A stretch of 64,000 nt of DNA from Escherichia phage moskry. Numbering within the stretch: the stretch's first letter is position 1; the number at the start of each line of letters is the position of its first letter. This document shows positions 1 through 64,000 of this stretch, piece by piece. The stretch lies in sequence record MN850651.1; one strand, written 5' to 3'. Both the position numbers and the translations under genes were made by a program. The notes under the pieces are model-generated. The model ran no database searches and had not been told where the DNA came from. It saw only the letters and a program-made list of their open reading frames with translations.

Positions 1-358
1 GAGAATACGTCTTACCAATACCGGCTGCACCTGAAATAATGAGTGAACGAATTTTGCCATCGATAATGCCATTCGTCATCATGTTCATTACTTTAAAGCG
101 TTTGTTGATACGAGTTTTCATATCTTCAGTGCTTTCAACAACTGCAACTGGTGATGTCTCAACTCTTTCCATTACGATGTCTGATTTGAAGACCCATACT
201 CCACGTTCAGAACCATCAATCATAACGAAAATTTTACCGTCACCTAAGTGGGAACATTCAGGATTAAGCTTTGCTGGGAACCAGGTCTTTGTGGCAACAT
301 AAGAACCAGAGATTTCGTTATTACGATAGATACCTTTTTTGATTTGAACGTTGAACAT
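1..358 (-). CDS. P-loop NTPase, N-terminal 119 aa only (gene runs off the window start)
   Basis: Minus-strand frame open from ATG 358 to position 1; Walker A GAAGIGKTYS at the window edge; SD GGAG upstream; alternative ATG at 379. Confidence 0.5.
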   Translation of the reverse strand, partial: MFNVQIKKGIYRNNEISGSYVATKTWFPAKLNPECSHLGDGKIFVMIDGSERGVWVFKSDIVMERVETSPVAVVESTEDMKTRINKRFKVMNMMTNGIIDGKIRSLIISGAAGIGKTYS

Positions 359-387
359 TTTATTCTCCAATTTACTCATTTCGTTTC

Positions 388-426
388 GATAGGTCTATAA
401 TAACATATCCTAAAAGCATGTACACT
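388..426 (-). promoter_or_regulatory. PeSL-like early promoter cassette (degenerate copy)
   Basis: Minus-strand reading gives TGTACA -35-like, ~17 nt, TATTAT -10-like, then leader CGAAACGAAATGAGTAAATTGGAGAATAAAATG shared with other copies. Confidence 0.45.
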
Positions 427-445
427 ACTTTTTAAAAATATTTTA

Positions 446-472
446 ACCCCCTAAAGGGACCCGAAGGTCCCC
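446..472 (-). terminator. Conserved stem-loop element (GGGACC-CGAA-GGTCCC), terminator-like, copy 1
   Basis: Perfect 6-bp stem just 3' of the stop of gene 477..758; near-identical element at 18815..18841; no clean U-run. Confidence 0.35.
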
Positions 473-476
473 ACAT

Positions 477-758
477 TTACTTATCACACTTAGCAACATA
501 ATTAGGCATATCACAGAATACGGAGCGAGTAACTACTCGACCCTTTGACCATGCTTCAGTTGCTTGTCCGGCCGTGCTATTAATATAGCTTGATTTAATG
601 TTCTCAATACCCTGAGAATGTGATGCATTTACCGAACCATTGGAAGGCCCAGAAGACTGGCTACCACCAGCTCCTGCACTACCGCTGGCTGCACCCGTGG
701 TAGCACCAACAGAGAATGCCATCATTACTGCGAATAAACCAATTACTAATTTTTTCAT
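477..758 (-). CDS. Small secreted or lipoprotein-like protein, Gly/Ser-rich
   Basis: ATG start; N-terminal MKKLVIGLFAVMMAFSVGA signal-like hydrophobic segment; 93 aa. Confidence 0.45.
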   Translation of the reverse strand: MKKLVIGLFAVMMAFSVGATTGAASGSAGAGGSQSSGPSNGSVNASHSQGIENIKSSYINSTAGQATEAWSKGRVVTRSVFCDMPNYVAKCDK

Positions 759-789
759 ATTTACCTCAAGTTAATGGTTATTTATCTAT

Positions 790-1779
790 TTATTTATAGT
801 AAGAATTATGATTTTCGAGATAGACTTGCTCAAGGAAATCATCCCAGAAACTCATATCTACTTTTTGTTGCATACCATTCTTGGCAGCTCGTTCTGATGC
901 TTGTTCAACTTGGTCAACGATATCTTCTAGGAATTCTTGTACAGTTTTAAACGTATGTTTACCAAGCTTAACATCGAGAATAAATGGAGCATCCTGAAGT
1001 GGGTAAACCAGGTCGCCGGTTTTGTAAATTTCTAATAGTTGAAGTCCACCACGACATGCATGACTCAATGCTTTCCAGTCAATACCTTCGTTGGCTTCTG
1101 CCTTACGAGCACGTTCACCATAGTTCTCTTCCAGTTTAACCAGGATGGCATTGAACTCTTTATTGGTTAACGTGTCTTGGAACTTACGGTCTAACAGATT
1201 ATAGAATGTTTGCTTACCTGTTTTCTCGTTTTCGGTTTCAACCCACGAAGCAAATTCACCTACAGGCAGAACATTCTTCATATGTGATAAACGAATTACT
1301 GCACCATTATCAAAGTATTGTCCCCATTCATTAGAACGTTTAAGGGCTTGACGAAGAACAGCCAGTCGAGAACCCTTGACACCGTATTTAGAAGCTTGCT
1401 TACGGACATACCCTAAATAAGATTTCATGTTAGTGGTATAGAAACGAGACCTGTTATCTTGAATATACTTCCATACATCAGGCAAATCAGATTTAACTAC
1501 TAGACTTTGTGGAGTGTGAAGCATATCTAATGCGACGGTTTCACCATCCGTAGCTAGTTTAAAGAAATATTTGAGACTATACAACTCATGGTCCACGTCG
1601 TCTTTTGTGTTCTTAGAAGATGTGTTATTCGTGTTCTTGCTCATATGTTCTTTAACGTTACCGGTCAAGATATCACGAGCATGAGGGACATAAATTTCTT
1701 TAAAATCAACGTCAGATTCTGGGGTAGACGTTCCATAAAGGTGGCTACCAAAGTAGCCTTTCATAATTGTTTTCATCAT
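790..1779 (-). CDS. Pol-beta-type nucleotidyltransferase-like protein
   Basis: 329 aa; ATG ATG start; N-terminal motif YFGSHLYGTSTPESDVDF fits the GS-x(9-13)-DxD signature of the nucleotidyltransferase fold. Confidence 0.55.
   Translation of the reverse strand: MMKTIMKGYFGSHLYGTSTPESDVDFKEIYVPHARDILTGNVKEHMSKNTNNTSSKNTKDDVDHELYSLKYFFKLATDGETVALDMLHTPQSLVVKSDLPDVWKYIQDNRSRFYTTNMKSYLGYVRKQASKYGVKGSRLAVLRQALKRSNEWGQYFDNGAVIRLSHMKNVLPVGEFASWVETENEKTGKQTFYNLLDRKFQDTLTNKEFNAILVKLEENYGERARKAEANEGIDWKALSHACRGGLQLLEIYKTGDLVYPLQDAPFILDVKLGKHTFKTVQEFLEDIVDQVEQASERAAKNGMQQKVDMSFWDDFLEQVYLENHNSYYK
791..798 (-). promoter_or_regulatory. Candidate late promoter (TATAAATA on minus strand)
   Basis: Plus strand reads TATTTATA about 33 nt upstream of ATG 758; matches T4 late promoter consensus. 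Confidence 0.35.
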
Positions 1780-2249
1780 TTAGCCTTATATTCAAGAGTA
1801 GGACAGACTTTTTCTTTACGAGCTTTAAGGTATTCGCCTATTAATGATTTCTTACGTTCAATAGGCTCAAGTCCATTTTTAATTCGTTCTTGGTTTTGTG
1901 CAATGAACTCAATTTCTTTATAATATTTTCTGTCGTTATATTTGTCTAACAACCAAGACGGACCAATTACCAACCCGGTAGCAATAAAAGCCATGACTGC
2001 TACCATTAAAATGCCTACACCGATTGAAGCCGGAACTAATGACCATAGACTGCTAAAAACAAAGAATTTAGTTAAAATTTCCTGGCCAATGATTGTGACT
2101 GCGGCTAAAATCGCAAATCCAATAATTGAAACAGCCAATACCGGGATTAACGTTTTCCAAAAATAAGCACACAACGTTTTCGGACGATTCCATGTACTAT
2201 TGAACGCGGCATAAAGTTTAAAGTGCCAAGAGTTTTCATTGATAATCAT
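1776..2249 (-). CDS. Membrane protein, hypothetical
   Basis: 157 aa; ATG start; two long hydrophobic segments. Confidence 0.5.
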   Translation of the reverse strand: MIINENSWHFKLYAAFNSTWNRPKTLCAYFWKTLIPVLAVSIIGFAILAAVTIIGQEILTKFFVFSSLWSLVPASIGVGILMVAVMAFIATGLVIGPSWLLDKYNDRKYYKEIEFIAQNQERIKNGLEPIERKKSLIGEYLKARKEKVCPTLEYKAK

Positions 2250-2258
2250 AATAATTCC

Positions 2259-2792
2259 TTATTTCAAAGTTGGGATAATAGAATCGAGATAAGCTTTAAG
2301 AGCAACTGCCTCATCTTTGTCTAATGTAATGATATGTTGACGAAGGTCATCAATTTGGCGAATAACTACGACATCACCATCTTCATAAGAAGGATTAACG
2401 CCTAGGACTGTTGTATAGTCAGGGCGGTCCTGATTTGTAATAAAAGCATTACGGCATTTAGCCCATTGAAGTTTGGCCTTTTTGGCTGTTTCAGATTCCA
2501 TTAATTCTTTCACCTTAGTGACAAATGTTTTCCAATTATTGATAGAAAAACATTCGTCTTCAGTTTCGATATTGGCTGCGTTGTAAAGACCAGGATAAAA
2601 ACGAACTTGGAGGTCTTCACCAATGTTAATTACCTCTCGACGACGTCCAGACGGATTGAGTTTCAAAATCTTGTCCAGTTCCATAGGAAGAATAGTAGCA
2701 GCATCATCTTCTTGTGTCAGAACATACACATAACCACGTTTTTCGATACATAAATCACCAAACAACTCGGTTGTTTCAATTACAGTTTTCAT
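2259..2792 (-). CDS. Hypothetical protein
   Basis: ORF track starts at TTG 2804; first ATG is codon 5 (MKTVIETT), giving 177 aa. Confidence 0.5.
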   Translation of the reverse strand: MKTVIETTELFGDLCIEKRGYVYVLTQEDDAATILPMELDKILKLNPSGRRREVINIGEDLQVRFYPGLYNAANIETEDECFSINNWKTFVTKVKELMESETAKKAKLQWAKCRNAFITNQDRPDYTTVLGVNPSYEDGDVVVIRQIDDLRQHIITLDKDEAVALKAYLDSIIPTLK

Positions 2793-2793
2793 A

Positions 2794-2973
2794 TTATTCA
2801 CCAATTAAAGTTTCAACAAAATTCACCAAATCATTCAGACAAGCATCAACCTGTTTTTCATAAAAGTCTTCGTTATCATTTACTGCGTGATAAGCTACAT
2901 CATTCAAATCCGAATCGGCTTCACGTAAGTCATGGATAAGGTCCATCAATTTATTAGCTTGTTCACGGGTCAT
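2794..2973 (-). CDS. Small acidic protein (59 aa), below ORF-track cutoff
   Basis: ATG at 2973; translation MTREQANKLMDLIHDLREADSD...; stop TAA overlaps next ATG (TAATATG). Confidence 0.35.
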   Translation of the reverse strand: MTREQANKLMDLIHDLREADSDLNDVAYHAVNDNEDFYEKQVDACLNDLVNFVETLIGE

Positions 2974-3099
2974 TTTACCATACTCGTTTCAATAAGATTC
3001 ACTATGCCGTTTACCATGTTATAAGTAAACATCGGATAATTGTATTGTACTACAACATAAGCGATAAGCAAAAGTTTCATTTTGTTCTCCGTTTGTTTT

Positions 3100-3139
3100 G
3101 ATAGGACTACTATAACATAGTCCTACCAAGATGTAAACT
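3100..3139 (-). promoter_or_regulatory. PeSL-like early promoter cassette
   Basis: Minus reading: GTTTACA, 17 nt, TATAGT; inverted repeat TAGGACTA/TAGTCCTA around -10; followed by leader CAAAACAAACGGAGAACAAAATG. Confidence 0.5.
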
Positions 3140-3341
3140 ACCGATTGTGTTTTAAATGTTGATAAAGTTCTTCAACTTGTTTAGGGTCCAAAACAATTAG
3201 GTCATTTTCTTGACGAAGATAAATCCATCCCTTATCCCCAGGTCCATTTTTACAAAACATCACCACCATATCATCTTCAGCGCTTTCAGGTAAAAGTTCA
3301 AGTACACCGTCTTCAGATTTTCCAGTATAATCGTAAAGCAT
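3138..3341 (-). CDS. Hypothetical small protein
   Basis: ORF 3138..3368; ATG at codon 10 (3341) has SD GAGGA and avoids overlap with the upstream gene; alternative ATG at 3368. Confidence 0.4.
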   Translation of the reverse strand: MLYDYTGKSEDGVLELLPESAEDDMVVMFCKNGPGDKGWIYLRQENDLIVLDPKQVEELYQHLKHNR

Positions 3342-3348
3342 AATATCC

Positions 3349-3528
3349 TCACATAATCTCGTTAACATACATTTGCAATTCGGTGTGGGCGTCAGCCATC
3401 TTTTTCATAGCTCTGTTAATGTCGATGTCTCCATCTTCGCAACCATGAGCATTTTCCCAATCAGATACCGCATTAGCGTACTCTTCAATCAAAAACATTA
3501 ACTTAGAAATTTTTTCTTTACGTGACAT
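3349..3528 (-). CDS. Small protein at the rI.-1 position
   Basis: ORF track starts at TTG 3597 inside the upstream cassette; ATG at 3528 is preceded by SD GAGGAG; 59 aa. Confidence 0.45.
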   Translation of the reverse strand: MSRKEKISKLMFLIEEYANAVSDWENAHGCEDGDIDINRAMKKMADAHTELQMYVNEIM

Positions 3529-3532
3529 AACG

Positions 3533-3585
3533 TTCTCCTCTAGTAAGTAAGGTTTACTATAACACAACCTGAGGAGAAGTAAACT
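3533..3585 (-). promoter_or_regulatory. PeSL-like cassette with SD-containing stem
   Basis: Minus reading: GTTTACT, 17 nt, TATAGT; arms TTCTCCTC/GAGGAGAA, the 3' arm being the SD of the ATG at 3528. Confidence 0.5.
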
Positions 3586-3595
3586 GATAGATGCC

Positions 3596-3622
3596 AAAAA
3601 GCCCCAACCATAAGGAAGGGGC
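3596..3622 (-). terminator. Intrinsic terminator (minus strand)
   Basis: Stem AGCCCC/GGGGCT with A-run on plus strand (U-run on the minus transcript), 3' of the stop of rI. Confidence 0.6.
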
Positions 3623-3629
3623 TAGTAAA

Positions 3630-3932
3630 TTAGATAGATGTAGGCTCTAATTTTATTTTCATGAACTCGGCAAATTGTCTGGCAGTTTTTATGCCTTGTT
3701 CATGACATTCAAATGCATCATCACAGGGGCTATTTTTGTAATGCTTTGCCATATACTTATAGAATTTTTCAGAATTCTCGACATTTTGAATTTCAAACAA
3801 AGTATATACGTTTTTAATCCCTGATTCCATAAAGTTATCAAAATATGGGTCAACATATGCAGTGCCAACAATAGGAGTTGTTGCTGCAAAAAACCCCAGC
3901 ATCGCCATGACAGCTATCGCTCTTAAGGCCAT
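3630..3932 (-). CDS. rI: Antiholin RI (lysis inhibition)
   Basis: 100 aa; ATG with SD AGGAGG; recalled T4 RI similarity (MAL..A..AMLG..., DP.FD.FMESGI, NSPC..FEC); N-terminal signal-anchor. Confidence 0.8.
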   Translation of the reverse strand: MALRAIAVMAMLGFFAATTPIVGTAYVDPYFDNFMESGIKNVYTLFEIQNVENSEKFYKYMAKHYKNSPCDDAFECHEQGIKTARQFAEFMKIKLEPTSI

Positions 3933-3944
3933 ATAGGCCTCCTG

Positions 3945-4157
3945 TTAATTTTGGCCAGTATTTATTTTTCGCCTTTGGACGGCCTTAACATCTGTGAGGT
4001 ATTTTTCCAGCTTGCGCTTGCGTGTATAATCAGCTTTAGAACCAGTTTGACGGATATCCTCGTTTAAATGAGAAATAGAATGTCCTAATTCTCTTCGGAT
4101 TTCATCCAATTGGGTTACAGTAAGATTACGAAGTTGTCTTTCGTTTAATTGCTGCAT
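3945..4157 (-). CDS. rI.1-like small basic protein
   Basis: 70 aa; ATG start; sits between rI and tk as in T4. Confidence 0.5.
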
Positions 4158-4184
4158 ATATACCTCTTGGTTAGATATTAGTAT

Positions 4185-4766
4185 TTATAACAACCCTGTC
4201 AAATCATTCCAATGCTTCCGGCATAATGACACATATCTATCGGTATCACCAATTTCAATTTGACTGCCATCTGTAATTGGAAGTCCGTCTTCCGTGACTC
4301 TAGCTACCATTGTGGCCTTTTTACCACAATGACAGACACCTTTAAGTTCAACAAGCTTATCAGCAATAGCCATTAATGCTTGAGAACCTTCAAATAGATT
4401 ACCTTTAAAATCTGTTCGTAGTCCATATGCCATTACCGGCACATTGTATACGTCAACAATACGACTAAGTTGATACACCTTTTCAGTAGTTAAGAACTGA
4501 GCTTCGTCAACAAATACACAGTGAATATCCTTTTGTGCTGCAGCCCATTTATAGAATTCAAAGATATCCATGTCTTTTGTAATTATATTGGCGTCCTGAC
4601 GAATACCAATACGAGAGACTATTTCACCTTTTGAATCGCGAGTATCAATAGCCGGTTTAAGAACTAATACACCCATGCCACGTTCTTTATAGTTATGTGC
4701 GGCAGTAAGTAATGAAGCAGACTTACCAGCGTTCATAGCGGCATATGTAAAAATTAAACTAGCCAT
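4185..4766 (-). CDS. tk: Thymidine kinase
   Basis: 193 aa; P-loop AMNAGKS; C-terminal CHCG..C zinc motif; same length and position as T4 tk. Confidence 0.9.
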   Translation of the reverse strand: MASLIFTYAAMNAGKSASLLTAAHNYKERGMGVLVLKPAIDTRDSKGEIVSRIGIRQDANIITKDMDIFEFYKWAAAQKDIHCVFVDEAQFLTTEKVYQLSRIVDVYNVPVMAYGLRTDFKGNLFEGSQALMAIADKLVELKGVCHCGKKATMVARVTEDGLPITDGSQIEIGDTDRYVSLCRKHWNDLTGLL

Positions 4767-4956
4767 AAGAGTCCTTAGTTAAATTTTCTAAATATGTTTC
4801 CAAATCATTTTCAGCTTTATCGATAGATTTTACTAATTCGTAATATGTTTCGGCATCTCCATAATCAGAAGATAATTCAAAAGACAAATCCTTTTCTAAA
4901 CTAATAATTTCACCAACTAAAAATAATATTTCGTTCTTTTGTTCGCGAGTAATCAT
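4759..4956 (-). CDS. Small acidic protein (tk.1 position)
   Basis: 65 aa; ATG start; shares an N-terminal REQKNEILFL-type motif with the next ORF. Confidence 0.45.
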   Translation of the reverse strand: MITREQKNEILFLVGEIISLEKDLSFELSSDYGDAETYYELVKSIDKAENDLETYLENLTKDSYG

Positions 4957-5144
4957 AAGGAATTTATATAATCAATGAGTTCTTGTTCTTTATTATCGAA
5001 TTCTTTAGAAAGTTCTTCGTACTCGTTTGCGCTAAAAGGACCGCATTCATTACAAACTTTTTCCAATTCGCTATTTTTATCCATAACTTCGTGGATAAGA
5101 GAAAAGAGTCTGTCTTTTTGTTCTTTACTTAAACTCATAACCAT
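4953..5144 (-). CDS. Small acidic protein, paralog of 4759..4956
   Basis: ORF track starts at TTG 5159; ATG at codon 6 (5144); SKEQKDRLFSLIHEV motif; CNEC pair. Confidence 0.45.
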   Translation of the reverse strand: MVMSLSKEQKDRLFSLIHEVMDKNSELEKVCNECGPFSANEYEELSKEFDNKEQELIDYINSL

Positions 5145-5347
5145 GTCACCTTTAAGCAATATTCTTCTACATGTTGTTTACGGCCTTTCTTATCAATAAA
5201 GGTATATTCAACGAATGTTCCGATGTAGTCTTTATCTACATCATGTGGACTATTAATTGGACATTTAGTACGACAAATGCGTTCCCATTGACGAATAATT
5301 ACTGCCTTATTCTTTGGATCGTATGGATGTGGATAATGTATATTCAT
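5135..5347 (-). CDS. Hypothetical small protein
   Basis: ATG at codon 6 (5347) abuts the stop of the macro-like gene; 70 aa; Cys-x3-Cys pair. Confidence 0.4.
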   Translation of the reverse strand: MNIHYPHPYDPKNKAVIIRQWERICRTKCPINSPHDVDKDYIGTFVEYTFIDKKGRKQHVEEYCLKVTWL

Positions 5348-5841
5348 AATAACGGTTCCCAATCAACAATCACAATTTCTAGTTTAGTAGAATACGTATC
5401 TAAAATCTCTTCGATGACATCCCAGTTTCCACCACCAATACCTGCGCCAATTCTTGGCATATAAATTACAGGCTTTGTTATCTTATTCTTTCCGAATTCA
5501 TTTAATTCTATTATACAATTCATTAAAGCAGAGTACTCAAAATTAGGTCCAGGCTCAAACTGCGTATAAAGATTAAAGCAATAAGCTTTATGGGTCTTAA
5601 AATATTTTTCATAAACCGAATAAGACCCGAGTTTAGACTCGTCTCCATATGCAGTTTGAAGTTTATCGGCTTCCAGAATTTTTGGATAAGCCTTTGCTAA
5701 TTGTCCTGCCACACCGGCGCCCATTGTATGAAAACAATTACACCCATGAGCAATATTATTACCTTTAGAAAACAGGGCGACAATATCGCCCTTGATATAG
5801 TTTTTAATCACTTGCTGCAAGTCCTCTATTATAAGAGTCAA
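5344..5841 (-). CDS. Macro-domain-like protein (possible ADP-ribose binding/hydrolase)
   Basis: Motifs NIAHGCNCFHTMGAGVAGQL and PRIGAGIGGGNW resemble macro-domain Gly-rich loops; start is TTG 5841 or GTG 5811, no ATG. Confidence 0.45.
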   Translation of the reverse strand: MTLIIEDLQQVIKNYIKGDIVALFSKGNNIAHGCNCFHTMGAGVAGQLAKAYPKILEADKLQTAYGDESKLGSYSVYEKYFKTHKAYCFNLYTQFEPGPNFEYSALMNCIIELNEFGKNKITKPVIYMPRIGAGIGGGNWDVIEEILDTYSTKLEIVIVDWEPLL

Positions 5842-6151
5842 CTAGACGGTCTACCATAGAATTGCATGCTGCCTTATCTTTAGGTTCCGCCACCGAGCAT
5901 TCTAATATTTGCCATTTTTTATAGTATCTTTTAATTAAGGTAGACGCCTTGAACCTACTAGACGCCCCATCTTTTTCTCCGTCTTTATACGCATATAACA
6001 ATTTTTGTGAAAAATCTACTTTACACTCTTGACTTTTACCACAATAATCAGACGCCGTTCTGTTTGTATACTCCGTTACATCAGTATATGTAGTATTAGC
6101 AAGAGCGTTAAATGAAACCAAGCCAACTATTAAAGCCAACATTTTGGTCAT
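5804..6151 (-). CDS. Secreted small protein with four Cys (same position and length as T4 vs, identity unverified)
   Basis: 115 aa; ATG start; N-terminal MTKMLALIVGLVSFNALA signal-like segment. Confidence 0.45.
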   Translation of the reverse strand: MTKMLALIVGLVSFNALANTTYTDVTEYTNRTASDYCGKSQECKVDFSQKLLYAYKDGEKDGASSRFKASTLIKRYYKKWQILECSVAEPKDKAACNSMVDRLVDSYNRGLAASD

Positions 6152-6690
6152 TCTTTTATTTCCAGTAGTTTATTTGATTTAAGGTAATTAGCCTTTTCTA
6201 GGACTTCAGAAGCATATTTACTTCCAGCACTCGTCTTCCATCCCGCATTATATGAGGATATAGCTTTTCTTATATCCCCGTTATGTATATTTAACCAATA
6301 AGAAAATTCTATATAAGCCCATCTGGCTGAATTAGACCGCTTAGATAGCATTTTCTTAATTTGGGCATCAGTCATATTGTAACCAAGCTGGTTAATTCTT
6401 GCCCTCATTGTTGGTAGATAATTTTGGAACATTCCATACGCATGGTGACCTTTCTTATCTTTAAGATTAATACCGGCAGATGATTCTTGCCATAGTATTG
6501 CGGCCATTATGTATCCAAGTCCTTTCTTATGCATATTTTCATGCGTTTTAAATTTTCCATCCTTAGAAAACTGTTCCCCAAACTGATAAGCATAATTCAA
6601 GTTATCGAGTTGGACATTACTAAAAGTATGCTCGGAGCTATGTGCTGATAATGAAAGAGCAAATAGACCAGCGAGTAGTGCTTTTCTCAT
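6148..6690 (-). CDS. Periplasmic lytic-transglycosylase (SLT)-like protein
   Basis: 180 aa; signal-like N-terminus; WQESSAG and YGMFQ motifs resemble the SLT catalytic-Glu region. Confidence 0.5.
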   Translation of the reverse strand: MRKALLAGLFALSLSAHSSEHTFSNVQLDNLNYAYQFGEQFSKDGKFKTHENMHKKGLGYIMAAILWQESSAGINLKDKKGHHAYGMFQNYLPTMRARINQLGYNMTDAQIKKMLSKRSNSARWAYIEFSYWLNIHNGDIRKAISSYNAGWKTSAGSKYASEVLEKANYLKSNKLLEIKE

Positions 6691-6698
6691 GTTTACCT

Positions 6699-7157
6699 CT
6701 AGATTTTAATCACTGCTTTAGAAGCTTTTCCTGGTAGTCGTTTACTGTTAATAATAGCCATTCTGCATTGAAGAGTCTTCATTTTGAATGCCGGATTTTC
6801 GCGACAAACTGTAAGTCCCAACCAAAGATTTCCATCAGTTATTTCTAAACGGCCTGGACGGTATTCGACACCTTCGACAAAATCTTCATCAACATCTGGA
6901 CGTGCCGGCATTGATAAAAATTCTGCAACTTCTTTAACATGATTTTTTACTTTACGAAATAATTCAAAAACGTAATTCTCATCTATTTCTCTCTGGATGG
7001 CACGATCTAAGAGATGTTGAGAATACTTGATATGAAAGCCTGGTAGTCCAAGAGACTTTGCAGCATCTTTTATACTGGCATTTATTTTGCGGAACTCCGT
7101 TTCAAAGATTCGACGGAGTTTATTACGGCGGATAAAAACTTCCGAATTGATAGTCAT
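6699..7157 (-). CDS. regB: Site-specific RNA endonuclease RegB
   Basis: 152 aa; ATG start; long identical stretches to recalled T4 RegB (MTIN.EVFIRRNKLRR, YSQHLLDRAIQREID, GVEYRPGRLEITDGNLWLG, LQCRMAIINS.RLPGKASKAVIK). Confidence 0.85.
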   Translation of the reverse strand: MTINSEVFIRRNKLRRIFETEFRKINASIKDAAKSLGLPGFHIKYSQHLLDRAIQREIDENYVFELFRKVKNHVKEVAEFLSMPARPDVDEDFVEGVEYRPGRLEITDGNLWLGLTVCRENPAFKMKTLQCRMAIINSKRLPGKASKAVIKI

Positions 7158-7163
7158 TTTGAT

Positions 7164-7215
7164 TTCTCCTCTAGTTGACAGGTCTATAGTAACACAACTA
7201 GAGGAGATGTAAACT
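7164..7215 (-). promoter_or_regulatory. PeSL-like cassette with SD-containing stem (upstream of regB)
   Basis: Minus reading: GTTTACA, 18 nt, TACTAT; 13-bp arms TCTCCTCTAGTTG/CAACTAGAGGAGA, the 3' arm being the regB SD. Confidence 0.5.
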
Positions 7216-7217
7216 GC

Positions 7218-7427
7218 TTATTCTTGGAATGGTGTGAGTTTTCCAGCTATCGAACAAATTTCTACCATTGCAGGATAAAACTCTTTCACTTGTTCAAGGC
7301 GCTGGACAGCGTACCGCATTTCGCCTTCTTCAAGACAAGCCACCTGGTCATCGAGCAAATATTTATGGTAACCAGTACAGGCTTCACTAATGATACGTTG
7401 GAATTCTTGCAAACTTTCAATTTTCAC
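7218..7427 (-). CDS. Hypothetical small protein
   Basis: 69 aa; apparent GTG start with SD GAGGA 9 nt upstream. Confidence 0.4.
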   Translation of the reverse strand: MKIESLQEFQRIISEACTGYHKYLLDDQVACLEEGEMRYAVQRLEQVKEFYPAMVEICSIAGKLTPFQE

Positions 7428-7693
7428 TAGTATTTTTCCTCAGGTCGAAATACTGCACGACACGCCCACATGCTGGCTTCTTTTAGATGTTGCTTAGCGT
7501 ACTTAAGAGCCTGCACTGCATCCATATCTTCTTTGGTTTGTTGCTCTGTTTCGTTTTCTTTCAAGATATATGCTTCTTCAATCAGAGCATCAAACAACAA
7601 TCCAAGACGGACTTCAGCATCTTTAATAGCGTTCACTTTACCGATTTTATCATCAGTATGCGGCTTGTAGCCTTTGATGTCTTCAATCGACAT
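7427..7693 (-). CDS. Hypothetical protein
   Basis: ORF track starts at TTG 7861; ATG at codon 57 (MSIEDIKG) fits the overlap with the upstream gene; 88 aa. Confidence 0.35.
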   Translation of the reverse strand: MSIEDIKGYKPHTDDKIGKVNAIKDAEVRLGLLFDALIEEAYILKENETEQQTKEDMDAVQALKYAKQHLKEASMWACRAVFRPEEKY

Positions 7694-7907
7694 AAGGAAT
7701 TTCCTCATCAGTGGCAAGGTCATATTCGACCAATTGGATAGGCTCATTAATACCATATCCACGTACAGTGATATCAGTTGTCGGATAGTTTCCAGTAATA
7801 TCACCCATTCTAAATGATTCAATGAATGATTGCTCGCCTGAGCAACTAAACCAGGCGGCAAAACATTTTAAAACATCTTCAGACCCTTCTATAATCAATT
7901 TAGCCAT
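7683..7907 (-). CDS. Hypothetical small protein
   Basis: 74 aa; ATG overlaps the stop of the GrcA-like gene. Confidence 0.4.
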   Translation of the reverse strand: MAKLIIEGSEDVLKCFAAWFSCSGEQSFIESFRMGDITGNYPTTDITVRGYGINEPIQLVEYDLATDEEIPYVD

Positions 7908-8269
7908 TATAGACTCTCAGTAAAGGTACGAGCGATAACGTCGCGCTGCTGTTCTGGAGTCAGAGAGTTAAAGCGAACTGCATAACCGGATACACGAATG
8001 GTCAGCTGCGGATATTTTTCCGGATGCTTAACTGCATCTTCCAGAGTTTCACGACGCAGAACATTAACGTTCAGGTGTTGACCACCTTCAATTTTAACTT
8101 TAGGTTGATGTTCAATTTCAATTTCACGGGCATTCAAACCGTAGAAAATTTCCGGGTCTACAATAGCGTCTTCTTTAAAAGTCTTAGAGACAATAATCCG
8201 GGCTTGAGTACCGTCTTCAAAATAAATAGTGCCTTTGTGTGTGCCTTCAAGAATTTGATATGCTTTCAT
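7907..8269 (-). CDS. grcA: Autonomous glycyl-radical cofactor (GrcA/YfiD)-like protein
   Basis: 120 aa; ATG with SD GAGG; C-terminal about 60 aa ([60 protein letters not shown]) matches recalled E. coli GrcA, including the RVSGYAV glycyl-radical motif. Confidence 0.8.
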
Positions 8270-8275
8270 ATAACC

Positions 8276-8584
8276 TCAATTAGAAAATAAATTTATCCAA
8301 GTTTTTTCTTTAATCAAAAATGGGTCGGAATTAAACGCCATTAAACTTTGAGTGATTAATCCCTTAAATGGCCCATCAATAAATTCCATTTTGAAATGTG
8401 GAATACTAGTCATCAACCGTGCATTAGGAGCAGTACAAAGAACCTGCTGCCCTGCGAACGGACCTTTAGTCAAACGATATCGTTTAGGTTTAAAATGGTA
8501 AATCTCGTAATTTTCTACAAGGGCCCTTTTATTGCATACTGGGCTGTTATAACAATACTCAAAAACTTCAATAGTGGTCATCAT
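8276..8584 (-). CDS. Hypothetical protein
   Basis: ORF 8276..8632; ATG pair at codons 17-18 adjoins the stop of the upstream gene; about 102 aa. Confidence 0.4.
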   Translation of the reverse strand: MMTTIEVFEYCYNSPVCNKRALVENYEIYHFKPKRYRLTKGPFAGQQVLCTAPNARLMTSIPHFKMEFIDGPFKGLITQSLMAFNSDPFLIKEKTWINLFSN

Positions 8585-9120
8585 TGCATTCCAATCACAA
8601 AAAATTGAGGACGAGCAATACCGCCGTTGCAATATTTACTTTTGCAACAGTGTTGGACTGTTTTAATATGGATGTCGTAAATCTTATCCATATCAGGAGC
8701 TTTAATAGGCTCGTCAATTATATACAGAATACGAGAAAGCGTTAATCCACGGAATTTATGTCCTTCATTACCAATAAAACTACGGACAGAATCAGTAAAT
8801 AAACGGAATCGAATATCATCGCTAGAATAACGAGAAAATTCTTTTTCAATGTTGCCAGCAGAAATTTTAGCATAAGCTGAAGTATTAGAAAGAACAATAA
8901 CTGTTCCACCATCATACAGCCAATTAGCAGCAAAATTAGTTACTGCGGTCGATTTACCTGATTGTCTGCCGCCGTCTAAACGAAGTGTACAGTACTGCTT
9001 GAGTACGTCTTCGAATGGTGGGATATAACCGTTCTTACAAATTTCTTCTACTCTAGCATCAGAATGGTGTGTAAAAGCATTCATCAGGGATAGATAAGGA
9101 CCAGTTAAAAATGTTCTCAT
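8581..9120 (-). CDS. P-loop NTPase or kinase-like protein
   Basis: 179 aa; ATG start; Walker A LDGGRQSGKST. Confidence 0.5.
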   Translation of the reverse strand: MRTFLTGPYLSLMNAFTHHSDARVEEICKNGYIPPFEDVLKQYCTLRLDGGRQSGKSTAVTNFAANWLYDGGTVIVLSNTSAYAKISAGNIEKEFSRYSSDDIRFRLFTDSVRSFIGNEGHKFRGLTLSRILYIIDEPIKAPDMDKIYDIHIKTVQHCCKSKYCNGGIARPQFFVIGMQ

Positions 9121-9288
9121 TTAGTTTCTCTTAAGGTTGGGGCCATTCCATGGCGCATGAATTGTCCATTTCTGTATTTACCCATTACCGCACTTGGGCA
9201 CGACCTTATTACAGGTTGGAAAAGGTACATCACTCAGAGGACTCGACGTTCATGAGGAGAGGTTGCGTTTCCCTTTATTAGGCAAGAA

Positions 9289-9618
9289 TTATACTCTAGG
9301 CTTTTGAGCTTGTTTGGTATTGGATTCCCATGCGGCTTTGGTAATTTTGTTAGCGGCATAACCAAAGGCATTAGATAGAACACCTTTAGAGTTGAATACA
9401 TCCAATCCAATAAGTACACCGGCTGTGTTAAATTTAGGAGCAAAGTACGCATTAGTTTTAGAAAGAGCTTTTTTCAATTCAGGGTCTTGAACCAAGCTAT
9501 CAAAAACACCTTTACTATTTACTTTATATGTTACTTTGGGATTTTTACCTTCTTCGATAGCAGCTTTCTGTTCCGCAGATAATGTAACTTCAGTGATAAA
9601 CTCCTGATATGTTTTCAT
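9289..9618 (-). CDS. Internal-protein-like (capsid targeting sequence) protein
   Basis: 109 aa; N-terminus MKTYQEFITE matches the recalled T4 internal-protein CTS (MKTYQEFIAE) with an L/I-x-E cleavage context. Confidence 0.6.
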   Translation of the reverse strand: MKTYQEFITEVTLSAEQKAAIEEGKNPKVTYKVNSKGVFDSLVQDPELKKALSKTNAYFAPKFNTAGVLIGLDVFNSKGVLSNAFGYAANKITKAAWESNTKQAQKPRV

Positions 9619-9643
9619 TTTGTTCCTATTGTTTTAATTTATG

Positions 9644-9958
9644 TTATTCTTTAGGGAAGTTTTTAGAGTATGCGTCATAAAGTTTATTACCGATGCGACG
9701 GAAGACTTTAGCTGCAAAACGGTTTTCAGGGTTTTTAATCATGATTTGCATCATGTAAGTTCCTGCATCCGAAAGAGCTTCTTCATAGTACCCATTAATT
9801 TCTTTAAGAGTCCTACGTTTACCACCAGGACCATCAACAGTAATTTTCCATTTACCTGTAGAAGTGCGGCTCGGTGGCTCAACTTGTTCAATCCAAATAT
9901 AACCACCTTCAACGCGTTGGTTGGCGGATTCTGCAATAAATTCTTTATACGTTTTCAT
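9644..9958 (-). CDS. Internal-protein-like (CTS) protein
   Basis: 104 aa; N-terminus MKTYKEFIAE; basic body. Confidence 0.6.
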   Translation of the reverse strand: MKTYKEFIAESANQRVEGGYIWIEQVEPPSRTSTGKWKITVDGPGGKRRTLKEINGYYEEALSDAGTYMMQIMIKNPENRFAAKVFRRIGNKLYDAYSKNFPKE

Positions 9959-9979
9959 TTTTGTTTCCTTGTTTGTTTT

Positions 9980-10019
9980 GATAGAGTAATTATACCATAT
10001 TAATACTTAAGCGTAAACA
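9980..10019 (-). promoter_or_regulatory. Early promoter cassette (PeSL-like)
   Basis: Minus reading: GTTTAC, about 18 nt, TATAAT; directly 5' of the CTS gene starting at 9958. Confidence 0.5.
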
Positions 10020-10021
10020 AT

Positions 10022-10282
10022 TTAAGCTTTACCGCCAGAAATAATTCCGAAGTTGTTAAAATCATATCCAATATCGTCAACATCTACTTTAGGACTTGCT
10101 ACAACATAAGCAATTTCACTACGTTTTGCATAGGTGTTGATTTCTTTACCATCGCCACCTAAGAAAGAATACCCATTACGTTTTAATGAGCCAAAGTCTT
10201 CCGCATCACCAATGAAAGCTTTAACTTTAAATTTAGGGTCTTTGGCATCTGCTTCATTGATAAATTCTTGATACATTTTCAT
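10022..10282 (-). CDS. Internal-protein-like (CTS) protein
   Basis: 86 aa; N-terminus MKMYQEFINE. Confidence 0.6.
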   Translation of the reverse strand: MKMYQEFINEADAKDPKFKVKAFIGDAEDFGSLKRNGYSFLGGDGKEINTYAKRSEIAYVVASPKVDVDDIGYDFNNFGIISGGKA

Positions 10283-10288
10283 TTTTCC

Positions 10289-10702
10289 TTAGTAAATTGA
10301 TTTACCATAGTATTTGTACCAAGTCGGACGTTGAGCAATTTTTTCATCTAAGCGTGCTTGACTTATCGCAATGGACGCTTCGGACGGGACATAATTATTA
10401 CGAAATTCGGCAGGGATGTCGGAAATATCCTGGACTGTCGTGTCCTTGATTTTGAAACCACGTTTCAAGCATTCAGCGATTAGCTCGATTTGTCGTAAAC
10501 GTAAAAATTCGAGTTTGTCGTAAAAGAATGTTACGTGACCTGTGCCTAAGATAAATGTTGGAGAGATTTTAAAATCCTTTACACGTTTACCGTTTTGAAC
10601 ATGTTTACGGACTGCACCAAATACGCGTGGTAATTCACGATACTCAGCCATAAGATGTTGGTCGGCCAGTTCAGAAACAAGTGTTAAATTGATACGGGTC
10701 AT
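10289..10702 (-). CDS. denV: Endonuclease V (pyrimidine-dimer DNA glycosylase)
   Basis: ATG at codon 5 of the ORF track; 137 aa; near-identical to recalled T4 DenV ([35 protein letters not shown]...). Confidence 0.9.
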
Positions 10703-10707
10703 AATTT

Positions 10708-10760
10708 CCTCCAAGTAGTTGATGAATGTATAGTATCAAAACCCTTGGAGGAAGTAAACA
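10708..10760 (-). promoter_or_regulatory. PeSL-like cassette with SD-containing stem (upstream of denV)
   Basis: Minus reading: GTTTAC, TACTAT-like -10; arms CCTCCAAG/CTTGGAGG, the latter being the denV SD. Confidence 0.5.
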
Positions 10761-11042
10761 CTATTTTTCTGAAGCGCCTGAAATATATTTTTCAAGACGT
10801 TGTTTCATTAGCGAGCCGTTCTTAGCGATTTCTTCCGGTTTATCGCACATACGTAACAAGGCTTCAAGCTTAGCGATATCGCTAGTACGTTCAAATTTGC
10901 GAGTATCTATCTTACTAGCAAGTTCAGAAATACGTGCTAGTAGACTTTCGGCTTCAACCAAAGCTGCACCTAGCTTAGTTGCAAATGTGTCAGTAGCTTC
11001 GTTAAGAATAGATTCTGATAAAAATTCACTATATGTTTTCAT
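10761..11042 (-). CDS. Internal-protein-like (CTS) protein
   Basis: ATG at codon 6 ([10 protein letters not shown]); 93 aa; 4-nt overlap with the 3' end of gene e. Confidence 0.55.
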
Positions 11043-11527
11043 ATATACGCTTTCCAAGTTCCTGTTTTAAATGTTGAGATTACACGTTTCGCGCGATTAG
11101 GTGTCTGACGATACCATTTAGATTGGGCTAGATTTACTGCCGCTTCATCCCAACGTTTCTGATGAAGCATACGAAGAGAATTAGTAAAACCGGCGACGCC
11201 TGCTACACCCATTTGGAAGACCATATTGACCAATGCACAACGACGAACCGCATCTAAAGAATCATATACCGGTTTAAGTTTAGCATTACCCAAGATTCCG
11301 CGAACGGCTTTATCAACGTCTTCATTAAATAGCTTTTCAGCCTCATCAAGGGTAATTGTACCGTTGCATTTACGTCCGATCATTCTGTCAAGTTCAGCTT
11401 TAGCTACGGCTAAAGACGGGTTCTTTGTTACTAAATGGCCTATGCCAATCGTCCAAAAGCCTTCGGTGTCTTTGTATAAAGTCAGTCTAAGACCTTCGTC
11501 ATTACGAAGCATTTCAAATATATTCAT
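11039..11527 (-). CDS. e: Endolysin (T4 lysozyme)
   Basis: ATG at codon 5 (MNIFEMLR); 162 aa; about 80 percent identical to recalled T4 lysozyme, including DEGLRL.YKDTEG..TIGIGHL and catalytic Glu11/Asp20. Confidence 0.95.
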
Positions 11528-11528
11528 A

Positions 11529-11554
11529 ATACCTCCCACGTTTATAGGAGGTAT
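11529..11554 (-). promoter_or_regulatory. RBS-sequestering hairpin upstream of e
   Basis: Arms ATACCTCC/GGAGGTAT; on the mRNA the 3' arm is the e SD; loop contains TATAAAC, close to a late-promoter core. Confidence 0.5.
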
Positions 11555-11561
11555 TTATTAC

Positions 11562-12020
11562 TTATAGGAGGGTGGTGATCACCTTATATAATGATTTGCC
11601 CATTACATATTCCCATTGAGAAGGTTTAATTAAAGCGAATGCATCAAATTCAGGAATCTGTCGTCCGTCTGGGAATGTATGATAGGAATTACAAACACTG
11701 TTTCTGAATTGCTCGTGCTCTACAGGGATGGTATATAGGAACAGATGAATATTCTTATTGTCTGAGTAATGATGTTCGCCTAGGTCTTTCAGGAAGGCAG
11801 GGTCATATTGTGTAAACCCAGTTTCTTCTTCGCATTCACGAATAGCGGCTTCGATAGGAGATTCGCCAGGTTCGACACGGCCTTTAGGAATATCCCACCG
11901 ATGAGCTAATGCACCTTTAGGACGAGAACCAGTTACACGCCCCATGAATAATTCTTTATCTTCGGTAAGGAAAATAATACCGGCTGATAGTTCTTTCACT
12001 TTATTTTTCTTACTCATCAT
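11562..12020 (-). CDS. nudE: Nudix hydrolase
   Basis: 152 aa; Nudix box GRVEPGESPIEAAIRECEEETG; position just upstream of e as in T4. Confidence 0.8.
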   Translation of the reverse strand: MMSKKNKVKELSAGIIFLTEDKELFMGRVTGSRPKGALAHRWDIPKGRVEPGESPIEAAIRECEEETGFTQYDPAFLKDLGEHHYSDNKNIHLFLYTIPVEHEQFRNSVCNSYHTFPDGRQIPEFDAFALIKPSQWEYVMGKSLYKVITTLL

Positions 12021-12261
12021 CTCGGTCCCATGATTTGGCCATTAATTCGGACATAAATTCTTCAATGCGCGTTTCTTTAGATGGACTTTCACTATTAGAG
12101 ACCGCAAGTTTGTAATCTGCAATAGGACAGAACATATCAAGGTCCATATTAAGGTCGTCTTTGATTTTTTCTTCTGACACATCTTTATCATATGTGTACA
12201 GATAACTATCACATGATTCTGATTTAATGTAAATTGCTATACTCATCTCAAATTCCTGCAT
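12010..12261 (-). CDS. Small acidic protein
   Basis: 83 aa; ATG start; highly acidic. Confidence 0.4.
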   Translation of the reverse strand: MQEFEMSIAIYIKSESCDSYLYTYDKDVSEEKIKDDLNMDLDMFCPIADYKLAVSNSESPSKETRIEEFMSELMAKSWDRDDE

Positions 12262-12734
12262 TCGGTAATAAAACGTTCAACTTCATTATTCTTGGCCTTT
12301 ATCCTGTCTTTACGTTCCTGTAAACTACTTTTAACAAGATTAATAATGATGCCTACAGTACCTCCACCAATTATACCGCCAATTATACTTACGATAGCAG
12401 ATGCTAATAAGATAGCAATAATATCAACAAAACCGAAAGAACTCACCTTAGTACTAAAAAACCACACTGACGGTACAAATATAATCCATCCTGTTATCCA
12501 TTGGCACTTATTGAAAAACTTTTCAAGCTCAGCTTGAGTTGTTCGTATTACTTCATCGATAGGTTGATATCCATTAATGTATCTGTTCACAATAATACCT
12601 GCTGGCTGGTCGATTTTAAATTCTTGGCAAATACGTTTCACTAAGTAGGATGGACATCCTGTCCAATCCACTGAATAGTACGAAATACCTTCATTGCCGT
12701 CGTCAATATTAGACCAATATAGTTTGTTAATCAT
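12243..12734 (-). CDS. Membrane protein with glycine-zipper segment
   Basis: 163 aa; ATG start; C-terminal IIAILLASAIVSIIGGIIGGGTVGIII transmembrane glycine zipper. Confidence 0.45.
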   Translation of the reverse strand: MINKLYWSNIDDGNEGISYYSVDWTGCPSYLVKRICQEFKIDQPAGIIVNRYINGYQPIDEVIRTTQAELEKFFNKCQWITGWIIFVPSVWFFSTKVSSFGFVDIIAILLASAIVSIIGGIIGGGTVGIIINLVKSSLQERKDRIKAKNNEVERFITECRNLR

Positions 12735-13420
12735 TACCAGCCTTCCATAGGGAATTCTAGATAAACTTGAGCGTTGACACGAATTTCATTGGTAATCTTT
12801 TTAACTCGGTCTGTATTACGAGATACACGTCCGAACCAACGCCATCCATTACTAATTGCACGAGAACCAGTGTGCCATGTTTGCCAATCAAACTGAAGAA
12901 GAGTACGGTCCGGAGCTTCCCATTTCTCTAGTTCACCTTTTTCAATTTTTTCGAGGACTTCTTTGTGCCACTGACGATAGATAAGTTCGCCATCAGGAAT
13001 CTGACTGAACTCTGCAGTTCCTGTTGCAAAATGAGTAGGACACACATCAGCGTTAACAAGACCAAGAATGTGTTCAGACAAATAGCGAGGATTGTCATAG
13101 TCAGGTTGTCCTGCAGTAATAAAGTGTTGACCAACCGGAATATCCGGGCGTGGTACATCGTCATGGTGATAACCTGGGATAGCAGGGTACCAACCGGGCA
13201 TCAGCATGTGGACTCGTGAATCAAATACAACCTGGTCGGTGTTCCAATCATCTGGCAAGTTCATGATGAAGCTGCGAGTAATAGGACCGCCGTTATTATA
13301 AGCAAATTCTAAACTACAGTTGAAGAACATAGGCTCGTTTTTAATCTGGTCGTTTTTAATCGCATGAGCAAAACCACCTACTGCACGAGCTTGACTATTA
13401 AACACTTTAGAACTATTCAT
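12734..13420 (-). CDS. Hypothetical protein (His/Asp-rich, possible metal-dependent enzyme)
   Basis: 228 aa; ATG start; YHHDDVP and THFATG motifs; no confident family. Confidence 0.45.
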   Translation of the reverse strand: MNSSKVFNSQARAVGGFAHAIKNDQIKNEPMFFNCSLEFAYNNGGPITRSFIMNLPDDWNTDQVVFDSRVHMLMPGWYPAIPGYHHDDVPRPDIPVGQHFITAGQPDYDNPRYLSEHILGLVNADVCPTHFATGTAEFSQIPDGELIYRQWHKEVLEKIEKGELEKWEAPDRTLLQFDWQTWHTGSRAISNGWRWFGRVSRNTDRVKKITNEIRVNAQVYLEFPMEGW

Positions 13421-13421
13421 A

Positions 13422-13727
13422 TTATTTTCCTCGACATTCTTTAATGAAATTTTCTAGATTGGTAGATTCAATAGCTTTTTTACGAGCTTCTGCGTGTTCT
13501 TCTTCGGACAATTTACGTTTATAATTGACCCAGACATTATGGTCGAAACCAGACGTGGCATATAATAACAAAGCTCCAACGAATAGCAAAAATGGTGATA
13601 AAAATATACAACCAGGAACACCATCCATACTGTAAGCCTTTTGTAATACTGCAACAGAAAGAGTTGCGTAAAAAGGTGATGCAAGTATTGTTAAAAGACC
13701 AATTCGGTTGGTTTCGCCTAATTTCAT
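13422..13727 (-). CDS. Membrane protein, hypothetical
   Basis: 101 aa; ATG with SD GAGGAG; two hydrophobic helices. Confidence 0.45.
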   Translation of the reverse strand: MKLGETNRIGLLTILASPFYATLSVAVLQKAYSMDGVPGCIFLSPFLLFVGALLLYATSGFDHNVWVNYKRKLSEEEHAEARKKAIESTNLENFIKECRGK

Positions 13728-13746
13728 AATATTCTCCTCATGTTTT

Positions 13747-13786
13747 AATAGGACTACTATAACATAGCCCTATCAGTTTGTACACT
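13747..13786 (-). promoter_or_regulatory. PeSL-like early promoter cassette
   Basis: Minus reading: GTGTACA, 17 nt, TATAGT; imperfect inverted repeat TAGGGCTA/TAGTCCTA. Confidence 0.5.
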
Positions 13787-13986
13787 TATTTTGACATTTC
13801 TTCGATGTCACGACGATACCCATCACGAACTTCACGAAGAGCTTCAAGGCCACACATAGGCTCGATACCAGTAATGTGAACTTGATTAATCTGATACTCT
13901 ACATCTTCTAACTGAGCGAAAACATAACGACGTTCTGCTGCACAACCAGGTTTAGCTTTACCGAAACGTTTATTCAAAGTAGTCAT
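13786..13986 (-). CDS. Hypothetical small protein
   Basis: ORF track begins at GTG 14004; ATG at codon 7 (13986) follows SD GGAG; 66 aa. Confidence 0.4.
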   Translation of the reverse strand: MTTLNKRFGKAKPGCAAERRYVFAQLEDVEYQINQVHITGIEPMCGLEALREVRDGYRRDIEEMSK

Positions 13987-14015
13987 TTTTATATCTCCAT
14001 TCACTCATTTGTTTT

Positions 14016-14055
14016 GATAGGTCTATAGTATCAACAACTACAGACCTTGTAAACT
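14016..14055 (-). promoter_or_regulatory. PeSL-like early promoter cassette
   Basis: Minus reading: GTTTACA, 17 nt, TACTAT; inverted repeat GGTCTGTAG/CTATAGACC; leader CAAAACAAATGAGTGAATGGAGATATAAAAATG. Confidence 0.5.
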
Positions 14056-14066
14056 GTTTTGTGAAA

Positions 14067-15023
14067 TTATTTGAAAGGTTTTACCATATGAAAGTTTTGT
14101 TTGAAACGCTTGACGTAATCGTCGTGTCCTAAGCTTTGGTACATACTTACTACTTTGCTATAATTTTCCCAAGCGAACTCACGGAACCATCCTGATGTGA
14201 TTGATGTACAGACCTTTTCAAGGGCCATCATAAAACTATCACGTGGATGGATTTTAAAGTCATTAGGAATCTGAGAACGTTCTAATGCTAGTACACATGA
14301 TTCTTCATATACACCGGCCAATTTGACCATTTCTGGTAATGATTCGAACTTCTCGCGTGAGGTCATGACTTCAGAACCATCTTTCATGTAAAATGTATAC
14401 GCTGGACGGTCTGTTAGTGCAATGGCTTCGTGAATAGTATCATGGTCATATGTATAGATGTCATCTTTAAAGAACGCACTTTTAGAAGTGTCAAGAACAG
14501 GGTGAGCATAGTTCAAAGTTTCTTTTTGGCGTTTCAGCATAATTTCAGTAAGTTCATCGTTCAGTGTAACACCTTTACCACGAAGATACTGAATATGGTT
14601 CATAGTCTTTAAAAAGAATGGATTATTTTTCTTGAAACGATGAGACATCTTAATTGCAAGACATATCTCAGGAGTTGCCCAGTAAAACCCGTTCAAACGG
14701 TCTTTAGACAAATTTTTCTCAGCGTATTTTAAAAGGTCATAAGAAGACGTGAAATCTTCAGGAGTGAGTTCACCGACTAATTCACGGACATTAGTGATTG
14801 CCGGAACAATATATGCTTCAAAATGAGTTTCGCGTCCATTATGGAAGCATTTGAAAACTTGGACATCAGGGTTATCTTGGTGAACATATACACCCATCAT
14901 TTGATTTTTGAATGCATTCCAAGAACCTTGGTCCGCAATAAAGTCCCAATCACTATTTTTAATAGCGCTAGAATCAATAAGACCGTGATAGTGAAGTGCA
15001 CGAGAACCAATAACTAACATCAT
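14067..15023 (-). CDS. Possible second nucleotidyltransferase-fold protein
   Basis: 318 aa; ATG ATG start with SD GAGGA; N-terminal IGSRALHYHGLIDSSAIKNSDWDF loosely fits GS..DxD. Confidence 0.4.
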   Translation of the reverse strand: MMLVIGSRALHYHGLIDSSAIKNSDWDFIADQGSWNAFKNQMMGVYVHQDNPDVQVFKCFHNGRETHFEAYIVPAITNVRELVGELTPEDFTSSYDLLKYAEKNLSKDRLNGFYWATPEICLAIKMSHRFKKNNPFFLKTMNHIQYLRGKGVTLNDELTEIMLKRQKETLNYAHPVLDTSKSAFFKDDIYTYDHDTIHEAIALTDRPAYTFYMKDGSEVMTSREKFESLPEMVKLAGVYEESCVLALERSQIPNDFKIHPRDSFMMALEKVCTSITSGWFREFAWENYSKVVSMYQSLGHDDYVKRFKQNFHMVKPFK

Positions 15024-15051
15024 AATATTTTCCTCGGATTAATTCATTAAC

Positions 15052-15303
15052 TTAAATTTCACGACATGCGATATTATATTCATCCCAGAGGTCATCATGT
15101 GAAGCCTCTACCAATGGAACGATTGTACCGTTTATGTCTTCATTATAAGGGCAAATTGTACAGTGCGCATCTTCGAATCGGATGCCTTTGTGTTCAGATT
15201 TTTTATAACGCATATCGAATATCTTTGCAAACTTTTCACGAGTAATGGTTTTACCAACTACTTCGGTTCCGATACTTTCGTAATAAATCATTGTGGACTC
15301 CAT
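15052..15303 (-). CDS. Hypothetical small protein
   Basis: 83 aa; ATG at 15303 is embedded in the cassette leader; alternative ATG at 15291 (codon 5) has SD GGAG. Confidence 0.4.
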   Translation of the reverse strand: MESTMIYYESIGTEVVGKTITREKFAKIFDMRYKKSEHKGIRFEDAHCTICPYNEDINGTIVPLVEASHDDLWDEYNIACREI

Positions 15304-15310
15304 TTAATTT

Positions 15311-15350
15311 GATAGGACTACTATAACATAGCCCTATCTTGTTGTAAACT
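15311..15350 (-). promoter_or_regulatory. PeSL-like early promoter cassette
   Basis: Minus reading: GTTTACA, 17 nt, TATAGT; inverted repeat around -10. Confidence 0.5.
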
Positions 15351-15353
15351 GTT

Positions 15354-15551
15354 TTAGCAAGAATAACTAGATGATACCCAGCCTTGAACAGTGATACTAT
15401 TGTTGGATAATGAGATCGCGTCCTGGAGATTCAGACCTGCGTTATCTTCAATCCACAATGTAACTTCTTCGCGTTCTTCTGTTGCAATTTGGAACAGGTT
15501 TTCCAGAGCAGCTACTGCCGTACGTACAGCACAATCTAATTCACGAGACAT
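15354..15551 (-). CDS. Small protein, member C of a tandem paralog triplet
   Basis: 65 aa; C-terminus QGWVSSSYSC shared with the two upstream ORFs. Confidence 0.45.
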   Translation of the reverse strand: MSRELDCAVRTAVAALENLFQIATEEREEVTLWIEDNAGLNLQDAISLSNNSITVQGWVSSSYSC

Positions 15552-15560
15552 ATGATTTCC

Positions 15561-15833
15561 TTAACAAGTGTGAGAAGATGCAACCCAACCGCCATCTTCA
15601 AGGCTCAAGTTGTAGTCGTATTGGTAAACGTCAGCCCATTCAGCATAGCCGTTTTTTGTACAACGTTCAAGATCGGCTTTAAGATGTCCGGGTGAATGAT
15701 AGGTTCCACCCATACCATAAGCTGGATACAAGTCGAATGTTGTGTTTTGTTTATCAGCAATTTCTTTGGCAGCCTCAATAGCTGCATAGATTTTTGCTAC
15801 GGCTTCAGCCAGTTCGGTTTGTTCTTTAGACAT
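15561..15833 (-). CDS. Small protein, member B of a tandem paralog triplet
   Basis: 90 aa; C-terminus GGWVASSHTC. Confidence 0.45.
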   Translation of the reverse strand: MSKEQTELAEAVAKIYAAIEAAKEIADKQNTTFDLYPAYGMGGTYHSPGHLKADLERCTKNGYAEWADVYQYDYNLSLEDGGWVASSHTC

Positions 15834-15842
15834 AATGATTCC

Positions 15843-16148
15843 TTAGCACAACGCAGAAGACGAAACCCAAGCACCTTCAGTAATAACGTAACCATTACCT
15901 TCACGCTTAACATCGCCACCATTATTTTCAATTTCATCTTTCATCCACTGGGATACGATTTCACCCTTAGGATAATAAGTACGACCGCTACCATAATCAC
16001 CTACAGAAAATGATACGGCATATTGGTCTGCGATCTTTGTTGCTTCTTCTTCGATACGTTCAGCTTGATTCAGAAGTTTATAAATTGCATCTGAAGCGGA
16101 TTTGGCATCATTAAACTCTGGTACTTTAATTTCAATAATCTTACTCAT
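15843..16148 (-). CDS. Small protein, member A of a tandem paralog triplet
   Basis: 101 aa; ATG start; C-terminus GAWVSSSALC. Confidence 0.45.
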   Translation of the reverse strand: MSKIIEIKVPEFNDAKSASDAIYKLLNQAERIEEEATKIADQYAVSFSVGDYGSGRTYYPKGEIVSQWMKDEIENNGGDVKREGNGYVITEGAWVSSSALC

Positions 16149-16206
16149 TTTCTACATTCCTTAATAAAGTTTTCGATTGTTTCATTTTCACGTCTAGCTA
16201 GGAGTT

Positions 16207-16238
16207 CATTATAACTAATCATTTGAGAAGCGTAAACA
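16207..16238 (-). promoter_or_regulatory. Early promoter (sigma70-like)
   Basis: Minus reading: GTTTAC, about 18 nt, TATAAT; 5' of the paralog triplet. Confidence 0.5.
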
Positions 16239-16246
16239 GCATAAAT

Positions 16247-16639
16247 TCAGTTCAGGCTTTTGCATCTTATCTCCTTAACGAATTCCATGGCTTCGTCATA
16301 TTCATATTTTTTAACAGCCTCGTCATATTGAGCTCTTGCTTTTGCACATTGAATTTTCCATTCGCGTACTCGAGCTCTATAATGTCGTCCTTGGTACCAA
16401 TATCCCACCCAATTAATAGGCATTAATAAAAATGGCACAATAAACGACCCGGCTATAATAAGTAAAAACACTGCATCAGACGATATAACTTCACTAGAAT
16501 CTAAAACAGCTCCTATAATCATAAAGATTAAAAATGCTAAAGCTAAAATAGGGCCAAATAGTACTTCGTTTGGGATTAATTTACGTTTGTATTCGTATGC
16601 CCAGGGCTTAATTGGCATGTACAGGGTTGGCTTTGACAT
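16247..16639 (-). CDS. Membrane protein, hypothetical
   Basis: ORF track 16247..16669 starts at TTG; first ATG at codon 11; hydrophobic core then a basic C-terminus; start uncertain. Confidence 0.35.
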   Translation of the reverse strand: MSKPTLYMPIKPWAYEYKRKLIPNEVLFGPILALAFLIFMIIGAVLDSSEVISSDAVFLLIIAGSFIVPFLLMPINWVGYWYQGRHYRARVREWKIQCAKARAQYDEAVKKYEYDEAMEFVKEIRCKSLN

Positions 16640-17210
16640 ATTCTCTACATTCCATAATAAATTGCTCAAGGATTAAATTGTTAGTGAAATTAGGACTAAC
16701 AACCATAGTTTCATAAAGCGCATCAATAGCACTTAAAGCATCAACTCTCTTAAGCAAAGGCTTGCCTTCATACATAGTTTCAGAATCGACGATTAAAGTG
16801 AAGTAGTATTTTTTATTATTGACCAGAACTTCTGTATCAATATAAAACATGTTAGACCTTAAAAGCTTGTCTCTAAAACCATAATAATCTTTAGAGCATT
16901 CGCTGATATATTCCCATTCAGTGTTTAAACAACAAACAGACCATGTAGGAGCAACGAACTCAGTGAATCTAATATCATGGTCTGCAACTAGTTTAGCAAT
17001 AGCTCCGATATCATGAATCATAATACCTGGGGCTAATAAAGATTTTCTGCTATGGCTAGCCGTTTTCTCAGTAGTCTCATAAGAAGACGACCAGTACCAT
17101 TTACGTCCAGTTGCAACATATCGTAATGAATCAACTAAAGACGTAGGTGGATTTACCTTATCTCGGAACTCTTCGAACATTGAGTCAATATCATTATTTT
17201 GGTTTCGCAT
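16608..17210 (-). CDS. Hypothetical protein
   Basis: ORF track starts at TTG 17231; ATG at codon 8 follows SD AAGGAG; 200 aa. Confidence 0.4.
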   Translation of the reverse strand: MRNQNNDIDSMFEEFRDKVNPPTSLVDSLRYVATGRKWYWSSSYETTEKTASHSRKSLLAPGIMIHDIGAIAKLVADHDIRFTEFVAPTWSVCCLNTEWEYISECSKDYYGFRDKLLRSNMFYIDTEVLVNNKKYYFTLIVDSETMYEGKPLLKRVDALSAIDALYETMVVSPNFTNNLILEQFIMECREYVKANPVHAN

Positions 17211-17229
17211 GTTAACTCCTTTATTATCC

Positions 17230-17251
17230 AAAAGGAGGACCGGAGTCCTCC
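17230..17251 (-). terminator. Intrinsic terminator (minus strand)
   Basis: Stem GGAGGAC/GTCCTCC, loop CGGA, A-run on plus strand (U-run on the minus transcript), 3' of gene 17260..17853. Confidence 0.55.
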
Positions 17252-17259
17252 GTATTATT

Positions 17260-17853
17260 TTATTTCAAAGAGTTAATATATTCTTGTACATCTGCAGAAG
17301 TGGTTTCGACACCAGCTGGAGTGCCATTGAACGTTTCAACACGAGTCAGAGTGTCTTCGATATCAACCTTAGTCAGTGCAGCGATTTCAATTACATCATC
17401 AGCCGTAGAGATACCAAGGGCATTAGCTGCTCGAGTTTCACGAATGTATTCGAGTTTGATTGCCAGATTCTGACGAGCATCGTCAAGTTCAACCACCTTA
17501 CGAGCAATTTCAATTCGCATAGCGGCATACCCGTCAGCTTTTGTATTAAGTTGTTCGGCAGTTCGACGATACAGAAGACCAAGCTTAGCATGCATGGTAA
17601 CATCTTGTCCTTCGGCCAGGAGCTTACGAATTTCACGTTCCTTAGAAGCGGCTTGCTTGTTCTTTTCATTAACAAGTTCGCGAATACGTTTTTCTTCATT
17701 AATAGATTTAACAGAAGCCGTTTTTAGTTCTTTGATTTGGGTAATCAACTTATCTGCAGCTGCGTTATACTGTTCTTCGACAGTCAGATTTTTAGCCATA
17801 GCAGTACCCAGTTTAGTGCGGATGAATTCAACAAGTTTCTTCAGTGTGTTCAT
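17260..17853 (-). CDS. Coiled-coil protein (possibly PspA/IM30-like)
   Basis: ATG at codon 6 (MNTLKKL); about 197 aa; predominantly helical heptad-like sequence; family assignment tentative. Confidence 0.4.
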
Positions 17854-17887
17854 ATTATTACCTTTCAATTGGTGGTTTATTATCCAA

Positions 17888-17923
17888 CGAGAGCATTATA
17901 CTCTGCTCTCAAGAGTTTGTAAA
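17888..17923 (-). promoter_or_regulatory. Early promoter with flanking inverted repeat
   Basis: Minus reading: TTTACA, 17 nt, TATAAT; arms GAGAGC/GCTCTC flank the -10. Confidence 0.5.
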
Positions 17924-18151
17924 TTATTTTTTAATCAAATTGACATAAAACTTGGCGTCTTCGGGGTGCATGCCTTCGCAGTATTCTTCAACCATGAACT
18001 TCTTAACAGCTTCATAAGGACCACTCAGATTAAGCTCGGTTGTCCAGAACTTGGAATCTTGTACTGAATCGATACGAACTTCAGGGTGACGGTTGCGAAT
18101 AACTTCTTCTGTGTATTCATAATCAACGACATCAATACTAACTTTAGCCAT
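17924..18151 (-). CDS. Hypothetical small protein
   Basis: 75 aa; ATG start preceded by GGAAAACAAA leader. Confidence 0.45.
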   Translation of the reverse strand: MAKVSIDVVDYEYTEEVIRNRHPEVRIDSVQDSKFWTTELNLSGPYEAVKKFMVEEYCEGMHPEDAKFYVNLIKK

Positions 18152-18170
18152 TTTGTTTTCCTCTTGATTT

Positions 18171-18210
18171 GATAGGACTACTATAACATAAACTTACTTA
18201 GATGTAAATT
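18171..18210 (-). promoter_or_regulatory. PeSL-like early promoter cassette
   Basis: Minus reading: ATTTACA, 17 nt, TATAGT; left arm GATAGGACTA conserved, right arm degenerate. Confidence 0.45.
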
Positions 18211-18362
18211 ATTTCAACGTCACCTTTAGCTGCTTTATAACCTTCAGCCCAAGATACAACAGAGTTTTTATCTGAGGATTCAAATTCAGGCATTGGACTT
18301 TCACCAATATTCACACAGTATGTTTCTTCATTTTCATCGAACCAAATAATTAAAGTAGTCAT
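18198..18362 (-). CDS. Small protein (54 aa), below ORF-track cutoff
   Basis: ATG at 18362 lies in the conserved leader GTCATTTTGTTTACTCCTCTG (plus strand), also found at 55251; 3' end overlaps the downstream cassette. Confidence 0.3.
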   Translation of the reverse strand: MTTLIIWFDENEETYCVNIGESPMPEFESSDKNSVVSWAEGYKAAKGDVEIIYI

Positions 18363-18370
18363 TTTGTTTA

Positions 18371-18422
18371 CTCCTCTGTAGTTGTTAAGTCTATAGTATC
18401 ACCATCCTTGGTGATTGTACAT
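18371..18422 (-). promoter_or_regulatory. PeSL-like cassette, near-duplicate of 55261..55312
   Basis: Plus-strand CTCCTCTGTAGTTG(T/A)TAAGTCTATAGTATCA shared with the copy at 55261; TGTACA -35-like. Confidence 0.45.
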
Positions 18423-18430
18423 CATTATTT

Positions 18431-18736
18431 TTAATTTTTCCAACTTAACAACTTGTAGTGTCCTTCATTCATACGTGGTTTATCCCAAGAAATACTAATA
18501 TATGATTCACTGTCAATAGAAATCGCCGGGTTTTTCTCTACCGTAAGACCTTCACTTTCCAGCCATTCAATAGTATTTGCGCATAAATCAGAAGAACACC
18601 TCATCGGGAACCGGCAAGATTTTTCACCTTTAGCTGCAGTGTTATACATCTTTTCTAAAATACGCTTTTGCACGTTTTTAAAAATAGTTTCAGCAGATTC
18701 TTCAGATTTTTTATTCAGTTCAGTGTAAAGACTCAT
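18431..18736 (-). CDS. Hypothetical protein
   Basis: 101 aa; ATG start; Cys-rich centre (CRFPMRCSSDLC). Confidence 0.45.
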   Translation of the reverse strand: MSLYTELNKKSEESAETIFKNVQKRILEKMYNTAAKGEKSCRFPMRCSSDLCANTIEWLESEGLTVEKNPAISIDSESYISISWDKPRMNEGHYKLLSWKN

Positions 18737-18755
18737 AATATTCTCCTCATGTTTT

Positions 18756-18794
18756 GATGGGTCTATAGTAACACATCTAGGGAAGAAGTAAACA
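18756..18794 (-). promoter_or_regulatory. PeSL-like early promoter cassette
   Basis: Minus reading: GTTTAC, spacer, TACTAT-like -10. Confidence 0.45.
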
Positions 18795-18814
18795 ACTTTT
18801 TCAGTAAGTTATAG

Positions 18815-18841
18815 ACCCCCTAATGGGGACCGAAGTCCCCA
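18815..18841 (-). terminator. Conserved stem-loop element (GGGGAC-CGAA-GTCCCC), copy 2
   Basis: Same CCCCCTAA-GGGGACCGAAG-TCCCCA unit as 446..472, again just 3' of a gene stop. Confidence 0.35.
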
Positions 18842-18845
18842 TTCT

Positions 18846-19478
18846 TTACTTACGAGTTTTTGCATACTGAGCAGCGTCAGCAGCCAAACGACCTGCCTGA
18901 CGAAGTTTTTCTTTAATCTCATCATGAAGTGGTTGAGTATACTTCAAACCTTCGATAGTCAAATAAAGACGATAAAGGTCTGGGGTATCAAGGTTGTTGA
19001 TATGTTGGCCATTACGAAGACTATTGAATTCACGAACGAGTGAAGATGTATCGGATTCAATATCACGAACAAGCGAAGATAGTTGTTTATATTTTTTTTC
19101 CAGGCTAGAAGTATCAAACTTAAGAGCAGGAGCTTTAGGAGTTGCTTTTACTTCAGGCTTAGGCTTAGGTTCAGGTTTTGCTATTGCTTTAGGGGTCGCA
19201 GGTTTAGGAATGGTAGGAGCAGGTTTTACTTTAGGCGAACCCGATTTAGCAGAAACACCACCACTAACAATATCTTTGAATGCTTTAGAAGCTCTGTAAT
19301 ATTCTTTTTGGCTGGAAGTGTCGATACCGTACATGGCTTGAACGTTTTTGAAAAACTCTGTACTAGTTTTTGTACCAGAAATAGCATCGTAAGCAGCTTG
19401 CCATTTCTCTTTTGTCATACGTACGCCGGCTTCGGTGATTACTTCCGTTTCGGCTAAAAATTCATTAAAAGTATACAT
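18846..19478 (-). CDS. Internal-protein-like (CTS) protein with Pro/Lys-rich linker
   Basis: 210 aa; N-terminus MYTFNEFLAE is CTS-like; central PKVKPAPTIPKPATPKAIAKPEPKPKPEVKATPKAP low-complexity tract. Confidence 0.55.
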   Translation of the reverse strand: MYTFNEFLAETEVITEAGVRMTKEKWQAAYDAISGTKTSTEFFKNVQAMYGIDTSSQKEYYRASKAFKDIVSGGVSAKSGSPKVKPAPTIPKPATPKAIAKPEPKPKPEVKATPKAPALKFDTSSLEKKYKQLSSLVRDIESDTSSLVREFNSLRNGQHINNLDTPDLYRLYLTIEGLKYTQPLHDEIKEKLRQAGRLAADAAQYAKTRK

Positions 19479-19513
19479 TGATGGTCCTTAGAAAGTGGGT
19501 TTATTGTTTACTA

Positions 19514-19521
19514 TATTTATA
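19514..19521 (-). promoter_or_regulatory. Late promoter (TATAAATA on minus strand)
   Basis: Plus strand TATTTATA about 36 nt upstream of ATG 19478. Confidence 0.5.
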
Positions 19522-19522
19522 C

Positions 19523-19550
19523 AAAAAAGCCCCAACCTTTCGGAAGGGGC
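19523..19550 (-). terminator. Intrinsic terminator at the end of the tRNA cluster
   Basis: Stem GCCCC/GGGGC with a 6-A run on plus strand (U-run on the minus transcript). Confidence 0.6.
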
Positions 19551-19593
19551 TATATACCTTGTCGGGGTTCCACCTGCTAAGGCAAGTGTTTGT

Positions 19594-19685
19594 ACGAAAC
19601 GCCGGGATTCGAACCCGGTTATTAAGTAGTTGACGCTACTCAATATTTTTAAAAGGCCATATCTCGACCATATCCGAACGTTCCG
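19594..19685 (-). ncRNA. tRNA-like structured RNA (type II tRNA, pseudo-tRNA or rnaC/rnaD-like)
   Basis: Canonical T-arm CCGGG-TTCGAAT-CCCGG; 7-bp acceptor pairing CGGAACG/CGTTTCG; 6-bp variable-arm-like stem; the anticodon arm does not fold canonically (12-nt loop). Confidence 0.3.
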
Positions 19686-19853
19686 TCAAAAACGCTACTC
19701 GGCTTACGGCAAAGATATTTCCTCGAATCGATAATTCGGTGCGCCGTTTCTGCTGTGATGTAAGGGGATATTAACAAATCGTAAAGATTTATTAAGACCA
19801 GTCCTTACTCAGGGAACATCAGTCCGACGACTTACCGGTAGCGACCCGGCTTC

Positions 19854-20198
19854 TTATTTTGACATATCATCAATTTGCTCTCGACGCCGACGCCATAGAT
19901 TAATCGCTTCATTAACACATTCGGCGTTTGGTATATGACGGCAATAATATAATGATTCGCGTTTCTGGAACCGATGTTGCAATGGGATTTCGTTTAAAAG
20001 GTCTTTACGGTCAAAGTATTCAAAACTAGTTAACCCAGAACGGTTTTTAAGGAACTTCCAATGACCGAATTCATTTTGAACATAGATGTAATCTGCATGT
20101 TGGTATAACAAATTAATCAATCGGTCTGAAATAACTGTATCATGTTCGTTAAAATAAAACGTTAAATCATGAACTACTAAGTAAACATTACCTTTCAT
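19854..20198 (-). CDS. Hypothetical protein within the tRNA cluster
   Basis: ORF track start at 20246 overlaps tRNA-Arg; ATG at codon 17 (MKGNVYLVV) gives 114 aa. Confidence 0.4.
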   Translation of the reverse strand: MKGNVYLVVHDLTFYFNEHDTVISDRLINLLYQHADYIYVQNEFGHWKFLKNRSGLTSFEYFDRKDLLNEIPLQHRFQKRESLYYCRHIPNAECVNEAINLWRRRREQIDDMSK

Positions 20199-20216
20199 AT
20201 TTTCCTCACTTGAAGT

Positions 20217-20293
<77 letters not shown>

Positions 20294-20299
20294 AATATA

Positions 20300-20373
20300 T
20301 GACCCAGACCAGATTCGAACTGGTAACCTTTCCCTTATGAGGGGACTGCTGCTAACCATTGAGCTACAGGGCC
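20300..20373 (-). tRNA. tRNA with CAU anticodon (Ile or Met type)
   Basis: 74 nt; T arm ACCAG-TTCGAAT-CTGGT; anticodon loop CTCATAA; acceptor GGCCCTG/CTGGGTC with one mismatch; CCA not encoded. Confidence 0.65.
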
Positions 20374-20452
20374 TAAATAACTTTCTATTATGAAAGGCAC
20401 TTTAGAGCACCTTTGGTAATAGAGGGTATGAATTAATAATAACACATAATTC

Positions 20453-20968
20453 TTAAAGCAAATCAATCATTTTAACAGTCGGCAAAACGATTTCTTCTTC
20501 AATATAAGCAAATTCAACACATTCAACTACACGCAAGAAATCATAATCATAATATTCAGAAGCATTGCCAAGAATATCAGTGAGACCTTCTGATACCAAA
20601 TATCCATTCTCACGGAACAGGTCAAATACACGTGATTCGTCTTCTTCAGATTTATTACCGAGGTCGACTTCAATATCAAAGACCTTTTTAATGAATTCTG
20701 GATAAAGATGGTCTGAGAACAGTCCTTCAACCAAGTATTCATAGATTAAAAGCGAGCAATCACTGAATAGTGTATTACCACAGTAACGTTCAGCTTTAGT
20801 ACTAGAATGACGACTCTTAAATTTCTTCAAGAGATATTTAAACTGTTGGAGCTCATGCTCTTCTACACCAAATAATGTTTTGGTTTTATAGTTGTCACCG
20901 TCATTTTCCGAAGTAGTGACATCAATTACGTAACCCTTAGGAATTGTACTGCCTAAACAAATATTCAT
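20453..20968 (-). CDS. Hypothetical protein
   Basis: 171 aa; ATG start; acidic. Confidence 0.45.
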   Translation of the reverse strand: MNICLGSTIPKGYVIDVTTSENDGDNYKTKTLFGVEEHELQQFKYLLKKFKSRHSSTKAERYCGNTLFSDCSLLIYEYLVEGLFSDHLYPEFIKKVFDIEVDLGNKSEEDESRVFDLFRENGYLVSEGLTDILGNASEYYDYDFLRVVECVEFAYIEEEIVLPTVKMIDLL

Positions 20969-20972
20969 TTAC

Positions 20973-21263
20973 TCACCGTACCATATTAATGTAATTATAT
21001 TCAATGCAACGTAATTTCAAAGGATTCTTGAAAATATCATATTCAAGAGGGCCTTTTTCTGTTTCAATAAAGAAATCAAAGTTCACACTATTAAATTTGC
21101 GGTCTTCCCAAAGTAATTTAACCTGTGAAGATGAACGGTCGACGTAAACCTTTTCAACTTCAAAGTGGGTCAAAATACCATAGTAATCGACTAGTGCTTT
21201 AGCTGCAGCTCGGTCGCTTTCATATCCATTCTCAACGGATTTTACCTTAGCATAAAGAATCAT
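20973..21263 (-). CDS. Hypothetical protein
   Basis: 96 aa; ATG start. Confidence 0.45.
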   Translation of the reverse strand: MILYAKVKSVENGYESDRAAAKALVDYYGILTHFEVEKVYVDRSSSQVKLLWEDRKFNSVNFDFFIETEKGPLEYDIFKNPLKLRCIEYNYINMVR

Positions 21264-21622
21264 GAATGTTCCACCATTTCAAAGGTATGAGCATCAACAA
21301 TATGATACCAGTCAAAATTTTCTTCTGCGTTTTTATAAATTTCGCGAAGAGCCTCAACAGTTTTTCCTGTAGCAACAAGATCATCAATACCGCCAAGAGG
21401 ATAACAGTCGTAACCAGCAAACAGAAGGAAATTAATAGTTTCTGTAGGTTCTGGATGCAGAATACCGTTATCATCTACCACTTCAAAGAAAGTGTAAGAA
21501 GGAGTACAAGTTTTAATCCAAGCCCAGGCTTGAGCTGCTGAATCAAATGGCCTGCGTATCAAACGACAATCAGGGTCTTTAGAAGGATTTGCTTCAAAAT
21601 CTGCATATACATGATATTTCAT
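21260..21622 (-). CDS. Hypothetical protein
   Basis: 120 aa; ATG start overlapping the upstream stop. Confidence 0.45.
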   Translation of the reverse strand: MKYHVYADFEANPSKDPDCRLIRRPFDSAAQAWAWIKTCTPSYTFFEVVDDNGILHPEPTETINFLLFAGYDCYPLGGIDDLVATGKTVEALREIYKNAEENFDWYHIVDAHTFEMVEHS

Positions 21623-21808
21623 TTACTCACCTTTTGCAATTTTATCCATAACGATAGCGATTAAGCCGATTAGAAATGCTACTACCAATGAGATAGAATT
21701 TTCTGTTGTTGTCAGTAGTCCACAAATGAATCCTACAAACATCGAAAAACTAAAAGCCATTGAAGCAATTACTACAGCAACATTACGAATCAGTTCAGCG
21801 CGTTTCAT
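21623..21808 (-). CDS. Small membrane protein
   Basis: ORF track start at 21829 is the ATG inside the cassette leader; ATG at codon 8 follows SD GGAG; 61 aa with one transmembrane helix. Confidence 0.4.
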   Translation of the reverse strand: MKRAELIRNVAVVIASMAFSFSMFVGFICGLLTTTENSISLVVAFLIGLIAIVMDKIAKGE

Positions 21809-21836
21809 TTTATTTCTCCATTTACTCATTTGTTTT

Positions 21837-21876
21837 GATAGGACTACTATAACATAGTCCTATCAGCATGTAAACT
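21837..21876 (-). promoter_or_regulatory. PeSL-like early promoter cassette (perfect copy)
   Basis: Minus reading: GTTTACA, 17 nt, TATAGT; perfect 10-bp inverted repeat GATAGGACTA/TAGTCCTATC; leader CAAAACAAATGAGTAAATGGAGAAATAAAATG. Confidence 0.55.
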
Positions 21877-21878
21877 AC

Positions 21879-22166
21879 TTACAGAAGAGTTTTTGCAATA
21901 ATTTTAAGCTGAGCTACAGAAATATGCTTAGCTTTAAACAGTGCAGTCTCTTCAGCCGGAGAGATAACAATAGTAGCGCCATCTTTCTTAGCAGACCATC
22001 CATCCCCTAAGTAAACAGTACCTTTTACTTCTTCGCCGTCAACCAGGCCAATCATTGGTTTACCCTCACGTCCTTTATTTGCTTTAATAACTTCGGAAGT
22101 AAGGGTTGCTTCGGTTAGAGTAGAAACATTAGCATCAGGTGATATAAATTCTTTATAGGTTTTCAT
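21879..22166 (-). CDS. Internal protein I-like (CTS) protein
   Basis: 95 aa; N-terminus MKTYKEFIS; adjacent to 57B as ipI is in T4; length matches recalled T4 IPI. Confidence 0.55.
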   Translation of the reverse strand: MKTYKEFISPDANVSTLTEATLTSEVIKANKGREGKPMIGLVDGEEVKGTVYLGDGWSAKKDGATIVISPAEETALFKAKHISVAQLKIIAKTLL

Positions 22167-22191
22167 TTTATTTCCTTGAGGTCGTTTATTT

Positions 22192-22231
22192 GATAGGATG
22201 ATAGTAACACACCATCATCCTTATGTAAACT
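22192..22231 (-). promoter_or_regulatory. PeSL-like early promoter cassette
   Basis: Minus reading: GTTTACA, 17 nt, TACTAT; inverted repeat GATGATGGTG-like around -10. Confidence 0.5.
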
Positions 22232-22243
22232 GTTTTGTGAAAA

Positions 22244-22929
<686 letters not shown>

Positions 22930-22933
22930 TTTA

Positions 22934-23668
22934 TTACCTTAAGATTGTTTCAATTTTAGAATAAAGCTCTTCTAAAGAGCCGTCGTTTGTAATAACTAAA
23001 TCGCCTTCTTCAATAGGCAACCCAGCTTCTGTAATATGTTTATCGGTGGATTCCGTACCAGAGCGAACCACATGAATAACTGTAGCACCCATCGCTCTAG
23101 CGGTTTCCATTTCATGGACTTGACGTGTATCGGTTACGACATAGTAATCGAAATCACTTCCAATATAATCCATATAGTTTAATGCAAAAAGCTTAACCCA
23201 ATACATACGGTCAAATAAATTAACGACAACATCCGTACCGAGGGCTTGCATAAGACGGCGGATTGACCATGTGTCGTTGATATTATTTATAGCTTCACGC
23301 AGGGCTTCATATGGTTTAATATCTAGATACGAATATCCACCTTCTAACGATGATAATACTTTAACATTATTAATCGGTAAATATTGACTTTGTAAATAAA
23401 TTAGCGCTTCTTCCATTAATTCAATAACATCCAACTTATTGATATTTAATGGCGTTTCACGGTCGTATCCAACACCTTCAAAGTATTCATATTTCAACTC
23501 AGTGAATACATCAGGGTTTTCAGCATGTTTACGTCCCCAGGCTATTGCTAGAGCGTCTTTAATCGGATAGGCCAATTGGTATTTTACGGATTTAAAGTTT
23601 GAATTGATGTAATCAGCAGTGGTGTCTTTACCACTACGTTTGATGCCGCTTAAAAAGATTAGCTCCAT
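22934..23668 (-). CDS. 1: dNMP kinase (gp1)
   Basis: 244 aa; ATG start; N-terminal P-loop IFLSGIKRSGKDTTADY as in T4 gp1. Confidence 0.85.
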   Translation of the reverse strand: MELIFLSGIKRSGKDTTADYINSNFKSVKYQLAYPIKDALAIAWGRKHAENPDVFTELKYEYFEGVGYDRETPLNINKLDVIELMEEALIYLQSQYLPINNVKVLSSLEGGYSYLDIKPYEALREAINNINDTWSIRRLMQALGTDVVVNLFDRMYWVKLFALNYMDYIGSDFDYYVVTDTRQVHEMETARAMGATVIHVVRSGTESTDKHITEAGLPIEEGDLVITNDGSLEELYSKIETILR

Positions 23669-23721
23669 AGGTTTTCCTCATATAATTTATGAGTGATTAT
23701 AACATACGGAGCTAGAAGCGA

Positions 23722-24306
23722 TTAACGCAAGGAAGGGTGTCTAGAAATGGATTTAGATTCGGCTGCCTGACGTGGTTGTTGAGATACAATGACTTCGCCA
23801 TCCTTTTCTATCGTCATATACGCGTAGTGAATAGTTGCTACGCACGTAACGGCAGGGTCAGAGTCTTCAGTGTAACTAAATTCAATTTCACTCAAATCAG
23901 AAATCCATGGTTTATAGAAATTTGCCGTCAAAACGACTTCTGTCTTATTGTTGTTTAAAATGTGCAAAGTAACAAACTCAGGACCATCGGAGTGGGCCGT
24001 ATTGTGTCCGGTTATATAGTTATTAGTGCTGAGCATCCATTTATACATGTTCATCCAGGACATCATGTCTTCATCAACTATAAATCGTACAATAAAAGGG
24101 TCATATTCAAATGTGGTGCCTGCACGCATTGCACGTCCTAACCCCATTGTGCCTGTCACAGTTTCAACAACAGGAATTCTCACACCTGGCAATGGAGCCG
24201 TTTGGGCATTGAGCACAAAACCTGAAGTTCGTGTACTATCCGGGATATCCACAACAAAGTTTGTTATATTTGTTTGGTTAAAAATCTGTCTCGCTGGACG
24301 AGTCAT
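23722..24306 (-). CDS. 3: Tail completion / sheath stabiliser gp3
   Basis: ORF track begins at GTG 24312; ATG at codon 3; about 194 aa; assignment by gene order 1-3-2-4. Confidence 0.55.
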   Translation of the reverse strand: MTRPARQIFNQTNITNFVVDIPDSTRTSGFVLNAQTAPLPGVRIPVVETVTGTMGLGRAMRAGTTFEYDPFIVRFIVDEDMMSWMNMYKWMLSTNNYITGHNTAHSDGPEFVTLHILNNNKTEVVLTANFYKPWISDLSEIEFSYTEDSDPAVTCVATIHYAYMTIEKDGEVIVSQQPRQAAESKSISRHPSLR

Positions 24307-24408
24307 AAGCACCTCAAAAACGCTTTAATAAAAATACAGTATAATGGTTTTAGGTCTCTTCCATTAATCTGGTTCAACAGAATATCAGAAGAACGGAAGA
24401 GAATAGAA

Positions 24409-25230
24409 TTAAGATTTCCAAACAGTATTCGCAGAGAAACGTTTTCCTTTTGACATAAACTGCTGAGTAGGTAACATGATTATGTTAGCCCAGTCTTTAG
24501 GAGCTATTTCTGTTATTGTTCCTCTAATGTGGCCTGGCAGGTATGCTTTAATCATTTTGTCAGCACCTTGAAATCCTTTCACCTTGCTCCAGTCTATCTT
24601 CAACTTTGTGTTATTAGTAATAGTAGTTGTGCTAGCATATTGCTTCAGCAATTCTTCAAGAAACTGTTGACGTGCTTTAGGTGGGATATAGTGCAAGTTT
24701 AACCCGTACATCAAATTATGTTTACCTAATCCCAAATAAATAATTAAAGGATATCGGTCCCAATACGGCAGAGTATCTTTATGTTTAGCATCATACACGT
24801 AAGTATAAATTTTGCCTGGCGTAGGCTTGACTACTTTATGACCTTTTACACTTTTCTTAATTGTTTCAACAAACCACTTAGATGATTTGTTGTTTACTGC
24901 TGCGCCTTCATTTCTAATCTTTTCTCGTATTGAACTGCGAAACGAGTTTATCATCAGAAGTTGACGTTCTTGCTTATTGAGTTTATTTTTAGGTTTAGAT
25001 TCAAGCGTTTCAATTTTCTGTGCAGTCTTAATAGATGATGCATATCTAGACATTGCAGATGTAAACGACGAGTATTTTATTCCTTTTGATTCTGCAAATG
25101 CTTTTGCAGTGATTCCTTTCTCTTTAGCTTTCTTGTATTCTAATCCTATCTCAATCCATTTTCTTTCATTCATAGACTGAGCAATCTTAGGGGCTTGTAC
25201 GCCTTCAGATATAATTTGGAATATGCTCAT
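24409..25230 (-). CDS. 2: DNA end protector gp2
   Basis: 273 aa (T4 gp2 is 274); ATG start; basic; gene order. Confidence 0.7.
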
Positions 25231-25232
25231 AA

Positions 25233-25682
25233 TTACCCCTTGTATCCGAGTTTTCTAAGTCCGTCTTCGGTTAGAACTCGAAATTTTATATTTCTCTTTT
25301 CAGCAACAGCCGAGGCAGCTTTCCATTTGTCACAGTTCACAGACCAGGTATATATTTCATTCATATAACGTTTCTTTGCTGCAGTCGTAAGATTTGCAGG
25401 CTTAATAGGTGGTTGAGTTTCTTTCTTTGGTTTTATTTCTACAAAGAACTCTTGACCTGATGCATCTTTCATCCATATGTCCATATAGTATCGACGTTTC
25501 TTACCTTCAGCATTACAAAAATATGGAATTACTGCCGTTTCACTACCCCATGCAATAATTTCTGGATTTTTATCCAACCATTCGAAAAAGAATTTTTCCC
25601 AGTTTGAACGATACGTTATTTTGGTATGGTCTCCACGGTATTTTTTTAAATTTTTTGGGACCCATTTACCAGAGTAGGCCAT
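25233..25682 (-). CDS. 4: Head completion protein gp4
   Basis: ORF track starts at an upstream alternative codon; ATG at codon 49 ([11 protein letters not shown]) follows SD GGAGG; 149 aa (T4 gp4 is 150). Confidence 0.65.
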
Positions 25683-25693
25683 GTTGTCCTCCT

Positions 25694-25701
25694 TATAAAT
25701 A
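25694..25701 (+). promoter_or_regulatory. Late promoter TATAAATA for gene 53
   Basis: Exact TATAAATA 43 nt upstream of the gene 53 start; SD GAAGGAGA follows. Confidence 0.6.
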
Positions 25702-25708
25702 GTATTAT

Positions 25709-25716
25709 TATTTATA
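25709..25716 (-). promoter_or_regulatory. Late promoter TATAAATA for gene 4 (divergent)
   Basis: Plus strand TATTTATA 27 nt upstream of ATG 25682. Confidence 0.55.
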
Positions 25717-25743
25717 CCAATTTCATATTGGAAGGAGACTATC

Positions 25744-26319
25744 TTGTTATTTACATTCTTCGACCCAATAGGATATAGTGCTAAAACAGTTAATAAGAAC
25801 GCACCTACTATTCCTATGACAGACATATTTCGTAACTATAAAGAGTACTTTAAGCGTGTTGCTGCCAATTATAGATTACGTTCTTATTATATTAAAGGCT
25901 CTCCGCGTCCTGAAGAACTAGCAAACATAATTTATGGAAACCCTCAATTATACTGGGTTCTTTTGATGTGTAACGATAACTACGACCCGTATTATGGTTG
26001 GATTACATCTCAGGAAGCAGCGTATCAAGCTTCTATTCAGAAATATGCAAATGCTGGTGGAGACCAAATTCTTTACCATATTAATGAGAACCGTGAGAAA
26101 TTTTACAATTTGGTTTCATATCCAGACGAGCCTTTAGTGTGGTACGATAAAGGTGATGAAGCTCGTAAGTATCCGCAATATAAAGGACCTTTAGCTGCAG
26201 TAGATACTTATGAAGCTGCAGTATTAGATAATGAAAAACTTCGTAAAATAAAAATTGTTGCAAAAGAAGATATAAACTCGTTTATCACAGATTTGATTCG
26301 TGAGATGGAGATTGCATAA
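25744..26319 (+). CDS. 53: Baseplate wedge protein gp53
   Basis: 191 aa; apparent TTG start with SD GAAGGAGA 6 nt upstream; N-terminus MLFTFFDP matches recalled T4 gp53; stop overlaps the gene 5 ATG. Confidence 0.7.
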   Translation: MLFTFFDPIGYSAKTVNKNAPTIPMTDIFRNYKEYFKRVAANYRLRSYYIKGSPRPEELANIIYGNPQLYWVLLMCNDNYDPYYGWITSQEAAYQASIQKYANAGGDQILYHINENREKFYNLVSYPDEPLVWYDKGDEARKYPQYKGPLAAVDTYEAAVLDNEKLRKIKIVAKEDINSFITDLIREMEIA

Positions 26320-28052
26320 TGGAAATGATTAGCAGTAGCCTTAATTGGTTCGTGGGTGTTGTCGAGGACAGAATGGACCCATTAAAACAAGGGCGAGTTC
26401 GAGTGCGAGTAGTTGGACTTCATCCCGCACAGAGAGTACAAGGCGACGTGCAGGGTATTCCTACAGAAAAACTTCCATGGATGACTGTTATTCAACCTAT
26501 TACGTCTGCATCAATGTCAGGTATTGGTGGTTCTGTTACAGGTCCTGTTGAAGGAACTCGAGTATATGGTCATTTCTTAGACAAATGGAAAACAAACGGG
26601 ATTGTACTTGGTACATATGGCGGAATCGTACGTGAAAAGCCTAATAGACTTGAAGGTTTTTCAGACCCGACAGGTCAGTATCCGCGACGTTTAGGTAATG
26701 ATACGAACGTATTAAACCAAGGTGGTGAAGCTGGTTATTATTCGAACTCTAACGTAATTCAAGATAACAACTTAGATTATGGTATAAACCCAGACGATAC
26801 AGATTTAGCAAATATTCCAGAAGATGATGACCCTAATTTTACAATAACGGAAATGTTACGTCGTGATGAAGGTCTTCGTGATAAAGTGTATTGGGACCAT
26901 CTCGGGTATCCTACAGTAGGTATTGGACACCTTATCGTAATGGAAAAGACCCGAGATATGTCTCGAATTAATAAATTGTTATCTGATCAAGTAGGGCGTG
27001 AAGTAACAGGAAATCCGGGAACTATTACATTAGAAGAAGCAACAGCGTTATTTGAGAAGGACCTTGCTAAGATGCAGAAAGACATTCGTTCTAATTCTAA
27101 AGTAGGTCCTGTTTATGCTAAAATGAACAGATCTCGCCAAATGGCATTAGAAAACATGTGCTTCCAAATGGGCGTTGGTGGTGTAGCAAAATTCAATACT
27201 ATGCTTAAAGCAATGGCCGAAGGTGATTGGAAAACTGCATACAAATCTGGGCGCGATTCATTATGGTTCCAACAGACTAAAGGACGCGCTTCACGTGTAA
27301 CAACAATTATTTTAACCGGTAACATGGAATCATACGGTGTTCCTGTTAAAACACCGCCTTCACCAGGAGTTGGTGCCGATTTAGTTACTAGAAATACCGA
27401 TTCAGAAGACCCGGCTGGTCCTCCTGTTCCATTAGATTCACGCATCCTTTTTAAAGAACCGGAATCAAGTTATCGTGGTGAGTATCCATACGTTCATGCT
27501 ATGGAAACAGAAAGTGGTCATATCCAAGAATTTGACGATACTCCAGGTAATGAACGTTATCGTTTAGTTCATCCAACAGGGTCATATGAGGAAGTTTCTC
27601 CGTCTGGGCGACGTACTCGTAAAACTGTAGAAGACCTTTTTGACATCACTAATGGTGATGGGAACTTCTTGATTTCTGGCGATAAGCTTGTTAACGTTGG
27701 TGCTAATGAAATATATTATAACATGGCAGACCGCCTCCATCAAATAGACGGCAATGACACAATCTTTATTCGTGGTAACCAATCTAAAACTGTTGAAGGC
27801 GATGGAACTCTTTACGTTAAGGGTAATATCAAAATAGTTGTTGACGGAAATGCAGATATTCTTGTTAAAGGTGATGCTAAAACTCAGGTCGAAGGGAATC
27901 ATGATTACACCGTCAACGGAAACGTTAAATGGACTGTTAATGGTAATGTTGATATGACTGTTGCCGGGGATTGGGCAGAAACAATGTCTACAATGAGCTC
28001 AGTAGCTTCAGGACAATACACTGTTGACGGATCTCGTATTGATATTGGGTAA
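26319..28052 (+). CDS. 5: Baseplate hub and tail lysozyme gp5
   Basis: 577 aa (T4 gp5 is 575); central lysozyme motif DEGLRDKVYWDHLGYPTVGIGHL; C-terminal V.G.-type beta-helix repeats. Confidence 0.9.
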   Translation: MEMISSSLNWFVGVVEDRMDPLKQGRVRVRVVGLHPAQRVQGDVQGIPTEKLPWMTVIQPITSASMSGIGGSVTGPVEGTRVYGHFLDKWKTNGIVLGTYGGIVREKPNRLEGFSDPTGQYPRRLGNDTNVLNQGGEAGYYSNSNVIQDNNLDYGINPDDTDLANIPEDDDPNFTITEMLRRDEGLRDKVYWDHLGYPTVGIGHLIVMEKTRDMSRINKLLSDQVGREVTGNPGTITLEEATALFEKDLAKMQKDIRSNSKVGPVYAKMNRSRQMALENMCFQMGVGGVAKFNTMLKAMAEGDWKTAYKSGRDSLWFQQTKGRASRVTTIILTGNMESYGVPVKTPPSPGVGADLVTRNTDSEDPAGPPVPLDSRILFKEPESSYRGEYPYVHAMETESGHIQEFDDTPGNERYRLVHPTGSYEEVSPSGRRTRKTVEDLFDITNGDGNFLISGDKLVNVGANEIYYNMADRLHQIDGNDTIFIRGNQSKTVEGDGTLYVKGNIKIVVDGNADILVKGDAKTQVEGNHDYTVNGNVKWTVNGNVDMTVAGDWAETMSTMSSVASGQYTVDGSRIDIG

Positions 28053-28055
28053 TAT

Positions 28056-28571
28056 ATGGCACAAATACTTCCTTTAAATACCGACTTAGGAGAAGACATG
28101 GAAGGGGCGTCTATTGACGTCCTTTTTACTCCACAGTTAGAAACAACCGAAACTTTAGTGTCAATAAATATAACAGATTATGAACCGACACAAGGCATTA
28201 CGGTAGATGGTAATCGTTTATATGGAACATATGAAAGTGTGTTTAGCTTTTCTTCGGATGCATTGAAATACCGATTAAATGATGATTTTGAAACCGCATC
28301 TTCATGGGATGATTTACCAAAAGATGAATCCACACAGTTATATTTGTGGAGAGCTCCTCAGAATCTTCGTAAAGTGTTTAGTTATACGGTTGAAATGATT
28401 TATAACTACCAAGAAGAAAGTTCATCAGGCGGTTCTAGAAGTGACTCTGGTACAGAACCTCCACCGGCTCCAGTACAAAAAACTCTTACTAAGGTTTATA
28501 CAAAAACTATAGTAGGAAATTGGAGCAAATGGGCTCATCAATTACGAAACTATGTTTATGCGAGGCCGTGA
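28056..28571 (+). CDS. 5.1-like hypothetical protein
   Basis: 171 aa; ATG start; position between gene 5 and 5.4 as in T4. Confidence 0.5.
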
Positions 28572-28573
28572 AA

Positions 28574-28867
28574 ATGTCTGGCTTAAGTTACGACAAGTGC
28601 GTTACAACAGGTCATGAAGCATGGCCTCCTACGGTAATTAACGCTTCTCAATCTAAAGTATTCACCGGCGGTATTCCTGTTCTTGTGGCAGGAGACCAAA
28701 TAACACCTCATACAGAAATTAAAAAACCATACGAGACTCATGGAGGTGTTACTGAACCTCGTACATCTAAAGTATATGTCACCGGTAAAAAGGCCGTTCA
28801 AATGGCTGACCCAATTTCATGCGGGGATACTGTTTCTCAGGCCTCGTCAAAAGTCTTTATCAAATAG
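28574..28867 (+). CDS. 5.4: Baseplate spike-tip protein gp5.4-like
   Basis: ATG at codon 19 of the ORF track gives 97 aa, the T4 gp5.4 length; position immediately before gene 6. Confidence 0.6.
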
Positions 28868-28875
28868 GAATTAAA

Positions 28876-30849
28876 ATGGCAAACACTCCTGTAAATTATC
28901 AATTAACCCGAACAGCGAATGCTATTCCCGAGATTTTTATCGGGGGCACATTTGCCGAAATCAAACAGAACATTATCGAATGGCTTAATGGGCAGAATGA
29001 ATTTCTTGATTATGATTTTGAAGGTTCACGCTTAAACGTATTGTGCGACCTTTTAGCATATAACACTCTTTACATCCAACAGTTCAGTAATAGTGCAGTG
29101 TATGAAAGTTTTATGCGTACTGCAAACTTGCGTAGTTCTGTTGTACAAGCGGCTCAAGATAACGGATATCTGCCTTCATCTAAATCAGCAGCACAAACAG
29201 AAATTATGCTCACATGTACGGATGCATTAAATAGAAACTATATCACCATTCCACGTGGCACTCGTTTCTTAGCATACGCTAAAGATACTTCTGTTAACCC
29301 ATATAACTTTGTTTCTACCGAAGATGTCATTGTAGTTAAAGACAAAAATAACCAATATTTTCCACGTCTTCGATTAGCTCAAGGACGTATTGTTCGCACT
29401 GAATTAACATTTGATAGATTAAAACCTATCATTATTCGTGATAAGAATATTGACCGTAATTTGGTTAAGTTGTATGTTGACGGAGCAGAATGGATTAACT
29501 GGACTCGTAAGTCGATGGTTCACGCTGGTTCTACGTCAACAATCTATTATATGCGTGAAACAGTTGATGGGAACACCGAATTTTATTTTGGTGAAGGCGA
29601 AATCTCTATTAACACATCAGAAGGTGCGTTAACATCTAACTATATTGGTGGCCTTAAACCTGTTCAGGGTTCTAAAATCGTAATTGAGTATATTTCTACT
29701 AATGGCGCAGATGCTAACGGTGCTGTAGGATTTTCTTATGCTGATACATTAGCTAATATCACGGTAATCGATATTAACGAGAACCCTAGCAATAACCCGG
29801 ACTTTGTTGGGGCCGACGGTGGTGGTGACCCTGAAGATATTGAACGTATCCGCGAATTAGGCACAATTAAACGCGAAACTCAACAACGTTGTGTAACCGC
29901 TTCCGACTATGACACATTCGTCTCTGAGCGGTTTGGTTCTATTATTCAAGCGGTTCAAACATTCACGGATTCATCTAAACCAGGGTACGCATATATTGCT
30001 GCTAAGCCTAAATCTGGATTGTATTTGACTTCTGTCCAACGCGATGATATCAAAAACTATTTAAATGATTATAACTTAGGGACTATTACACCTGTTGTTA
30101 TTTCGCCTGATTATTTGTTTATCAAAATGAATATCAAAGTTACATACGCGTTGAATAAACTCCAAGAATCAGAACAATATCTTGAAGGGCAGATTATTAA
30201 TAAAATAGACCGATATTATATCGAAGATGTAGAAATTTTTAACTCATCGTTTGCAAAATCTAAAATGCTAACTTATGTCGATGATGCAGATATTTCTATT
30301 ATTGGTTCTTCAGCTACTATTCAAATGGTTCGCGAAGTACAAAACTTCTATAAAACGCCTGAGGCCGGTATTAAATACAATAATCAGATTAAAGATAGAT
30401 CGATGGAATCTAATATATTCTCGTTTGATTCGCACAGACCTAATCCAGAAAATGCAAACGAAACTATTAAATACGGTGTTCGCATAGTATCTTCTGACCG
30501 TAATGACCGTGGCATAGGTCAAGTTATTATTGGTCCATTTGCAGACGGTGATGTTGTTGAAAACGAAAATATACAACCTTATACAGGTAATGATTTTAAT
30601 AAACTTACTGTTACTGACGGACGAAACAAATACTATTCAATTGGTGAAGTGAATTATCCTGCCGATTCGATTTATTGGAACATTGCTAAAATTGACCTCA
30701 CTTCAGACCGTTTTGAAGTTCAAACAATTGAACTTTATTCCGACCCTGCAGATGATATTATTTTTACAAAGGATGGTTCTTTAATCGTATTCGAAAATGA
30801 CTTACGTCCTCAGTACTTAACTATAGATTTGGAGCCTATTTCACAATGA
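28876..30849 (+). CDS. 6: Baseplate wedge protein gp6
   Basis: ATG at codon 20 of the ORF track; 657 aa (T4 gp6 is 660); gene order. Confidence 0.8.
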   Translation: MANTPVNYQLTRTANAIPEIFIGGTFAEIKQNIIEWLNGQNEFLDYDFEGSRLNVLCDLLAYNTLYIQQFSNSAVYESFMRTANLRSSVVQAAQDNGYLPSSKSAAQTEIMLTCTDALNRNYITIPRGTRFLAYAKDTSVNPYNFVSTEDVIVVKDKNNQYFPRLRLAQGRIVRTELTFDRLKPIIIRDKNIDRNLVKLYVDGAEWINWTRKSMVHAGSTSTIYYMRETVDGNTEFYFGEGEISINTSEGALTSNYIGGLKPVQGSKIVIEYISTNGADANGAVGFSYADTLANITVIDINENPSNNPDFVGADGGGDPEDIERIRELGTIKRETQQRCVTASDYDTFVSERFGSIIQAVQTFTDSSKPGYAYIAAKPKSGLYLTSVQRDDIKNYLNDYNLGTITPVVISPDYLFIKMNIKVTYALNKLQESEQYLEGQIINKIDRYYIEDVEIFNSSFAKSKMLTYVDDADISIIGSSATIQMVREVQNFYKTPEAGIKYNNQIKDRSMESNIFSFDSHRPNPENANETIKYGVRIVSSDRNDRGIGQVIIGPFADGDVVENENIQPYTGNDFNKLTVTDGRNKYYSIGEVNYPADSIYWNIAKIDLTSDRFEVQTIELYSDPADDIIFTKDGSLIVFENDLRPQYLTIDLEPISQ

Positions 30850-33800
30850 CAGTAAAAGCGCCAGCAGTCACAAGTCTCAGAATATCCAAGTTGTCCGCTA
30901 ACCAAGTTCAAATACGCTGGGATGACGTTGGTGCTAATTTCTACTATTTCGTAGAAATCGCTGAGACTAAAACGGCAGACGGTGGAATAATTCCCCCTGC
31001 CAGCTACAGATGGATAAATTTAGGATATACTCCTAATAGCAACTGGTTCGAAAATAGCTTAGACCCATTAACTTCTTATATTATTCGTGTATCAACTGCC
31101 GCCGAAGGCTTTGAGAGATCTGATTGGGTATATACCGAAATATTTGAATCATTTCAGACTAACGCGTATACATTTCAACATATGATTGAAATGCAATTGG
31201 CTAACACTTTTATTAGAGAAAAATTTACAAATAACAACATGGCTTATGTCGATTTTAATAACGACACTATAATGGCAGCTCTAATGAATGAATCGTTCCA
31301 ATTTAGCCCTGCTTATGCAGATATTTCATCTATTAAAAATTTCATTATTGGCGAAAATGAGTATCATGAAATTCAAGGTTCGATTCAACAGGTGTGTCAT
31401 GATATAAACCGTGTTTATTTGATGGAATCCGAAGGAATTCTTTATTTGTTTGAACGGTATCAGCCTGTGGTTAAAGTCTCTAATGATAAGGGACAAACCT
31501 GGAAATCGGTTAAATTGTTTAATGACCGTGTAGGGTACCCTGTATCAAGAACAGTGTATTACCAGACAGATTACACCACGTATGTTCTTGGGTACGATAA
31601 ATTATTTTACGGCCGTAAATCAACTGACGTTCGTTGGTCTGCTGATGATGTGAGATTTAGTTCTCAAGATATAACATTTGCTAAAATTGGTGACCAGTTA
31701 AATTTAGGATATGATGTAGAAATATTTGGTAACTATGCATCATTACCTGCTAACGTATCACGTATTGCAGAAGCTATCGTTTGCAATGACGATTATGTAT
31801 ACGTTGCTGCTCGAGATAAAGTTCGTTTTATTAAAACTAGTAATGCCCCTATTGATTCAGACCCGTTATCTCCGACATATTCCGAACGTTTGTTTGAACA
31901 AGAAACATTTAACATCACAGGTAACCCTAAGGCAGTTTGCTATAAAATGGATTCTGTCGGTGGTAAAATATTTGCACTGATTATTGGTGAAGTTGTTAAT
32001 CTTAATGACGACCCGAGGACCACTCCTATTGTCGATTCTGCTGATAAGGGTGTTTACGTTCTAGACCATGATGCTGGCACATTTAAACGTGTGTTTGGTA
32101 ATACTGAAGAAGAACGCCGTCGTATTGAACCTGGGTACACCAGTATGTCTACTGATGGTGTTGAGTTATCTATTTCATCTAGTAATTTTAAATTTTTAGA
32201 ATCAGATATTGTTGATGACCCAAAAACACAAATCAAGTACGGTTTAATCGGTGCTGTTAAATATGAGTATCCTCGCGAATGGTTGGCTGATAAACATTAT
32301 CATATGATGGCATTTATTTCAACTGAAGACTCTCAATGGGAATCGTTCACTCCACAACCGATGGAATACTACGCCGAGCCATTCTTTAGTTATTCTAGAA
32401 AGTCTGGTACTCGATGTTGGATTAATAACTCAGACAAGGCCGTTGTAATTTATTCTGATTTACTTTACACTAAGGTTATTGAGAATCATCCACTTAGTTC
32501 TTCAGACCGTGAAGTTCATGAATATTGGAAAGACGGTGACTGTACAATAGTGATGCCTAACGTAGATTTCACCGGATTTAAAAAATATGCATCCGGCATG
32601 ATTTTCTATAAATCATCAGGTGAGATTATTTCTTATTATGATTTTAGTTATCGTGTTAGAGATAATGTTTCTATAATTTGGAAGCCTACTAATATATTCT
32701 TAACAGCATCGTTACAAAACCAAGAAAAAGATACCACATGGACTCCTGTAGAAGAGAACGGTATTGCAGACCCAGATTTACGACCATTGCTCACTACAAT
32801 GATGCCGGAGTCTTATCTTTTAGATAATACAAACTTCGAAGCATTCTGCGAGGCTTATATTCAGTATCTTTCTGACGGTTATGGGACCCATTATAACAAC
32901 CTTTTGAATCTTATTAAAAATCAGTATCCGCGAGAAGAACATGCGTGGGAATATTTATGGTCCGAGATTTATAAACGAAACATTTACTTAAACGCCGAAA
33001 AACGCGATTTAGTGTCTCGTTTCTTTGAATCAAGAAGTTATGACTTCTATTCAACTAAAGGAACTGAAGCATCATATAAATTCTTGTTTAAAGTGCTTTA
33101 TAACGAAGATGTTGAAATTGAAATTGAATCTAGTTCTGGGACCGAATATGATATCATCATTGAATCTGATTCGCTGACAGAAGATTTGGTCGGACAAACC
33201 ATATACACCGCGACAGGACGTTGTAATGTGACGTATATCGAGAGAAGTTACTCTAAAGGTAAATTACAATGGACTGTAACAATTCACAACCTCTTAGGAC
33301 GTTTAATCCAAGGACAGGAAGTTAAAGCTGAAAGACTCCCTGGTTTTGAAGGTGAAATTGTTCGTGGTATTAAAGGTAAAGAGCTTTCTCAGAACAACAT
33401 CGATTACATAAATCGTGGTAGAGCATACTACGTAATGAAGATTAAATCTAAACTTCCATCATCTCGTTGGAAATCAGACGTATTACGTTTTGTTCATCCG
33501 GTTGGATTTGGATTTATCGCAATTACCCTTCTCACAATGTTTATTAACACCGGATTAACACTTAAACATGTTGAAACCATTATTAATAAATACAAAAACT
33601 ATAAGTGGGATTCTGGATTACCGACTAAATATGCAGACCGAGTGGCTAAATTAGACCCACAAGGAAATGTTGAGTTTGACCCTATTACAGGTAAAGCGAT
33701 ATATGAAATAGGCCCTATGGCTGGTCAAGATTATCCATTACCTGAAGATTATAACGCTGAAAACAATAACTCCATATTTCAAGGTCAACTTCCATCGGAA

Positions 33801-33944
33801 CGACGTAAACTGATGAGCCCATTATTTGATGCGTCCGGAACAACATTCTCTAGATTTAGAGATTTGGTTGAACAGCGGTTAATCGATAATGTAGGAAATC
33901 CAAGAGACCCCGTGAATCCACCACAGGTTAAATTAGATGAATGA
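30846..33944 (+). CDS. 7: Baseplate wedge initiator gp7
   Basis: 1032 aa, identical to the T4 gp7 length; gene order. Confidence 0.85.
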   Translation: MTVKAPAVTSLRISKLSANQVQIRWDDVGANFYYFVEIAETKTADGGIIPPASYRWINLGYTPNSNWFENSLDPLTSYIIRVSTAAEGFERSDWVYTEIFESFQTNAYTFQHMIEMQLANTFIREKFTNNNMAYVDFNNDTIMAALMNESFQFSPAYADISSIKNFIIGENEYHEIQGSIQQVCHDINRVYLMESEGILYLFERYQPVVKVSNDKGQTWKSVKLFNDRVGYPVSRTVYYQTDYTTYVLGYDKLFYGRKSTDVRWSADDVRFSSQDITFAKIGDQLNLGYDVEIFGNYASLPANVSRIAEAIVCNDDYVYVAARDKVRFIKTSNAPIDSDPLSPTYSERLFEQETFNITGNPKAVCYKMDSVGGKIFALIIGEVVNLNDDPRTTPIVDSADKGVYVLDHDAGTFKRVFGNTEEERRRIEPGYTSMSTDGVELSISSSNFKFLESDIVDDPKTQIKYGLIGAVKYEYPREWLADKHYHMMAFISTEDSQWESFTPQPMEYYAEPFFSYSRKSGTRCWINNSDKAVVIYSDLLYTKVIENHPLSSSDREVHEYWKDGDCTIVMPNVDFTGFKKYASGMIFYKSSGEIISYYDFSYRVRDNVSIIWKPTNIFLTASLQNQEKDTTWTPVEENGIADPDLRPLLTTMMPESYLLDNTNFEAFCEAYIQYLSDGYGTHYNNLLNLIKNQYPREEHAWEYLWSEIYKRNIYLNAEKRDLVSRFFESRSYDFYSTKGTEASYKFLFKVLYNEDVEIEIESSSGTEYDIIIESDSLTEDLVGQTIYTATGRCNVTYIERSYSKGKLQWTVTIHNLLGRLIQGQEVKAERLPGFEGEIVRGIKGKELSQNNIDYINRGRAYYVMKIKSKLPSSRWKSDVLRFVHPVGFGFIAITLLTMFINTGLTLKHVETIINKYKNYKWDSGLPTKYADRVAKLDPQGNVEFDPITGKAIYEIGPMAGQDYPLPEDYNAENNNSIFQGQLPSERRKLMSPLFDASGTTFSRFRDLVEQRLIDNVGNPRDPVNPPQVKLDE

Positions 33945-34941
33945 TTCAAGTGTTATCTATCGTGCAATAGTTACATCAAAATTTAGAACAGAGAAAATGC
34001 TGAATTTTTATAATTCAGTTGGGGATGGAGATGATAAGAACTCCATTTATATTACGTTTGGACGTTCAGAGCCTTGGGCGTCAAATGAAAATGAGGTGGG
34101 CTTCGCCCCACCTTATCCTACAGATTCTGTTCTTGGTGTTACTGATATGTGGACCCACATGATGGGTACCGTTAAAGTTTTACCTTCAATGTTAGATTCT
34201 GTTATTCCTAGACGTGATTGGGGAGATGTGCGATATCCAGACCCTTACACGTTTAGAATTAACGATATAGTCGCATGTAATACTGCTCCGTACAACGCGA
34301 CAGAAGTTGGAGCCGGTTGGTTAATTTACCGTTGTTTAGATGTCCCTGACGTAGGGCTCTGTTCAATAGAATCTTTAGATAATAAAGATGAATGTCTTAA
34401 ATTGGGTGGTAAATGGACTCCGTCTGTTCGTTCTATGTCTCCTCCTGAAGGCAGAGGCGATGCTAATGGGGTTATCGAAACCGGTGATGGATATATTTGG
34501 GAATATCTTTATGAGATTCCTGCCGATGTGTCAATTAACCGTTGCACTAATGAATATCTTGTAGTTCCGTGGCCGGAAGAAATTAAAGAAGACCCCACCC
34601 GTTGGGGATATGAAAATAACTTAACTTGGCAACAAGACGACTACGGCTTGATTTATCGTGTTAAAGCTAATACAATGCGGTTTAAAGCATATTTTGATTC
34701 TGTTTATTTCCCTGAGGCAGCTTTGCCTGGTAACAAGGGATTTAGACAGATATCAATTATCGCAAACCCATTAGAAGCTAAGAAAAATCCAAATGACCCT
34801 AATGTTAAAGCAGAAAAGGATTATTACGACCCTAGAGACCTGCAACGTCATTCTGGTGAAATGATTTATATGGAAAACCGACCACCTGTTATTATGGCAA
34901 TGGACCAAACAGAAGAAATTAACATTTTGTTTATGTTTTAA
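33937..34941 (+). CDS. 8: Baseplate wedge protein gp8
   Basis: 334 aa, the T4 gp8 length; gene order. Confidence 0.85.
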   Translation: MNDSSVIYRAIVTSKFRTEKMLNFYNSVGDGDDKNSIYITFGRSEPWASNENEVGFAPPYPTDSVLGVTDMWTHMMGTVKVLPSMLDSVIPRRDWGDVRYPDPYTFRINDIVACNTAPYNATEVGAGWLIYRCLDVPDVGLCSIESLDNKDECLKLGGKWTPSVRSMSPPEGRGDANGVIETGDGYIWEYLYEIPADVSINRCTNEYLVVPWPEEIKEDPTRWGYENNLTWQQDDYGLIYRVKANTMRFKAYFDSVYFPEAALPGNKGFRQISIIANPLEAKKNPNDPNVKAEKDYYDPRDLQRHSGEMIYMENRPPVIMAMDQTEEINILFMF

Positions 34942-34944
34942 TTA

Positions 34945-34968
34945 GGGAGCCTTCGGGCTCCCATTTTT
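34945..34968 (+). terminator. Intrinsic terminator after gene 8
   Basis: Stem GGGAGCC-TTCG-GGCTCCC followed by a T-run. Confidence 0.7.
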
Positions 34969-34973
34969 GTGTC

Positions 34974-34981
34974 TATAAATA
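34974..34981 (+). promoter_or_regulatory. Late promoter TATAAATA for gene 9
   Basis: Exact TATAAATA 33 nt upstream of ATG 35014. Confidence 0.65.
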
Positions 34982-35013
34982 GAATATAATATCGGACAAC
35001 AAAAGGCAGAATT

Positions 35014-35886
35014 ATGGCATTTTTTAAGCAAACTCCTAAACAATTAATCGATACCGGCGAAATTGGTAATGCCTCAACAGGTGATATCTTATTCGACGGT
35101 GGTAATAAAATAAATGACGATATCAACGCTATTTACAATGCATTTGGCGATCAACGTAAAATGGCCGTAGCAGATGGAACCGGACCTACAGGTCAAACTA
35201 TTCATGCCACAGGTTATTATCAAAAAGGAAAGGCGGTCGATTATCAAACTCCTATTAAACCAGGCACTATGCATGATATTGATGCTTCTGATGGTGGTGT
35301 GATTGTTATTATTGACCGTCCTGAATTAGGTGACTCCGTAGAATTCATAAACTCTAATGGGTCTATTTCTGTTAACAATCCTTTAAGTATCCAAGTAACT
35401 GATGGTTCAATTAAAGGTGTTCTTAATAATCTTGTTATTTCCACCCCTTATACCCATGTTGTTCTTCGTTGTGTTGAAATTAATGGGCCGACTTCAGTAT
35501 GGAATTATTCTACTGATAGCATGTTTGGGCAGAAAGAATCTCCTGTCGATGGGACTTGGAGTCTTACAGGAAACACAGTTTCTATTCCTCTGTTTTATCG
35601 CACAGATTATAACATGGCTAAATTGCTTGTTACATGTCAATCCGCTGACGGTAGAAAAATAAAAACATGTGAAATAAATATTCTAATAGATACAATTAAC
35701 TCAGAAGTTCTTTCTACCGAATTTGCAGTAATGCGAGTTGGTAATGTAGATGAAACCGACGAGATTGCTAATATTAGCTTTAGTATTATTAACAACTTTG
35801 CTACTATGACGATTACATCCGATATTATTGGATTACGTTCGGCAGTTAAAATTATCTCAACTCAGAAAATTGGGGTCGCTCAATAA
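35014..35886 (+). CDS. 9: Baseplate wedge / long tail fibre socket gp9
   Basis: 290 aa (T4 gp9 is 288); gene order. Confidence 0.8.
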   Translation: MAFFKQTPKQLIDTGEIGNASTGDILFDGGNKINDDINAIYNAFGDQRKMAVADGTGPTGQTIHATGYYQKGKAVDYQTPIKPGTMHDIDASDGGVIVIIDRPELGDSVEFINSNGSISVNNPLSIQVTDGSIKGVLNNLVISTPYTHVVLRCVEINGPTSVWNYSTDSMFGQKESPVDGTWSLTGNTVSIPLFYRTDYNMAKLLVTCQSADGRKIKTCEINILIDTINSEVLSTEFAVMRVGNVDETDEIANISFSIINNFATMTITSDIIGLRSAVKIISTQKIGVAQ

Positions 35887-37691
35887 TGAAACAAAATATT
35901 AAAATTGGTAACGTCGTTGATGACGGACAAGGCGATTACCTTCGTCGAGGTGGTGAAAAAATAAATGAGAACTTTGACGAAATCTATTATGAATTAGGTG
36001 ATGGTGAAGTTCCTTATGCCGCTGGTGCATGGAAGACTTATGATGCGGCTGATGGTCTTAATCTTAAGGCTGCTTGGGGTAAATCTTATGCAATTAATAC
36101 TACTTCTGGGCGAGTTTCGGTAAATCTTCCTAAAGGGACAATTGCAGACTATAATAAAGTTATTCGTGCCCGTGACGTATTTGCAACTTGGAACATTAAC
36201 CCTGTTACTTTAATTCCGGCAAACGGAGACACGATTAAAGGTTCTTCATCTCCGGTGGAAATTAACGTTCAGTTCTCTGATTTAGAATTAGTTTATTGTG
36301 CTCCTGGACGTTGGGAATACATCAAGAACAAACAAATTGACAAAATAGTTAGCTCTGACATTAGTAACGTTGCTCGTAGAGAATATCTGGTTGAAACCCA
36401 AGGTCAGACCGATTTCATGGATGTTTTTAACGGGACCTCTTATAACGTTAACAACATTCGCGTAAAACATCGTGGCAACGAATTGTACTATGGTGATGTA
36501 TTCAGTGATAACAGTGATTTTGGTTCTCCAGGCGCTAATCCTGGTGAACTGGTTGCACTCGATGGATTTAATATTAGATTACGCCAACCGTGTAATGTTG
36601 GGGACACTGTACAAATTGAGACATTCCTAGATGGTGTTTCTCAGTGGCGTAGTTCATATACTCGTCGCCAAGTTCGCATTTTAGATAGTAAATTGACTGC
36701 TAAAAAGTCTATTGACGGAAGTATTTACGTCACTGATTTGAGTACGTTCCGGTCTATTCCATTTACAGCATTTGGTATTAATCCTACGGAACCACCTAAC
36801 CCTAATTCGTTAGAAGTTCGCTTCAATGGTATTCTCCAAGAATTAGCTGGTACTGTTGGAACTCCTATTTTCCGTTGTGAAGGTGTGGATGCTGATTCTG
36901 AAGAGTCATGCGCTAATCTCGGTGGGACGTGGACTCAATCGTATACAGATTATGCGATTGAATATACTGATAATATCCCTAGCGCAATTCTGTTTGACCG
37001 TCAATTTGAAGACCAAGACATTATTACCATCACATGGTTTAATAACGATTTAGGAACTCTTCTTGAAATGGAAGAAATCCTTGATGTCGCTGATGAGAAA
37101 TATGTTTCTCAAGGGTCTAACATTGAAATTACTGGTGACGTTGCATTAACCGATTTCGATAAAATTGGATGGCCTAATGTAGAACCTGTTCCTAAGTATG
37201 AACGTGAATTCTCGACTATCTCAGCAATATTTGATACAATTTATCCTGTCGGGACTATTTACGAAAATGCGGTTAACCCTAATAATCCGGCAACTTATTT
37301 AGGTTTTGGTTTGTGGAAAATTTGGGGACAAGGCAAAGTATTAGCAGGTTGGAATGACGACGCATCCGATCCTAATTTTGCATTAAATAATAATGACCTT
37401 GACGTCAATGGTAACCCTACTCATACCGCAGGTGGTACCGTTGGTGTAACAACCATCACATTAGAAAATGCTGATTTACCAGCTACACAAACCGATGAAA
37501 AGGTTCTTATTTCTGATGATAATGGTACAGTAATTATAGGCGGTTGCCAATATGACCCGGATGAAGAAGGTCCTATTTACACTAAATATCGTGAAGACCA
37601 TGCAAAGACTAATGGATCTCATGTTCCAGCGCGTTCTATAACTAATATTCAGCCATCTATAACTGTATACCGTTGGGTAAGGATTGCATAA
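35886..37691 (+). CDS. 10: Baseplate wedge and tail pin gp10
   Basis: 601 aa (T4 gp10 is 602); gene order. Confidence 0.85.
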
Positions 37692-38350
37692 TGACTGTAC
37701 TTAATACAAAGGCGGGAGTTATTTCCCGTCATGCTGATTTTTTGAATTACAGAAAAAATCCAGCTCAAATTGATGTTTTAAACAACCAAGCTGTAGGTTC
37801 CGTGACTATTTCTCAGTTAGCTCGCGGTTTTTATGATGCTAACGTAGAATCTGCAATAAATGATGTCCATAATATGGCACGAGCTGATATTGGTACTGTT
37901 GTCACAAACACTTCAGGCGTATCGCCTGAAGGTACAGCACAAGTTGATTATTGGACTTTTTCTGGTGATGTTCTCGACGATACTTTGACCACTGGAACGC
38001 CAGTCGTTATTAACGTATTTGGACTTGCTGTTAAAGCAACAATCGGTATGACTGATAACGAATTAACGGCACAAGTTCGTATAGCTTTACAAGAAGCCAT
38101 TGCTAATCAAATCGCTATTTCTTCTTATAAAGACCATCCATCCGAAGGTAATAAACTTCAGGTGACATATTTAGATAACCAACGTCATGTGTTGCCAACA
38201 TATGCTTCGTTTGGTGTAACAATTTCGCAAGAAATTTTGTCTGAAGCAAAATCCGGATACGGAACATGGAATTTATTAGGTGCCCAAACGGTTACTCTTG
38301 ATAACCATGATACTCCTACCGTTTTCTACCACTTTGTGAGAGCCTCATGA
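37691..38350 (+). CDS. 11: Baseplate wedge and tail pin gp11
   Basis: ATG at codon 7 of the ORF track gives 219 aa, the T4 gp11 length; stop of gene 10 overlaps the ATG. Confidence 0.8.
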
Positions 38351-39930
38351 GTAATAACAATACATACCAACACGTTTCAAATGAATCTATTTACGTTGAA
38401 TTCGACCCTACTGGGTCGAATTTTCCAGATACAGTCACTAATGTCCAAGCCGCATTAGCTGCTATTTCTCCTTCAGGTGTTAATGGCGTACCGGAAGCAA
38501 CAACTACTACACCTGGAATTATTCAAATAGCCACTCCACAAGAAGTTATTGATGGATTAGATAATAGTAAAGCTGTTACTCCGGCATCACTGAATGCTCG
38601 TCTACAATATCCTAATGCAACCGAAACTCAATATGGTTTAACTCGTTATGCTACTGAAGATGAAGCAGTAGCCGGAGCTATTGACGATGCATCAATTACT
38701 CCGCTTAAATTGAATCAAAAAATAGACAATGTATTCCAGACAAAAGTATCAACAGAAGCAACAAATGGTGTAATTAAAATTTCAACTTCTGCTGCGGCAT
38801 TAGCTGGTTCTGACGATACAACGGCAATGACCCCGTTAAAAACACAACAATTAGCAATTAAACTTATTTCACAAATTGCTCCAAATAATGGTGACGCCAC
38901 CGAATCTATTACCGGTGTTGTTCGTTTGGCTACAGTTGCTCAAGCACAACAAGGCACCCTGCGTGAAGGCTATGCAATTTCACCTTATACCTTTATGAAT
39001 TCAGTAGCATCAGAAACTAATAAAGGTGTCGTTAAACTAGGGACACAGACTGAAGTAAATAGTAACAACTCTTCAGTTGTAGTGACTGGCGCAACATTAA
39101 ACGGGCGTGGGGCTACAACTTCTTTACGTGGAGTTGTTCGTTTAACTACACAAGCGGGTAGCCAATCAGGTGGTGATGGTTCTTCTGCCCTTGCTTGGAA
39201 TGCTGATGTTATCCACCAACGAGGTGGACAAACTATTAATGGCACGCTTCGCATTAATAATACGTTGACGGTTGGTTCTGGTGGAGCTAATATAACTGGT
39301 AATGTCAATATGACTGGTGGTTATATTCAAGGCAATCGTATTGTGACTCAAAATGAATTAGACCGAATTCTTCCAGTTGGCGCTATTACAATGTGGGCTG
39401 CAGATAGTTTACCGAGTTCTGACTGGCGCTTCTGTCACGGTGGGACCGTTTCTGCTTCAGAATGTCCGGTATATGCTTCCAGAATTGGGACACGATATGG
39501 TGGTAGTTCTTCTAACCCAGGCTTGCCTGATATGCGTGGATTATTTGTTCGCGGCTCAGGTCGTGGTAACCATTTAACTAACCCTAATGTTAATGGTAAT
39601 GACCAATTCGGTAAGCCTCGTCTGGCGGTAGGTTGTACCGGTGGATATGTTGGTGAGGTGCAAAAACAACAGATGTCATATCATAAGCATGCTGGCGGTT
39701 TTGGTGAACATGACGATGCAGGAGCATTCGGTAATACTCGTCGTTCAAACTTTGTTGGTACTCGTAAAGGACTTGACTGGGATAACCGTTCGTATTTTAC
39801 TAACGATGGATATGAAATTGATCCAGCGTCTCAGCGTAACTCTAAATATACCCTGAATCGTCCTGAATTAATTGGAAATGAAACACGTCCATGGAACATT
39901 TCTTTAAACTATATCATTAAGGTAAAATAA
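38347..39930 (+). CDS. 12: Short tail fibre gp12
   Basis: 527 aa, the T4 gp12 length; Gly/Thr-rich repetitive fibre-like sequence. Confidence 0.85.
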
Positions 39931-41378
39931 TGGCTGATATAACTCTGGTAGATTTACCATATGTTGACGGCCCGCCAGACGCGGGTCAGAGTCGTATTGA
40001 ATGGATTAAAAACGATGAAGAAATAACAGGTGCTGACACAAAATACGGTTCTGAAGGTGTAATGAACCGTCCTATTGTTGAAGTTCAACGTAACGTAGAA
40101 GCGTTAGATGTTAATATTAAAACTATAGCATCTTCTTTGAATACGGCCAATGAAGATATCAAAGTTATTCAAGGTATTTTAGATGTTTCTGGGGATGTTG
40201 ATGCTCTTTCACAGATAGGTCAGAACACCCAAGATATCGATGTCATTAAAGTCACAGTTCAAACCCATGCCAGTGAATTGAATGATTTGAATGAACATAT
40301 TGATGCGAATACTGATGATATTGGTGTTTATAATCAGGAAACAGATTCAGTTTATAGAACGGTTCGTAACGACCTGCTTTGGATTAAAAATGAATTAGGA
40401 CAATATACCGGTCAAGATATTAATGGGGTTCCTACTCCAGGAAATGATAGCACTGGTATGAAACGCCGTATTATGACTAATAGCTCCGTAATTGTTGACC
40501 ACGGTGTTCGTTTAACCGATTTAGAAACTAAATTTGCTGATTCTGACGTCGGCTCTTTAACTATTGAAGTCGAACACTTGCGCGAAGAAATGGGACCTCG
40601 CACTTCTTTCACTACTCCAGTGTTTAGTCGTCTTTCCAGTATTGATTTAACTTTATCGCGTCAAAATGCTGACTTGGATGGCATTAAACAGTCTATTGGG
40701 TATCCTAATACGACTTCTATTATTACTACAACTAATGCGAATAGTTCAGCAATAAACGACATTAATCTTGAGCTCAATCAATCAGGCGGTATTAAACCTC
40801 GTTTGACTACAGTAGAAACTGCCATTGGCGCCGATGATTTGCCTACTACAATCCAAGGACGTATTAAACTCAATACTGATGCTATCGGAGCATTGAATAC
40901 TGTTGTCGGCTCTGATTCTTCGTCAGGATTGCGTTTTAATGTGTCATGGTTAAATAACGTAGTTGGTGTTGACGCTTCAGGTGGGAAACCGGAACCAGAC
41001 GGCTCTTTGCTTTATCGTACTCGAGAGCTTGAAGGAACTATCGGTGGGCTGAGTAATGACATTCAGAACATTCAAACTGATGTTGGGACTAATTCCACAG
41101 GAATTAAGGGTTCTGTAAACACATTAAATACTCTTATAAATGGCACCAACCCAAATGGTTCGACTGTTGAAGAACGCGGTATATTGCCTACAGTTAAAAG
41201 TCATGATACGACAATTAATGGTTTAACTTCTAGAATTGCTACTCTTGAAACTGATTTGGCCGCTGCAGAAGCTGAAATCCAAACTCTTAAGGACGCTGGA
41301 TATATTGAAGATGCTCCTTCAGACGGTAAATTCTATGTTCGCAAAGATGGTGCATGGGTTGAACTTCCTACAGCTTAA
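39930..41378 (+). CDS. wac: Fibritin (neck whiskers)
   Basis: 482 aa (T4 Wac is 487); extended coiled-coil repeats; C-terminal GYIEDAPSDGKFYVRKDGAWVELPTA resembles the recalled foldon. Confidence 0.85.
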   Translation: MADITLVDLPYVDGPPDAGQSRIEWIKNDEEITGADTKYGSEGVMNRPIVEVQRNVEALDVNIKTIASSLNTANEDIKVIQGILDVSGDVDALSQIGQNTQDIDVIKVTVQTHASELNDLNEHIDANTDDIGVYNQETDSVYRTVRNDLLWIKNELGQYTGQDINGVPTPGNDSTGMKRRIMTNSSVIVDHGVRLTDLETKFADSDVGSLTIEVEHLREEMGPRTSFTTPVFSRLSSIDLTLSRQNADLDGIKQSIGYPNTTSIITTTNANSSAINDINLELNQSGGIKPRLTTVETAIGADDLPTTIQGRIKLNTDAIGALNTVVGSDSSSGLRFNVSWLNNVVGVDASGGKPEPDGSLLYRTRELEGTIGGLSNDIQNIQTDVGTNSTGIKGSVNTLNTLINGTNPNGSTVEERGILPTVKSHDTTINGLTSRIATLETDLAAAEAEIQTLKDAGYIEDAPSDGKFYVRKDGAWVELPTA

Positions 41379-41384
41379 TGAAAA

Positions 41385-41398
41385 GGGCCTTCGGGCCC
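41385..41398 (+). terminator. Stem-loop after wac (weak terminator)
   Basis: GGGCC-TTCG-GGCCC hairpin; no T-run. Confidence 0.35.
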
Positions 41399-41410
41399 TA
41401 AAGGATTTAT

Positions 41411-42337
41411 ATGTCAGGTTATAATGCACAAAACCCTAAAGAATTAAAGGATGTAATATTACGTCGTTTAGGCGCTCCTATTGTAAATGTTGAATTAACT
41501 ACAGACCAAATTTATGATTGTATTTCACGAGCGTTAGAACTTTATGGCGAATACCATTTTGACGGGTTGAATAAAGGTTTCCATGTATTTTTTGTTGATG
41601 ACGAAGAAAAATACCGTCACGGCGTATTTGATATGCGTGGTTCTAACGTATTTGCTGTAACAAGAATTATAAGAACAAACGTTGGCTCTATTACTTCAAT
41701 GGATGGTAATGCAACTTATCCATGGTTCACTGATTTCCTTTTAGGAATGGCAGGTGTTTCAGGTGGTATGGGTAGTAATTGTGGTAAATTCTACGGCCCG
41801 AACGCTTTTGGCGCTGACCTCGGGTATTATTCTCAATTAGTATCTTATATGGGTATGCTTCAAGATATGATTGCTCCTCTTCCAGATTTTTGGTTTAACT
41901 CTGCAAACGAGCAATTAAAAGTAATGGGTAACTTTAGACAGAAAGATGTCATTATCGTTGAATCGTACGTTCGCTCTTATATCGAGACCCATAAGATGGT
42001 AGGAAATACAGTAGGGTACGGTCAGGTCGGTCCTCGTGATTCATGGTCTATTTCTGAACGTTATGATAATCCAGACCATAATTTGGTCGGACGTCGAGTT
42101 GGTGAAGATCCTGCAACTAAACAAGGCGCATATAACAACCGCTGGGTTAAAGATTATGCAACTGCATTAGCTAAAGAGCTTAATGGACAAATTCTTGCTA
42201 AACATCAAGGTATGATGTTACCGGGTGGCGTCACTGTTGATGGTGTTCGATTAATTGAAGAAGCTCGTTTAGAGAAAGAAGCTTTACGAGAAGAGTTATA
42301 TTTACTGGACCCTCCTGCAGGTATTTTGGTAGGTTAA
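41411..42337 (+). CDS. 13: Neck protein gp13
   Basis: 308 aa (T4 gp13 is 309); gene order. Confidence 0.8.
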
Positions 42338-42338
42338 T

Positions 42339-42974
42339 ATGGCAACATACTACAGATTGTATATTACAACATTTGAAACATCCACCGGTATAAAGATTTA
42401 TGGTGGTAAACACAAATCAGTTTACGAAGACCCTTCAAAAGACCCTTATACTGGGTCTGGTACCTTTATACGAAGGGCCAAAAGAAAATACGGTCCGTCT
42501 TGTATAAAAGAAATTATATGGTCTAAGCCATTTGAATCTAAAGCTCTAATGGATGAAGCTGAAGAGTTACTGGTAGATGAATTATCCATTTTAGAAAATT
42601 GCGCAAATCTTGTTAAAGGTGGTGCAGGCGGAAGGTCGTATATTAACCCAGAAGATAATCCATCTATAGGACAAAAACGTTCAGTCCAAACTAAAAAGAA
42701 AATGTCTGACGCCGCAAAATCAAGAAAATGGACTGAAGAAGGGTTAAGAAAACGTAAAGAATCTACAGCAAGAATGTGGAAAGATTTCAAACATAGACAT
42801 CCTGATTTTTCTGGTTCAAAAAATCCAGCAGCTCGAAAAGTTAGTGTAAATGGTAAAATATTTAACACCTGCAAAGAATGTGGTGAAGAATTTAATATCA
42901 CATCAAGCGCGGTTATAGGCCGATGCAAAAACAACAAACCTAAATGGGCAGGATGGAATTATGTCGACGTATAA
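42339..42974 (+). CDS. GIY-YIG family homing endonuclease (seg-like)
   Basis: 211 aa; ATG 1 nt after the gene 13 stop; N-terminal [21 protein letters not shown] fits the GIY-x(10)-YIG pattern; basic C-terminus with CxxC..C; 3' end overlaps the gene 14 ATG by 14 nt. Confidence 0.6.
42339..42974 (+). mobile_element. Putative free-standing homing endonuclease gene insertion between genes 13 and 14
   Basis: T4 has 13 followed directly by 14 (recalled); this extra ORF fills the junction exactly. Confidence 0.45.
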
Positions 42975-43725
42975 TTCAAATTTATTTGCAAAGTTAGAAA
43001 ACCGAGAAGGCTATTCTAAAACTAATGAAACCGAGATTTTAAACAAATACGTGAACTTCAACAAATACGAAAATAGTCAGACATTAGCCGATGTTCTAGT
43101 GGCAGAAAGCATACAGATGCGCGGTATTGAATGTTTTTATGTTCCACGTGAATATGTTGCCGTGGACCTTATCTTTGGTGAGGACCTTAAAAATAAATTT
43201 ACTAAAGCATGGAAATTTGCGGCATATCTGAACTCATTTGAAGGTTATGAAGGAGCGAAATCGTTCTTCAGCAACTTCGGAATGCAAGTTCAAGACGAAG
43301 TTACATTATCTATTAACCCGGGTCTTTTCAAACACCAGGTCAACAATCAGGAGCCCAAGGAAGGTGATTTAATATACTTCCCAATGGACAACAGTTTGTT
43401 TGAGATTAACTGGGTTGAACCATATGACCCATTCTATCAAGTAGGTAAAAATGCGATTCGTAAAATTACTGCAGGCAAGTTTATTTACTCTGGCGAAGAA
43501 ATCAATCCGGTGCTTCAGAAAAATGAAGGTATCAATATACCTGAATTTAGTGACTTGGAACTTAACCCTGTTAGAAATCTTGACGGTATCCATGACATTA
43601 ATATCGATGAATATTCTGAAGTTGAGCAAATCAATTCAGAGGCAAGTGAATACGTTGAGCCGTATGTAGTAGTTAACAACCGTGGTAGACAAAATTCACC
43701 ATTTGACGATGGGTTTATGAATTAA
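42961..43725 (+). CDS. 14: Neck protein gp14
   Basis: 254 aa (T4 gp14 is 256); gene order. Confidence 0.8.
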
Positions 43726-43774
43726 TAAATAGATAAGATAAAGCAAACACCGGTCGAAAGGCCGGTTAGGAGAA

Positions 43775-44599
43775 ATGATGTTTGGTTATTTTTACAACTC
43801 GTCGTTCAGGCGATATATCACAATGATGGGCGATTTGTTTTCAAATATCCAAGTTAACCGTCAATTGTCTACAGGCAATAAATTAATTAGAGTTCCTATT
43901 ACGTATGCATCTAAAGAGCACTTTATGATGAAACTTAATAAATGGACCTCTATAAACTCACAAGAAGATGTGGCTAAAGTCGAAACTATTCTACCACGTA
44001 TAAATCTCCAAATGGTAGATTTCGTTTATAACCCAACGTTTAAAACGAATATATTGAATAACTCTCTTTTGAGTAAATCGACTAAGGATATTGTAGACCA
44101 ATACAACCCATCACCAATTAAAATGATTTTTGAACTGAGCATCTTTACTCGTTATGAAGATGATATGTTCCAAATCGTTGAGCAAATTATTCCATATTTT
44201 CAGCCGCATTTTAATACGACTATGATTGAGCAATATGGGCAGGATATTCCATTTGAAAGGGATATTAAAGTCGTATGGATGGCAGCAGCAATGGATGAAC
44301 AAATAGACGGTGATAATTTATCCCGTCGACGTTTAGAGTGGTCATTAACATTTGAAGTAAATGGATGGATGTATCCTCCGGTAGGCGCAGCTGAAGGCCT
44401 TATTAAAACGACTTATCTTGATTTTCATGCTAATGAACGAGACCTTCAAACAGCCGCCAGTGTTTTTGAATCAGTTGATACAGAAATTAAACCGAGAGAC
44501 GTTGAAGCACAAGATTGGAATGGCGAAGTTGAACAAACTTATACTCATGATATTCCAATCCCGACTCCACCAACCCCTCCTGGTCCTAGAAAACAATAA
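43775..44599 (+). CDS. 15: Tail sheath stabiliser / tail terminator gp15
   Basis: 274 aa (T4 gp15 is 272); gene order. Confidence 0.8.
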   Translation: MMFGYFYNSSFRRYITMMGDLFSNIQVNRQLSTGNKLIRVPITYASKEHFMMKLNKWTSINSQEDVAKVETILPRINLQMVDFVYNPTFKTNILNNSLLSKSTKDIVDQYNPSPIKMIFELSIFTRYEDDMFQIVEQIIPYFQPHFNTTMIEQYGQDIPFERDIKVVWMAAAMDEQIDGDNLSRRRLEWSLTFEVNGWMYPPVGAAEGLIKTTYLDFHANERDLQTAASVFESVDTEIKPRDVEAQDWNGEVEQTYTHDIPIPTPPTPPGPRKQ

Positions 44600-46922
<2,323 letters not shown>

Positions 46923-46952
46923 ATAAAATAAAGCAAATTAAGAGGAATTAAA

Positions 46953-48935
46953 ATGGCACTTCTCTCTCCGGGCGTTGAGCTCAAAGAAACTACCGTACAG
47001 AGTACTGTAGTTAATAACTCCACTGGTACTGCTGCCCTGGCTGGAAAATTCCAATGGGGACCTGCATTCCAGATTAAACAAATCACTGATGAAGTTGCAT
47101 TAGTTGATATGTTTGGTACTCCTAATACGGATACAGCAGATTATTTCATGTCTGCTATGAACTTCCTTCAATATGGTAATGACCTTCGTGTTGTACGCGC
47201 AGTTGATCGTGATACTGCTAAGAACTCATCTCCTGTAGCAGGCAATATTGAATTCACAATCTCTGCTACTGGTAGTAACTATGCAGTTGGTGATAAAATT
47301 ATCGTTAAGTATTTGACCGAAACTGTTGAAGCAGATGGTTATGTCACTTCAGTTGATGTCGATGGTAAAATTCTTAACATTTATATCCCAACCGGTAAAA
47401 TTATTGCTCGTGCAAAAGAAATTAATGAATATCCGGCATTGGGTTCTAACTGGACCGCCGAAGTTGCCAGTTCTTCTTCTGGTCTCTCTGGCGTTATTAC
47501 AATTGGTTCTATCGTAACCGATTCGGGTATTCTGTTAACTGAAGTTGAAACTTCTGAAGAAGCTATTACTTCTCTAACTTTCCAAGAATCTATTAAAAAA
47601 TATGGTGTCCCAGGCGTAGTTGCTCTTTATCCTGGTGAACTTGGCGACCAGCTCGAAATTGAAATCGTATCTAAAGCAGACTATGACAAAGGTGCTTCAG
47701 CCCAGTTAAAAATTTATCCTGATGGTGGTACTCGTGCATCTACTGCTAAAGCAATCTTTGGGTATGGCCCACAAACTGATGACCAATATGCAATTATCGT
47801 TCGTCGTAACGATGCTGTAGTTCAGAGCGTAGTTCTTTCTACTAAACGTGGTGAACGCGATATTTATGGTAGTAATATCTTTATTGATGATTTCTTTGCT
47901 AAAGGCGCAAGCAATTATATTTTCGCTACTGCACAAGGTTGGCCAAAAGGTTTCTCTGGCGTAATCAAACTGGGTGGTGGCTTATCATCTAATGAAACGG
48001 TTGACGCTGGTGATTTAATGGAAGCTTGGGATTTGTTTGCTGACCGTGAATCTGTTAATGCGCAGTTGTTTATTGCCGGTTCTTGTGCAGGTGAATCTTT
48101 AGAAGTTGCTTCTACAGTTCAGAAACATGTTGTAGCAATTGGTGATTCTCGCCAAGATTGCTTGGTTCTTTGCTCACCGCCACGTGCAACTATAGTCGGT
48201 ATTCCTGTTAATCGTGCAGTTGATAATCTGGTTGATTGGCGTACTGCGTCAGGAACTTACACCGATAATAACTTTAATGTAAGTTCTACTTATGCCGCTA
48301 TTGACGGTAACTATAAATATCAATATGACAAATATAATGATGTGAATCGTTGGGTTCCATTAGCCGCTGATATCGCTGGACTTTGTGCTCGTACAGACAA
48401 TATTTCTCAGCCTTGGATGTCTCCAGCCGGTTATAACCGTGGACAAATTCTTAACGTTATTAAGCTTGCAATTGAAACTCGCCAAGCACAACGTGATCGT
48501 TTGTATCAGGAAGCTATTAACCCTGTTACTGGTACCGGTGGTGATGGATATGTTCTGTACGGTGATAAAACTGCCACTTCTGTTCCTTCGCCATTTGACC
48601 GTATTAACGTACGTCGTTTGTTTAACATGGTTAAAACGAACATTGGTTCAGCATCTAAATATCGCCTGTTTGAATTGAACAACGCATTTACCCGTTCTTC
48701 TTTCCGTACAGAGACTTCTCAATATCTACAGGGTATTAAAGCTCTCGGTGGTGTATATAACTTTAAAGTTGTTTGTGATACTACCAATAACACTCCAGCA
48801 GTTATCGACCGTAATGAATTTGTAGCTACTTTCTACTTACAACCTGCCCGCTCGATAAATTATATTACGTTGAACTTTGTAGCAACAGCAACTGGTGCCG
48901 ATTTCGACGAACTAATTGGTGCTGTAGGTGGTTAA
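46953..48935 (+). CDS. 18: Tail sheath protein gp18
   Basis: 660 aa (T4 gp18 is 659); gene order. Confidence 0.9.
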   Translation: MALLSPGVELKETTVQSTVVNNSTGTAALAGKFQWGPAFQIKQITDEVALVDMFGTPNTDTADYFMSAMNFLQYGNDLRVVRAVDRDTAKNSSPVAGNIEFTISATGSNYAVGDKIIVKYLTETVEADGYVTSVDVDGKILNIYIPTGKIIARAKEINEYPALGSNWTAEVASSSSGLSGVITIGSIVTDSGILLTEVETSEEAITSLTFQESIKKYGVPGVVALYPGELGDQLEIEIVSKADYDKGASAQLKIYPDGGTRASTAKAIFGYGPQTDDQYAIIVRRNDAVVQSVVLSTKRGERDIYGSNIFIDDFFAKGASNYIFATAQGWPKGFSGVIKLGGGLSSNETVDAGDLMEAWDLFADRESVNAQLFIAGSCAGESLEVASTVQKHVVAIGDSRQDCLVLCSPPRATIVGIPVNRAVDNLVDWRTASGTYTDNNFNVSSTYAAIDGNYKYQYDKYNDVNRWVPLAADIAGLCARTDNISQPWMSPAGYNRGQILNVIKLAIETRQAQRDRLYQEAINPVTGTGGDGYVLYGDKTATSVPSPFDRINVRRLFNMVKTNIGSASKYRLFELNNAFTRSSFRTETSQYLQGIKALGGVYNFKVVCDTTNNTPAVIDRNEFVATFYLQPARSINYITLNFVATATGADFDELIGAVGG

Positions 48936-48967
48936 TAAGACGCCTGATGGGCTATTTCGGTAGCCCA

Positions 48968-48975
48968 TATAAATA
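48968..48975 (+). promoter_or_regulatory. Late promoter TATAAATA for gene 19
   Basis: Exact TATAAATA right after hairpin GGGCTA-TTTCGG-TAGCCC; 73 nt upstream of ATG 49048. Confidence 0.6.
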
Positions 48976-49047
48976 TACTATATCGTTTAAAAATTAATTC
49001 TATGGGCATCCGGTTAATCCTAGGCCCATATTACTACAGAGGCTAAT

Positions 49048-49539
49048 ATGTTTGTAGATGACGTAACTCGTGCCTTCGAATCTGGTGATTTCGCTCGCCC
49101 TAACCTGTTCGAAGTAGAAATCTCTTATCTTGGGCAAAACTTTAGCTTCCAGTGTCGTGCTACGGCTCTTCCTGCTGCGATAGTTGAAAAGGTTCCTGTT
49201 TCTTATATGAACCGTAAAATTAACGTGGCTGGTGATCGTACATTCGATGATTGGACTATTACAGTAATGAACGATGATGCTCATAGCATTCGTCAGAAAT
49301 TTGTTGATTGGCAAGGTATTGCAGCAGGACAAGGTAATGAAATTACCGGTGGTAAACCTGCTGAATATAAAAAGTCTGCTATCGTTCGTCAATTTGCTCG
49401 TGATGCTAAAACGGTCACTAAAGAAGTTGAAATTGTCGGCTTGTGGCCTACTAACGTTGGTGAAGTATCTCTTGATTGGGATTCTAATAACGAGATTGAA
49501 ACGTTCGAAGTAACTCTTGCTCTTGATTGGTGGGAATAA
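49048..49539 (+). CDS. 19: Tail tube protein gp19
   Basis: 163 aa, the T4 gp19 length; gene order. Confidence 0.9.
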   Translation: MFVDDVTRAFESGDFARPNLFEVEISYLGQNFSFQCRATALPAAIVEKVPVSYMNRKINVAGDRTFDDWTITVMNDDAHSIRQKFVDWQGIAAGQGNEITGGKPAEYKKSAIVRQFARDAKTVTKEVEIVGLWPTNVGEVSLDWDSNNEIETFEVTLALDWWE

Positions 49540-49587
49540 TCTGGTTGGGGAGAAATCCCCAGCTTCCCGTGATGACGGAGAAGTCCA

Positions 49588-49595
49588 TATAAATA
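49588..49595 (+). promoter_or_regulatory. Late promoter TATAAATA for gene 20
   Basis: Exact TATAAATA 29 nt upstream of ATG 49624; preceded by hairpin GGGGAGAAATCCCC. Confidence 0.6.
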
Positions 49596-49623
49596 TAACT
49601 ATAATTCCCATTCGGAGAATACA

Positions 49624-51195
49624 ATGAAATTTAATATCTTAAGTTTGTTTGCTCCATGGGCAAAAATGGACGAACGTGATTACAAAGACCAAGAAAAAGA
49701 AAATTTAGAATCTATCACCACACCAAAATTAGACGACGGCGCTAAAGAATACGAAGTATCTGAAAATGAAGCACAGCAAACATATAATGCTATGTTTCAG
49801 AGAATGTTTGGTAGTCAAGAACCAGGGCTCAAATCAACCCGTGAATTAATCGATACGTATCGAAATTTGATGACGAACTATGAAGTGGATAACGCGGTCT
49901 CTGAAATAGTTTCTGATGCTATCGTGTATGAAGATGATACAGAAGTCGTTTCTATAAATTTAGACAACACAAAATTTAGTCCAAATATAAAATCAATGAT
50001 GTTGGATGAATTTAACGAAGTGTTGAATCATTTATCTTTCCAACGTAAAGGTTCAGACCATTTTAGGCGTTGGTATGTAGATTCTCGAATTTTCTTCCAT
50101 AAAATTATTGACCCTAAACGCCCTAAAGAAGGTATTAAAGAGCTTCGTCGTTTAGACCCACGTCAAGTTCAATATGTCCGTGAAGTTATTACAACCACTG
50201 AAGCCGGTGTTAAAATAGTCAAGGGTTATAAAGAATATTTCATTTATGACACATCACACGAATCTTATGCTTGTGATGGTCGCATATATGAAGCTGGCAC
50301 AAAAATAAAAATCCCTAAAGCCGCGATTGTTTACGCCCATTCTGGTTTAGTTGATTGTTGTGGTAAAAATATCATCGGTTATTTGCATCGGGCTATTAAG
50401 CCAGCGAACCAATTAAAACTTCTTGAAGATGCTGTCGTAATTTATCGTATTACTCGTGCTCCCGATCGTCGTGTATGGTACGTTGATACAGGTAATATGC
50501 CTTCAAGAAAAGCAGCAGAACATATGCAACATGTTATGAATACGATGAAAAACCGTATTGCATATGATGCTACTACAGGCAAGATTAAAAACCAGCAGCA
50601 TATTATGTCGATGACCGAAGATTATTGGTTACAACGACGTGATGGTAAAGCAGTAACAGAAGTTGATACATTACCAGGCGCAGATAATACCGGAAATATG
50701 GAAGATGTACGTTGGTTCCGTAATGCGCTTTATATGGCTTTACGTATTCCTATTACCCGTATTCCAAGTGACCAAGGTGGTATACAGTTTGATGCTGGTA
50801 CTTCTATTACACGAGATGAATTGTCATTTGGTAAATTTATTCGTGAGCTGCAACATAAATTTGAAGAGATATTCCTAGACCCGCTTAAAACCAATTTAAT
50901 TCTTAAAGGAATTATTACAGAAGATGAGTGGAATGATGAAATAAATAATATTAAGATAAAATTTCATCGGGATAGTTATTTCTCGGAATTAAAGGATGCT
51001 GAGATTCTGGAGCGTCGCATTAATATGCTTCAGATGGCCGAACCATTTATTGGTAAATATATTTCTCACAGAACAGCTATGAAAGATATTCTTCAGATGT
51101 CTGACGAGGAAATTGAACAAGAGGCTAAGCAAATTGAAGAAGAGTCGAAAGAGGCTCGTTTCCAAGACCCCGACCAAGAACAAGAGGATTTTTAA
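49624..51195 (+). CDS. 20: Portal vertex protein gp20
   Basis: 523 aa (T4 gp20 is 524); gene order. Confidence 0.9.
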
Positions 51196-51431
51196 TGGAC
51201 GATTTAATTCAAGCTATTAAATCAAACGACCTCGTTGCTACTCGAAAGTTTTTTGAAAGTGCAATGGCAGAAAAAACGGTTCGTTTGATTGAAGCACGCA
51301 AAGCAGAAATCGCTTCTCAATTTTTGATTGAAGGCGAAGAACCTGAAGAAGAAAAGAAAGCTAAAGCTTCGGAAGACGACGCTGATGAAGGCGATGACGA
51401 CGAAGACGAAGATGATGAGGACGATGAATAA
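51195..51431 (+). CDS. 67: Prohead core protein gp67
   Basis: 78 aa with a poly-acidic C-terminal tail ([18 protein letters not shown]); position between 20 and 68. Confidence 0.75.
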
Positions 51432-51856
51432 TGTATCTTATCCCTGAATCTTATGAATTGGTACTCGAAAATGTCGAAGCACTTATTCCTGAAGCACAGG
51501 GCCGAATCGATGCATTGTCTTCTGCTCTCGATATTGACGATATAAATACTATTATCGAGAACATGCTTGAAACTGAAACGGATTTAGCTGTTGCAATGGC
51601 TTCCATTATTAATGAAGAACAGTTAAATGAGTTTATTGTTAAACATGTTTCTTCTCGTGGTGAAGTCACCCGCACTAAAGACCGTAAAACTCGTGAACGT
51701 AATGCGTTCCAAACCACTGGTCTTTCTAAAGCAAAACGTAGACAAATCGCTCGTAAGGTCGTTAAAGCTAAAAAAGCTAACCCTTCAGGCCAAGTTAAAG
51801 GCTTGCGTAAGCGTAAAAAGGCTCTTAAACGTCGTAAAGCATTAGGATTAAGCTAA
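51431..51856 (+). CDS. 68: Prohead core protein gp68
   Basis: 141 aa, the T4 gp68 length; basic C-terminus. Confidence 0.75.
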
Positions 51857-52497
51857 TGAATAAACCCGAGTTACTTATTGAAACTTGGGGTCAACCCGGT
51901 GAGATTATTGATGGCGTTCCAATGTTGGAATCTCATGATGGAAAAGATTCTGGCTTAAAACCAGGGCTTTATATAGAAGGTATTTTTCTTCAGGCAGAGG
52001 TTGTTAACCGAAATAAACGTTTATATCCTAAACGCGTTTTGGAAAAAGCAGTAAGTGACTATATTAAAGAACAAGTCGCAACCAAACAAGCCCTTGGAGA
52101 ATTAAACCATCCACCTCGTGCAAATGTTGACCCTATGCAAGCCGCTATCATTATTGAAGATATGTGGTGGAAAGGAAACGATGTATATGGACGTGCTAGA
52201 ATTATTGAAGGCGACCATGGTCCCGGCGATAAATTAGCTGCTAATATACGAGCTGGTTGGATTCCAGGTGTTTCCTCTCGTGGTCTTGGTTCTTTAACCG
52301 ACACCAATAAAGGGTACCGTATCGTGAACGAAGGATTTAAATTAACCGTCGGCGTAGATGCCGTATGGGGACCTTCTGCTCCAGATGCTTGGGTTACTCC
52401 TAAACAAATATCAGAATCAGAAAATTCGGTGGAAATCACCAAAAACAGTGCTGACGAAGCATTTAAAGCTCTCGCAGAGAGTTTAAAAGCATTATAA
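51856..52497 (+). CDS. 21: Prohead core scaffold protease gp21
   Basis: 213 aa (T4 gp21 is 212); gene order 68-21-22-23. Confidence 0.85.
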   Translation: MNKPELLIETWGQPGEIIDGVPMLESHDGKDSGLKPGLYIEGIFLQAEVVNRNKRLYPKRVLEKAVSDYIKEQVATKQALGELNHPPRANVDPMQAAIIIEDMWWKGNDVYGRARIIEGDHGPGDKLAANIRAGWIPGVSSRGLGSLTDTNKGYRIVNEGFKLTVGVDAVWGPSAPDAWVTPKQISESENSVEITKNSADEAFKALAESLKAL

Positions 52498-52500
52498 ATA
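52493..52500 (+). promoter_or_regulatory. Late promoter TATAAATA for gene 22
   Basis: Exact TATAAATA overlapping the gene 21 stop, 31 nt upstream of ATG 52531. Confidence 0.6.
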
Positions 52501-52530
52501 ATAATGTAATCTAAACCACAGGACACTAAA

Positions 52531-53343
52531 ATGATCAAAGAACAACTTTTGAAAGAAGCTCAGAACATCGAGACTTCAGTTGCTCTTAATAGTGTTTTCG
52601 AATCAGTAGAACTGTCTCCGGACGTTAAAGCTAATTTCAGCACTGTATTCGAAGCCACCGTTAAGCAGGAAGCAGTCAAACTGGCTGAATCTCATATCAA
52701 AGCCATCGCCGAAAAGGCCGAAGAAGAAGTTGAAAAGGCTAAAGAAGATGCTGAAGAGAAAGCTGATAAAAAATTGGCTGAACAAGCTTCTAAATTCCTA
52801 GACCATCTTGCAAAAGAATGGCTCGCAGAAAACCAAATCGCAGTTGATAAAGGCATTAAAGCTGATTTGTTCGAATCCATGCTTGGTGGTCTGAAAGAAC
52901 TGTTTGTTGAACATAACGTTGTTGTTCCAGAAGAATCCGTAGATGTTGTAGCAGAAATGGAAGAAGAGCTGGCCGAACATAAAGAAGAAACCGCTCGTTT
53001 GTTCGAAGAAGTTACCAAACGTGATGCATATATCAATTACGTTCAGCGTGAAACCGCTATTAATGAAAGCGTAAAAGACCTGACTGAATCTCAGAAAGAA
53101 AAAGTTATTGGCCTGGTTGAAGGTATGGATTATTCTGACGCATTTGGTACTAAGTTAACTGCTATTGTAGAAATGGTTAAAGGTTCTACTAAAGAAGAAG
53201 CCGCTATTACCGAAAGTATAAATACAGTTGACAATGACGCTGCCGGTCTTAATTTTGTTGCCGAAGCAGTTGACACTACCACAACTCAGGTAGAACAGAA
53301 TTCTAATGTAAGTTTATATGCGAAAGTCGCATCTCGTTTCTAA
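52531..53343 (+). CDS. 22: Prohead core scaffold protein gp22
   Basis: 270 aa (T4 gp22 is 269); acidic coiled coil. Confidence 0.85.
   Translation: MIKEQLLKEAQNIETSVALNSVFESVELSPDVKANFSTVFEATVKQEAVKLAESHIKAIAEKAEEEVEKAKEDAEEKADKKLAEQASKFLDHLAKEWLAENQIAVDKGIKADLFESMLGGLKELFVEHNVVVPEESVDVVAEMEEELAEHKEETARLFEEVTKRDAYINYVQRETAINESVKDLTESQKEKVIGLVEGMDYSDAFGTKLTAIVEMVKGSTKEEAAITESINTVDNDAAGLNFVAEAVDTTTTQVEQNSNVSLYAKVASRF
53217..53224 (+). promoter_or_regulatory. Candidate late promoter TATAAATA within the 3' end of gene 22 (for gene 23)
   Basis: Exact TATAAATA about 137 nt upstream of ATG 53361. Confidence 0.45.
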
Positions 53344-53360
53344 TTTAAAGGTTAACACAA

Positions 53361-54929
53361 ATGACTACTATCAAAACTAAAGCTCAGCTCGTAGACAAAT
53401 GGAAAGAACTGCTGGAAGGTGAAGGCCTGCCGGAAATCGCTAATAGCAAGCAGGCTATTATCGCTAAAATCTTCGAAAACCAGGAAAAAGATTTCGAAGT
53501 ATCCCCTGAATATAAAGACGAGAAAATCGCTCAGGCATTTGGTTCTTTCTTGACCGAAGCTGAAATTGGTGGTGACCATGGTTATAATGCTCAGAACATC
53601 GCAGCAGGTCAAACCTCTGGTGCAGTAACCCAAATTGGGCCGGCAGTTATGGGTATGGTTCGTCGTGCTATTCCTAATCTGATTGCTTTTGATATTTGTG
53701 GTGTTCAGCCTATGAACAGCCCGACCGGTCAGGTATTTGCTCTCCGTGCAGTATATGGTAAAGACCCTATCGCTGCTGGCGCTAAAGAAGCTTTCCATCC
53801 GATGTATGCCCCAGACGCGATGTTCTCTGGTCAGGGTGCTGCTAAGAAATTCCCAGCTCTGGCTGCTGACACTACTACTGTTGTAGGTGATATCTATACT
53901 CACTTCTTCCAAGAAACTGGTACCGTATATCTGCAAGCTTCTGCTATCGTAACACTTGATTCTAGTGCAACTGATGCAGCTAAATTAGATGCAGAAGTTA
54001 AGAAACAAATGGAAGCTGGTGCACTGGTAGAAATCGCTGAAGGTATGGCTACTTCTATCGCTGAACTTCAGGAAGGTTTCAACGGTTCTACCGATAACCC
54101 ATGGAATGAAATGGGCTTCCGTATCGATAAACAAGTTATCGAAGCTAAATCTCGTCAGCTGAAAGCTGCTTACTCTATCGAATTAGCACAAGACCTCCGT
54201 GCAGTACACGGTATGGATGCTGATGCTGAACTGAGCGGTATTCTGGCTACAGAAATTATGCTAGAAATCAACCGTGAAGTTGTTGATTGGATTAACTACT
54301 CTGCACAGGTTGGTAAATCTGGTATGACCCTGACTCCGGGTTCTAAAGCTGGCGTATTTGACTTCCAGGACCCGATTGATATCCGTGGTGCTCGTTGGGC
54401 CGGTGAAAGCTTTAAATCTCTGTTGTTCCAGATTGATAAAGAAGCAGTTGAAATTGCTCGTCAAACCGGTCGTGGTGAAGGTAACTTCATTATCGCTTCC
54501 CGTAACGTAGTTAACGTACTGGCTTCAGTTGATACTGGTATTTCTTACGCTGCGCAGGGTCTGGCTTCTGGTTTTAATACCGACACTACTAAGTCTGTAT
54601 TTGCCGGTGTACTTGGTGGTAAATACCGCGTATACATCGACCAGTATGCTAAACAGGATTACTTCACCGTTGGTTACAAAGGCGCTAACGAAATGGATGC
54701 AGGTATTTACTATGCTCCTTACGTTGCACTTACCCCGCTGCGTGGTTCCGATCCTAAGAACTTCCAGCCGGTAATGGGCTTCAAAACTCGTTACGGTATC
54801 GGTGTTAACCCGTTTGCTGAAAGTTCCCTGCAGGCTCCAGGTGCTCGCATCCAGTCCGGTATGCCGTCTATCCTGAACAGCCTTGGTAAGAACGCTTACT
54901 TCCGCCGTGTATATGTAAAAGGCATCTAA
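53361..54929 (+). CDS. 23: Major capsid protein gp23
   Basis: 522 aa (T4 gp23 is 521); N-terminus closely matches recalled T4 gp23 (KWK.LLEGEGLPEIANSKQAIIAKIFENQEKDF...). Confidence 0.95.
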   Translation: MTTIKTKAQLVDKWKELLEGEGLPEIANSKQAIIAKIFENQEKDFEVSPEYKDEKIAQAFGSFLTEAEIGGDHGYNAQNIAAGQTSGAVTQIGPAVMGMVRRAIPNLIAFDICGVQPMNSPTGQVFALRAVYGKDPIAAGAKEAFHPMYAPDAMFSGQGAAKKFPALAADTTTVVGDIYTHFFQETGTVYLQASAIVTLDSSATDAAKLDAEVKKQMEAGALVEIAEGMATSIAELQEGFNGSTDNPWNEMGFRIDKQVIEAKSRQLKAAYSIELAQDLRAVHGMDADAELSGILATEIMLEINREVVDWINYSAQVGKSGMTLTPGSKAGVFDFQDPIDIRGARWAGESFKSLLFQIDKEAVEIARQTGRGEGNFIIASRNVVNVLASVDTGISYAAQGLASGFNTDTTKSVFAGVLGGKYRVYIDQYAKQDYFTVGYKGANEMDAGIYYAPYVALTPLRGSDPKNFQPVMGFKTRYGIGVNPFAESSLQAPGARIQSGMPSILNSLGKNAYFRRVYVKGI

Positions 54930-54953
54930 TCTTAATTGATTAAATCTTATTTT

Positions 54954-54983
54954 GGGAGACTTCGGTCTCCCATTTTTGGTTTT
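54954..54983 (+). terminator. Intrinsic terminator after gene 23
   Basis: Stem GGGAGAC-TTCG-GTCTCCC followed by a T-rich run. Confidence 0.7.
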
Positions 54984-55251
54984 ATTTCTGTGCAATTTTG
55001 ATGTAAGTTTTCAAAATATTTTGCCAATTAGGCATACCTTCTTGGATATATGCTGGAGAACCGTCTTTGTTTTTGAATGATGCAAGTTTATCAGTGGCCC
55101 AATAACCTTTAGCTCGAGCTTCAGAATCAACTTTCATCCATACTTTGTTGAAGGCATTACCATTAACTTTTGCACCATATTTTTCTACTAACTTAACTGC
55201 TTCAGCTTCCAGAACTTTTAAAGTATCTCGTAAGAAACGTGCTTTAGTCAT
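54982..55251 (-). CDS. Small basic protein on the opposite strand between genes 23 and 24
   Basis: 89 aa; ATG in the same leader (GTCATTTTGTTTACTCCTCTG on plus strand) as the ORF at 18362; SD GAGGAG. Confidence 0.5.
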   Translation of the reverse strand: MTKARFLRDTLKVLEAEAVKLVEKYGAKVNGNAFNKVWMKVDSEARAKGYWATDKLASFKNKDGSPAYIQEGMPNWQNILKTYIKIAQK

Positions 55252-55260
55252 TTTGTTTAC

Positions 55261-55312
55261 TCCTCTGTAGTTGATAAGTCTATAGTATCATATACCAAAT
55301 ACGTTGTAAACA
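55261..55312 (-). promoter_or_regulatory. PeSL-like early promoter cassette inside the late module
   Basis: Near-duplicate of 18371..18422; minus reading GTTTACA, spacer, TACTAT-like -10. Confidence 0.5.
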
Positions 55313-55317
55313 ATCTT

Positions 55318-55325
55318 TATAAATA
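55318..55325 (+). promoter_or_regulatory. Late promoter TATAAATA for gene 24
   Basis: Exact TATAAATA 28 nt upstream of ATG 55353. Confidence 0.6.
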
Positions 55326-55352
55326 ATCTATATCACATAAGGAAAAAATGCA

Positions 55353-56636
55353 ATGAGTAAAATCCAAAAATTATTGCGTGAATCTACAACGTCTACTAGC
55401 AACTCAATTGGTCGCCCAAATCTCGTTGCTTTGACTCGCGCTACGACTAAATTAATATATTCTGACATTGTAGCAACACAAAGAACTAATCAACCTGTTG
55501 CTGCTTTTTATGGTATCAAATATCTTAACCCAGATAACGAATTCACATTTAAAACTGGCGCTACTTATGCGGGTGAAGCTGGATACGTAGACCGAGAAAA
55601 AATTACTGAGCTCACAGAAGAATCAAAAGTCACACTAAATAAAGGCGATTTTTTCAAATATAATAATATCGTCTATAAAGTGTTAGAAGATACACCATTT
55701 GCAGATATTCAAGAAAGTGATCTAGAATTAGCTCTTCAGATTGCAGTCGTTCATTTAAAGGTACGGTTATTTTCAGATGCAGCGGTAACAAGCAAATTTG
55801 AAAGCTCTGATAGCGAAATTTCTGATGCAAGATTCCAGATTAATAAATGGCAAACTTCAGTCAAATCTCGTAAACTTAAAACTGGTCTCACGGTTGAATT
55901 AGCGCAAGATTTGGAAGCGAATGGATTTGATGCCCCTAACTTCTTAGAAGATTTGCTTGCTACTGAAATGGCAGATGAAATTAATAAAGATATTCTTCAG
56001 TCTTTAATTACTGTATCGAAACGTTATAAAGTTACTGGAATTACTGACACTGGATTTATTGACTTGAGCTATGCGTCAGCTCCAGAAGCAGGTCGTTCAT
56101 TATATCGAATGGTGTGTGAAATGGTATCACACATTCAAAAAGAGACAACTTATACTGCAACGTTTTGTGTAGCCTCAGCTCGTGCAGCTGCTATTCTTGC
56201 TGCTTCTGGTTGGTTAAAACATAAGCCAGAAGATGACAAGTATCTTTCACAAAATGCTTATGGATTCTTGGCAAATGGATTACCTCTTTACTGCGATACC
56301 AACAGCCCGTTAGATTATGTTATTGTGGGTGTTGTAGAAAATCTCGGCGAAAAAGAAATTGTAGGGTCCATCTTTTATGCTCCATACACTGAAGGAGTAG
56401 ATTTAGATGACCCAGAACATGTCGGTGCTTTTAAAGTTGTAGTTGATCCAGAAAGCTTGCAACCGTCTATCGGATTATTGGTTAGATATGCTTTATCAGC
56501 AAATCCTTACACAGTAGCAAAAGACGAAAAAGAAGCGAGAATAATTGATGGTGGGGACATGGATAAAATGGCAGGACGTTCAGACTTGTCTGTTTTACTC
56601 GGTGTTAAATTGCCTAAAATTATTATAGATGAATAA
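55353..56636 (+). CDS. 24: Capsid vertex protein gp24
   Basis: 427 aa, the T4 gp24 length; gp23-like fold expected; follows gene 23. Confidence 0.85.
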   Translation: MSKIQKLLRESTTSTSNSIGRPNLVALTRATTKLIYSDIVATQRTNQPVAAFYGIKYLNPDNEFTFKTGATYAGEAGYVDREKITELTEESKVTLNKGDFFKYNNIVYKVLEDTPFADIQESDLELALQIAVVHLKVRLFSDAAVTSKFESSDSEISDARFQINKWQTSVKSRKLKTGLTVELAQDLEANGFDAPNFLEDLLATEMADEINKDILQSLITVSKRYKVTGITDTGFIDLSYASAPEAGRSLYRMVCEMVSHIQKETTYTATFCVASARAAAILAASGWLKHKPEDDKYLSQNAYGFLANGLPLYCDTNSPLDYVIVGVVENLGEKEIVGSIFYAPYTEGVDLDDPEHVGAFKVVVDPESLQPSIGLLVRYALSANPYTVAKDEKEARIIDGGDMDKMAGRSDLSVLLGVKLPKIIIDE

Positions 56637-56639
56637 ACA

Positions 56640-56669
56640 AAAAAAAAAGGGACCTTACGGTCCCTTTTT
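56640..56669. terminator. Bidirectional intrinsic terminator
   Basis: A9 run, stem GGGACC-TTAC-GGTCCC, T5 run; lies between convergent genes 24 (plus) and rnlB (minus). Confidence 0.75.
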
Positions 56670-56671
56670 CG

Positions 56672-57670
56672 TTATGATACTAATTCAATCCATGCAGGAC
56701 GCAGAACATCTTGCACCATTCTGACTAATTCTTTCTTAACAAGATTCGGATTATCAGATGATGTTAATACAATACCTTCACGAGAAGTTTCTTCCAGAAT
56801 ATCTTGAACAGTCAATCCCATCACTTTGCCAAAATCTTTTGGCGTTACAGTCCCAATCTTAGAAATCACATTATTAATACGATTTAATGTAACATAACAA
56901 GCTAGAACATCAAGCAAGTTTTTGTCAGTTTCGGTTAATGGAACCTGAGTTTTAATAGGCTTATCAGACTTTTTCTTTTCACTGAATTTAGAGTTCTTGC
57001 ACTTAATAGCTACACGAGTACCGTTTGGCAGCCATTTAGGGAAACAGGGCTTCAGAACATAACCTTCTGCCGTATTATCGCCAATAACATTAGCATCAAA
57101 TACGCAATTATTTGCTTCGACAAGGTCTTCCGATGCCGTGGCGTTATAAGCGGCTAAGACGGAATCAAGGTCATTTGGAATCATGATAAGAGAATCAAAT
57201 GTTCCACGTCCAAGCATTGGTGCCATTTTAAAACCGAATTCATTACAGAAATCTTGCATTTCGTAATCGGTCAAATACGTATTATCACCACTTTCTGTAT
57301 TGATAAGGATATCGAACACGTAAAAATCTTTTTCACCGTAGTCAACACCTTTCTGGATTCCACCACCAGCGAATTCACCGAATACTTGATATGATACGGC
57401 TCGAGCTGTGTACATGAATTCCTGAACGGCTTTAATAGCTTTATCATACTTCTTGAGTATGATTTCATAACCATAAAAATCTTCTGCTGGAAGAATAGGG
57501 CCTGTGCGCTTGGCGCATGTGACGTTGTCACGTTCAATTATTAACGAGAAGTTAGTCCCATGGATTTTCTCACGTGCTACCCAAACACCAGTAGTCAAAC
57601 CATTAGTGTAGAGTTTTTCAATAAACTTAGAGTTGTAGTGGTTTTCAAGACTGCTGTATTTCTTAAACAT
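56672..57670 (-). CDS. rnlB: RNA ligase 2
   Basis: 332 aa (T4 Rnl2 is 334); nucleotidyltransferase lysine motif KIHGTNF; long identical stretches to recalled T4 Rnl2 at both ends. Confidence 0.9.
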
Positions 57671-57761
57671 AAATCACCATTATAAATAATAATATCAAAA
57701 TAATTAGCAGAGACTCTGTCTCCGACCAGATGTTTAATTTGAATGGATAGAACCTAGATTC

Positions 57762-57788
57762 ATTATACCATCAAAAAATGTAAAGCAT
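57762..57788 (-). promoter_or_regulatory. Candidate MotA-type middle promoter for rnlB
   Basis: Minus reading ATGCTTTA (MotA-box-like), 13 nt, TATAAT. Confidence 0.3.
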
Positions 57789-57789
57789 A

Positions 57790-58041
57790 TTAGAACTTGA
57801 TTTCTATCCAATGACCATCACGCTGGTCGTGATTAATTTTATACTGAAAGCCATTATCACGTAACCACTGCCCGACTTGCTCAGTGATAGTTAAATCATT
57901 CTTTGACGGATAGTATGTAAATTGTGTCTGGCCTTTATCAGCGGCTTTCTCTGCCATCACAGAGAAGTTAGTAATAAAATCACTCAACAAATTAGCTTTA
58001 GTGGCCAGAGCCCTTTCTCTTAATTCCTGTGCAAAACTCAT
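57790..58041 (-). CDS. Hypothetical protein (24.2 position)
   Basis: 83 aa; ATG start. Confidence 0.5.
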   Translation of the reverse strand: MSFAQELRERALATKANLLSDFITNFSVMAEKAADKGQTQFTYYPSKNDLTITEQVGQWLRDNGFQYKINHDQRDGHWIEIKF

Positions 58042-58232
58042 TTCTTCACCTTTTTGTTAATCAAACGTTTACGGTATACAACTTTTTCTTTTGCTTTAAA
58101 CTTTGACCGAGCTGTCTCGGCTTTAGTCCATAGTAATCCAACTTCTTTAGGTTGTAAACCGATTTTTTGAGCAATTTCTACGAATGAAAATCCCGCCTCA
58201 TGTAATGTATAAACTTCAACTTCAGCTCTCAT
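58038..58232 (-). CDS. Hypothetical small basic protein (24.3 position)
   Basis: ORF track starts at TTG 58238; ATG at codon 3; 64 aa. Confidence 0.45.
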   Translation of the reverse strand: MRAEVEVYTLHEAGFSFVEIAQKIGLQPKEVGLLWTKAETARSKFKAKEKVVYRKRLINKKVKK

Positions 58233-58310
58233 AATCAATCCCGTATTATTTGGTTTGTGCCATTATATACATCAATCTCAAGATGTGTTTTGTATGCTTT
58301 AAAAACGAAG

Positions 58311-58329
58311 AAAGGGGCCGAAGCCCCTT
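58311..58329 (-). terminator. Intrinsic terminator after hoc
   Basis: Stem AGGGGC-CGAA-GCCCCT followed on the minus transcript by a U-rich run. Confidence 0.55.
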
Positions 58330-58331
58330 GA

Positions 58332-59750
58332 TTATGGATATGTATAGATGATACCAGTTTCCAAAGCAGTTTTATGGATGATGTATCCATTACGTGATTC
58401 TTGAACATCAACTTCTGGATAATCTTTCATCATCTTCTGAAGAGTGTAACGATGCAGGTAGTATTTACTATCTGGATCTTCAGTTTTCCAATCTTTACCT
58501 TCTTCAGTCATTTTTTGGATTTCATCCATAACCCACCATCCGCACCAGATGTAAGCTGAAGTACGATGTGGAAGAGGATGAACATAAGGTAATTCACCTT
58601 CTGGTTCTGGAGCAACTTTATCGGTTACCTGAACTTGACCTTCTGCTGTAATAGTTTTGCTATCGTAATCAGTTGCAGTAATAGTTGCAGTAACTTCAAT
58701 AGTTTGACTTCCAATAGATGAGGTATCAACGGTATATACATTAGTTGACCCTTCTACAGGAGAAGAATCTTTCTTCCATGAATACTCAATTTGCGCTTCT
58801 TCTGGAGCATCAGTGACATTAGCGGTAAATGTAGCCGAAGCATCTTGCTGAACGTTAATAGAAGGAGGAGTCAATGTAACCCGTGGATTCATTGTCTTCT
58901 TATTAACCGTTAATGATACTTCATTCGAAGTAACTTCCTTTGCATCATAATCTGTCGCGGTTACTTGGGCTACACATTTAATTCTTTTTACCCCGCTTGT
59001 AGTCGGAGTATAGCTAAATGTAGAGTTAGTTTCTCCACCAACCTGTGAATCATCTACATACCACTGATACGTAGCAGACGCTCCAACCGGTTGAGAAGCT
59101 AAGGCAGCAGTAAATTGAACTGGGGTTCCAATTACTCCGGCTGAAGGACTATTGGGAGTTACTGCCAACGTAGTTGTCTGTGTCTTTTTATTAACAGTCA
59201 GTGACACTTCATTAGAAGTAACGCTTAGTGCGTCATAATCTGTTGCGGTTACTTGAGCCACACACTTAATTCTTTTTACCCCGCTTTCGGCAGGAGTGTA
59301 ATTGAACGTAGCGTTAGTTGCTTCACCAACAGGAGAATCATCTACATACCATTGATAAGTAGCGTTTGCGCCTGATGGCTGCGAAGCTAAAGCGGCAGTA
59401 AATTGAATAGCTGTTCCTATTACTCCAGCGTCAGGGCTATTAGGAGTTACAGCTAAGGTAGTCGTTTGTGTCTTGTTTTGAACTGTGATAGTTGTAGTAG
59501 CTTCTGCTGTTTCAGCTTCAGCTTCTGGAACTGTATTTGTTGCAACTACTTTAATAGTCTTTTGACCGGCAGGTCCTTTTAGTACATAACTAAAAGTTGC
59601 TTCAGCTCCATCTTGTGGAACATCATCCACAGACCAAGCATATGTAATAGGTCCATCTCCAGTTTGACCACTGGGTGTAGCAGTAAACTGCTTAGTCTCA
59701 TCTATAACTCCAGTAGGTGTTTTAGGAGTTATATCAACTGTAAAAGCCAT
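58332..59750 (-). CDS. hoc: Head outer capsid protein Hoc with an extra Ig-like domain
   Basis: 472 aa (recalled T4 Hoc is 376); N- and C-termini match recalled T4 Hoc; two near-identical 96-aa Ig-like repeats. Confidence 0.85.
   Translation of the reverse strand: MAFTVDITPKTPTGVIDETKQFTATPSGQTGDGPITYAWSVDDVPQDGAEATFSYVLKGPAGQKTIKVVATNTVPEAEAETAEATTTITVQNKTQTTTLAVTPNSPDAGVIGTAIQFTAALASQPSGANATYQWYVDDSPVGEATNATFNYTPAESGVKRIKCVAQVTATDYDALSVTSNEVSLTVNKKTQTTTLAVTPNSPSAGVIGTPVQFTAALASQPVGASATYQWYVDDSQVGGETNSTFSYTPTTSGVKRIKCVAQVTATDYDAKEVTSNEVSLTVNKKTMNPRVTLTPPSINVQQDASATFTANVTDAPEEAQIEYSWKKDSSPVEGSTNVYTVDTSSIGSQTIEVTATITATDYDSKTITAEGQVQVTDKVAPEPEGELPYVHPLPHRTSAYIWCGWWVMDEIQKMTEEGKDWKTEDPDSKYYLHRYTLQKMMKDYPEVDVQESRNGYIIHKTALETGIIYTYP
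58894..59469 (-). repeat. Tandem direct repeat, 2 x 288 bp, within hoc
   Basis: Units starting 58894 and 59182 are about 85 percent identical; each encodes one KKTQTTTLAVTPNSP...SLTVNKKT Ig-like domain. Confidence 0.7.
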
Positions 59751-59759
59751 AACTTATCC

Positions 59760-60428
59760 TTATTTTAATGTTACGAAAGAAGAATTACGAGTTTCACGAA
59801 TTAGAACTGATCCATCGCGATTAATATAATAAATTAAGCTAAATAATGTTTGGTGAGCAGAAGCATGCACAAAACTAGTTGGGCGAGATTTCCAATCTGG
59901 GGTTTCGGCTATCCATTGATAAATCCACCAAGGAACAGTAACATATCCTGGGCCTTTGCCTAATTTAATGAGTGTAGGACTAAAATTTTCAGGCAGAACA
60001 AATTTTACTTCTTTATTTACCTCTGGTTCAGGCTCTTTTTCGGATTCAACAATCTGAGTAATTGCTTCTTCGAATTTATCATGGTCGAATTCTTTTTCTT
60101 GTTCGACAACTTCTAATACTTCAACTTGTTCTGTTGGAGAATCAAACAACAGAATAGCTTCTTCTTTAACTTCTTCGTTGGTGAAATTAACACCGTCCAC
60201 ATCATCTGCGGCAGTAATTAAATCGGTGATAGATAATCCATCAGTTTCAGGTAATGGTTCATCAGCCAGTGCGTTAAGAGCTTCTTCGATATCAATAACA
60301 ATATTATCGAATGATTTTGTTTTCTTAACACTAATGCCAAATTGTTCCGCGTATTCAAACAGTTTAGCTTTGGCTTCCTTTTTATCAGAAAGAGCACGTA
60401 ACTCTTCAATATAGTCTTTATCGATCAT
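59760..60428 (-). CDS. inh: Inhibitor of prohead protease (Inh)
   Basis: 222 aa (T4 Inh is 226); acidic; position between hoc and uvsW. Confidence 0.6.
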   Translation of the reverse strand: MIDKDYIEELRALSDKKEAKAKLFEYAEQFGISVKKTKSFDNIVIDIEEALNALADEPLPETDGLSITDLITAADDVDGVNFTNEEVKEEAILLFDSPTEQVEVLEVVEQEKEFDHDKFEEAITQIVESEKEPEPEVNKEVKFVLPENFSPTLIKLGKGPGYVTVPWWIYQWIAETPDWKSRPTSFVHASAHQTLFSLIYYINRDGSVLIRETRNSSFVTLK

Positions 60429-60441
60429 GGTATTTCCTCAT

Positions 60442-60449
60442 TATAAATA
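60442..60449 (+). promoter_or_regulatory. Late promoter TATAAATA for uvsW
   Basis: Exact TATAAATA 30 nt upstream of ATG 60479. Confidence 0.55.
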
Positions 60450-60478
60450 TAACTATATTTATTACATGGTAATTTGAC

Positions 60479-61993
60479 ATGACTGACATTAAAGTACATT
60501 TTCATGATTTTAGTCACGTGCGCATTGAATGCGACGAAAGTACGTTTTACGAACTTCGTGACTTTTTTAGCTTTGAAGCTGACGGGTATAAATTTAACCC
60601 AAAATATCGCTATGGGCAATGGGATGGTAGAATTCGACTTTTAGATTACAATCGTTTGTTACCATATGGACTTGTAGGTCAAATAAAAAAGTTCTGTAAC
60701 AATATGAGTTATTCTGTATGGATTGACCCTAAAATCTTTGAGACTGAAGACCTTACCAGGGAAGATTTTGACGCATGGCTTTCTAAACAAGAAATTTATT
60801 CTGGCAACGCCAAAATTGAACCACATTGGTATCAAAAAGATGCAGTATATGAAGGACTAGTTAATCGTCGTCGAATTTTAAACCTTCCAACATCAGCAGG
60901 TAAATCACTAATCCAAGCACTTTTAGCTCGATATTATCTAGAGAACTATGAAGGTAAAATTCTCATTATCGTCCCTACAACGGCATTGACAACTCAGATG
61001 GCTAATGATTTTGTTGATTATCGCTTGTTTAGTCATTCGATGATTAAGAAAATTGGCGGTGGTGCTGATAAAGCGGACAGAGCTAAAAACGACGCTCCAA
61101 TTATTGTTGGCACATGGCAAACGGTAGTTAAGCAGCCTAAAGAATGGTTCTCTCAGTTCGGTATGATGATGAACGATGAATGCCACTTAGCAACAGGCAA
61201 AAGTATTTCTTCAATCATCTCAGGATTAAATAATTGCATGTTTAAATTCGGTTTATCCGGCTCATTAAGAGACGGAAAAGCCAATGTAATGCAGTATGTA
61301 GGCATGTTCGGCGAAATCTTCCGTCCTGTTAGCACGTCTAAATTAATGGAAGATGGACAGGTAACTGAGCTTAAGATTAATAGTATTTTCCTTCGTTATC
61401 CAGATGAATTCGCCATTAAATTAAAAGGTAAAACATACCAAGAAGAAGTTAAAATTATTACCGGACTAAAACGTCGTACAAAGTGGATTGCTCAACTTTC
61501 AGTCAAATTGGCTAAGAAAGACGAGAACGCCTTTGTAATGTTTAAACACGTTACACACGGTAAAGAAATATTTGAAGCTATTAAAGAGCTTGGATACGAA
61601 AAAGTTTATTACGTATCAGGTGAAGTTGATACTGAAACACGTAACGCGCTTAAAGTCATGGCAGAAAATGGTAAAGGCATTATTATTGTCGCATCATACG
61701 GAGTATTCTCTACTGGTATTTCAGTCAAGAATCTTCATCATGTTATTTTTGCTCATGGTGTTAAATCAAAAATTATCGTACTTCAAACCGTAGGTCGTGT
61801 GCTTCGTAAGCACGGTTCTAAAGCTGTTGCTACAGTTTGGGATCTCATAGATGACGCAGGTGTAAAACCTAAATCATTAAATACTAAAAAGAAGTATACT
61901 CATCTTAATTACTTGTTAAAACACGGTATTGATCGTATCCAACGTTACGCTGATGAGAAATTTAACTATGTAATGAAAACAATTAATTTATAA
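60479..61993 (+). CDS. uvsW: Helicase UvsW
   Basis: 504 aa; SF2 helicase motifs (Walker A PTSAGKS, DECH box, TVGRVLR arginine finger region). Confidence 0.85.
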   Translation: MTDIKVHFHDFSHVRIECDESTFYELRDFFSFEADGYKFNPKYRYGQWDGRIRLLDYNRLLPYGLVGQIKKFCNNMSYSVWIDPKIFETEDLTREDFDAWLSKQEIYSGNAKIEPHWYQKDAVYEGLVNRRRILNLPTSAGKSLIQALLARYYLENYEGKILIIVPTTALTTQMANDFVDYRLFSHSMIKKIGGGADKADRAKNDAPIIVGTWQTVVKQPKEWFSQFGMMMNDECHLATGKSISSIISGLNNCMFKFGLSGSLRDGKANVMQYVGMFGEIFRPVSTSKLMEDGQVTELKINSIFLRYPDEFAIKLKGKTYQEEVKIITGLKRRTKWIAQLSVKLAKKDENAFVMFKHVTHGKEIFEAIKELGYEKVYYVSGEVDTETRNALKVMAENGKGIIIVASYGVFSTGISVKNLHHVIFAHGVKSKIIVLQTVGRVLRKHGSKAVATVWDLIDDAGVKPKSLNTKKKYTHLNYLLKHGIDRIQRYADEKFNYVMKTINL

Positions 61994-62018
61994 GGGCTTC
62001 GGCCCTTAGGAGATAAAA

Positions 62019-62249
62019 ATGGTACTTGAATTTAAACAATTTTTATACGAAGCATCTATTGACGAATTCATGGGTAAAATTGCTAGTTGTCATACCTTAG
62101 AAGGGCTTGAAGAATTGGAAGCTTATTATAAGAAACGTATAAAAGAAACGGAATTAAAAGATACAGATGATATTTCTGTCAGGGATGCCTTAGCAGGTAA
62201 GCGTGCCGAACTTGAAGGCGATGATGAGGATGTGGAAGAAGACTTCTAA
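62019..62249 (+). CDS. uvsW.1: UvsW.1
   Basis: 76 aa, the recalled T4 UvsW.1 length; acidic C-terminus; SD GGAG. Confidence 0.7.
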   Translation: MVLEFKQFLYEASIDEFMGKIASCHTLEGLEELEAYYKKRIKETELKDTDDISVRDALAGKRAELEGDDEDVEEDF

Positions 62250-62251
62250 TT

Positions 62252-62287
62252 AAAAAAAGGCCCGACCTTTTTGGAAGGGCCAAAAAC
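62252..62287. terminator. Bidirectional stem-loop terminator
   Basis: A7 run, stem GGCCC/GGGCC with a 13-nt loop, then an A-run; lies between convergent genes. Confidence 0.45.
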
Positions 62288-62307
62288 CATAGGCAAAAAA
62301 GGTAACA

Positions 62308-62475
62308 CTATAGTAAAAGTTGGGTTTCGTTCAATTGCTCTTCTGAACTTTCTGAAACCGGCAATTGTTGGACATAATTATAACAAGGACCAGGATGTGC
62401 TGGACCTTTGTCTGTTTCAACAACCAATGCAGAATCGATTGGAGTTTTACAGACAACACAAATCTTATCTGACAT
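62308..62475 (-). CDS. Small zinc-ribbon-like protein (uvsY.-1 position), below ORF-track cutoff
   Basis: 55 aa; ATG with SD AGGAGG; CVVC...C motif; late promoter motif upstream. Confidence 0.5.
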   Translation of the reverse strand: MSDKICVVCKTPIDSALVVETDKGPAHPGPCYNYVQQLPVSESSEEQLNETQLLL

Positions 62476-62504
62476 GATTGCCTCCTAAGTTGAAATTACA
62501 TATC

Positions 62505-62512
62505 TATTTATA
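62505..62512 (-). promoter_or_regulatory. Late promoter (TATAAATA on minus strand)
   Basis: Plus strand TATTTATA 30 nt upstream of ATG 62475. Confidence 0.45.
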
Positions 62513-62732
62513 CCACTCGCATGCACATATCGATACCCATATCTTTTGTATAAAAATACTCGTCGATGTACCCAGCAAACTTCCCTTTAATATAAAGGAC
62601 GTCTTCGCCACAAGGATGGTCTGCCAGGATACGAATATCCTGACGACGTAGACGATACTTTTCCATTAAGAATTTAATTTCAGTTTCAAATTCTTCATCA
62701 TTATTAAAGGCATCTTCAATTGAATAACGCAT
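62508..62732 (-). CDS. Hypothetical small protein (uvsY.-2 position)
   Basis: 74 aa; ATG overlapping the uvsY stop. Confidence 0.5.
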   Translation of the reverse strand: MRYSIEDAFNNDEEFETEIKFLMEKYRLRRQDIRILADHPCGEDVLYIKGKFAGYIDEYFYTKDMGIDMCMRVV

Positions 62733-63145
62733 TATTGCCCCGCTTCAAATTCTCGCATATCCTGGATATGTTTAAGTGCAAAACTACGAGATTTAACTGC
62801 GTCAAGTGCACCACTACAGAACTCAAGTAAAATTCCCCAGTATTGTAAAGTAGTCTCTATTTTAAGCACATCTTTATCTGCAGCCAGGACAGTTTTCATT
62901 TCAGATTTCTCGTATCGGTCCATACTGAATTCATCACCATCACCTCGTCCCGAGTAGTAGTCTAATCTCGCTTTTAGAGCAGTTTTCTTCTGAGTCTCTA
63001 TACGCAACATTTCTTTACGAATAAATGAGTGCTTACGTAACCATTTGCTGTATAACTTAACATTATTCGCCGTCTCGTATTGCAACTTTGTCGTATCAAT
63101 AACTAAGTCTGCGTCTAACTCTTCCTGTAAATCTTCCAGCTTCAT
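62732..63145 (-). CDS. uvsY: Recombination mediator UvsY
   Basis: ATG at codon 28 of the ORF track gives 137 aa, the T4 UvsY length; near-identical to recalled T4 UvsY (KLEDLQEEL..., LDYYSGRGDGDEFSMDRYEKSEMKTVL). Confidence 0.9.
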   Translation of the reverse strand: MKLEDLQEELDADLVIDTTKLQYETANNVKLYSKWLRKHSFIRKEMLRIETQKKTALKARLDYYSGRGDGDEFSMDRYEKSEMKTVLAADKDVLKIETTLQYWGILLEFCSGALDAVKSRSFALKHIQDMREFEAGQ

Positions 63146-63225
63146 AATATTCTCTCTTTTAACTAATAATCTCCCGGCTGTATCGGAAGGACCTAAAACC
63201 ATTATACATAGGTTGCCTTGAAGCA

Positions 63226-63624
63226 TTACACTCTATTGCTTGATGCTAACTGAAGTTTGATTTGTTCGATATCATCAGGGTTATCTACGACCGAAAATCT
63301 AATCTCTACTATAACTGTATAGTCATCATATACTGGCGTTACACTTACAGAAAGTTTGTCGATGCGCGGCTCATAGTTACGGACGGCTGCCTGGATATTA
63401 CGCTCAATCGTATCGGCTGTAAGTGGTGACATGTTCTCGAAAAGTTCATCAACCAAATCGCATCCAAATTCAGGGTCGAAGGGGCGTGAGCCTTTTCTAG
63501 TTGTCACTATGCCAAGAAGACTATTTTTAATAGAACGAAGTCCTACAGAACGAGCAACGTCCTTGTTCCAATCCATACGCATTTCTGGGTCGATATCTGA
63601 ATAAAGTTTATTGATATTAGACAT
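63226..63624 (-). CDS. 25: Baseplate wedge protein gp25
   Basis: 132 aa, the T4 gp25 length; position after uvsY. Confidence 0.85.
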   Translation of the reverse strand: MSNINKLYSDIDPEMRMDWNKDVARSVGLRSIKNSLLGIVTTRKGSRPFDPEFGCDLVDELFENMSPLTADTIERNIQAAVRNYEPRIDKLSVSVTPVYDDYTVIVEIRFSVVDNPDDIEQIKLQLASSNRV

Positions 63625-64000
63625 TATAGTAACTCAAAGAATTCTTTGAGGCCTCGTATTGTGTGAACGTGTGACGCCCCACATTTGGGACATTTAATAG
63701 GGGTTGCCAGATAAATTGATGGCGACACCAAAAGATTTTTAATATTGATCATATCATCTTCTGTTATAAGGCCGTAAAGGTCGTTTATTTCTGCTTCAGT
63801 TAAATCTTCAACAGCGATGGACTCTCCATTTACAAAAACGGCCTCAATACATGAAGCAATCATTAATGCGATATTTTTATCGTCAAATAATTTAGGTTGA
63901 CGGAACTTAATTTTAATACCACTAAACGAATACCAGGGATCGGCCTGTTCATCTAATTGAGTGTGCAATAAATTCATATAGACTTGAAATGAATGCCCAC
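63624..64000 (-). CDS. 26: Baseplate hub protein gp26, C-terminal part (gene start lies beyond the window end)
   Basis: 117-aa ORF open to the window edge (last codon at 63977, alternative start); stop overlaps the gene 25 ATG; C-terminal CPKCGASH motif. Confidence 0.6.
   Translation of the reverse strand, partial: GHSFQVYMNLLHTQLDEQADPWYSFSGIKIKFRQPKLFDDKNIALMIASCIEAVFVNGESIAVEDLTEAEINDLYGLITEDDMINIKNLLVSPSIYLATPIKCPKCGASHVHTIRGLKEFFELL

Follow-up and report, generated by a model that had tools for sequence, protein, structure and literature searches.

A T-even phage glycyl-radical cofactor gene, vs.6, with a tail probably converted from host grcA and a parallel in Klebsiella phages

The closest described relative of the gene analyzed here is Y06I of phage T4. 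Like YfiD/GrcA of E. coli, Y06I is reported to receive a radical from PFL-AE, to bind pyruvate formate-lyase (PFL) after its cleavage by oxygen at Gly734, and to restore its activity; the account in PMC8683613, which cites Wagner 2001, gives this restoration by Y06I as an in vitro result. E. coli GrcA (YfiD; crystal entry 6owr) is itself a stand-alone glycyl-radical protein. For the evolutionary process, a described counterpart is found in the cyanophage genes psbA and psbD, in which intragenic recombination between host and phage has produced patchy GC content and segments exchanged with the host copy (Zeidner 2005; Sullivan 2006, PMC1484495). GrcA homologues are present in 1,588 phage records. 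Those of RB16, Slopekvirus, Karamvirus, Krischvirus, the T5-like Demerecviridae and the T4-like phages of Aeromonas and Vibrio end in the same conserved tail with the RVSGYAVRF motif as the protein described below, but they are without a host tract at the nucleotide level and their synonymous sites are saturated. In T5-like phages of Escherichia and Salmonella, the gene adjoins tRNA genes.

The DNA studied here, a stretch of 64 kb that is called the window throughout, comes from an RB69-like T-even phage (Mosigvirus); many phages, RB69, ESh15 and phiE142 among them, share 97-98% identity with its region 7400-8800. We consider it probable, at roughly 85%, that vs.6/Y06I is a spare glycyl-radical part for oxygen-damaged PFL, that its tail was converted from E. 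coli grcA, and that the phages of Klebsiella provide an independent replicate of this conversion.

The gene and its product

A reading of the window from its sequence only had recognized a GrcA-like gene whose C-terminal 60 residues match GrcA/YfiD and whose N-terminal half is divergent, and both observations were borne out. All of the last 60 residues (60/60) are identical to those of E. coli GrcA, the RVSGYAVRF motif is present (Table 1), and Pfam Gly_radical (PF01228) matches residues 59-101 with an E value of 2e-18 (67.3 bits against a cut-off of 22.2). Gly95 aligns with Gly102 of GrcA and Gly734 of PFL, and the Vs.6 tail also aligns with the PFL C-terminus (residues 696-759) at 75% identity (48/64 residues). 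The homology extends beyond this PFL-like tail, as the alignments with 6owr and NCBIfam TIGR04365 (GrcA/YfiD family, IPR011140) show that the GrcA-specific N-terminal region is present in Vs.6. The best PDB match in phmmer is E. coli GrcA 6owr (residues 21-120 against 27-127, E 2e-42), and phrog_1209, the group of T4 Vs.6/Y06I, covers the whole protein (residues 1-120 against profile positions 1-121, E 6e-63). TIGR04365 gives 159.1 bits (residues 18-120 against 23-126), slightly short of the equivalog cut-off of 170 bits, a shortfall due to divergence in the N-terminal half of Vs.6; residues 1-60 are ~30% identical to E. coli GrcA, and this half is 7 residues shorter. The RefSeq name of the T4 orthologue is nonetheless 'autonomous glycyl radical cofactor GrcA', and the exact protein of the window has already been deposited as 'autonomous glycyl radical cofactor' for several phages. 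The gene, its family and its biochemical function are thus already known, and the annotation adds nothing new.

Table 1. Features of the vs.6 locus and other genes of the window mentioned in the text (window coordinates)
Feature	Position	Strand	Basis
vs.6, orthologue of T4 Y06I; autonomous glycyl-radical cofactor of 120 aa, GrcA/YfiD homologue	7907..8269	-	open reading frame, homology and synteny
Phage-type 5' part, gene nt 1-178 (residues 1-59/60); N-terminal GrcA region, old and diverged	8092..8269	-	
Putatively host-derived tract, gene nt 179-353, residues 60/61-118; encodes the glycyl-radical domain	7917..8091	-	
Phage-type 3' end with the final codons and the stop (G AGT CTA TAA)	7907..7916	-	
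RVSGYAVRF glycyl-radical motif, residues 92-100	7970..7996	-	read from sequence
Gly95 codon, GGT	7985..7987		
Putative Shine-Dalgarno sequence of vs.6, GAGG; overlaps the vs.7 stop codon TGA (8276..8278)	8274..8277	-	sequence read; function predicted
vs.5, downstream gene translationally coupled to vs.6; not host-like, end of host homology	7683..7907	-	
vs.4, two positions downstream of vs.6	7427..7693	-	
nrdC.11 homologue	790..1779	-	
tk.4 homologue	5344..5841	-	
Adjacent tRNA-Arg(tct) and tRNA-Met(cat)	20217..20373	-	

The reading frame is small and stands alone (~14 kDa), with its own start, stop and Shine-Dalgarno sequence, and consists essentially of the glycyl-radical domain; the gene order vs.8-vs.7-vs.6-vs.5-vs.4-regB is conserved with RB69 and T4. 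Unlike E. coli grcA, vs.6 depends on phage signals for its expression and has brought along neither promoter nor terminator from the host, and a promoter and terminator scan of 6.5-10.5 kb returned counts equal to the shuffled expectation. T4 Y06I resembles the gene of the window in its position between vs.7 and vs.5, its length of 120 aa, its E. coli-derived tract and its left junction, with 95% amino acid identity. The two proteins differ at 6 residues in the N-terminal half; within the tract, T4 carries R73H, whereas the window keeps the host residue. The right-end codons are GAA AGT TTG in T4 and GAG AGT CTA in the window, which also has 3 private synonymous changes. Some records assigned to Salmonella enterica, to E. 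coli and even to Enterococcus faecalis hold identical or near-identical Vs.6 proteins; the contigs measure ~165-169 kb or 410 bp, and the most likely explanation is that the bacterial assemblies include T-even phage DNA.

Several other genes of the window deserve a brief mention. The product of vs.4 has a Pfam match to Acb2_Tad1_hairpin (1.5e-17), the family to which the anti-CBASS cyclic-nucleotide sponge Acb2 belongs, and the dS of this gene to T4 vs.4 is ~2. The nrdC.11 homologue matches the RlaP nucleotidyltransferase family of Pfam (1.7e-12), and the tk.4 homologue carries a Macro domain. The two adjacent tRNA genes are the sole tRNA genes in the window.

Mosaic structure and the Klebsiella parallel

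As the sequence-only reading had expected, nucleotide identity to host grcA is far higher in the 3' part of vs.6 than in the 5' part. Gene nt 1-178 are ~53% identical to E. coli grcA (81/153 aligned bases, codons 1-60), and the last 55 nt upstream of the junction match at 29 positions, whereas the tract at gene nt 179-353 is identical at 172 of its 175 positions; the junction at 178/179 is sharp, and the contrast in identity between the two parts has a Fisher p of 1e-24. The three tract differences, at gene nt 207, 273 and 315, are all synonymous and private to the window. The higher GC content that had been seen in the 3' half is also real (0.482 in the tract against 0.356 in the 5' part), so that the tract ranks within the top ~1% of the sequence's 168-nt windows. 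The accompanying description of its codons as host-like held for leucine, all five Leu codons of the tract being CTG against 9% of Leu codons phage-wide, but not for the overall codon-preference score under the phage's own usage, which is no outlier (43rd percentile) because the high-expression codons of E. coli and the preferences of T-even phages largely coincide. When the whole window was compared by megablast with 5,426 complete E. coli genomes, the tract was the sole match.

The tract ends a few bases short of the stop codon. The three sense codons that close the gene, GAG AGT CTA in the phage and GAA AGC CTG in E. coli, are synonymous, and the GAG AGT CTA ending is common to RB16 and Slopekvirus; beyond the stop codon of E. 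coli grcA, the phage sequence is unrelated. The vs.6 stop overlaps the vs.5 start codon (TAATG), and the GAGAG at the 3' end of vs.6 probably serves as the ribosome-binding site of vs.5, a site that is annotated at the same position in phages pKp20 and Miller. The 5' part, for its part, tracks phage phylogeny: its identity to the window's is 98% in RB69, 90% in T2/T4, 72-75% in Jiaodavirus and Karamvirus and 58% in RB16.

Among 81 host grcA genes, the tract of the window is nearest to that of E. coli (pS 0.07), followed by the cryptic Escherichia clade (0.12) and then by an unclassified Proteobacteria MAG and Pseudocitrobacter (0.34-0.37). In other phages the match to E. coli grcA is as close or closer (phiE142 175/175, T2 172/172, T4 177/178), and the pS of the phage tract is 0.00-0.07 to E. 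coli, 0.31 to Citrobacter and 0.60 to Salmonella. The gene pflB was rejected as a donor, its nucleotide identity being only 79.6%. These comparisons uphold the proposal that the gene had recently acquired host sequence in a mosaic fashion (pS 0.07 in the window and 0.00 in sister phages), with two qualifications. The event is not specific to the source phage, as an E. coli grcA query retrieves 624 phage records at least 95% identical to it, and the tract is a property of the Tequatrovirus/Mosigvirus clade. Moreover, the alignments indicate that part of an older full-length phage homologue of grcA was replaced, and not that unrelated parts were fused.

A parallel is found in the Klebsiella Jiaodaviruses, which are sister to the T-even coliphages and whose vs.6 head is 72% identical to that of the window. 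Their gene nt 181-338 match K. pneumoniae-type grcA at 157/158 positions in an IMG/VR contig (L119) and at 155/158 in phage pKp20, but E. coli grcA at 86%. The K. pneumoniae-type reference is the gene on three human-associated metagenome contigs, the GrcA protein of which is exactly GRCA_KLEP7 (K. pneumoniae complex). The right junction, at nt 338/339, lies ~15 nt upstream of that of the coliphages. Searches with the two host genes separate the phages accordingly: the K. pneumoniae-type query returns 106 Klebsiella-phage records at 95% or more, with coliphages at 85-88%, whereas the E. coli query places Klebsiella phages at 85-89%. With Salmonella grcA, no phage exceeded 90%, and no third host-specific tract was found there. 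Since both the donor and the right junction differ in Jiaodavirus, these alignments indicate at least two host-to-phage conversions at vs.6, the donor in each case being the host of the phage concerned.

The GrcA tails also vary at the protein level, with LEDAVK in the phages of E. coli and LLDAVE in those of Klebsiella, even where the DNA is unrelated. The heads of Slopekvirus 05F (Klebsiella) and RB16 are 80% identical, and their tails differ at exactly the two residues that separate LLDAVE from LEDAVK; the match to the host is thus in the protein and not in the DNA, which suggests either that exact imitation of the host is selected for or that conversions took place long ago and their traces in the DNA have decayed.

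Number of conversions and role of the product

We propose the following course of events. An old full-length grcA homologue in the phage family would have been the starting point, and in Tequatrovirus and Mosigvirus, gene nt 179 to ~353 would have been replaced via homologous recombination (gene conversion) with the chromosomal grcA of E. coli. The right junction would have fallen just short of the stop, leaving the phage's own last codons in place, perhaps because these hold the vs.5 ribosome-binding site. Mimicry of the host GrcA tail would keep enough homology for the phage to recombine with host DNA fragments, and the replacement would have been confined nearly to synonymous sites because the phage tail had already been selected to copy that of the host. 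If so, vs.6 may be a standing hotspot of host-to-phage conversion, its homology kept by mimicry and its tail overwritten repeatedly by the host, a proposal to which we give even odds.

The main alternative is that the coliphage tract was gained once and then passed on by phage-to-phage recombination and descent, with no repeated conversion by the host; we regard this as a serious possibility, although short of an even chance. The left junction is common to the 624 coliphage records: among the matches listed, all alignments begin at grcA nt 200 (205 in one record). Such sharing would be expected from a single event, but the common junction sits exactly at the start of phage-host homology (GAAGGTGG, residues E-G-G-Q), so that it would coincide even in independent events and does not prove a single one. 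The three changes private to the window likewise fit a single gain in that they match no E. coli allele; a search of the 5,426 E. coli genomes found no allele that carries them (best 96.8%), and they are therefore later phage mutations and not evidence of a separate donor.

The divergence between the window and T2/T4 bears on the same question. In the flanking genes (vs.1, regB, vs.4, vs.5 and vs.7), dS is 0.9-2.0 (1.5-1.8 in vs.5), in the 5' part of vs.6 it is 0.39 and in the tract it is 0.07 (tract versus head, p 0.008; head versus flanks, p 0.004). The tract, being far below both head and flanks, is thus younger than the split between Tequatrovirus and Mosigvirus, which means that either more than one conversion occurred or a converted allele moved between phages. 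The reduced divergence of the whole gene fits the second of these, a lateral movement between phages. It extends to the phage-type 5' part when compared with the flanks at 7683..7907 and 8276..8587, and could reflect lateral movement between genera, perhaps seeded by the host-identical tract, or an unusual constraint.

Against a single gain stand the Jiaodaviruses, whose other donor and other right junction show that the process recurs. In addition, the three end codons of the Tequatroviruses mix host and phage states in every combination, and at third codon positions RB69 and one Tequatrovirus (L098) show states that are also found segregating in E. coli grcA. In the coliphages, these observations, which comprise three end codons, one hot third-position site and dS on ~40 synonymous sites, are suggestive of repeated conversion but not decisive, as the same pattern could result if one converted allele had spread between phages. 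The Tequatrovirus OES_C-2 shows a further arrangement: its vs.6 lacks 6 nt in the 5' part, encodes 118 aa and continues as E. coli-type sequence through to the stop except for GAA>GAG, a right junction unlike those of T2, T4 and the window.

As to function, the rescue of oxygen-damaged PFL that the sequence-only reading had suggested was already in print for the T4 orthologue. By analogy with T4 Y06I, and with a radical domain identical to that of the host, the protein of the source phage would be expected to act in the same way. Host PFL-AE would place the radical on Gly95 of Vs.6, and the activated protein would dock on host PFL cleaved at Gly734 and bring its activity back, so that fermentation to acetyl-CoA and formate may be sustained in infection after the shut-off of host expression. 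The phage would supply the protein itself, since an infected host no longer expresses its own genes.

A different role in vivo, such as rescue of NrdD, the phage's anaerobic ribonucleotide reductase, or a decoy action that titrates PFL-AE or PFL to redirect host metabolism, is unlikely in our view. NrdD is likewise cleaved by oxygen at its glycyl radical, and close relatives of the source phage encode NrdD and NrdG; in RB69, nrdD and nrdG lie ~15 kb upstream, whereas nrdD is absent from the window. Our literature search yielded no infection phenotype for vs.6, which leaves room for such roles. However, Vs.6 has no significant similarity to RB69 NrdD (best BLASTP E = 11), and the suggestion of the sequence-only reading that the protein could rescue this enzyme is consequently left without support. 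The tail is instead identical to that of host GrcA and close to PFL 696-759, it follows the host GrcA variant (LEDAVK or LLDAVE) as would fit a host partner, and T4 Y06I is reported to restore PFL in vitro (PMC8683613).

Exchange, constraint and direction

The near identity of the tract to E. coli grcA could in principle have arisen with no recent exchange, if the whole gene had been captured long ago and purifying selection, together with a shared codon bias as in a highly expressed gene, had preserved its 3' half. Across phages and hosts the tail protein shows extreme conservation, and the overall codon preference of the tract is ordinary for the phage, both of which would be expected under such a history, but we consider it very improbable. 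The control is provided by RB16 and its relatives (L105-L107; Pseudotevenvirus, with E. coli hosts), the tail protein of which is identical to that of E. coli GrcA at 60/60 residues, as in Vs.6. Their tail DNA is only 83% identical to E. coli grcA, with a pS of 0.65 and saturated synonymous sites (p 4e-8 for the contrast), and protein constraint is therefore not the cause of the 98% DNA identity. Host genera that share the same tail protein likewise differ from one another by a pS of 0.3-0.6, the identity in vs.6 jumps from 53% to 98% at one position, and the Klebsiella phages match Klebsiella and not E. coli at synonymous sites. Together, the RB16 control and the host-specific tracts have effectively refuted long-standing constraint as the explanation.

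The other phage lineages resemble RB16 in this respect. In Karamvirus, Slopekvirus, Krischvirus, the T5-like phages and the T4-like phages of Aeromonas and Vibrio, the pS to every host gene sampled is ~0.4-1.0, and a search for a recent host tract in the tails of Slopekvirus, Karamvirus, Krischvirus and T5-like phages against 161 host grcA genes found none. One IMG/VR contig (L122, 19 kb) is ambiguous, lying between the saturated and the recent classes with a tail pS of 0.34 to Yersinia grcA; its tail may be an older conversion from a host of the Yersiniaceae.

That E. coli grcA instead received its 3' end from a T-even phage is scarcely credible: near identity alone gives no direction, but in comparisons with the grcA genes of other Enterobacteriaceae, tail and head of the E. 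coli gene have diverged to matching degrees (dS 0.05/0.07 for the Escherichia clade and 0.40/0.57 for Citrobacter), the tract is fixed in 5,426/5,426 E. coli genomes, its richness in GC and CTG is unlike the phage, and Klebsiella and its own phages repeat the pattern. In the phages, by contrast, the head and tail of vs.6 give discordant histories. Because the host tail matches the host phylogeny, is universal in E. coli and has a host-like composition, this discordance indicates that the transfer ran from host to phage.

A literature search found no description of a host-specific tract in vs.6 at the nucleotide level, although an earlier mention in Wagner 2001 or Miller 2003 is possible. The host-specific conversion thus seems undescribed at this level, whereas the original authors probably noticed that Y06I and YfiD agree in their C-terminal 60 residues. 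The evolutionary process is of the same kind as that in cyanophage psbA and psbD, and vs.6 shows what marks a mosaic of the psbA type, namely a one-sided sharp breakpoint, a control for protein constraint (RB16) and a donor that is the phage's own host. It differs from the cyanophage genes in that the phage is virulent, degrades host DNA, carries modified cytosine and infects an enteric host; in that the exchange is limited to one short tract (~160-175 nt) whose junctions are very clean; and in that the donors can be identified to species and the direction is clearly from host to phage.

The vs.6 tract therefore offers a clean, species-resolved replacement by the host copy in a virulent T-even phage, with the RB16 control and the Klebsiella replicate. 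If vs.6 is indeed a conversion hotspot, a tract of ~170 nt would track the main recent host species of a phage, with the E. coli type in Tequatrovirus and Mosigvirus and the K. pneumoniae type in Jiaodavirus, and the shared host-identical tract may seed recombination between diverged phage genera, making the whole gene younger than its flanks. If conversion is recurrent, fragments of host DNA would enter T-even recombination in nature despite the degradation of host DNA, the tract would be a short natural barcode of the recent host of a phage lineage, and contamination would not be the only explanation for high nucleotide identity to a host in metagenomic contigs or phage genomes.

Follow-up and report, generated by a model that had tools for sequence, protein, structure and literature searches.

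The internal proteins of T4-type phages are known biology (Repoila et al. 1994; Rao & Black 2010, PMC3012670; Silas et al. 2025, PMC12373910). Those of T4 are small and dispensable, and each inhibits one variant of GmrSD, with Ip1, Ip2 and Ip3 each acting on a distinct one (PMC12373910). In work dated 2025, the T-even internal proteins examined to date all block a single, specific type IV restriction enzyme each, and Silas et al. propose GmrSD variants as the targets of everything encoded at both Ip loci (PMC12373910). A fourth leader-bearing protein with a known target, Bas37_0260, inhibits McrBC (10.1101/2025.11.20.689424). Targeting depends on Phe7 of the leader and on an aromatic residue at its fourth position, and processing by gp21 depends on I/L8 and Glu10 (PMC9026906, summarising Mullaney & Black 1996). 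GmrSD enzymes cleave RB69 DNA, which contains arabinosyl-hmC (PMC6024577). A four-gene ip array, Ip5-Ip9-Ip7-Ip8 of RB15, was deposited in 1994 (Z35082; Repoila et al. 1994).

The window analysed here corresponds to 64,000 nucleotides of Escherichia phage moskry, a Mosigvirus with 97-98% identity to RB69 relatives. It includes four leader-bearing genes around denV. It is likely that they encode T4-type internal proteins that are packaged, injected and, most likely, block first-line nucleases of the host. The four genes are real and uncharacterised, and would be ordinary members of a long-known class of injected anti-restriction proteins. The literature and databases already cover the concept and the locus as well as most of the families, and the result is a candidate list, not a discovery.

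Array layout and comparison with described Ip loci

The sequence-only reading had placed four ORFs with MK(T/M)Y(Q/K/S)EF(I/L)xE starts around denV, and all are present (Table 1). All four lie within the Ip hotspot vs.8-denV-e, the other hotspot being 57B-trna.4. They are encoded on the minus strand, a point absent from that reading. denV itself is a conserved housekeeping gene located inside the hotspot and outside the array.

Table 1. Features of the window discussed in the text (arrows mark the gp21-type cleavage site)
Feature	Position	Strand	Remarks
Candidate internal protein, RB69ORF123c family, 109 aa	9289-9618	minus	leader MKTYQEFITE↓V
Ip10-family internal protein, 104 aa	9644-9958	minus	leader MKTYKEFIAE↓S
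Early-type (sigma-70-like) promoter TTTACG-17-TG-TATAAT	9989-10017	minus	upstream of the Ip10-family gene
Internal head protein candidate, RB69ORF125c / phrog_2667 family, 86 aa	10022-10282	minus	leader MKMYQEFINE↓A
denV (endonuclease V)	10289-10702	minus	92% aa identity to T4
Ip5-like internal protein, 93 aa	10761-11042	minus	10-residue leader ending LSE↓S
e lysozyme	11039-11527		next after the Ip5-like gene
210-aa protein with degenerate leader	18846-19478	minus	leader MYTFNEFLAE↓T; second ITE↓A site
Perfect T4 late promoter TATAAATA	19514-19521	minus	43 nt upstream of the 210-aa ORF
IPI ortholog, second Ip hotspot beside 57B	21879-22166	minus	leader MKTYKEFIS...LTE↓A; 93% identity to T4 IPI; Pfam IPI_T4 1e-49
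Prohead core genes 67, 68, (21), 22	51195-53340	plus	tblastn: gp67 60% (partial), gp68 81%, gp22 77%
Gene 21 prohead protease	51856-52488	plus	tblastn: 88% identity to T4 gp21

Gene order was compared with T4, SP18, AnYang, PG7, Kosakonia 305 and S16. The comparison with T4 bears out the earlier count of two such genes in T4 against four here: the T4 order is vs.8-denV-ipII-ipIII-e, whereas the window has three of the genes in the vs.8-denV interval and the fourth in the denV-e interval. T4 IPII and IPIII resemble the four array proteins in their hotspot, their leader with its I-x-E site (MKTYQEFIAE↓A) and their small size. However, their bodies show no similarity to the four by BLASTP or hhalign. 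True IPII/IPIII homologs are additionally found in some Mosigviruses (S143_2) and Dhakaviruses (AnYang).

The polymorphic Ip arrays of T-even phages, such as that of RB15, likewise present up to four unrelated small leader-bearing genes in tandem. However, the RB15 array occupies the 57B-trna.4 hotspot, which in the window holds only an IPI ortholog, and the Ip5-like gene has here moved to the e-denV gap. An array of four ip genes is not unusual, since RB15 has four at the ipI locus and both AnYang and S143_2 carry five leader-bearing genes at vs.8-denV-e. T4 IPI (PF11634) differs by its 19-residue leader, compared to 10 residues in the four array genes, none of which matches PF11634. Bas37_0260 (KarlGJung, MZ501089) combines a shared leader (MKTYQEFIAE↓T), a small size and an Ip-hotspot location with proven activity against type IV restriction, but its matches to window proteins are confined to the first 10-17 residues. 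The gene neighbouring Bas37_0260 is Ip5.

Across seven genera, the vs.8-e interval includes one to five leader-bearing genes, and the 34 ORFs concerned represent 13 body families. At 90% identity or more, the RB69ORF123c-family gene occurs in about 76 phage records, the Ip10-family gene in about 131, the RB69ORF125c-family gene in about 154 and the Ip5-like gene in about 234, while the complete four-gene arrangement is found in 73 records only. S143_2 carries an extra cassette, an IPIII homolog, inserted precisely between two leader-bearing genes. The array probably corresponds to a set of interchangeable cassettes that are gained, lost and swapped between T-even genera.

Leader peptide and head-processing machinery

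The leader MKTYQEFIAE, which the sequence-only reading had given for T4, is the exact N-terminus of IPII and IPIII in NC_000866. The N-terminal similarity also exceeds chance: the pattern MKxYxEF[ILVM] has five six-frame matches in the window and none in each of 100 shuffles. Y4 and F7 occur in all four array proteins, the Glu announced within the first ten residues is Glu10, and positions 8-11 carry the gp21 motif, (I/L)-x-E with a small residue after it (ITE↓V, IAE↓S, INE↓A and LSE↓S). Among 32 distinct leaders drawn from 10 phages and the window, M1, Y/F4 and F7 are each found in 32/32, I/L8 in 30/32 and E10 in 28/32. Conserved residues use differing synonymous codons (among the six window genes, ACA, ACG, ACC or ACT for Thr3, ATC, ATT or ATA for Ile8 and GAG or GAA for Glu6), and selection on the leader therefore acts at the peptide level.

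The common N-terminus could alternatively serve mainly as a junction for recombination at the DNA level, by which cassettes are moved, some of the four proteins then being cytoplasmic and never present in the head. Any two genes share 20-25 of the 30 nucleotides that encode the leader and have similar RBS regions, which could provide short homology for exchange. The exact placement of the S143_2 cassette between two leader-bearing genes, and the scrambled leader in ORF127c that the RB69 reference tolerates, point in the same direction. The leader lesions of this reference (AY303349), which concern ORF123c, ORF124c and ORF127c, may reflect either decay in the laboratory or errors of the 2003 sequencing. 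However, the differing synonymous codons argue against a junction, conservation is maximal exactly at the positions defined experimentally for targeting and processing, and the leader is kept in homologs whose overall identity falls to 33-55%. Moreover, ten residues are enough to package foreign proteins in T4 (PMC9026906). This alternative appears very unlikely.

The window also encodes the head-processing machinery with which a targeting leader would interact (Table 1), and its gp23 and gp24 retain the T4 cleavage sites (FLTE↓A and LLRE↓S respectively). gp21 is the protease expected to remove the leaders, and the gp22/gp67/gp68 core is the scaffold to which the leader is expected to direct the proteins. 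Each protein would be made as a precursor with a capsid-targeting sequence of about 10 residues (consensus M-K-T-Y/F-x-E-F-I/L-x-E) that would bind the gp22/gp67/gp68 scaffold during prohead assembly. Cleavage by gp21 after Glu10 would free the mature proteins (76-99 residues), which would then lie among the packaged DNA. At infection, these would be ejected with the genome, ahead of any phage gene expression. The earlier proposal that the four are candidates for virion-packaged proteins is thus supported at the sequence level by the leader, the machinery, the hotspot location and the named relatives Ip10 and Ip5. Packaging, cleavage and injection themselves are proposed from experiments with T4 IPI-III and CTS fusions. 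A literature search found no virion proteomics for an RB69-like phage.

Bodies of the four proteins and their probable targets

The mature bodies had been described as unrelated to each other. This agrees with leader-stripped BLASTP, which gave no match, and with hhalign of family alignments, where probabilities of 70-95% were obtained only at columns 1-11/20 with the leader and fell below 3% without it. The RB69ORF123c-family and Ip10-family proteins are both assigned to phrog_3966 and were considered as tandem duplicates, a possibility ruled out by leader-stripped hhalign (0.2% probability); the two were evidently merged in this family via the leader. Within the genus, synonymous differences far exceed nonsynonymous ones, which indicates that the array ORFs are real genes.

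The RB69ORF123c-family protein (predicted mature length 99 aa, pI 9.7) has homologs in 90 phage records, about 76 of them at 95% identity or more, and is 'hypothetical' in all but one, mislabelled, of the records among the matches listed. It forms only 2 clusters at 50% identity among 1.84 billion representatives and is confined to two genera. Its pN/pS ranges from 0.07 to 0.42 in comparison with other Mosigviruses. HMMER matches to large repetitive proteins were rejected as spurious (BLASTP E>1, incoherent Pfam content), and local alignments at about 34% to SP18 and T4 ORFs are anchored in the leader and not significant.

The Ip10-family protein (predicted mature length 94 aa, pI 9.6) shows 72% identity to SP18 Ip10 over the full 104 aa (E 3e-46), with homologs at 53-57% identity at the same locus in Karamvirus and Kanagawavirus. 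Comparison of its gene with that of APCEc01, which like ST2 is a near-identical isolate, identified 6 synonymous and 0 nonsynonymous differences.

The RB69ORF125c-family protein (predicted mature length 76 aa, pI 5.2) matches phrog_2667, 'internal head protein' (1e-21), and carries the same label in RefSeq. It is found in 219 records, and homologs at 67-74% identity in Gaprivervirus and Gelderlandvirus are labelled internal head protein.

The Ip5-like protein (predicted mature length 83 aa, pI 6.3) exhibits 48% identity over 84 aa to Ip5 of RB15 (Z35082), PST and Bas37 (E 2e-15 by tblastn, 1e-18 for the body alone) and matches phrog_3499, 'internal head protein' (2e-46). The acidic to neutral pI of these last two mature proteins, unlike that of the basic T4 internal proteins, is an observation that counts against the internal-protein reading.

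Searches with all four proteins gave nothing below E=0.08 against PDB sequences and sub-threshold noise only against Pfam (NUMOD1 0.072, CsgH 0.074). The families are narrow and do not yield deep alignments. AlphaFold2 mean pLDDT was 45.6 for the Ip10-family protein (4-sequence alignment) and 43.2 for the RB69ORF125c-family protein (7 sequences), values too low to inform on the fold or to support docking.

According to an older view, such proteins would be packaged with no specific host target, serving as DNA counter-ions or as packaging or ejection aids in the head. Two of the mature proteins are indeed basic (15-16 Lys+Arg), and solid-state NMR shows that internal-protein lysines touch DNA phosphates in T4 heads (PMC3012670). 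However, the other two are acidic or neutral, the unrelated folds are under purifying selection, which a generic counter-ion would not need, and gene presence varies even within the genus. Specific targets are moreover found for all characterised members. A purely structural role is quite unlikely.

The sequence-only reading had proposed the four as candidates for the class that includes IPI. This is supported at the level of the sequence and is established biology, which that reading had missed. Each body is probably an inhibitor that binds a single variant of a first-line host nuclease active on arabinosyl-hmC DNA, the leading candidates being type IV enzymes of the GmrSD/BrxU family, McrBC and enzymes like them. 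By comparison with the characterised members, the four would most likely counter type IV restriction of arabinosyl-hmC DNA in a subtype-specific manner. The target class is assigned purely by analogy, because the bodies are unrelated to those of IPI (PF11634), IPII, IPIII and Bas37_0260: BLASTP, Pfam and hhalign identified no homology beyond the leader.

In a variant of this explanation, which is not exclusive of it, the proteins are packaged and injected but at least some target defences other than type IV restriction (type I/III R-M, BREX, RecBCD-like nucleases, abortive-infection sensors or an undescribed arabinosyl-hmC-specific nuclease). The four bodies are unrelated to any characterised type IV inhibitor, two of them are acidic or neutral, and the proven range already grew from GmrSD to McrBC in 2025 (10.1101/2025.11.20.689424). 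Mosigvirus DNA furthermore bears arabinose, not glucose (PMC6024577, PMC8594841), and its enemies may therefore differ. However, all four leader-bearing proteins of known target inhibit type IV restriction enzymes, and the proposal of Silas et al. for both Ip loci involves GmrSD variants throughout. We regard this variant as tentative and rather doubtful. It is possible, although we would not expect it, that at least one of the four bodies inhibits something beyond GmrSD/McrBC, either an arabinosyl-hmC-specific nuclease or a non-restriction defence. The best candidates would be the RB69ORF123c-family protein, restricted to two genera, and the acidic RB69ORF125c-family protein. If so, the Mosigvirus array would provide a new anti-defence specificity, and with it a tool for finding the host system that is countered.

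The survival of a hypermodified genome during its first seconds in a wild host depends on injected proteins, because they act before phage gene expression. RB69-like phages carry at least four further leader-bearing proteins together with a fifth, unlabelled candidate. Such proteins are ready probes for host nucleases that attack arabinosylated DNA, and the internal-protein repertoire bears on host-range prediction for Mosigvirus therapeutic phages.

Expression and leader-bearing genes outside the array

The early-type promoter upstream of the Ip10-family gene is the best promoter match of the region (10/12 with an extended -10). It probably also drives the RB69ORF123c-family gene, located behind the Ip10-family gene after a 25-nt gap. 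The GTTTAC...TAnnAT architecture is also observed at T4 ipI, ipII, ipIII and denV. The RB69ORF125c-family gene starts 6 nt past the denV stop, suggesting that the two are probably co-transcribed, and the ATG of the Ip5-like gene overlaps the e stop codon (ATGA), suggesting translational coupling to e. Transcription would thus probably involve early-type promoters, their own for the Ip10-family and RB69ORF123c-family genes and that of denV for the RB69ORF125c-family gene, with e transcripts for the Ip5-like gene. Expression would have to persist until prohead assembly. No perfect T4 late promoter was found within the cluster, which counts against the internal-protein reading. As in T4, the proteins must be supplied at the late stage by read-through or from early-type promoters. 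An Rfam scan of the 8-23 kb region identified two tRNAs only.

Two further leader-bearing ORFs had been reported elsewhere in the window, and both are present. The first, with a 19-residue leader, is the IPI ortholog; its presence indicates that the source phage demonstrably uses the internal-protein strategy. The RB69 IPI homolog has been published as a GmrSD inhibitor homolog (PMC6024577, PMC13326640).

The second encodes a 210-aa protein with a Pro/Lys/Ala-rich linker. It belongs to phrog_2280, of unknown function, and occurs in 143 records, being labelled 'hypothetical protein' in every record among the matches listed. Its leader persists in homologs with as little as 33% overall identity, and the Dhakavirus homolog reads MKTYNEFLNES. 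These features make it an unlabelled candidate for a packaged protein. The late promoter TATAAATA upstream of the ORF is present at 3/4 homologous loci.

Leader conservation and unrelated bodies

The region around denV is a run of minus-strand genes, read in the order nudE, e, 10761-11042, denV, 10022-10282, 9644-9958, 9289-9618 and vs.8. The four leader-bearing ORFs claimed by the sequence-only reading lie exactly where it placed them, and a six-frame scan recovered the two it announced elsewhere. Their N-terminal similarity exceeds chance, MKxYxEF[ILVM] having five matches in the window and none in any of 100 shuffles. All four cluster proteins show an (I/L)-x-E|small-residue site at positions 8-11 (the bar marks the expected gp21 cleavage point). 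Between the last of these genes and vs.8, 168 nt (9121-9288) are without annotated gene, and simple scans of their minus strand identified neither terminator nor promoter.

Leader-bearing ORFs of the window and genes surrounding the array
Feature	Coordinates	Strand	Length (aa)	N-terminus	Source
vs.8	8581-9120	-
Cluster ORF	9289-9618	-	109	MKTYQEFITEV
Cluster ORF	9644-9958	-	104	MKTYKEFIAES
Cluster ORF	10022-10282	-	86	MKMYQEFINEA
denV	10289-10702	-
Cluster ORF	10761-11042	-	93	leader-bearing
e (lysozyme)	11039-11527	-
Further ORF	18846-19478	-	210	MYTFNEFLAE|T	six-frame scan, whole window
Further ORF	21879-22166	-		MKTYKEFIS…LTE|A	six-frame scan, whole window

Stripped of their first 11 residues, 34 ORFs with the leader, drawn from the window and from ten loci of nine other phages in seven genera, fall into 13 BLASTP families. 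In profile-profile comparisons of eight families, most pairs reach 70-95% probability when the leader is included, the alignment being confined to columns 1-11 to 1-20, and every pair falls below 3% when it is removed. The bodies of the four cluster proteins share no detectable similarity, as the earlier reading had held. The grouping of 9289-9618 with 9644-9958 in phrog_3966 (PHROGs v4) was rejected: their body profiles score below 3%, and the group appears to merge two unrelated families solely via the 10-residue leader, a caution for PHROGs-based annotation of internal proteins.

Among 32 distinct leaders, Met1, Tyr/Phe4 and Phe7 are present throughout (32/32 each), followed by Ile/Leu8 (30/32), Glu6 (29/32) and Glu10 (28/32). 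These include the positions that amber suppression found important, 4 and 7 for targeting and 8 and 10 for processing (PMC9026906, reviewing Mullaney & Black 1996). Synonymous codons vary between the leader genes of the window (Thr3 ACA/ACG/ACC/ACT; Ile8 ATC/ATT/ATA; Glu6 GAG/GAA); selection therefore maintains the peptide and not the DNA stretch. A role of the leader as nothing more than a recombination junction is contradicted both by this codon pattern and by the position-specific conservation.

Family assignments and cassette turnover

The T4 leader given in the earlier reading is exact, since IPII and IPIII, located between denV and e, both start MKTYQEFIAE|A (NC_000866). The vs.8-e interval indeed holds two leader genes in T4 against four in the window; Kosakonia phage 305 and S16 also carry two, PG7 one, SP18 three, and AnYang and S143_2 five. 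ORF 21879-22166 is 93% identical to T4 IPI (Pfam IPI_T4, 1e-49) and, like T4 ipI, adjoins 57B. Only two tRNA genes (Arg-TCT, Met-CAT; 20217-20373, minus strand) occur where T4 has eight tRNAs and segB. Body similarity between the four cluster proteins and IPI, IPII or IPIII was not detectable, and searches of PDB and Pfam gave no relatives; structure predictions were of low confidence (pLDDT 45.6 for 9644-9958, 43.2 for 10022-10282).

ORF 9644-9958 is 72% identical over its full length to a protein of Shigella phage SP18 deposited as Ip10, a name derived from Ip10 of phage Pol; Karamvirus and Kanagawavirus carry homologs (53-57%) at the same locus. ORF 10761-11042 and the RB15 protein Ip5 share 48% identity; the RB15 record (Z35082, "DNA for Ip5, Ip9, Ip7, Ip8") stems from Repoila et al. 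1994, and Yersinia phage PST has the Ip5 gene as ipV. Tequatrovirus carries the Ip5 family at the other hotspot, beside 57B, whereas the Ip5-like gene of the window follows e. ORF 10022-10282 falls in phrog_2667, annotated "internal head protein", with 67-74% homologs of the same label in VR7, SP18 and S16. ORF 9289-9618 stands apart: only 90 phage records contain it, and among the matches listed every one calls it "hypothetical" except a single mislabelled record. It has one distant relative group (33-41% identity, Dhakavirus) and only two 50%-identity clusters among 1.84 billion representatives. Its body contains a near-repeat (VNSKGVFDSLV, residues 33-43; FNSKGVLSNAF, 75-85) that hints at a two-repeat architecture. 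In vB_EcoM_ESCO10 (L011 2501-3168) the 9289-9618 and Ip7 homologs are labelled "RNA polymerase ADP-ribosylase / ADP-ribosyltransferase"; neighbouring genes are also implausibly labelled, and these look like annotation errors, not functional evidence.

The internal-protein class is textbook, and the finding re-derives known biology, since three of the four families already bear an internal-protein label and descriptions of four-gene arrays date from 1994.

Over the 2.5 kb of the cluster, identity to RB69 and to many further Mosigvirus genomes is 97-98%. Its ORFs correspond to RB69ORF123c, 124c, 125c and 127c, all "hypothetical" in the 2003 record; the RefSeq re-annotation of the near-identical APCEc01 already gives the homologs of 125c and 127c the label "internal head protein". 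The papers searched contained neither a discussion of RB69 ORF123c-127c nor virion proteomics of an RB69-like phage. In the RB69 reference (AY303349; L001 3166-3447, 1693-2022, 2091-2363), three of the four genes carry lesions: in ORF127c, a -1 deletion past codon 4 and a +1 insertion 22 nt on scramble only the leader core (MKTY-MNFYQNLS-LNE); ORF123c has T9A and E10A, losing the cleavage Glu; ORF124c is truncated C-terminally (90 aa versus 104). All three are intact in the window and in APCEc01 and S143_2, both wild isolates. The lesions reflect either laboratory-passage decay of dispensable injected proteins or 2003 sequence errors.

Differences from other Mosigviruses are overwhelmingly synonymous (pN/pS 0-0.4 in all four; 6 synonymous and 0 nonsynonymous in each of 9644-9958 and 10761-11042 against APCEc01), and the genes are therefore real and maintained. 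The diversity of the array arises through cassette turnover instead of coding change. At identities of at least 90%, 9289-9618 occurs in about 76 records, 9644-9958 in about 131, 10022-10282 in about 154 and 10761-11042 in about 234; only 73 have the whole arrangement. In S143_2 (Mosigvirus; L008 862-1440) an additional, fifth cassette encoding a 192-aa IPIII homolog sits precisely between the 9289-9618 and 9644-9958 homologs, which shows that within this genus cassettes insert at the boundaries of leader genes.

Predicted processing, expression and possible targets

The window encodes a prohead protease gp21 (88% identity to T4), portal gp20, core gp67 and gp68, scaffold gp22, gp23 and gp24; gp21 sites are retained in gp23 (FLTE|AEIGG) and gp24 (LLRE|S). 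The sequences strongly support a model in which the leader directs packaging into the head, gp21 would trim it after Glu10, and the trimmed proteins would be ejected with the DNA; this very probably applies to three or more of the cluster proteins. The earlier interpretation as candidate virion-packaged, injected proteins is right, packaging and function being what we infer. The older view of internal proteins as counter-ions or structural components fits poorly: the bodies are not related to one another, selection maintains them, and some are acidic (pI 5.2 and 6.3).

No perfect late promoter (TATAAATA) occurs within the cluster. The best promoter is early-type (TTTACG-17-TG-TATAAT, 10017-9989), upstream of 9644-9958, and shares the GTTTAC…TAnnAT architecture of T4 ipI, ipII, ipIII and denV. 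ORF 9289-9618 follows 25 nt downstream of 9644-9958, and 10022-10282 follows denV by 6 nt. The ATG of 10761-11042 overlaps the e stop codon (ATGA, 11039-11042), which suggests translational coupling of this candidate injected protein to a late lysis enzyme.

T4 Ip1, Ip2 and Ip3 each block a different GmrSD type IV enzyme, without cross-protection (Silas et al. 2025, PMC12373910), and the leader-bearing Bas37_0260, from the ipI locus, is a McrBC inhibitor (2025 preprint, 10.1101/2025.11.20.689424). In KarlGJung (MZ501089) this locus encodes the 77-aa Bas37_0260 and an Ip5 identical to that of RB15. Bas37_0260 matches the window proteins within the leader only; with no body match to it or to IPI, IPII or IPIII, none of the four genes has a homolog of known target. 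By analogy with all four characterised cases, the cluster proteins have about an even chance of being inhibitors of type IV restriction enzymes; that some target other defences seems rather unlikely. RB69 DNA carries arabinosyl-hmC and is cut by GmrSD enzymes, a context in which its IPI homolog is discussed (PMC6024577, PMC13326640). For anti-restriction screens in phages whose DNA is arabinosylated, the finding leaves a short, well-defined list of candidates: the 210-aa ORF (18846-19478) and the four cluster genes, above all the unlabelled 9289-9618.

The 210-aa ORF

This ORF may represent an unrecognised packaged-protein family. It matches 143 records, "hypothetical protein" throughout the matches listed, and has no T4 homolog. 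Its degenerate leader is accompanied by a second site (ITE|AG) and a Pro/Lys/Ala-rich linker, and a perfect late promoter (19514-19521) lies directly ahead. The leader is kept in homologs down to 33% identity in four genera, and that of Dhakavirus IME281 is fully canonical (MKTYNEFLNES).

Follow-up and report, generated by a model that had tools for sequence, protein, structure and literature searches.

Tandem small phage proteins with a shared C-terminal Ser-Ser-x-x-Cys tail and their linkage to a predicted Pol-beta-fold nucleotidyltransferase gene

The window analysed here is a stretch of 64,000 nucleotides from Escherichia phage moskry (sequence record MN850651.1), a Mosigvirus genome of the RB69/PhAPEC2-like T4 type. 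Three small genes lie in tandem on its minus strand, referred to below as paralogues A, B, and C, and the same strand carries a gene for a 318-amino-acid protein further downstream. A preliminary description of this DNA had reported three tandem paralogs of 101, 90, and 65 aa, and its coordinates and C-terminal sequences for them were exact, but it did not state the strand. It overlooked the linkage to a nucleotidyltransferase gene, the 318-aa ORF, whose inclusion lengthens the unit by about 1.3 kb. The features of the locus are the following.

16236..16208, minus strand: T4-type early-promoter-like site, GTTTAC-N17-TATAAT, upstream of paralogue A (consensus scan, 10/12 match)
16148..15843, minus strand: small paralogue A, 101 aa, ending EGAWVSSSALC (ORF list)
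15833..15561, minus strand: small paralogue B, 90 aa, ending DGGWVASSHTC (ORF list)
15551..15354, minus strand: small paralogue C, 65 aa, ending VQGWVSSSYSC (ORF list)
15348..15320, minus strand: second T4-type early-promoter-like site, GTTTAC-N17-TATAGT, with TG, directly after the stop of paralogue C (consensus scan)
15303..15052, minus strand: 83-aa ORF (phrog_3723) between the array and the enzyme gene, with homologues in only 12 fetched loci
15023..14067, minus strand: 318-aa DUF7277+DUF7275 protein, a predicted Pol-beta-fold nucleotidyltransferase and the conserved partner of the array (Pfam)

The 951-bp array region matches 137 phage records at 95–99% identity, and in phage ChristianSchoenbein it is located between the tRNA genes and nudE/e. 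Each of the three genes has a TAAGGA Shine-Dalgarno sequence, and at the A/B and B/C junctions the Shine-Dalgarno sequence of the following gene overlaps with the end of the preceding one, its Cys codon and TAA stop (..TGC TAA GGA ATC ATT ATG and ..TGT TAA GGA AAT CAT ATG, respectively). The start codon of paralogue B is 9 nt past the stop of paralogue A, and the TAAGGA is common to both. The array had been placed behind an early promoter, and a T4-type site does precede paralogue A, although this site and the one after paralogue C are consensus matches only. A scan of the minus strand from the array to the nucleotidyltransferase gene turned up no terminator-like site. The intervening 83-aa ORF has no match in Pfam, NCBIfam, or PADLOC, and all 12 loci with homologues belong to close T4-like relatives; it is a lineage-specific passenger outside the core of the module. 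In the window, the array has one promoter-like site and the enzyme gene another, and the unrelated 83-aa ORF separates the two; this counts against the unity of the module.

To collect the family of the small proteins, we needed an exhaustive HMMER profile search, since a word-indexed protein search returned only 7 relatives. Among 1.84 billion cluster representatives, the profile search found 195 proteins at E ≤ 1e-3, nearly all of them 65–140 aa long, and the match reaches the very last residue. The family consensus consists of an amphipathic helix ending in ..(I/L)AD(E)xG.xF.., a glycine-rich hairpin YGMGGTYYP.G, an acidic stretch, and a tail of the form G-x-W-[VILM..]-[SAP]-S-S-x-x-C. The proteins are acidic, with a median pI of 4.5 and a median net charge of −8, and in more than half of them the terminal Cys is the only Cys.

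Cysteine is the last residue of 138 of 153 sequences, a set that combines the listed profile-search matches with the relatives from the word-indexed search, and the exceptions are either fragments or proteins with one extra residue past the Cys. The search profile itself contained the tail, so we carried out a blind test in which the last 10 residues were cut from both the model and the target ORFs. In this test, 118 of 119 non-identical family ORFs turned out to end in Cys, and 99 of the 119 fit W..SS..C$, the rest being near variants. As a background, 8% of all stop-to-stop ORFs of at least 60 aa in the same loci end in Cys, family ORFs included. Across the 103 sequences that fit W..S[SA]..C$, the W, the Ser at −4, and the Cys are invariant. 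By these counts over the family, the tail is shared far beyond chance. The preliminary description had staked its case on the motif being kept in orthologues of related phages, and it is kept there as well as in jumbo phages, Phapecoctavirus, and Mx1; a chance or non-coding origin of the tail is ruled out by this family-wide conservation. One subfamily bears an internal W-x-S-S-C in addition to the terminal motif, and since a few members also have a residue after the Cys, a free carboxylate would not be absolutely required.

The tail is not all that paralogues A and B have in common. The N-terminal regions of the three proteins had been described as diverged, and for paralogues A and B this is not simply so. 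A family HMM from which the window proteins and the last ten residues had been left out matches paralogue A at E 9e-26 and paralogue B at E 1e-20, and because both match this tail-less model so strongly, we conclude that their bodies are homologous and not their tails alone. The body that they share with the whole family is an amphipathic helix ending in ..IAD.., followed by F.F..YGxGxTYYP.G; the hairpin is YGSGRTYYP in paralogue A and the canonical YGMGGTY in paralogue B. Paralogue C has no central YGxGGTYYP hairpin, its body does not match the main-family HMM significantly (E 0.014, 1.7 bits), and a second Cys, at residue 7, is conserved. This protein stands for a short subfamily that is itself conserved; its full-length orthologues in other T4-like genera have 55–63% identity, and those in Dhakavirus, Karamvirus, Jiaodavirus, and others all end in W[VQA]SSS..C. 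In PHROGs, paralogues A and B match phrog_899 (E 1.3e-22 and 4.8e-19, respectively) and paralogue C matches phrog_4882 (E 1.1e-36), and both groups are annotated as 'unknown function'. Scans of the three proteins against Pfam, NCBIfam, and PADLOC gave only sub-threshold noise (Peptidase_S78_2 at E 0.007, E217_Gp32 at E 0.01, PDC-S49 at E 0.01).

The AlphaFold2 model of the paralogue A monomer (pLDDT 87) has a helix at residues 15–43, the YGSGRTYYP hairpin, three further strands, and the tail, of which W94–S96 are in a strand and S97–L100 in a short helical turn. Since the tail is modelled as a strand and turn, part of the W/S/S conservation could be structural, through core packing or capping of the helix N terminus. 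Profile searches with the small proteins against PDB sequences gave weak matches only. A hairpin match (YGxGR) to GH112 and fucosidase-like proteins, at E about 0.2, and matches to designed helical bundles were judged to be due to chance or to low-complexity helix. The only experimental data that we found on family members come from a toxicity screen of phage phiR1-RT, in which g126, g127, and g128 gave relative CFU of 0.94, 0.69, and 1.08 and were thus not toxic (PMC6893735 supplement). The reverse primers listed in the same supplement encode ..SSSDC, ..VSSSDMC, and ..ESSSC, which identifies the three as family members, and ORFs matching them are present in the fetched loci of the related phages TG1 and fHe-Yen9-01.

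In three distant members of the family on long contigs (84-kb and 58-kb metagenomic phage contigs and Myxococcus phage Mx1), a DUF7277+DUF7275 gene of about 300 aa lies directly downstream on the same strand. The window keeps this layout, with the array (16148..15354) followed on the minus strand by the enzyme gene (15023..14067) and only the 83-aa ORF between them. We sampled this linkage from both sides. The enzyme-side sample comprised 90 loci, namely 80 viral contigs chosen purely by DUF7275 similarity together with the loci already fetched. An HMM-detected ORF of the small family is present in 79 of the 90, every one of these ORFs is upstream and on the enzyme strand, and the median gap is 530 nt. 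When ORFs with the tail pattern are counted, the number of loci rises to 85 of the 90, and tail-pattern ORFs on the opposite strand or downstream of the enzyme gene number zero. The small-gene-side sample comprised 13 viral loci picked by a DNA pattern encoding YGMGGTYYP, and the enzyme gene is next downstream in all 10 that have enough downstream sequence. The linkage is also seen in Phapecoctavirus. From these gene neighbourhoods, we consider the partnership of the small-protein array and the enzyme to be well supported.

Between loci, the number of small genes varies from 1 to at least 5. In T4-type phages of the JS98-like, Karam-like, and Jiaoda-like groups, five distinct subfamilies stand in tandem, three of which are kept in this Mosigvirus. 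In T4, the small genes and the enzyme gene are both missing from the syntenic e-to-tRNA region. Some homologues of the enzyme have no detectable small partner. These are divergent, shorter proteins in Streptomyces and Gordonia phages and a Schizotequatrovirus, along with one clade of close homologues, and because they exist, the enzyme must have a function independent of the small proteins. Residues changed in the partner-less clade of close homologues were considered as candidate tail contacts. D193Q and Y209F are unique to it (a single clade), and the W279R change also occurs in loci with partners. A link of the module to tRNA clusters was considered and is weak, with tRNA genes within 4 kb in only 6 of 58 loci.

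The 318-aa protein matches DUF7277 (E 1e-27) and DUF7275 (E 1.9e-79) and is a member of phrog_2141 by HMM. An AlphaFold model from a 52-homologue alignment (pLDDT 91.9) is alpha/beta in its N-terminal part and entirely helical in its C-terminal part, and the N-terminal half is MenT/ANT(2'')/Lnu-like. Its structural neighbours, with the similarity value in brackets, are the MenT1 toxin (10.6), ANT(2'') (9.1), TglT/MenT3 (9.0), MenT4 (8.4), a putative nucleotidyltransferase of H. pylori (8.0), and LnuA (6.9). Those Pol-beta-fold families transfer NMP to hydroxyls, i.e., the tRNA 3′-OH (MenT1/3/4), the 2''-OH of aminoglycosides (ANT(2'')), and a lincosamide OH (LnuA). The alpha/beta fold, the hG[GS] and [DE]h[DE]h motifs, and the third carboxylate by which Pol-beta nucleotidyltransferases are recognised are all present. 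Among 85 partner-bearing homologues, G6, S7, and D27 are invariant; position 25 is D in 83 and E in 2, and position 69 is E in 78, D in 6, and N in 1. Given the nucleotidyltransferase fold and the conservation of these diagnostic residues, the DUF7277/DUF7275 protein is very probably an active enzyme, as judged from the model and the alignment.

The C-terminal half of the enzyme is unusually conserved, with segments such as GVYEExCVLALERSQIP and KVCTSITSGWFRE. Invariant residues of this helical half include K125, H128, R165, H194-D195, H198, E240-E241, and R249, as well as the segment K270-x-C272-x-S-I-T-S-G-x-F-R281. Such conservation would be expected if this half bound a conserved ligand such as the tail. 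In sequence, the enzyme belongs to neither DUF1814/AbiEii nor RlaP (PF10127) nor any other named nucleotidyltransferase family: Pfam searches at E up to 10 with 52 homologues gave no PF08843/DUF1814 (AbiEii) match, PADLOC gave no match to an AbiE model, and among solved structures none is related to it by sequence.

The enzyme gene is present in 734 of 50,697 phage records, and tblastn finds the paralogue A type in 391 phage records; paralogue C is in 251. Among the carriers are T4-like phages that infect E. coli, Klebsiella, Enterobacter, Acinetobacter, and Aeromonas, together with rV5-like phages, jumbo phages, and Myxococcus phage Mx1. In a collection of one genome per species from 185,579 bacterial and archaeal species, the enzyme is encoded at five loci only, all of them on MAG contigs, four of 73–167 kb and one a 2.3-kb fragment. 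Four MAG loci have upstream sequence, and these also bear tail-bearing ORFs. Because so many species genomes yield only five loci, on phage-sized MAG contigs or a short fragment, we regard the module as essentially phage-restricted.

The earlier suggestion that the tail is a shared interaction or modification site is strengthened by its tight linkage to a nucleotidyltransferase and is still a proposal. We tentatively favour a model in which the small proteins could be tail-recognised acceptor substrates of the linked enzyme. In this model, the module would have two halves, an array of small acidic proteins with differing bodies and a fixed W-x-[S/A/P]-S-S-x-x-Cys-COOH end and, after it on the same strand, one Pol-beta-fold nucleotidyltransferase. 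The tail would be the handle that the enzyme recognises and would enter the active-site cleft, where NMP would be transferred from an NTP onto it. The invariant Ser at −4/−3 would be the hydroxyl acceptor, and the terminal Cys, through its thiol or carboxylate, may help to position the tail or to bind a metal. A single enzyme would thus charge several paralogous proteins, which would act early in infection. In a more exotic version, the terminal cysteine might undergo further chemistry, for which the tail would be the scaffold or carrier.

The substrate model is favoured because the structural relatives of the enzyme nucleotidylylate hydroxyls, the tail offers an invariant Ser-Ser close to its terminal Cys, and one enzyme faces several paralogues. 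With 1 to at least 5 retained paralogues per enzyme gene, 'one enzyme, many substrates' fits better than 'one toxin, many antitoxins'. The parts of the model differ in strength. That the enzyme physically recognises the tail of the small proteins is probable, and covalent modification of these proteins by the enzyme is a weaker surmise that we would put somewhat below an even chance. In its full form, the proposal that a dedicated Pol-beta nucleotidyltransferase nucleotidylylates, or otherwise activates, the Ser-Ser-x-x-Cys tails, charging up to five or more paralogous effectors early in infection in a new phage protein-modification system, is less likely than not but has a real chance of being right.

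The linked genes could instead form a pair in which the small acidic proteins bind the enzyme non-covalently and block or tune it as pseudo-substrates, as an antitoxin does with a MenT toxin, and would thereby restrain or time a potentially tRNA-modifying enzyme. The precedent is MenA1, which has 68 aa, is encoded directly upstream of menT1, and blocks the MenT1 active site (PMC10435456). The acidity of the small proteins would suit an RNA-binding cleft. However, as many as five or more long-retained paralogous 'antitoxins' per enzyme would be unprecedented. The module occurs only in virulent phages and not in cellular genomes, so that an addiction or abortive-infection logic does not apply. 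The small proteins are unlike solved antitoxins in sequence and fold, and the enzyme lacks the DUF1814/AbiEii sequence signature. We consider inhibition of this kind rather unlikely. A further step from the substrate model is to suppose that the small proteins work independently of the enzyme, as early host take-over proteins, anti-defence binders, or metal-binding oligomers, with a tail for binding either a metal or some conserved host target, and that the genes merely travel together, sharing with the enzyme an early accessory block or a pathway, e.g., a tRNA-centred one. The setting is suitable for such proteins, with an early-promoter context in the hyperplastic region between nudE/e and the tRNA genes, a promoter-like site of the array's own in the window, and another after it. 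Like many anti-defence proteins, they are small, acidic, and expanded into paralogues; the single Cys of over half the members could let terminal cysteines bridge a metal in an oligomer; and the partner-less enzyme homologues are also consistent with separate functions. What argues against independence is that upstream adjacency on the same strand is kept across T4-like phages, Phapecoctavirus, jumbo phages of ~355–370 kb, Mx1, and many metagenomic lineages. This adjacency persists while all other neighbours change, which is hard to explain without a direct functional tie. In addition, comparison of the small proteins with PDB and BFVD gave no fold match to known sponge or anti-defence proteins (Tad1, Tad2, Acb2, Acb4, Acr, etc.), and PADLOC gave no match. 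On balance, we regard independent action as unlikely.

Chemistry of the RiPP type is very improbable in our view. Here, the S-x-x-C-COOH end would be processed as in AviCys or PEARL/3-thiaglutamate systems, with the nucleotidyltransferase activating the C terminus, and the small genes would be precursors. Tandem precursor-like genes do precede one enzyme gene, and the position of the terminal Cys is kept in the 118 of 119 members of the blind test. The AviCys register of epidermin-type peptides, a Ser at −3 relative to the C-terminal Cys, is present as well, but the enzymes that should accompany it were not found: no flavoprotein (HFCD) decarboxylase, dehydratase, radical-SAM, or LanB-like gene occurs among the seven neighbouring ORFs of the window or in the Pfam lists of three distant loci. 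The proteins are also predicted to be folded domains of 65–140 aa and not leader-plus-core peptides, and we know of no Pol-beta nucleotidyltransferase that adenylates carboxylates.

The substrate model has partial parallels among known systems. In the HEPN/MNT type VII toxin–antitoxin systems and in GlnD/PII, a Pol-beta nucleotidyltransferase AMP- or UMP-ylates a cognate small protein that is encoded by an adjacent gene or is its working partner. The acceptor in those systems is a Tyr in a folded loop, whereas the acceptor proposed here would be a C-terminal Ser/Cys tail, and their partners are a HEPN RNase or PII, neither of which the small proteins resemble. The small proteins have no HEPN match in Pfam or PDB and no R-x4-6-H motif among their conserved columns, and the only HEPN-like signal, which at E 0.21 is not significant, is a match to RNase L KEN within the enzyme. 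The enzyme is predicted to fold like MenT/ANT/Lnu-type nucleotidyltransferases but fails sequence membership of those families. The ANT(2'')/AadB, LnuA, and H. pylori JHP933-type enzymes, to which its sequence similarity is not detectable, are 160–225 aa long, act on small molecules, and have no protein partner. RlaP (PF10127), an RNA-ligase-associated Pol-beta nucleotidyltransferase family, is typical of large and jumbo phages (PMC7824862, PMC12776372). A few homologues of the enzyme are likewise near RNA ligase or tRNA genes, but we rejected an assignment to RlaP, as there is no PF10127 match and an RNA ligase neighbour in only two inspected loci. To our knowledge, RlaP has no Cys-tailed small partner.

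The entries for phrog_899, phrog_4882, phrog_2141, and DUF7277/DUF7275 have no functional annotation and record neither the tail motif nor the linkage of the two gene families, and searches of the literature on phrog_899, DUF7275/7277, the ORF names of RB69 and phage 31, and related topics returned no paper on the module. We found no published description of a Cys-tailed array with a dedicated nucleotidyltransferase restricted to virulent phages, and the small proteins are in no described family, which suggests that the module is new.

Both halves of the module are annotated as 'hypothetical' although they are present in hundreds of sequenced phages, including T4-like phages of the therapeutic type. 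Folded proteins that keep a near-invariant C-terminal cysteine throughout a family are unusual, as is the strict coupling of this feature to an enzyme with relatives that modify tRNA ends or adenylylate hydroxyls. Modification of the tails, if it occurs, would add a new kind of viral post-translational modification; inhibition of the enzyme by the small proteins would make the two the first MenAT-like pair adapted by virulent phages. In either case, a common block of phage 'dark matter' would gain a function.

The two junctions within the array of three small paralogues (window 15825-15855 and 15543-15573) are nearly identical, with the layout TG[CT] TAA GGA A.. ATG, so that at both of them the terminal Cys codon, the stop codon and the Shine-Dalgarno sequence of the following gene overlap. 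As read from the sequence, this layout fits an origin of the array genes by tandem duplication and a coupling of their translation. The array and the downstream gene for the predicted Pol-beta-fold nucleotidyltransferase (the enzyme) are separated by an inserted ORF that is restricted to close T4-like relatives, and tRNA genes lie further upstream:

15052-15303, minus strand: 83-aa ORF, phrog_3723, containing ..HCTICPY.., the ORF that separates the array from the enzyme gene
20217-20373, minus strand: tRNA-Arg and tRNA-Met(cat), about 4 kb upstream

In some loci, homologues of the enzyme gene adjoin an Rnl1-type RNA ligase or tRNA clusters (L005 4612-5763, L095 872-1531, L096 4850-6439, and the tRNA genes of L028 and L029), and overall tRNA genes are found within 4 kb in just 6 of 58 loci.

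The DNA directly upstream of the array is variable among close relatives (window 16149-16700 versus 5360-6093 of L001, a fetched locus), and in many records the alignment starts only at query base 14. The window has a single 140-aa membrane-protein-like ORF here (16669..16247) followed by a 98-nt gap bearing the promoter, and the annotation of the closely related phage ChristianSchoenbein has two overlapping genes at the same place. ORFs of 207 and 202 aa upstream of the array (window 16608-17868, minus strand) approximate T4 e.5 and e.6 in size and share their relative position. If, as judged by size and position, these ORFs are the e.5 and e.6 counterparts, then the module would stand where T4 has e.2-e.4, within a hyperplastic region.

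In a 1446-aa protein from the family profile search (P0136), the section of the profile that covers the YGxGxTYY hairpin is matched at six separate places. The same hairpin has weak PDB matches in GH112 and fucosidase-like enzymes, and it is probably a generic beta-hairpin motif. One clade of close enzyme homologues (L052, L054, L057 and L077, about 3200-4930) lacks a tail-bearing ORF upstream of the enzyme gene and has a 179-aa ORF in its place. In this clade alone, two otherwise conserved enzyme residues are altered, D193 to Q or E and Y209 to F, and on the evidence of this single clade they could be tail-contact residues.

Other T4-like genera carry five tail-bearing ORFs in tandem (L009 1871-3114, L015 2052-3652, L021 2072-3690). 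In one subfamily of these five-ORF arrays the motif is doubled, with an internal ..DW[LN]NSSC.. and a terminal ..W[YQH]PSSC, and thus the W-x-S-S-C unit can work away from the extreme C-terminus. Three metagenomic phage contigs (L082, L086 and L087) have five or six family ORFs detected by HMM around the enzyme gene, including one copy directly downstream of it in L082 and in L086, and their tails are more varied (..GWYSSHC, ..WEGSSC, ..WQPSAQSC).

The RB69 orthologue of the 101-aa ORF (window 15843-16148), RB69ORF139c (P0002), is annotated at just 71 aa and as annotated ends in ...SQWYEK, so that the tail is lost, through a frameshift, as a pseudogene or by a sequencing error. This tail-less orthologue suggests that individual paralogues are dispensable.

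Follow-up and report, generated by a model that had tools for sequence, protein, structure and literature searches.

The gene of interest is an open reading frame (ORF) at 18846..19478 on the minus strand of the window (the whole 64-kb stretch of DNA analysed), with an ATG start and 210 encoded amino acids followed by a stop codon; the original prediction, which had read its N-terminus as MYTFNEFLAE, was confirmed in this respect (Table 1). The 1-kb stretch around the gene showed 98–99.6% identity with Mosigvirus genomes (e.g. vB_EQ1 and vB_EcoM_G2469), and the source phage of the window is a Mosigvirus, an RB69-like T-even coliphage of the T4 family. Codon comparison with orthologs supported the coding call, with 7 synonymous and 2 non-synonymous differences to the vB_Eco_mar005P1 gene and 6 synonymous and 4 non-synonymous differences to that of G2469.

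Table 1. Features of the 210-aa gene, its product and its flanks, with positions in the window.
Feature	Position	Strand	Basis
C(UUCG)G tetraloop hairpin	18822..18843	-	directly 3' of the stop codon; no U-run on the coding strand
CDS, phrog_2280 member	18846..19478	-	ORF call, profile match, ortholog codon comparison
C-terminal helical module C1, residues 119-210, three helices, KFDTSSL.KKY...NNLDTPDLY	18849..19124	-	AlphaFold2, alignment
Pro/Lys/Ala-rich disordered basic linker, residues 76-118	19125..19253	-	composition, pLDDT, indels
N-terminal helical module N1, residues 17-75, RMTKxKW...MYGIDTSxQKEYY...AFK	19254..19430	-	AlphaFold2 helices, conserved columns
TEVITE, residues 11-16, second predicted gp21 site ITE↓A	19431..19448	-	conserved motif, IPI context
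Capsid targeting sequence MYTFNEFLAE, residues 1-10, predicted gp21 site LAE↓T	19449..19478	-	match to T4 IPII/IPIII
Shine-Dalgarno AAGGA	19485..19489	-	6 nt 5' of ATG, read from sequence
Late promoter motif, T4-type, exact TATAAATA	19514..19521	-	35 nt 5' of ATG
Intrinsic terminator, GNRA-loop hairpin + U6	19523..19551	-	fold, conservation, G2469 annotation
rnaC homolog (T4 stable RNA)	19593..19731	-	99.3% identical to T4, by alignment
rnaD homolog (T4 stable RNA)	19738..19857	-	87.6% identical to T4, by alignment

Two tRNA genes lie upstream, at 20217..20373. The original prediction had a terminator separating this tRNA cluster from the ORF; the terminator is indeed present, but the interval also holds an ORF of ~115 codons and homologs of the T4 stable RNAs rnaD and rnaC. 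The terminator is formed by the stem-loop GCCCCUUCC-GAAA-GGUUGGGGC followed by U6 (MFE -16.5 kcal/mol, z = -3.1), is conserved with T4 and RB69 and carries a terminator annotation in phage G2469; a simple terminator scan missed it because of two U-U mismatches in the hairpin. It closes the tRNA/rnaD/rnaC unit just 5' of the 210-aa gene, and the late promoter motif begins one base beyond it. Since the T4 and window sequences part exactly past this terminator, we interpret the 210-aa gene as an inserted cassette, with the rnaC terminator on one side of it and the e.8/e.6 region on the other. Rfam searches of the upstream region returned the two tRNAs only, with no match to the rnaC and rnaD homologs even at a permissive E-value threshold, and ARAGORN did not detect these homologs either; both bear a tRNA-like T-arm. 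It is striking that rnaC should be nearly identical in T4 and an RB69-like phage when the flanking genes have diverged so far. A program-called ORF of 130 aa with a TTG start (19854..20246, minus strand) overlaps tRNA-Arg (20217..20293), and because related genomes annotate a 345-nt CDS of the RB69 ORF150c type there, its true start is probably an internal ATG.

The exact late promoter that had been claimed upstream of the gene was found again as TATAAATA, a motif occurring 18 times in the 64-kb window compared with 8.0 +/- 3.0 times in shuffled sequence. In 9 of the 10 orthologous loci examined it recurs, exactly or with one mismatch, at -35 to -42 from the start codon (JS98, fHe-Yen9-01, PG7, CBH8, Marfa, Q7622, Kosakonia 305, RB69 and a metagenomic contig), and it is absent directly upstream of the family member L015. 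The promoter motif thus points to late expression of the 210-aa gene, as for internal proteins (IPs) bearing a capsid targeting sequence (CTS). The C(UUCG)G hairpin behind the stop codon (-15.5 kcal/mol, z = -2.2), which the terminator scan picked up on the plus strand, is probably a 3' stabilising hairpin or a weak terminator.

The leader of the protein was compared with that of T4 IPII and IPIII, MKTYQEFIAE. The first 10 residues of T4 IPIII are enough for packaging, and amber-suppressor experiments have defined the roles of individual CTS positions, residues 4 and 7 weighing most in targeting and residues 8 and 10 in cleavage by the prohead protease gp21 (reviewed in PMC9026906). At all four of these functionally mapped positions the leader MYTFNEFLAE carries identical or conservative residues (F4, F7, L8 and E10), which bears out the earlier description of it as CTS-like; position 2 is Tyr, where Lys is usual. 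When the strict pattern M..[FY].[ED][FI][LIV].E was applied to the Met-started frames of the 64-kb window, 5 frames matched (0.02 expected from shuffled N-termini), one being the 210-aa ORF and the other four the small IP-like ORFs at 9289..11042. Alignment of 17 diverse members of the family showed that the leader is retained together with at least one [LI]-x-E site despite strong divergence of the bodies, and that most members keep an [LI]-x-E-[AS] motif; the second such site of the window protein, ITE↓A at residues 14-16, resembles the T4 IPI cleavage context STITE↓ATL. By these motifs the 210-aa protein qualifies as a CTS bearer of the T4 type. A weak similarity extends beyond the CTS, with residues 17-26 of the ORF resembling residues 15-24 of T4 IPIII, ...(R/K)(M/G)(T/I)(K/N)K(E/D)(K/E)W, and R20, T22 and W26 are almost invariant in the family; this stretch may be an extended core-binding or cleavage context, or the similarity may be due to chance.

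The precursor has a mass of 23.4 kDa and a pI of 9.5. Its leader holds 4–5 acidic residues, and the predicted mature protein without the leader has a pI of 9.7–9.8 (35 Lys+Arg vs 21–23 Asp+Glu), basic like the mature CTS-bearing IPs. An AlphaFold2 model built with a 12-sequence alignment upheld the proposed layout of a Pro/Lys low-complexity tract of about 40 residues between two helical regions, the tract lying at residues 76-118 and the helices within residues 23-72 and 124-208. The N1 module was predicted to form helices at 23-31, 39-50 and 57-72 (pLDDT 80–87) and the C1 module, the best-conserved part of the family in the alignment, helices at 124-155, 166-179 and 182-208 (pLDDT 78–86); residues 74-116 had a pLDDT below 50. 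The linker, SAKSGSPKVKPAPTIPKPATPKAIAKPEPKPKPEVKATPKAPA, comprises 43 residues, among them 12 Pro, 10 Lys and 2 Glu, and has a pI of 10.4. It is indel-rich in the family alignment, and it contains a CCTAAG x2 repeat (encoding Pro-Lys) whose copy number differs from that in vB_Eco_mar005P1 and G2469, which suggests that slippage may drive the variation in linker length. Tandem CCTAAG duplication sites were located in the linker coding region at 19104..19121 and 19155..19175 (minus strand).

Database searches with the 210-aa protein gave no significant match in Pfam and no similarity to solved structures in a PDB sequence search. Foldseek gave no match with E < 1 against the PDB and its own family only against BFVD, and the fold searches overall returned generic coiled-coil or helical-hairpin matches only. 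An NCBIfam match to TonB was rejected, its score of 20.9 bits standing against a cut-off of 315 and its alignment covering the spacer region only; the two proteins share the alternating Glu-Pro/Lys-Pro composition (KPEPKPKPE), whereas the 210-aa protein lacks both the membrane anchor and the C-terminal domain of TonB, so that the likeness is one of composition.

The protein belongs to phrog_2280, a family of unassigned function (E = 4.7e-58; residues 1-205 aligned to profile positions 1-178 of 178). A tblastn search with the ORF matched 143 phage records, and members were found in at least seven genera related to T4 (Mosigvirus, Dhakavirus, Winklervirus, Tegunavirus, Karamvirus, Kanagawavirus and Marfavirus). 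Synteny was conserved, the gene lying at every locus examined just 3' of the tRNA cluster (the tRNA/rnaC unit) and 5' of the e.8/e.6 homologs. No record of T4 or any other Tequatrovirus occurred among the 60 matches listed of the 143, and the family appears to be absent from T4. In a profile search of 1.84 billion protein representatives only 14 clusters matched, 13 of which resemble T4-like phage proteins by sequence (the context was checked for P0025 and P0026 only); the fourteenth was rejected as spurious, being a repetitive protein matched via the low-complexity linker, whose repeat presumably resembles acyl-carrier-protein units. The RB69 reference (NC_004928, 73428..73990, minus strand) holds a diverged member that a frameshift divides into ORF149c and ORF148c; either this is a pseudogene or the reference was sequenced with an error.

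Comparison of the members pointed to an exchange of parts. Between Karamvirus PG7 and the Enterobacter phage Q7622 (Kanagawavirus; family member at 2501..3112 of locus L008) the N modules are 93% identical and the C modules have no detectable similarity. The second C module is common to Q7622 and P0023, a third occurs in P0026, and in P0025 and P0027 a different N module is joined to the usual C module, giving three unrelated C modules and two N modules in all; none of the alternative modules received a Pfam or functional PHROG assignment. The N and C modules have thus been exchanged independently around the linker and between phage genera. Because the tract is kept in all members and is at the same time variable and indel-rich, it looks like a tolerant joint for such exchange. 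To judge from these comparisons, the family is accessory, fast-evolving and patchy in its distribution.

The T4 internal proteins provide the nearest points of reference. Like the 210-aa protein, T4 IPIII (193 aa) is basic, late-expressed and present in virions, and its 10-residue leader has the same layout (MKTYQEFIAE vs MYTFNEFLAE), with weak similarity as far as about residue 25, ...K(D/E)(E/K)W. The mature parts, however, have no detectable homology (BLASTP aligned residues 1-26 only, and hhalign gave a probability of 25%), IPIII has neither a Pro/Lys linker nor a two-module build, and its locus lies between e and denV, whereas the 210-aa gene lies between rnaC and the e.8/e.6 region. Homology to IPIII or IPII was rejected, as pairwise and profile comparisons aligned the leader region only, and tblastn with T4 IPIII and IPII found no homolog in the 64-kb window, a result that at first raised the idea of the 210-aa gene as a ‘large IP’ substitute. 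Mosigvirus G2469 carries both a 210-aa-type gene and an IPIII 91% identical to that of T4, so that functional replacement of IPIII through mutual exclusion was also rejected and the two proteins are neither orthologs nor simple replacements of each other. Since the similarity to IPIII ends at about residue 25 and the two genes co-occur in G2469, we place the 210-aa protein in the CTS functional class and outside the IPIII sequence family. With T4 IPI, IPII and Bas37_0260 it shares a CTS-type leader, gp21-type cleavage motifs and the status of an accessory, variable T-even gene, yet those are single-domain proteins of ~85–110 aa, half the length of the 210-aa protein, in which a disordered linker joins two exchangeable modules. 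The window also encodes a true homolog of IPI, at 21879..22166, with 87% identity to the T4 protein.

The original prediction had suggested that the product may be packaged and had named virion proteomics as a check, which published mass spectrometry (MS) on a near-identical ortholog effectively supplies. Five proteins were detected by nanoLC-MS/MS in CsCl-purified virions of vB_Eco_mar005P1 (Mosigvirus): the tail sheath, a prohead core protein, the major capsid protein, a packaged ADP-ribosyltransferase and the hypothetical protein MAR005P1_00015, which the authors did not present as a CTS-bearing internal protein (Michniewski et al., PMC6563131). In the corresponding GenBank entry (LR027390.1) MAR005P1_00015 spans 6284..6910 and bears the note ‘confirmed structural protein by MS’, and the locus matches that of the 210-aa gene, 3' of tRNA-Met/tRNA-Arg and 5' of frd.3/e.6. 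The protein is identical to the window protein at 206 of 208 residues; the two differ by Q27R, E187A and a Pro-Lys dipeptide equivalent to a single copy of the CCTAAG repeat. Virion presence, another mark of CTS-bearing IPs, is thus documented through this ortholog. Its detection in a shallow proteome of five proteins is consistent with a high copy number, though the MS places the protein in the particle and is silent on location, copy number and processing. A second independent virion proteome was sought for Yersinia phage fHe-Yen9-01, Kosakonia phage 305, JS98 and Jiaodavirus, and nothing usable was found for these.

Taken together, these data make it very probable that the product of the 210-aa gene is an internal head protein of the T4 ‘IP’ class, present in abundance and delivered by the T4 IP pathway. 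As we envisage it, transcription would take place late only, from the TATAAATA motif just past the terminator of the upstream tRNA/rnaC unit, and the N-terminal 10-residue CTS would carry the protein into the gp22 scaffolding core of the prohead. There gp21 would cut off the leader after Glu10 (LAE↓T) and/or Glu16 (ITE↓A), leaving a basic mature protein (~21 kDa, pI ~9.7) that would remain with the DNA in the filled head and be ejected with it into the next host. We infer core targeting and gp21 cleavage, as well as internal location and ejection with the DNA, from the CTS and by analogy with the T4 precedent. The protein is built of a leader, a helical module, an extended Lys/Pro-rich linker and a further helical module, with the modules exchanged between genera. 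It adds a new member, as yet without a name, to the known CTS class of internal proteins, in which its two-module architecture is unusual. As had been proposed, this architecture also sets it apart from the small IP-like genes (86–109 aa).

A different emphasis falls on the linker, by which the product would be a packaged DNA-binding or charge-neutralising protein, its Lys/Pro/Ala tract lying on the condensed genome in the manner of a histone-H1-type tail, where it would help the packing or shield the incoming DNA in a non-specific way. The 43-residue tract has regularly spaced Lys and a net charge near +8, every family member retains a basic Pro/Ala/Lys tract despite the varying sequence and length, and the T4 IPs are themselves basic and have long been assumed to bind DNA (PMC9026906). 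This evidence is one of composition, however; no DNA-binding fold was detected, Pro-rich tracts also act as inert spacers, and the sole database match of the tract was a TonB spacer far below threshold. We therefore regard DNA binding as possible, if somewhat doubtful, as the principal role, and it can be reconciled with the IP-class explanation as a sub-function of the same protein.

Less probable, and in our view unlikely, is a main role as a head-assembly or scaffold accessory comparable to T4 IPIII, in which the protein would play no part in the infected host and its coiled-coil-like C module would attach to the gp22 core, helping to shape prohead assembly or to make it faster. The C module is predicted to form long antiparallel helices of a scaffold or coiled-coil-like appearance, a prohead core protein was detected by MS together with MAR005P1_00015, and mutants of T4 IPIII show slower head assembly and polyheads, the IPs co-purifying with gp22 (PMC9026906). 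Against this, T4 and many relatives lack the family and RB69 apparently has it in frameshifted form, so that assembly cannot generally require it; modules are swapped between genera, which would be unusual for a part that has to fit a conserved core; and in G2469 the gene co-occurs with a true IPIII. That the protein is instead an external or non-head virion component (a capsid decoration or a neck or tail accessory) with an incidental likeness to a CTS would suit MS data that show presence in the particle and not position, but is highly improbable given a family-wide conserved leader whose functionally mapped positions all fit the CTS, and a gene located in the accessory tRNA/e region outside the tail, neck and decoration gene clusters.

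For an internal head protein of the IP class, the pattern of module exchange suits a fast-evolving accessory protein engaged in an arms race with the host, and not a core component of assembly. Internal proteins enter the host with the genome, ahead of any phage gene expression, and are for this reason prime candidate inhibitors of immediate host defences. Few have known targets: among CTS proteins there are precedents in IPI, which acts against GmrSD, and more recently in Bas37_0260, which acts against McrBC, and T4 IPIII is needed on ECOR17. By analogy with these proteins, the ‘effector’ role originally suggested for the 210-aa protein is plausible, and our best guess is an anti-defence activity after ejection, most likely directed at a first-response host defence; because no functional domain was recognised, the analogy is what this proposal draws on. 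Points against the IP-class explanation are that the gene sits at a locus other than that of the classical ip genes, that the member L015 lacks the late promoter motif directly upstream and that residue 2 of the leader is Tyr. A bolder and rather improbable extension would see the family as a modular delivery platform, in which a conserved CTS and two exchangeable helical modules, with the Lys/Pro tract riding on the DNA, would let T-even phages outside the T4 genus combine injected anti-defence activities, each module being aimed at another first-response system of the host, for example type IV restriction of arabinosyl- or otherwise modified hmC DNA.

The phrog_2280 protein is annotated everywhere as a ‘hypothetical protein’ and is apparently an abundant virion protein in RB69-like phages and in several further genera from which phage therapy collections draw. 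Seen as a CTS protein whose two modules can be swapped, it offers a concrete candidate for screens of host range and anti-defence activity, and its two-module build a natural scaffold for the packaging of foreign proteins.

The four small ORFs with CTS-pattern leaders (9289..11042, minus strand) encode 109, 104, 86 and 93 aa, and their canonical leaders include MKTYQEFITE, MKTYKEFIAE and MKMYQEFINE. None is homologous to T4 IPII or IPIII. They flank denV, which is the classical T4 ipII/ipIII neighbourhood, and the 93-aa ORF carries a 16-residue two-site leader identical to that of the JS98 ortholog of the 210-aa protein.

Follow-up and report, generated by a model that had tools for sequence, protein, structure and literature searches.

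Which product, if any, is specified by the DNA that follows the tRNA genes of Escherichia phage moskry? The window analyzed in this study is a stretch of 64,000 nucleotides (MN850651.1), and the interval in question spans its positions 19594–19853. A preliminary description, made from the sequence alone, had read this interval as a 92-nt tRNA-like element followed by roughly 170 nt of unexplained sequence, and had offered three options for the element: a tRNA of type II, a tRNA that has decayed, or a stable tRNA-like molecule resembling the species 1 and 2 RNAs of phage T4. The third option holds, quite literally. We regard it as almost certain that the minus strand of the locus carries the genes of two small non-coding RNAs, the orthologues of T4 rnaD and rnaC. 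The species 1 and 2 RNAs of T4 have been known since the 1970s. By sequence, synteny, and structure, the two genes are ordinary members of the T4 rnaC and rnaD families and the locus is thus already known; the added value of the present analysis lies only in the comparative structure of RNA C and in the distribution of the genes.

The window derives from an RB69-like phage of the T4 type (Mosigvirus). A segment of 421 bases around the feature matched 764 phage records, the best of which (98.8%) were RB69/JS09-type Mosigviruses, and the sequence of the rnaD plus rnaC region is carried by 800 phage records. Positions 19593–19857 (265 nt) are 100% identical to Escherichia phage PhAPEC2, and the layout of the locus in RB69 is the same. 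The gene order corresponds to that of the T4 tRNA region, with 57B, ipI, tRNA.4, tRNA.3, tRNA.2, the tRNA genes, and then the e.8 side. ARAGORN and Rfam agreed on the two adjacent minus-strand tRNA genes that had been pointed out before, tRNA-Arg (UCU) at 20217–20293 (71 bits) and a tRNA with a CAU anticodon at 20300–20373 (54 bits). The latter is the orthologue of T4 tRNA-Ile, with 97.5% identity to T4 positions 71954–72034, which are annotated as tRNA-Ile. Between tRNA-Arg and rnaD, the minus strand contains an open reading frame of 114 amino acids counted from its ATG (19857–20201), a homologue of RB69ORF150c. Pfam gave no match for three neighboring open reading frames, this one included.

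In the T4 reference annotation (NC_000866), two misc_RNA features follow directly after tRNA-Arg: rnaD, described as "small, stable RNA; species 2 RNA" (119 nt, 71053–71171), and then rnaC, described as "species 1 RNA" (139 nt, 70908–71046). The pairwise alignment with T4 was collinear from the start of rnaD through rnaC and a trailer hairpin to the terminator, and the boundaries of both genes were obtained by mapping the T4 coordinates through this alignment. The rnaD homologue (species 2 RNA, RNA D), assigned by homology to T4, covers 120 nt on the minus strand (19738–19857) and is 87.6% identical to its T4 counterpart over 121 columns; its 5′ end overlaps with the stop codon of the open reading frame before it. 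The tRNA-derived rnaC homologue (species 1 RNA, RNA C), assigned by homology to T4, a covariance model, and its fold, covers 139 nt on the same strand (19593–19731) and is identical to T4 at 138 of 139 positions (99.3%). The flanking protein-coding DNA shares 70–83% identity with T4. An A/U-rich spacer of 6 nt on the minus strand, GAAUUA (19732–19737), lies between RNA D and RNA C and aligns with AAAUUA in T4.

The gene rnaC is therefore found on the strand of the tRNAs, 3′ of tRNA-Ile(CAU), tRNA-Arg, and rnaD and 5′ of a common terminator, and together rnaC and rnaD close the tRNA gene cluster of the phage at its distal end. With these boundaries, the 92-nt element turned out to be the 3′ two-thirds of a 139-nt RNA, and the sequence of about 170 nt was accounted for by the complete RNA D, the 6-nt spacer, and the remaining third of RNA C at its 5′ end. 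T4 shares the order of the two genes, the 6-nt spacer, the trailer hairpin, the terminator, and the distal position in the tRNA cluster. The differences concern the RB69ORF150c homologue, which parts tRNA-Arg from rnaD here, in RB69, and in T2 but is missing in T4, where tRNA-Arg abuts rnaD; the size of the tRNA cluster, with two tRNAs here versus eight in T4; and the apical hairpin of rnaD, which is unlike that of T4.

On the 3′ side of RNA C, a trailer hairpin (CACUUGC-CUUA-GCAGGUG, 19571–19588, minus strand), recognized by sequence conservation and fold, is kept in T4, T2, VR25, and IME281. It is followed on the same strand by an intrinsic terminator, identified by sequence and fold (GCCCCUUCCGAAAGGUUGGGGC plus U6, 19523–19550), which, judged from the sequence, is the predicted end of the transcription unit comprising the tRNAs, RNA D, and RNA C. 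At this site PhAPEC2 has an annotated terminator, and conservation of the site extends to T4; a simple terminator scan had missed it because of an internal mismatch. Neither a sigma-70-like promoter nor a T4 late promoter (TATAAATA) was found inside 19594–19853, in agreement with the preliminary description, and the nearest TATAAATA on the same strand (19514–19521) lies just past the terminator. The earlier statement that 19686–19853 has no open reading frame of 60 or more amino acids was also confirmed, and it holds for both strands of all of 19594–19853, the largest frame having 42 amino acids. A small open reading frame at the start of rnaD, which in T4 consists of ATG plus 12 codons, was rejected because the ATG of T4 is ATA here, so that there is no start codon.

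For the structure of RNA C, an alignment of 16 distinct homologues from at least seven genera was assembled, comprising Tequatrovirus, Mosigvirus, Gaprivervirus, Karamvirus, Tegunavirus, and Gelderlandvirus records as well as IMG/VR contigs, one of which resembles Winklervirus and another of which is identical to a Klebsiella phage. The consensus structure was predicted with RNAalifold, and pairs were counted on the alignment and compared with 500 shuffles and with slid registers. A standard pair was present in 93.7% of the cells, versus 83.2% for the shuffles and at most 45% for the slid registers. Changes on both sides, that is, compensatory changes, occurred in 25 of the 48 pairs, compared to a mean of 11.1 in the shuffles, and none of the 500 shuffles matched the observed values for percentage paired, compensatory pairs, or covariation score. 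The consensus structure is also the minimum-energy fold of the single 139-nt sequence (z = −4.6). The RNA C copy of phiR1-RT likewise takes up this shape when folded alone (z = −7.2), and its 7-bp closing stem is perfect.

The ends of the molecule form an acceptor-like stem, in which nt 2–8 (CGAUUCG, 19724–19730, minus strand) pair with nt 131–137 (19595–19601, minus strand); the latter are followed by U138, A139, and a conserved CAA. This closing stem contains two compensatory pairs (G-C to A-U and A-U to G-C), and its covariation was reached by none of the 500 shuffles. Two U.U mismatches within the stem are kept in most genera and are replaced by U-A and C-G in the Tegunavirus copies. A long arm supported by covariation follows (nt 9–77, 19655–19723, minus strand), made up of a 3-bp base and an interrupted helix of about 23 bp. 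Its apical loop carries an invariant UUGA, and 13 of the 23 pairs in its upper helices are compensatory. A single-stranded, A/U-rich linker (CCUUUUAAAAAUAUU) lies next to the hairpins of RNA C. A 10-bp hairpin with the conserved loop CGUCAA (nt 87–112, 19620–19645, minus strand), compensatory in eight of its ten pairs, ends 1 nt before the T-arm. The T-arm itself, which adjoins the closing stem (CCGGG-UUCGAAU-CCCGG, nt 114–118 with 126–130, 19602–19618, minus strand), had been recognized as perfect before; it has a 5-bp stem and the canonical loop UUCGAAU. It is paired in 100% of the cells and includes two compensatory pairs, its variants ranging across the homologues from CCGGG/CCCGG to CCUGG/CCAGG and CUUGG/CCAAG.

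The 7-bp acceptor stem proposed earlier pairs nt 47–53 with nt 131–137. It can be drawn and is paired in 86.6% of the cells, but without a single both-side change among the 16 homologues. All 500 shuffles were as good or better in percentage paired and in both-side changes, as were 493 of 500 in covariation score. Furthermore, the 5′ strand of that stem (an internal ACGGAAC) lies in a hairpin in which four of seven pairs covary, and the earlier fold is therefore an alternative pairing without comparative support. A second register of the 92-nt fold was tried as well and showed no covariation either.

RNA C is best described as a remodeled tRNA in which the acceptor/T-arm half has been kept and the decoding half lost. 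As in the canonical tRNA (RF00005), its ends form a 7-bp stem that stacks on a T-stem of 5 bp, the loop of which is UUCGAAU, four helices surround a junction, and the gene occupies a slot between tRNA genes. Unlike in a tRNA, the supported helices end in loops of 4 and 6 nt and there is no 5-bp stem with a 7-nt anticodon loop; about 10 nt of single strand are found where a tRNA has 1 nt, and the position of the D-arm holds a helical arm of about 65 nt. As RNA C lacks an anticodon loop, it cannot decode. Two U.U mismatches in the acceptor, the missing encoded CCA (the DNA continues after the acceptor-like stem with U-A-C-A-A), and scores below the ARAGORN and Rfam thresholds further distinguish it from tRNAs. 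Given the two conserved mismatches and the absence of an encoded CCA, recognition by RNase P, the CCA-adding enzyme, or a synthetase is only putative.

Neither ARAGORN nor Rfam at gathering thresholds called a tRNA in 19594–19853, which leaves the type II option of the preliminary description without a detector call. For neither RNA does Rfam 15 contain a matching family. When 19450–19950 was searched against Rfam at permissive settings, the best match was tRNA-Sec with 17 bits, compared to a gathering score of 47 (E = 1.3), and it covered exactly the 92-nt element; the other matches (isrK, PyrR, and others) had E values of 0.4 or more, and several simply lay on the terminator. The preliminary description had counted the lack of both a covariance-model hit and a stable transcript from the interval against its reading. 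Rfam gave no such hit because it has no model for RNA C or RNA D, but stable transcripts have been recorded for the T4 orthologues by Northern blot and RNA-seq (PMC9697503).

We built a covariance model for rnaC from the alignment of 16 homologues. It scored 158 bits over positions 1–139 of the RNA, which is the sole copy in the window, and retrieved 24 phage homologues with 107–158 bits. Ordinary tRNAs at metagenome and bacterial loci matched the same model end to end with 20–25 bits. In these alignments, the acceptor stems and the T-arms of tRNA and RNA C coincided, the tRNA D-stem corresponded to the 3-bp base of the long arm, and the 10-bp hairpin took the place of the anticodon arm.

A tmRNA was not found by ARAGORN, and Rfam returned only a 17-nt T-arm match to the permuted tmRNA family (10 bits, E = 8). 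The tRNA-like domain of tmRNA is comparable to RNA C in that its paired ends form an acceptor stem beside a T-arm and a long helix replaces the anticodon side. RNA C differs from tmRNA by having no pseudoknots, no tag reading frame, and no G3.U70 alanine identity pair. The murid herpesvirus 68 tRNA-like RNAs and YrlA, a bacterial Y RNA, are stable non-coding and non-decoding RNAs with acceptor and T-arm features that are processed by host tRNA enzymes. The ends of YrlA form the Ro-binding stem, not an acceptor, and the herpesvirus RNAs, which polymerase III transcribes, are linked with microRNAs; neither has a sequence or Rfam relationship to RNA C. The resemblance of RNA C to the tRNA-like domain of tmRNA, and to other tRNA mimics without a decoding role, is one of principle only.

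RNA D is a structured RNA unrelated to RNA C; its core is invariant, and its apical hairpin can be freely replaced. In an alignment of 14 homologues, the first 50 nt and the last 25 nt were invariant. Fold and alignment revealed a 5′ hairpin of 5 bp with the invariant 7-nt loop GUCGCUA (19834–19850, minus strand), the closing pair of which covaries from A-U to G-C. The remainder of the molecule is closed by a 7-bp stem (GUCGUCG with CGGCG(C)AC), and several inner pairs are compensatory. The apical part exists in three unrelated sequence versions, all of them hairpins at the same place. When RNA D was compared with RNA C and with the trailer, complementary runs did not exceed 8 nt, a length close to that expected by chance.

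Across the Tevenvirinae, rnaC occurs as a tRNA-like cassette in at least seven genera. In other genera, the spacers between rnaC and the adjacent tRNAs measure 4–11 nt. In Karamvirus EcL8g, tRNA-Trp is followed after 6 nt by rnaC and, after another 5 nt, by tRNA-Gly; a contig with rnaC of the Karamvirus type (L018) has tRNA-Met, rnaC, and tRNA-Gly, and Gelderlandvirus has tRNA-Trp, rnaC, and tRNA-Gly. The Winklervirus arrangement is a weak tRNA, rnaC, and tRNA-Trp, and in Tegunavirus a tRNA (tRNA-Trp) is present on the 3′ side of rnaC only. In Dhakavirus IME281, the trailer hairpin comes directly after rnaD, and rnaC is absent as a precise cassette. Five genera have rnaC without rnaD, and IME281 and UPEC07 have rnaD without rnaC; RNA D was not detected by BLAST in the genera that carry rnaC between tRNAs. 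Since each gene occurs alone, the two RNAs are separable, and since natural phages without rnaC or rnaD exist, neither RNA is essential. The isolate Virsaitis27 has a damaged T-loop in its rnaC.

Beyond isolated phages, a pattern scan of metagenomes (CGAGGA...GGYTCRAATCCNRGCG) was not stringent enough, and most of its matches were unrelated tRNAs; only one true rnaC homologue (L097) was present among the 80 loci listed and searched. In bacterial genomes, a loop-plus-T-arm pattern yielded 34 loci, none of which matched the rnaC model, and thus no cellular homologue was found. The genes rnaC or rnaD are annotated in few records (e.g., RB3, RB6, and RB55). Most related GenBank records either have no annotation at the locus, as is the case for the RB69 RefSeq entry and PhAPEC2, or place a hypothetical coding sequence over it.

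Both T4 RNAs have been described as late-accumulating by RNA-seq and Northern blot (PMC9697503), and their role was called unknown in 2010, 2022, and 2025 (PMC3014915, PMC9697503, PMC12685909). From the anatomy of the locus and the T4 literature, we infer that rnaD and rnaC would be co-transcribed with tRNA-Ile(CAU), tRNA-Arg, and the RB69ORF150c homologue from upstream promoters, and that transcription would stop at the intrinsic terminator at 19523–19550. The host tRNA-processing machinery may then excise the RNAs: endonucleases would cut in the A/U-rich spacers, the acceptor/T-arm minihelix of RNA C would be recognized in the manner of RNase P, and 3′ exonucleases would trim the ends, so that RNA C and RNA D would both accumulate as stable RNAs. 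We consider this processing route probable. According to Paddock and Abelson and to Pragai and Apirion, species 2 and species 1 reportedly arise from a dimeric precursor that host endonucleases cut, and RNase III is said to cleave species 1 RNA in vitro, which would fit the long helical arm of RNA C.

As for function, the tRNA-like half of RNA C may enter tRNA processing and be recognized by a host or phage tRNA-binding factor, which the invariant loops would bind or titrate late in infection. The target of such a decoy could be, for instance, a tRNA-targeting anti-phage nuclease or an enzyme of tRNA maturation or turnover, and the role of RNA C would be a dispensable, host-dependent fitness function. 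This decoy-type function is a tentative suggestion to which we assign a low probability. RNA D would act independently of RNA C. A T4-like phage adapting to the semi-permissive strain E. coli ECOR34 had only one SNP common to all three evolved lines, and this SNP lay in rnaD (PMC12685909). If RNA D were a host-specificity RNA, a base change in rnaD as the sole shared mutation on ECOR34 would follow; the shared SNP could also represent standing variation in the ancestral stock and not independent convergence. The combined proposal, in which RNA C is a neo-functionalized tRNA that acts as a decoy for a host tRNA factor and RNA D a second, independent host-specificity RNA, is one that we consider unlikely.

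The most serious rival is a role in cis. RNA C and RNA D would then be mere parts of the 3′ end of the tRNA operon, with no function in trans: their structures and tRNA-like punctuation would direct processing and shield the upstream tRNAs and mRNA from 3′ exonucleases, and the stable RNAs would be by-products. The constant location at or in tRNA clusters, in T4-type genomes just upstream of the terminator, is consistent with such a role, as are the precise loss of rnaC without disturbance of the rest and the fact that the literature names no target or partner for either RNA. However, unpaired runs are invariant across genera, with about 40 consecutive nucleotides in RNA D, and so are the CGUCAA and UUGA loops of RNA C, which a block to exonucleases would not need. 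In Karamvirus and Gelderlandvirus, moreover, rnaC is found in the middle of the cluster between tRNAs and not at the 3′ end, and the rnaD SNP common to all evolved lines suggests a phenotype. On this evidence, an exclusively cis-acting role appears improbable.

The RNAs might also be small regulators that base-pair with phage or host mRNAs, possibly together with Hfq, a reading that we judge to be quite improbable. The A/U-rich single-stranded linker of RNA C beside hairpins and the invariant internal-loop sequences of RNA D would suit it, and the term "small regulatory RNAs" is used in PMC9697503. Yet the A/U linker varies between genera, the complementarity between RNA D and RNA C is at the level of chance, and both RNAs lack at their 3′ end the terminator hairpin and U-tail to which Hfq usually binds, the terminator being located about 40 nt past RNA C. 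A review from 2010 stated that no trans-acting regulatory RNA had been characterized in T4 (PMC3014915), and the literature on "species 1 RNA" and on T4 RIL-seq or Hfq gave no function or target.

A decayed tRNA pseudogene next to non-functional spacer, which includes the second option of the preliminary description, is hardly tenable. A T-arm and an acceptor-like stem in the absence of an anticodon arm and of any detector call would be expected of such a relic, and the damaged T-loop of Virsaitis27 points the same way. Nevertheless, RNA C shares 99.3% identity with T4, compared to 70–83% for the neighboring genes, and displays 25 compensatory pairs across at least seven genera. Conservation stronger than that of the neighbors, combined with compensatory changes, means that RNA C is not decaying, and the T4 orthologue accumulates as a stable RNA (PMC9697503).

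It is scarcely more credible that the interval encodes small proteins. Many related records do place one to three hypothetical coding sequences over the region, and open reading frames of 34–51 amino acids exist, but the substitutions are compensatory in RNA helices, the 42-amino-acid frame spans the rnaD/rnaC junction, which is nonexistent in genera with only one of the RNAs, and the indels in central rnaD are not multiples of three. Finally, a functional decoding tRNA of the class II or selenocysteine-like type can be dismissed as next to impossible: although tRNA-Sec is the best sub-threshold Rfam match and a hairpin precedes the T-arm by 1 nt, as a class II variable arm would, that match reaches 17 bits against a gathering score of 47 (E = 1.3) and relies on the acceptor stem that lacks covariation, and none of the helices has a 7-nt anticodon loop.

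Taken together, the account given here, with the identity of the two genes as T4 rnaD and rnaC, their production from the tRNA transcription unit, their structures, and the inferred function, is very likely the best explanation of the locus. Its practical value lies in the fact that most records miss the locus or cover it with a spurious "hypothetical protein" coding sequence, and that there is no Rfam family for it. The structure of RNA C supported by covariation corrects the natural hand-fold. It also singles out nucleotides that are constrained beyond pairing, namely the CGUCAA loop, the apical UUGA, and the tandem U.U of the acceptor stem, to which the invariant core of RNA D can be added; these are obvious handles on the role of two abundant late RNAs. 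If the decoy and host-specificity proposal were true, two T4 RNAs that have been orphans for 50 years would turn out to act in counter-defence or to determine host range at the level of RNA.

In many GenBank records of T4-like phages, rnaC and rnaD, the homologues of the T4 species 1 and species 2 RNAs, are covered by one to three coding sequences annotated as 'hypothetical protein'. The annotation under the rnaC/rnaD match is 'recombinational endonuclease subunit D13' in one record and 'putative transmembrane protein' in another. These protein-coding annotations look like gene-caller artefacts laid over non-coding RNA genes. Just upstream of rnaC (1510-1647) in the Erwinia phage Virsaitis27 locus (L002), a weak tRNA (1431-1502; Rfam, 36 bits) was found, which was missed by ARAGORN and is unannotated in its record.

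Between tRNA-Arg and rnaD, the window carries a 114-aa ORF on the minus strand (19857-20201), a homologue of RB69ORF150c for which no Pfam match was found. The ORF's stop codon shares bases with the 5' end of rnaD, and a longer form of the same ORF with a TTG start (19854-20246) would overlap tRNA-Arg. ORFs of this type are present in T2, RB69, and PhAPEC2 but absent from T4, where tRNA-Arg directly abuts rnaD. The CAU-anticodon tRNA (20300-20373, minus strand) was named tRNA-Met by ARAGORN. Because it is 97.5% identical to T4 71960-72033, which is annotated as tRNA-Ile, it is probably an AUA-reading isoleucine tRNA with a modified C34 rather than a methionine tRNA.

Downstream of RNA C, a 7-bp trailer hairpin (CACUUGC-CUUA-GCAGGUG; 19571-19588, minus strand) precedes the terminator (19523-19550, minus strand). 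Directly after the terminator, the T4 late-promoter motif TATAAATA is located at 19514-19521, ahead of the next gene (18846-19478). The trailer hairpin was kept in T4, T2, VR25, and IME281, including the case lacking rnaC: in IME281 (L008, 1499-1700), rnaC is missing as a precise cassette and the hairpin is joined straight to rnaD. In UPEC07 (L007, 1501-1700), rnaC is replaced on the 3' side of rnaD by a GC-rich repeat that forms a hairpin and is present twice (CGGACGGUGCGUCCGG and CGGAUGGUGCAUCCGG).

The rnaC copies of the Gelderlandvirus and Klebsiella-phage type (L006 and L019) form a second class, which retains the acceptor-like stem, the T-arm, and the CGUCAA hairpin; the long-arm sequence differs, yet folds as an extended arm. 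The T-loop of the Virsaitis27 rnaC carries a 1-nt deletion and a substitution (GGUGCAUCCC). Tandem U.U mismatches between rnaC nt 5-6 (window 19725-19726) and nt 133-134 (19598-19599) interrupt the acceptor-like stem at its centre. They are retained in 14 of the 16 homologues aligned, among which only the Tegunavirus copies have Watson-Crick pairs instead, and could represent a recognition or anti-recognition feature.
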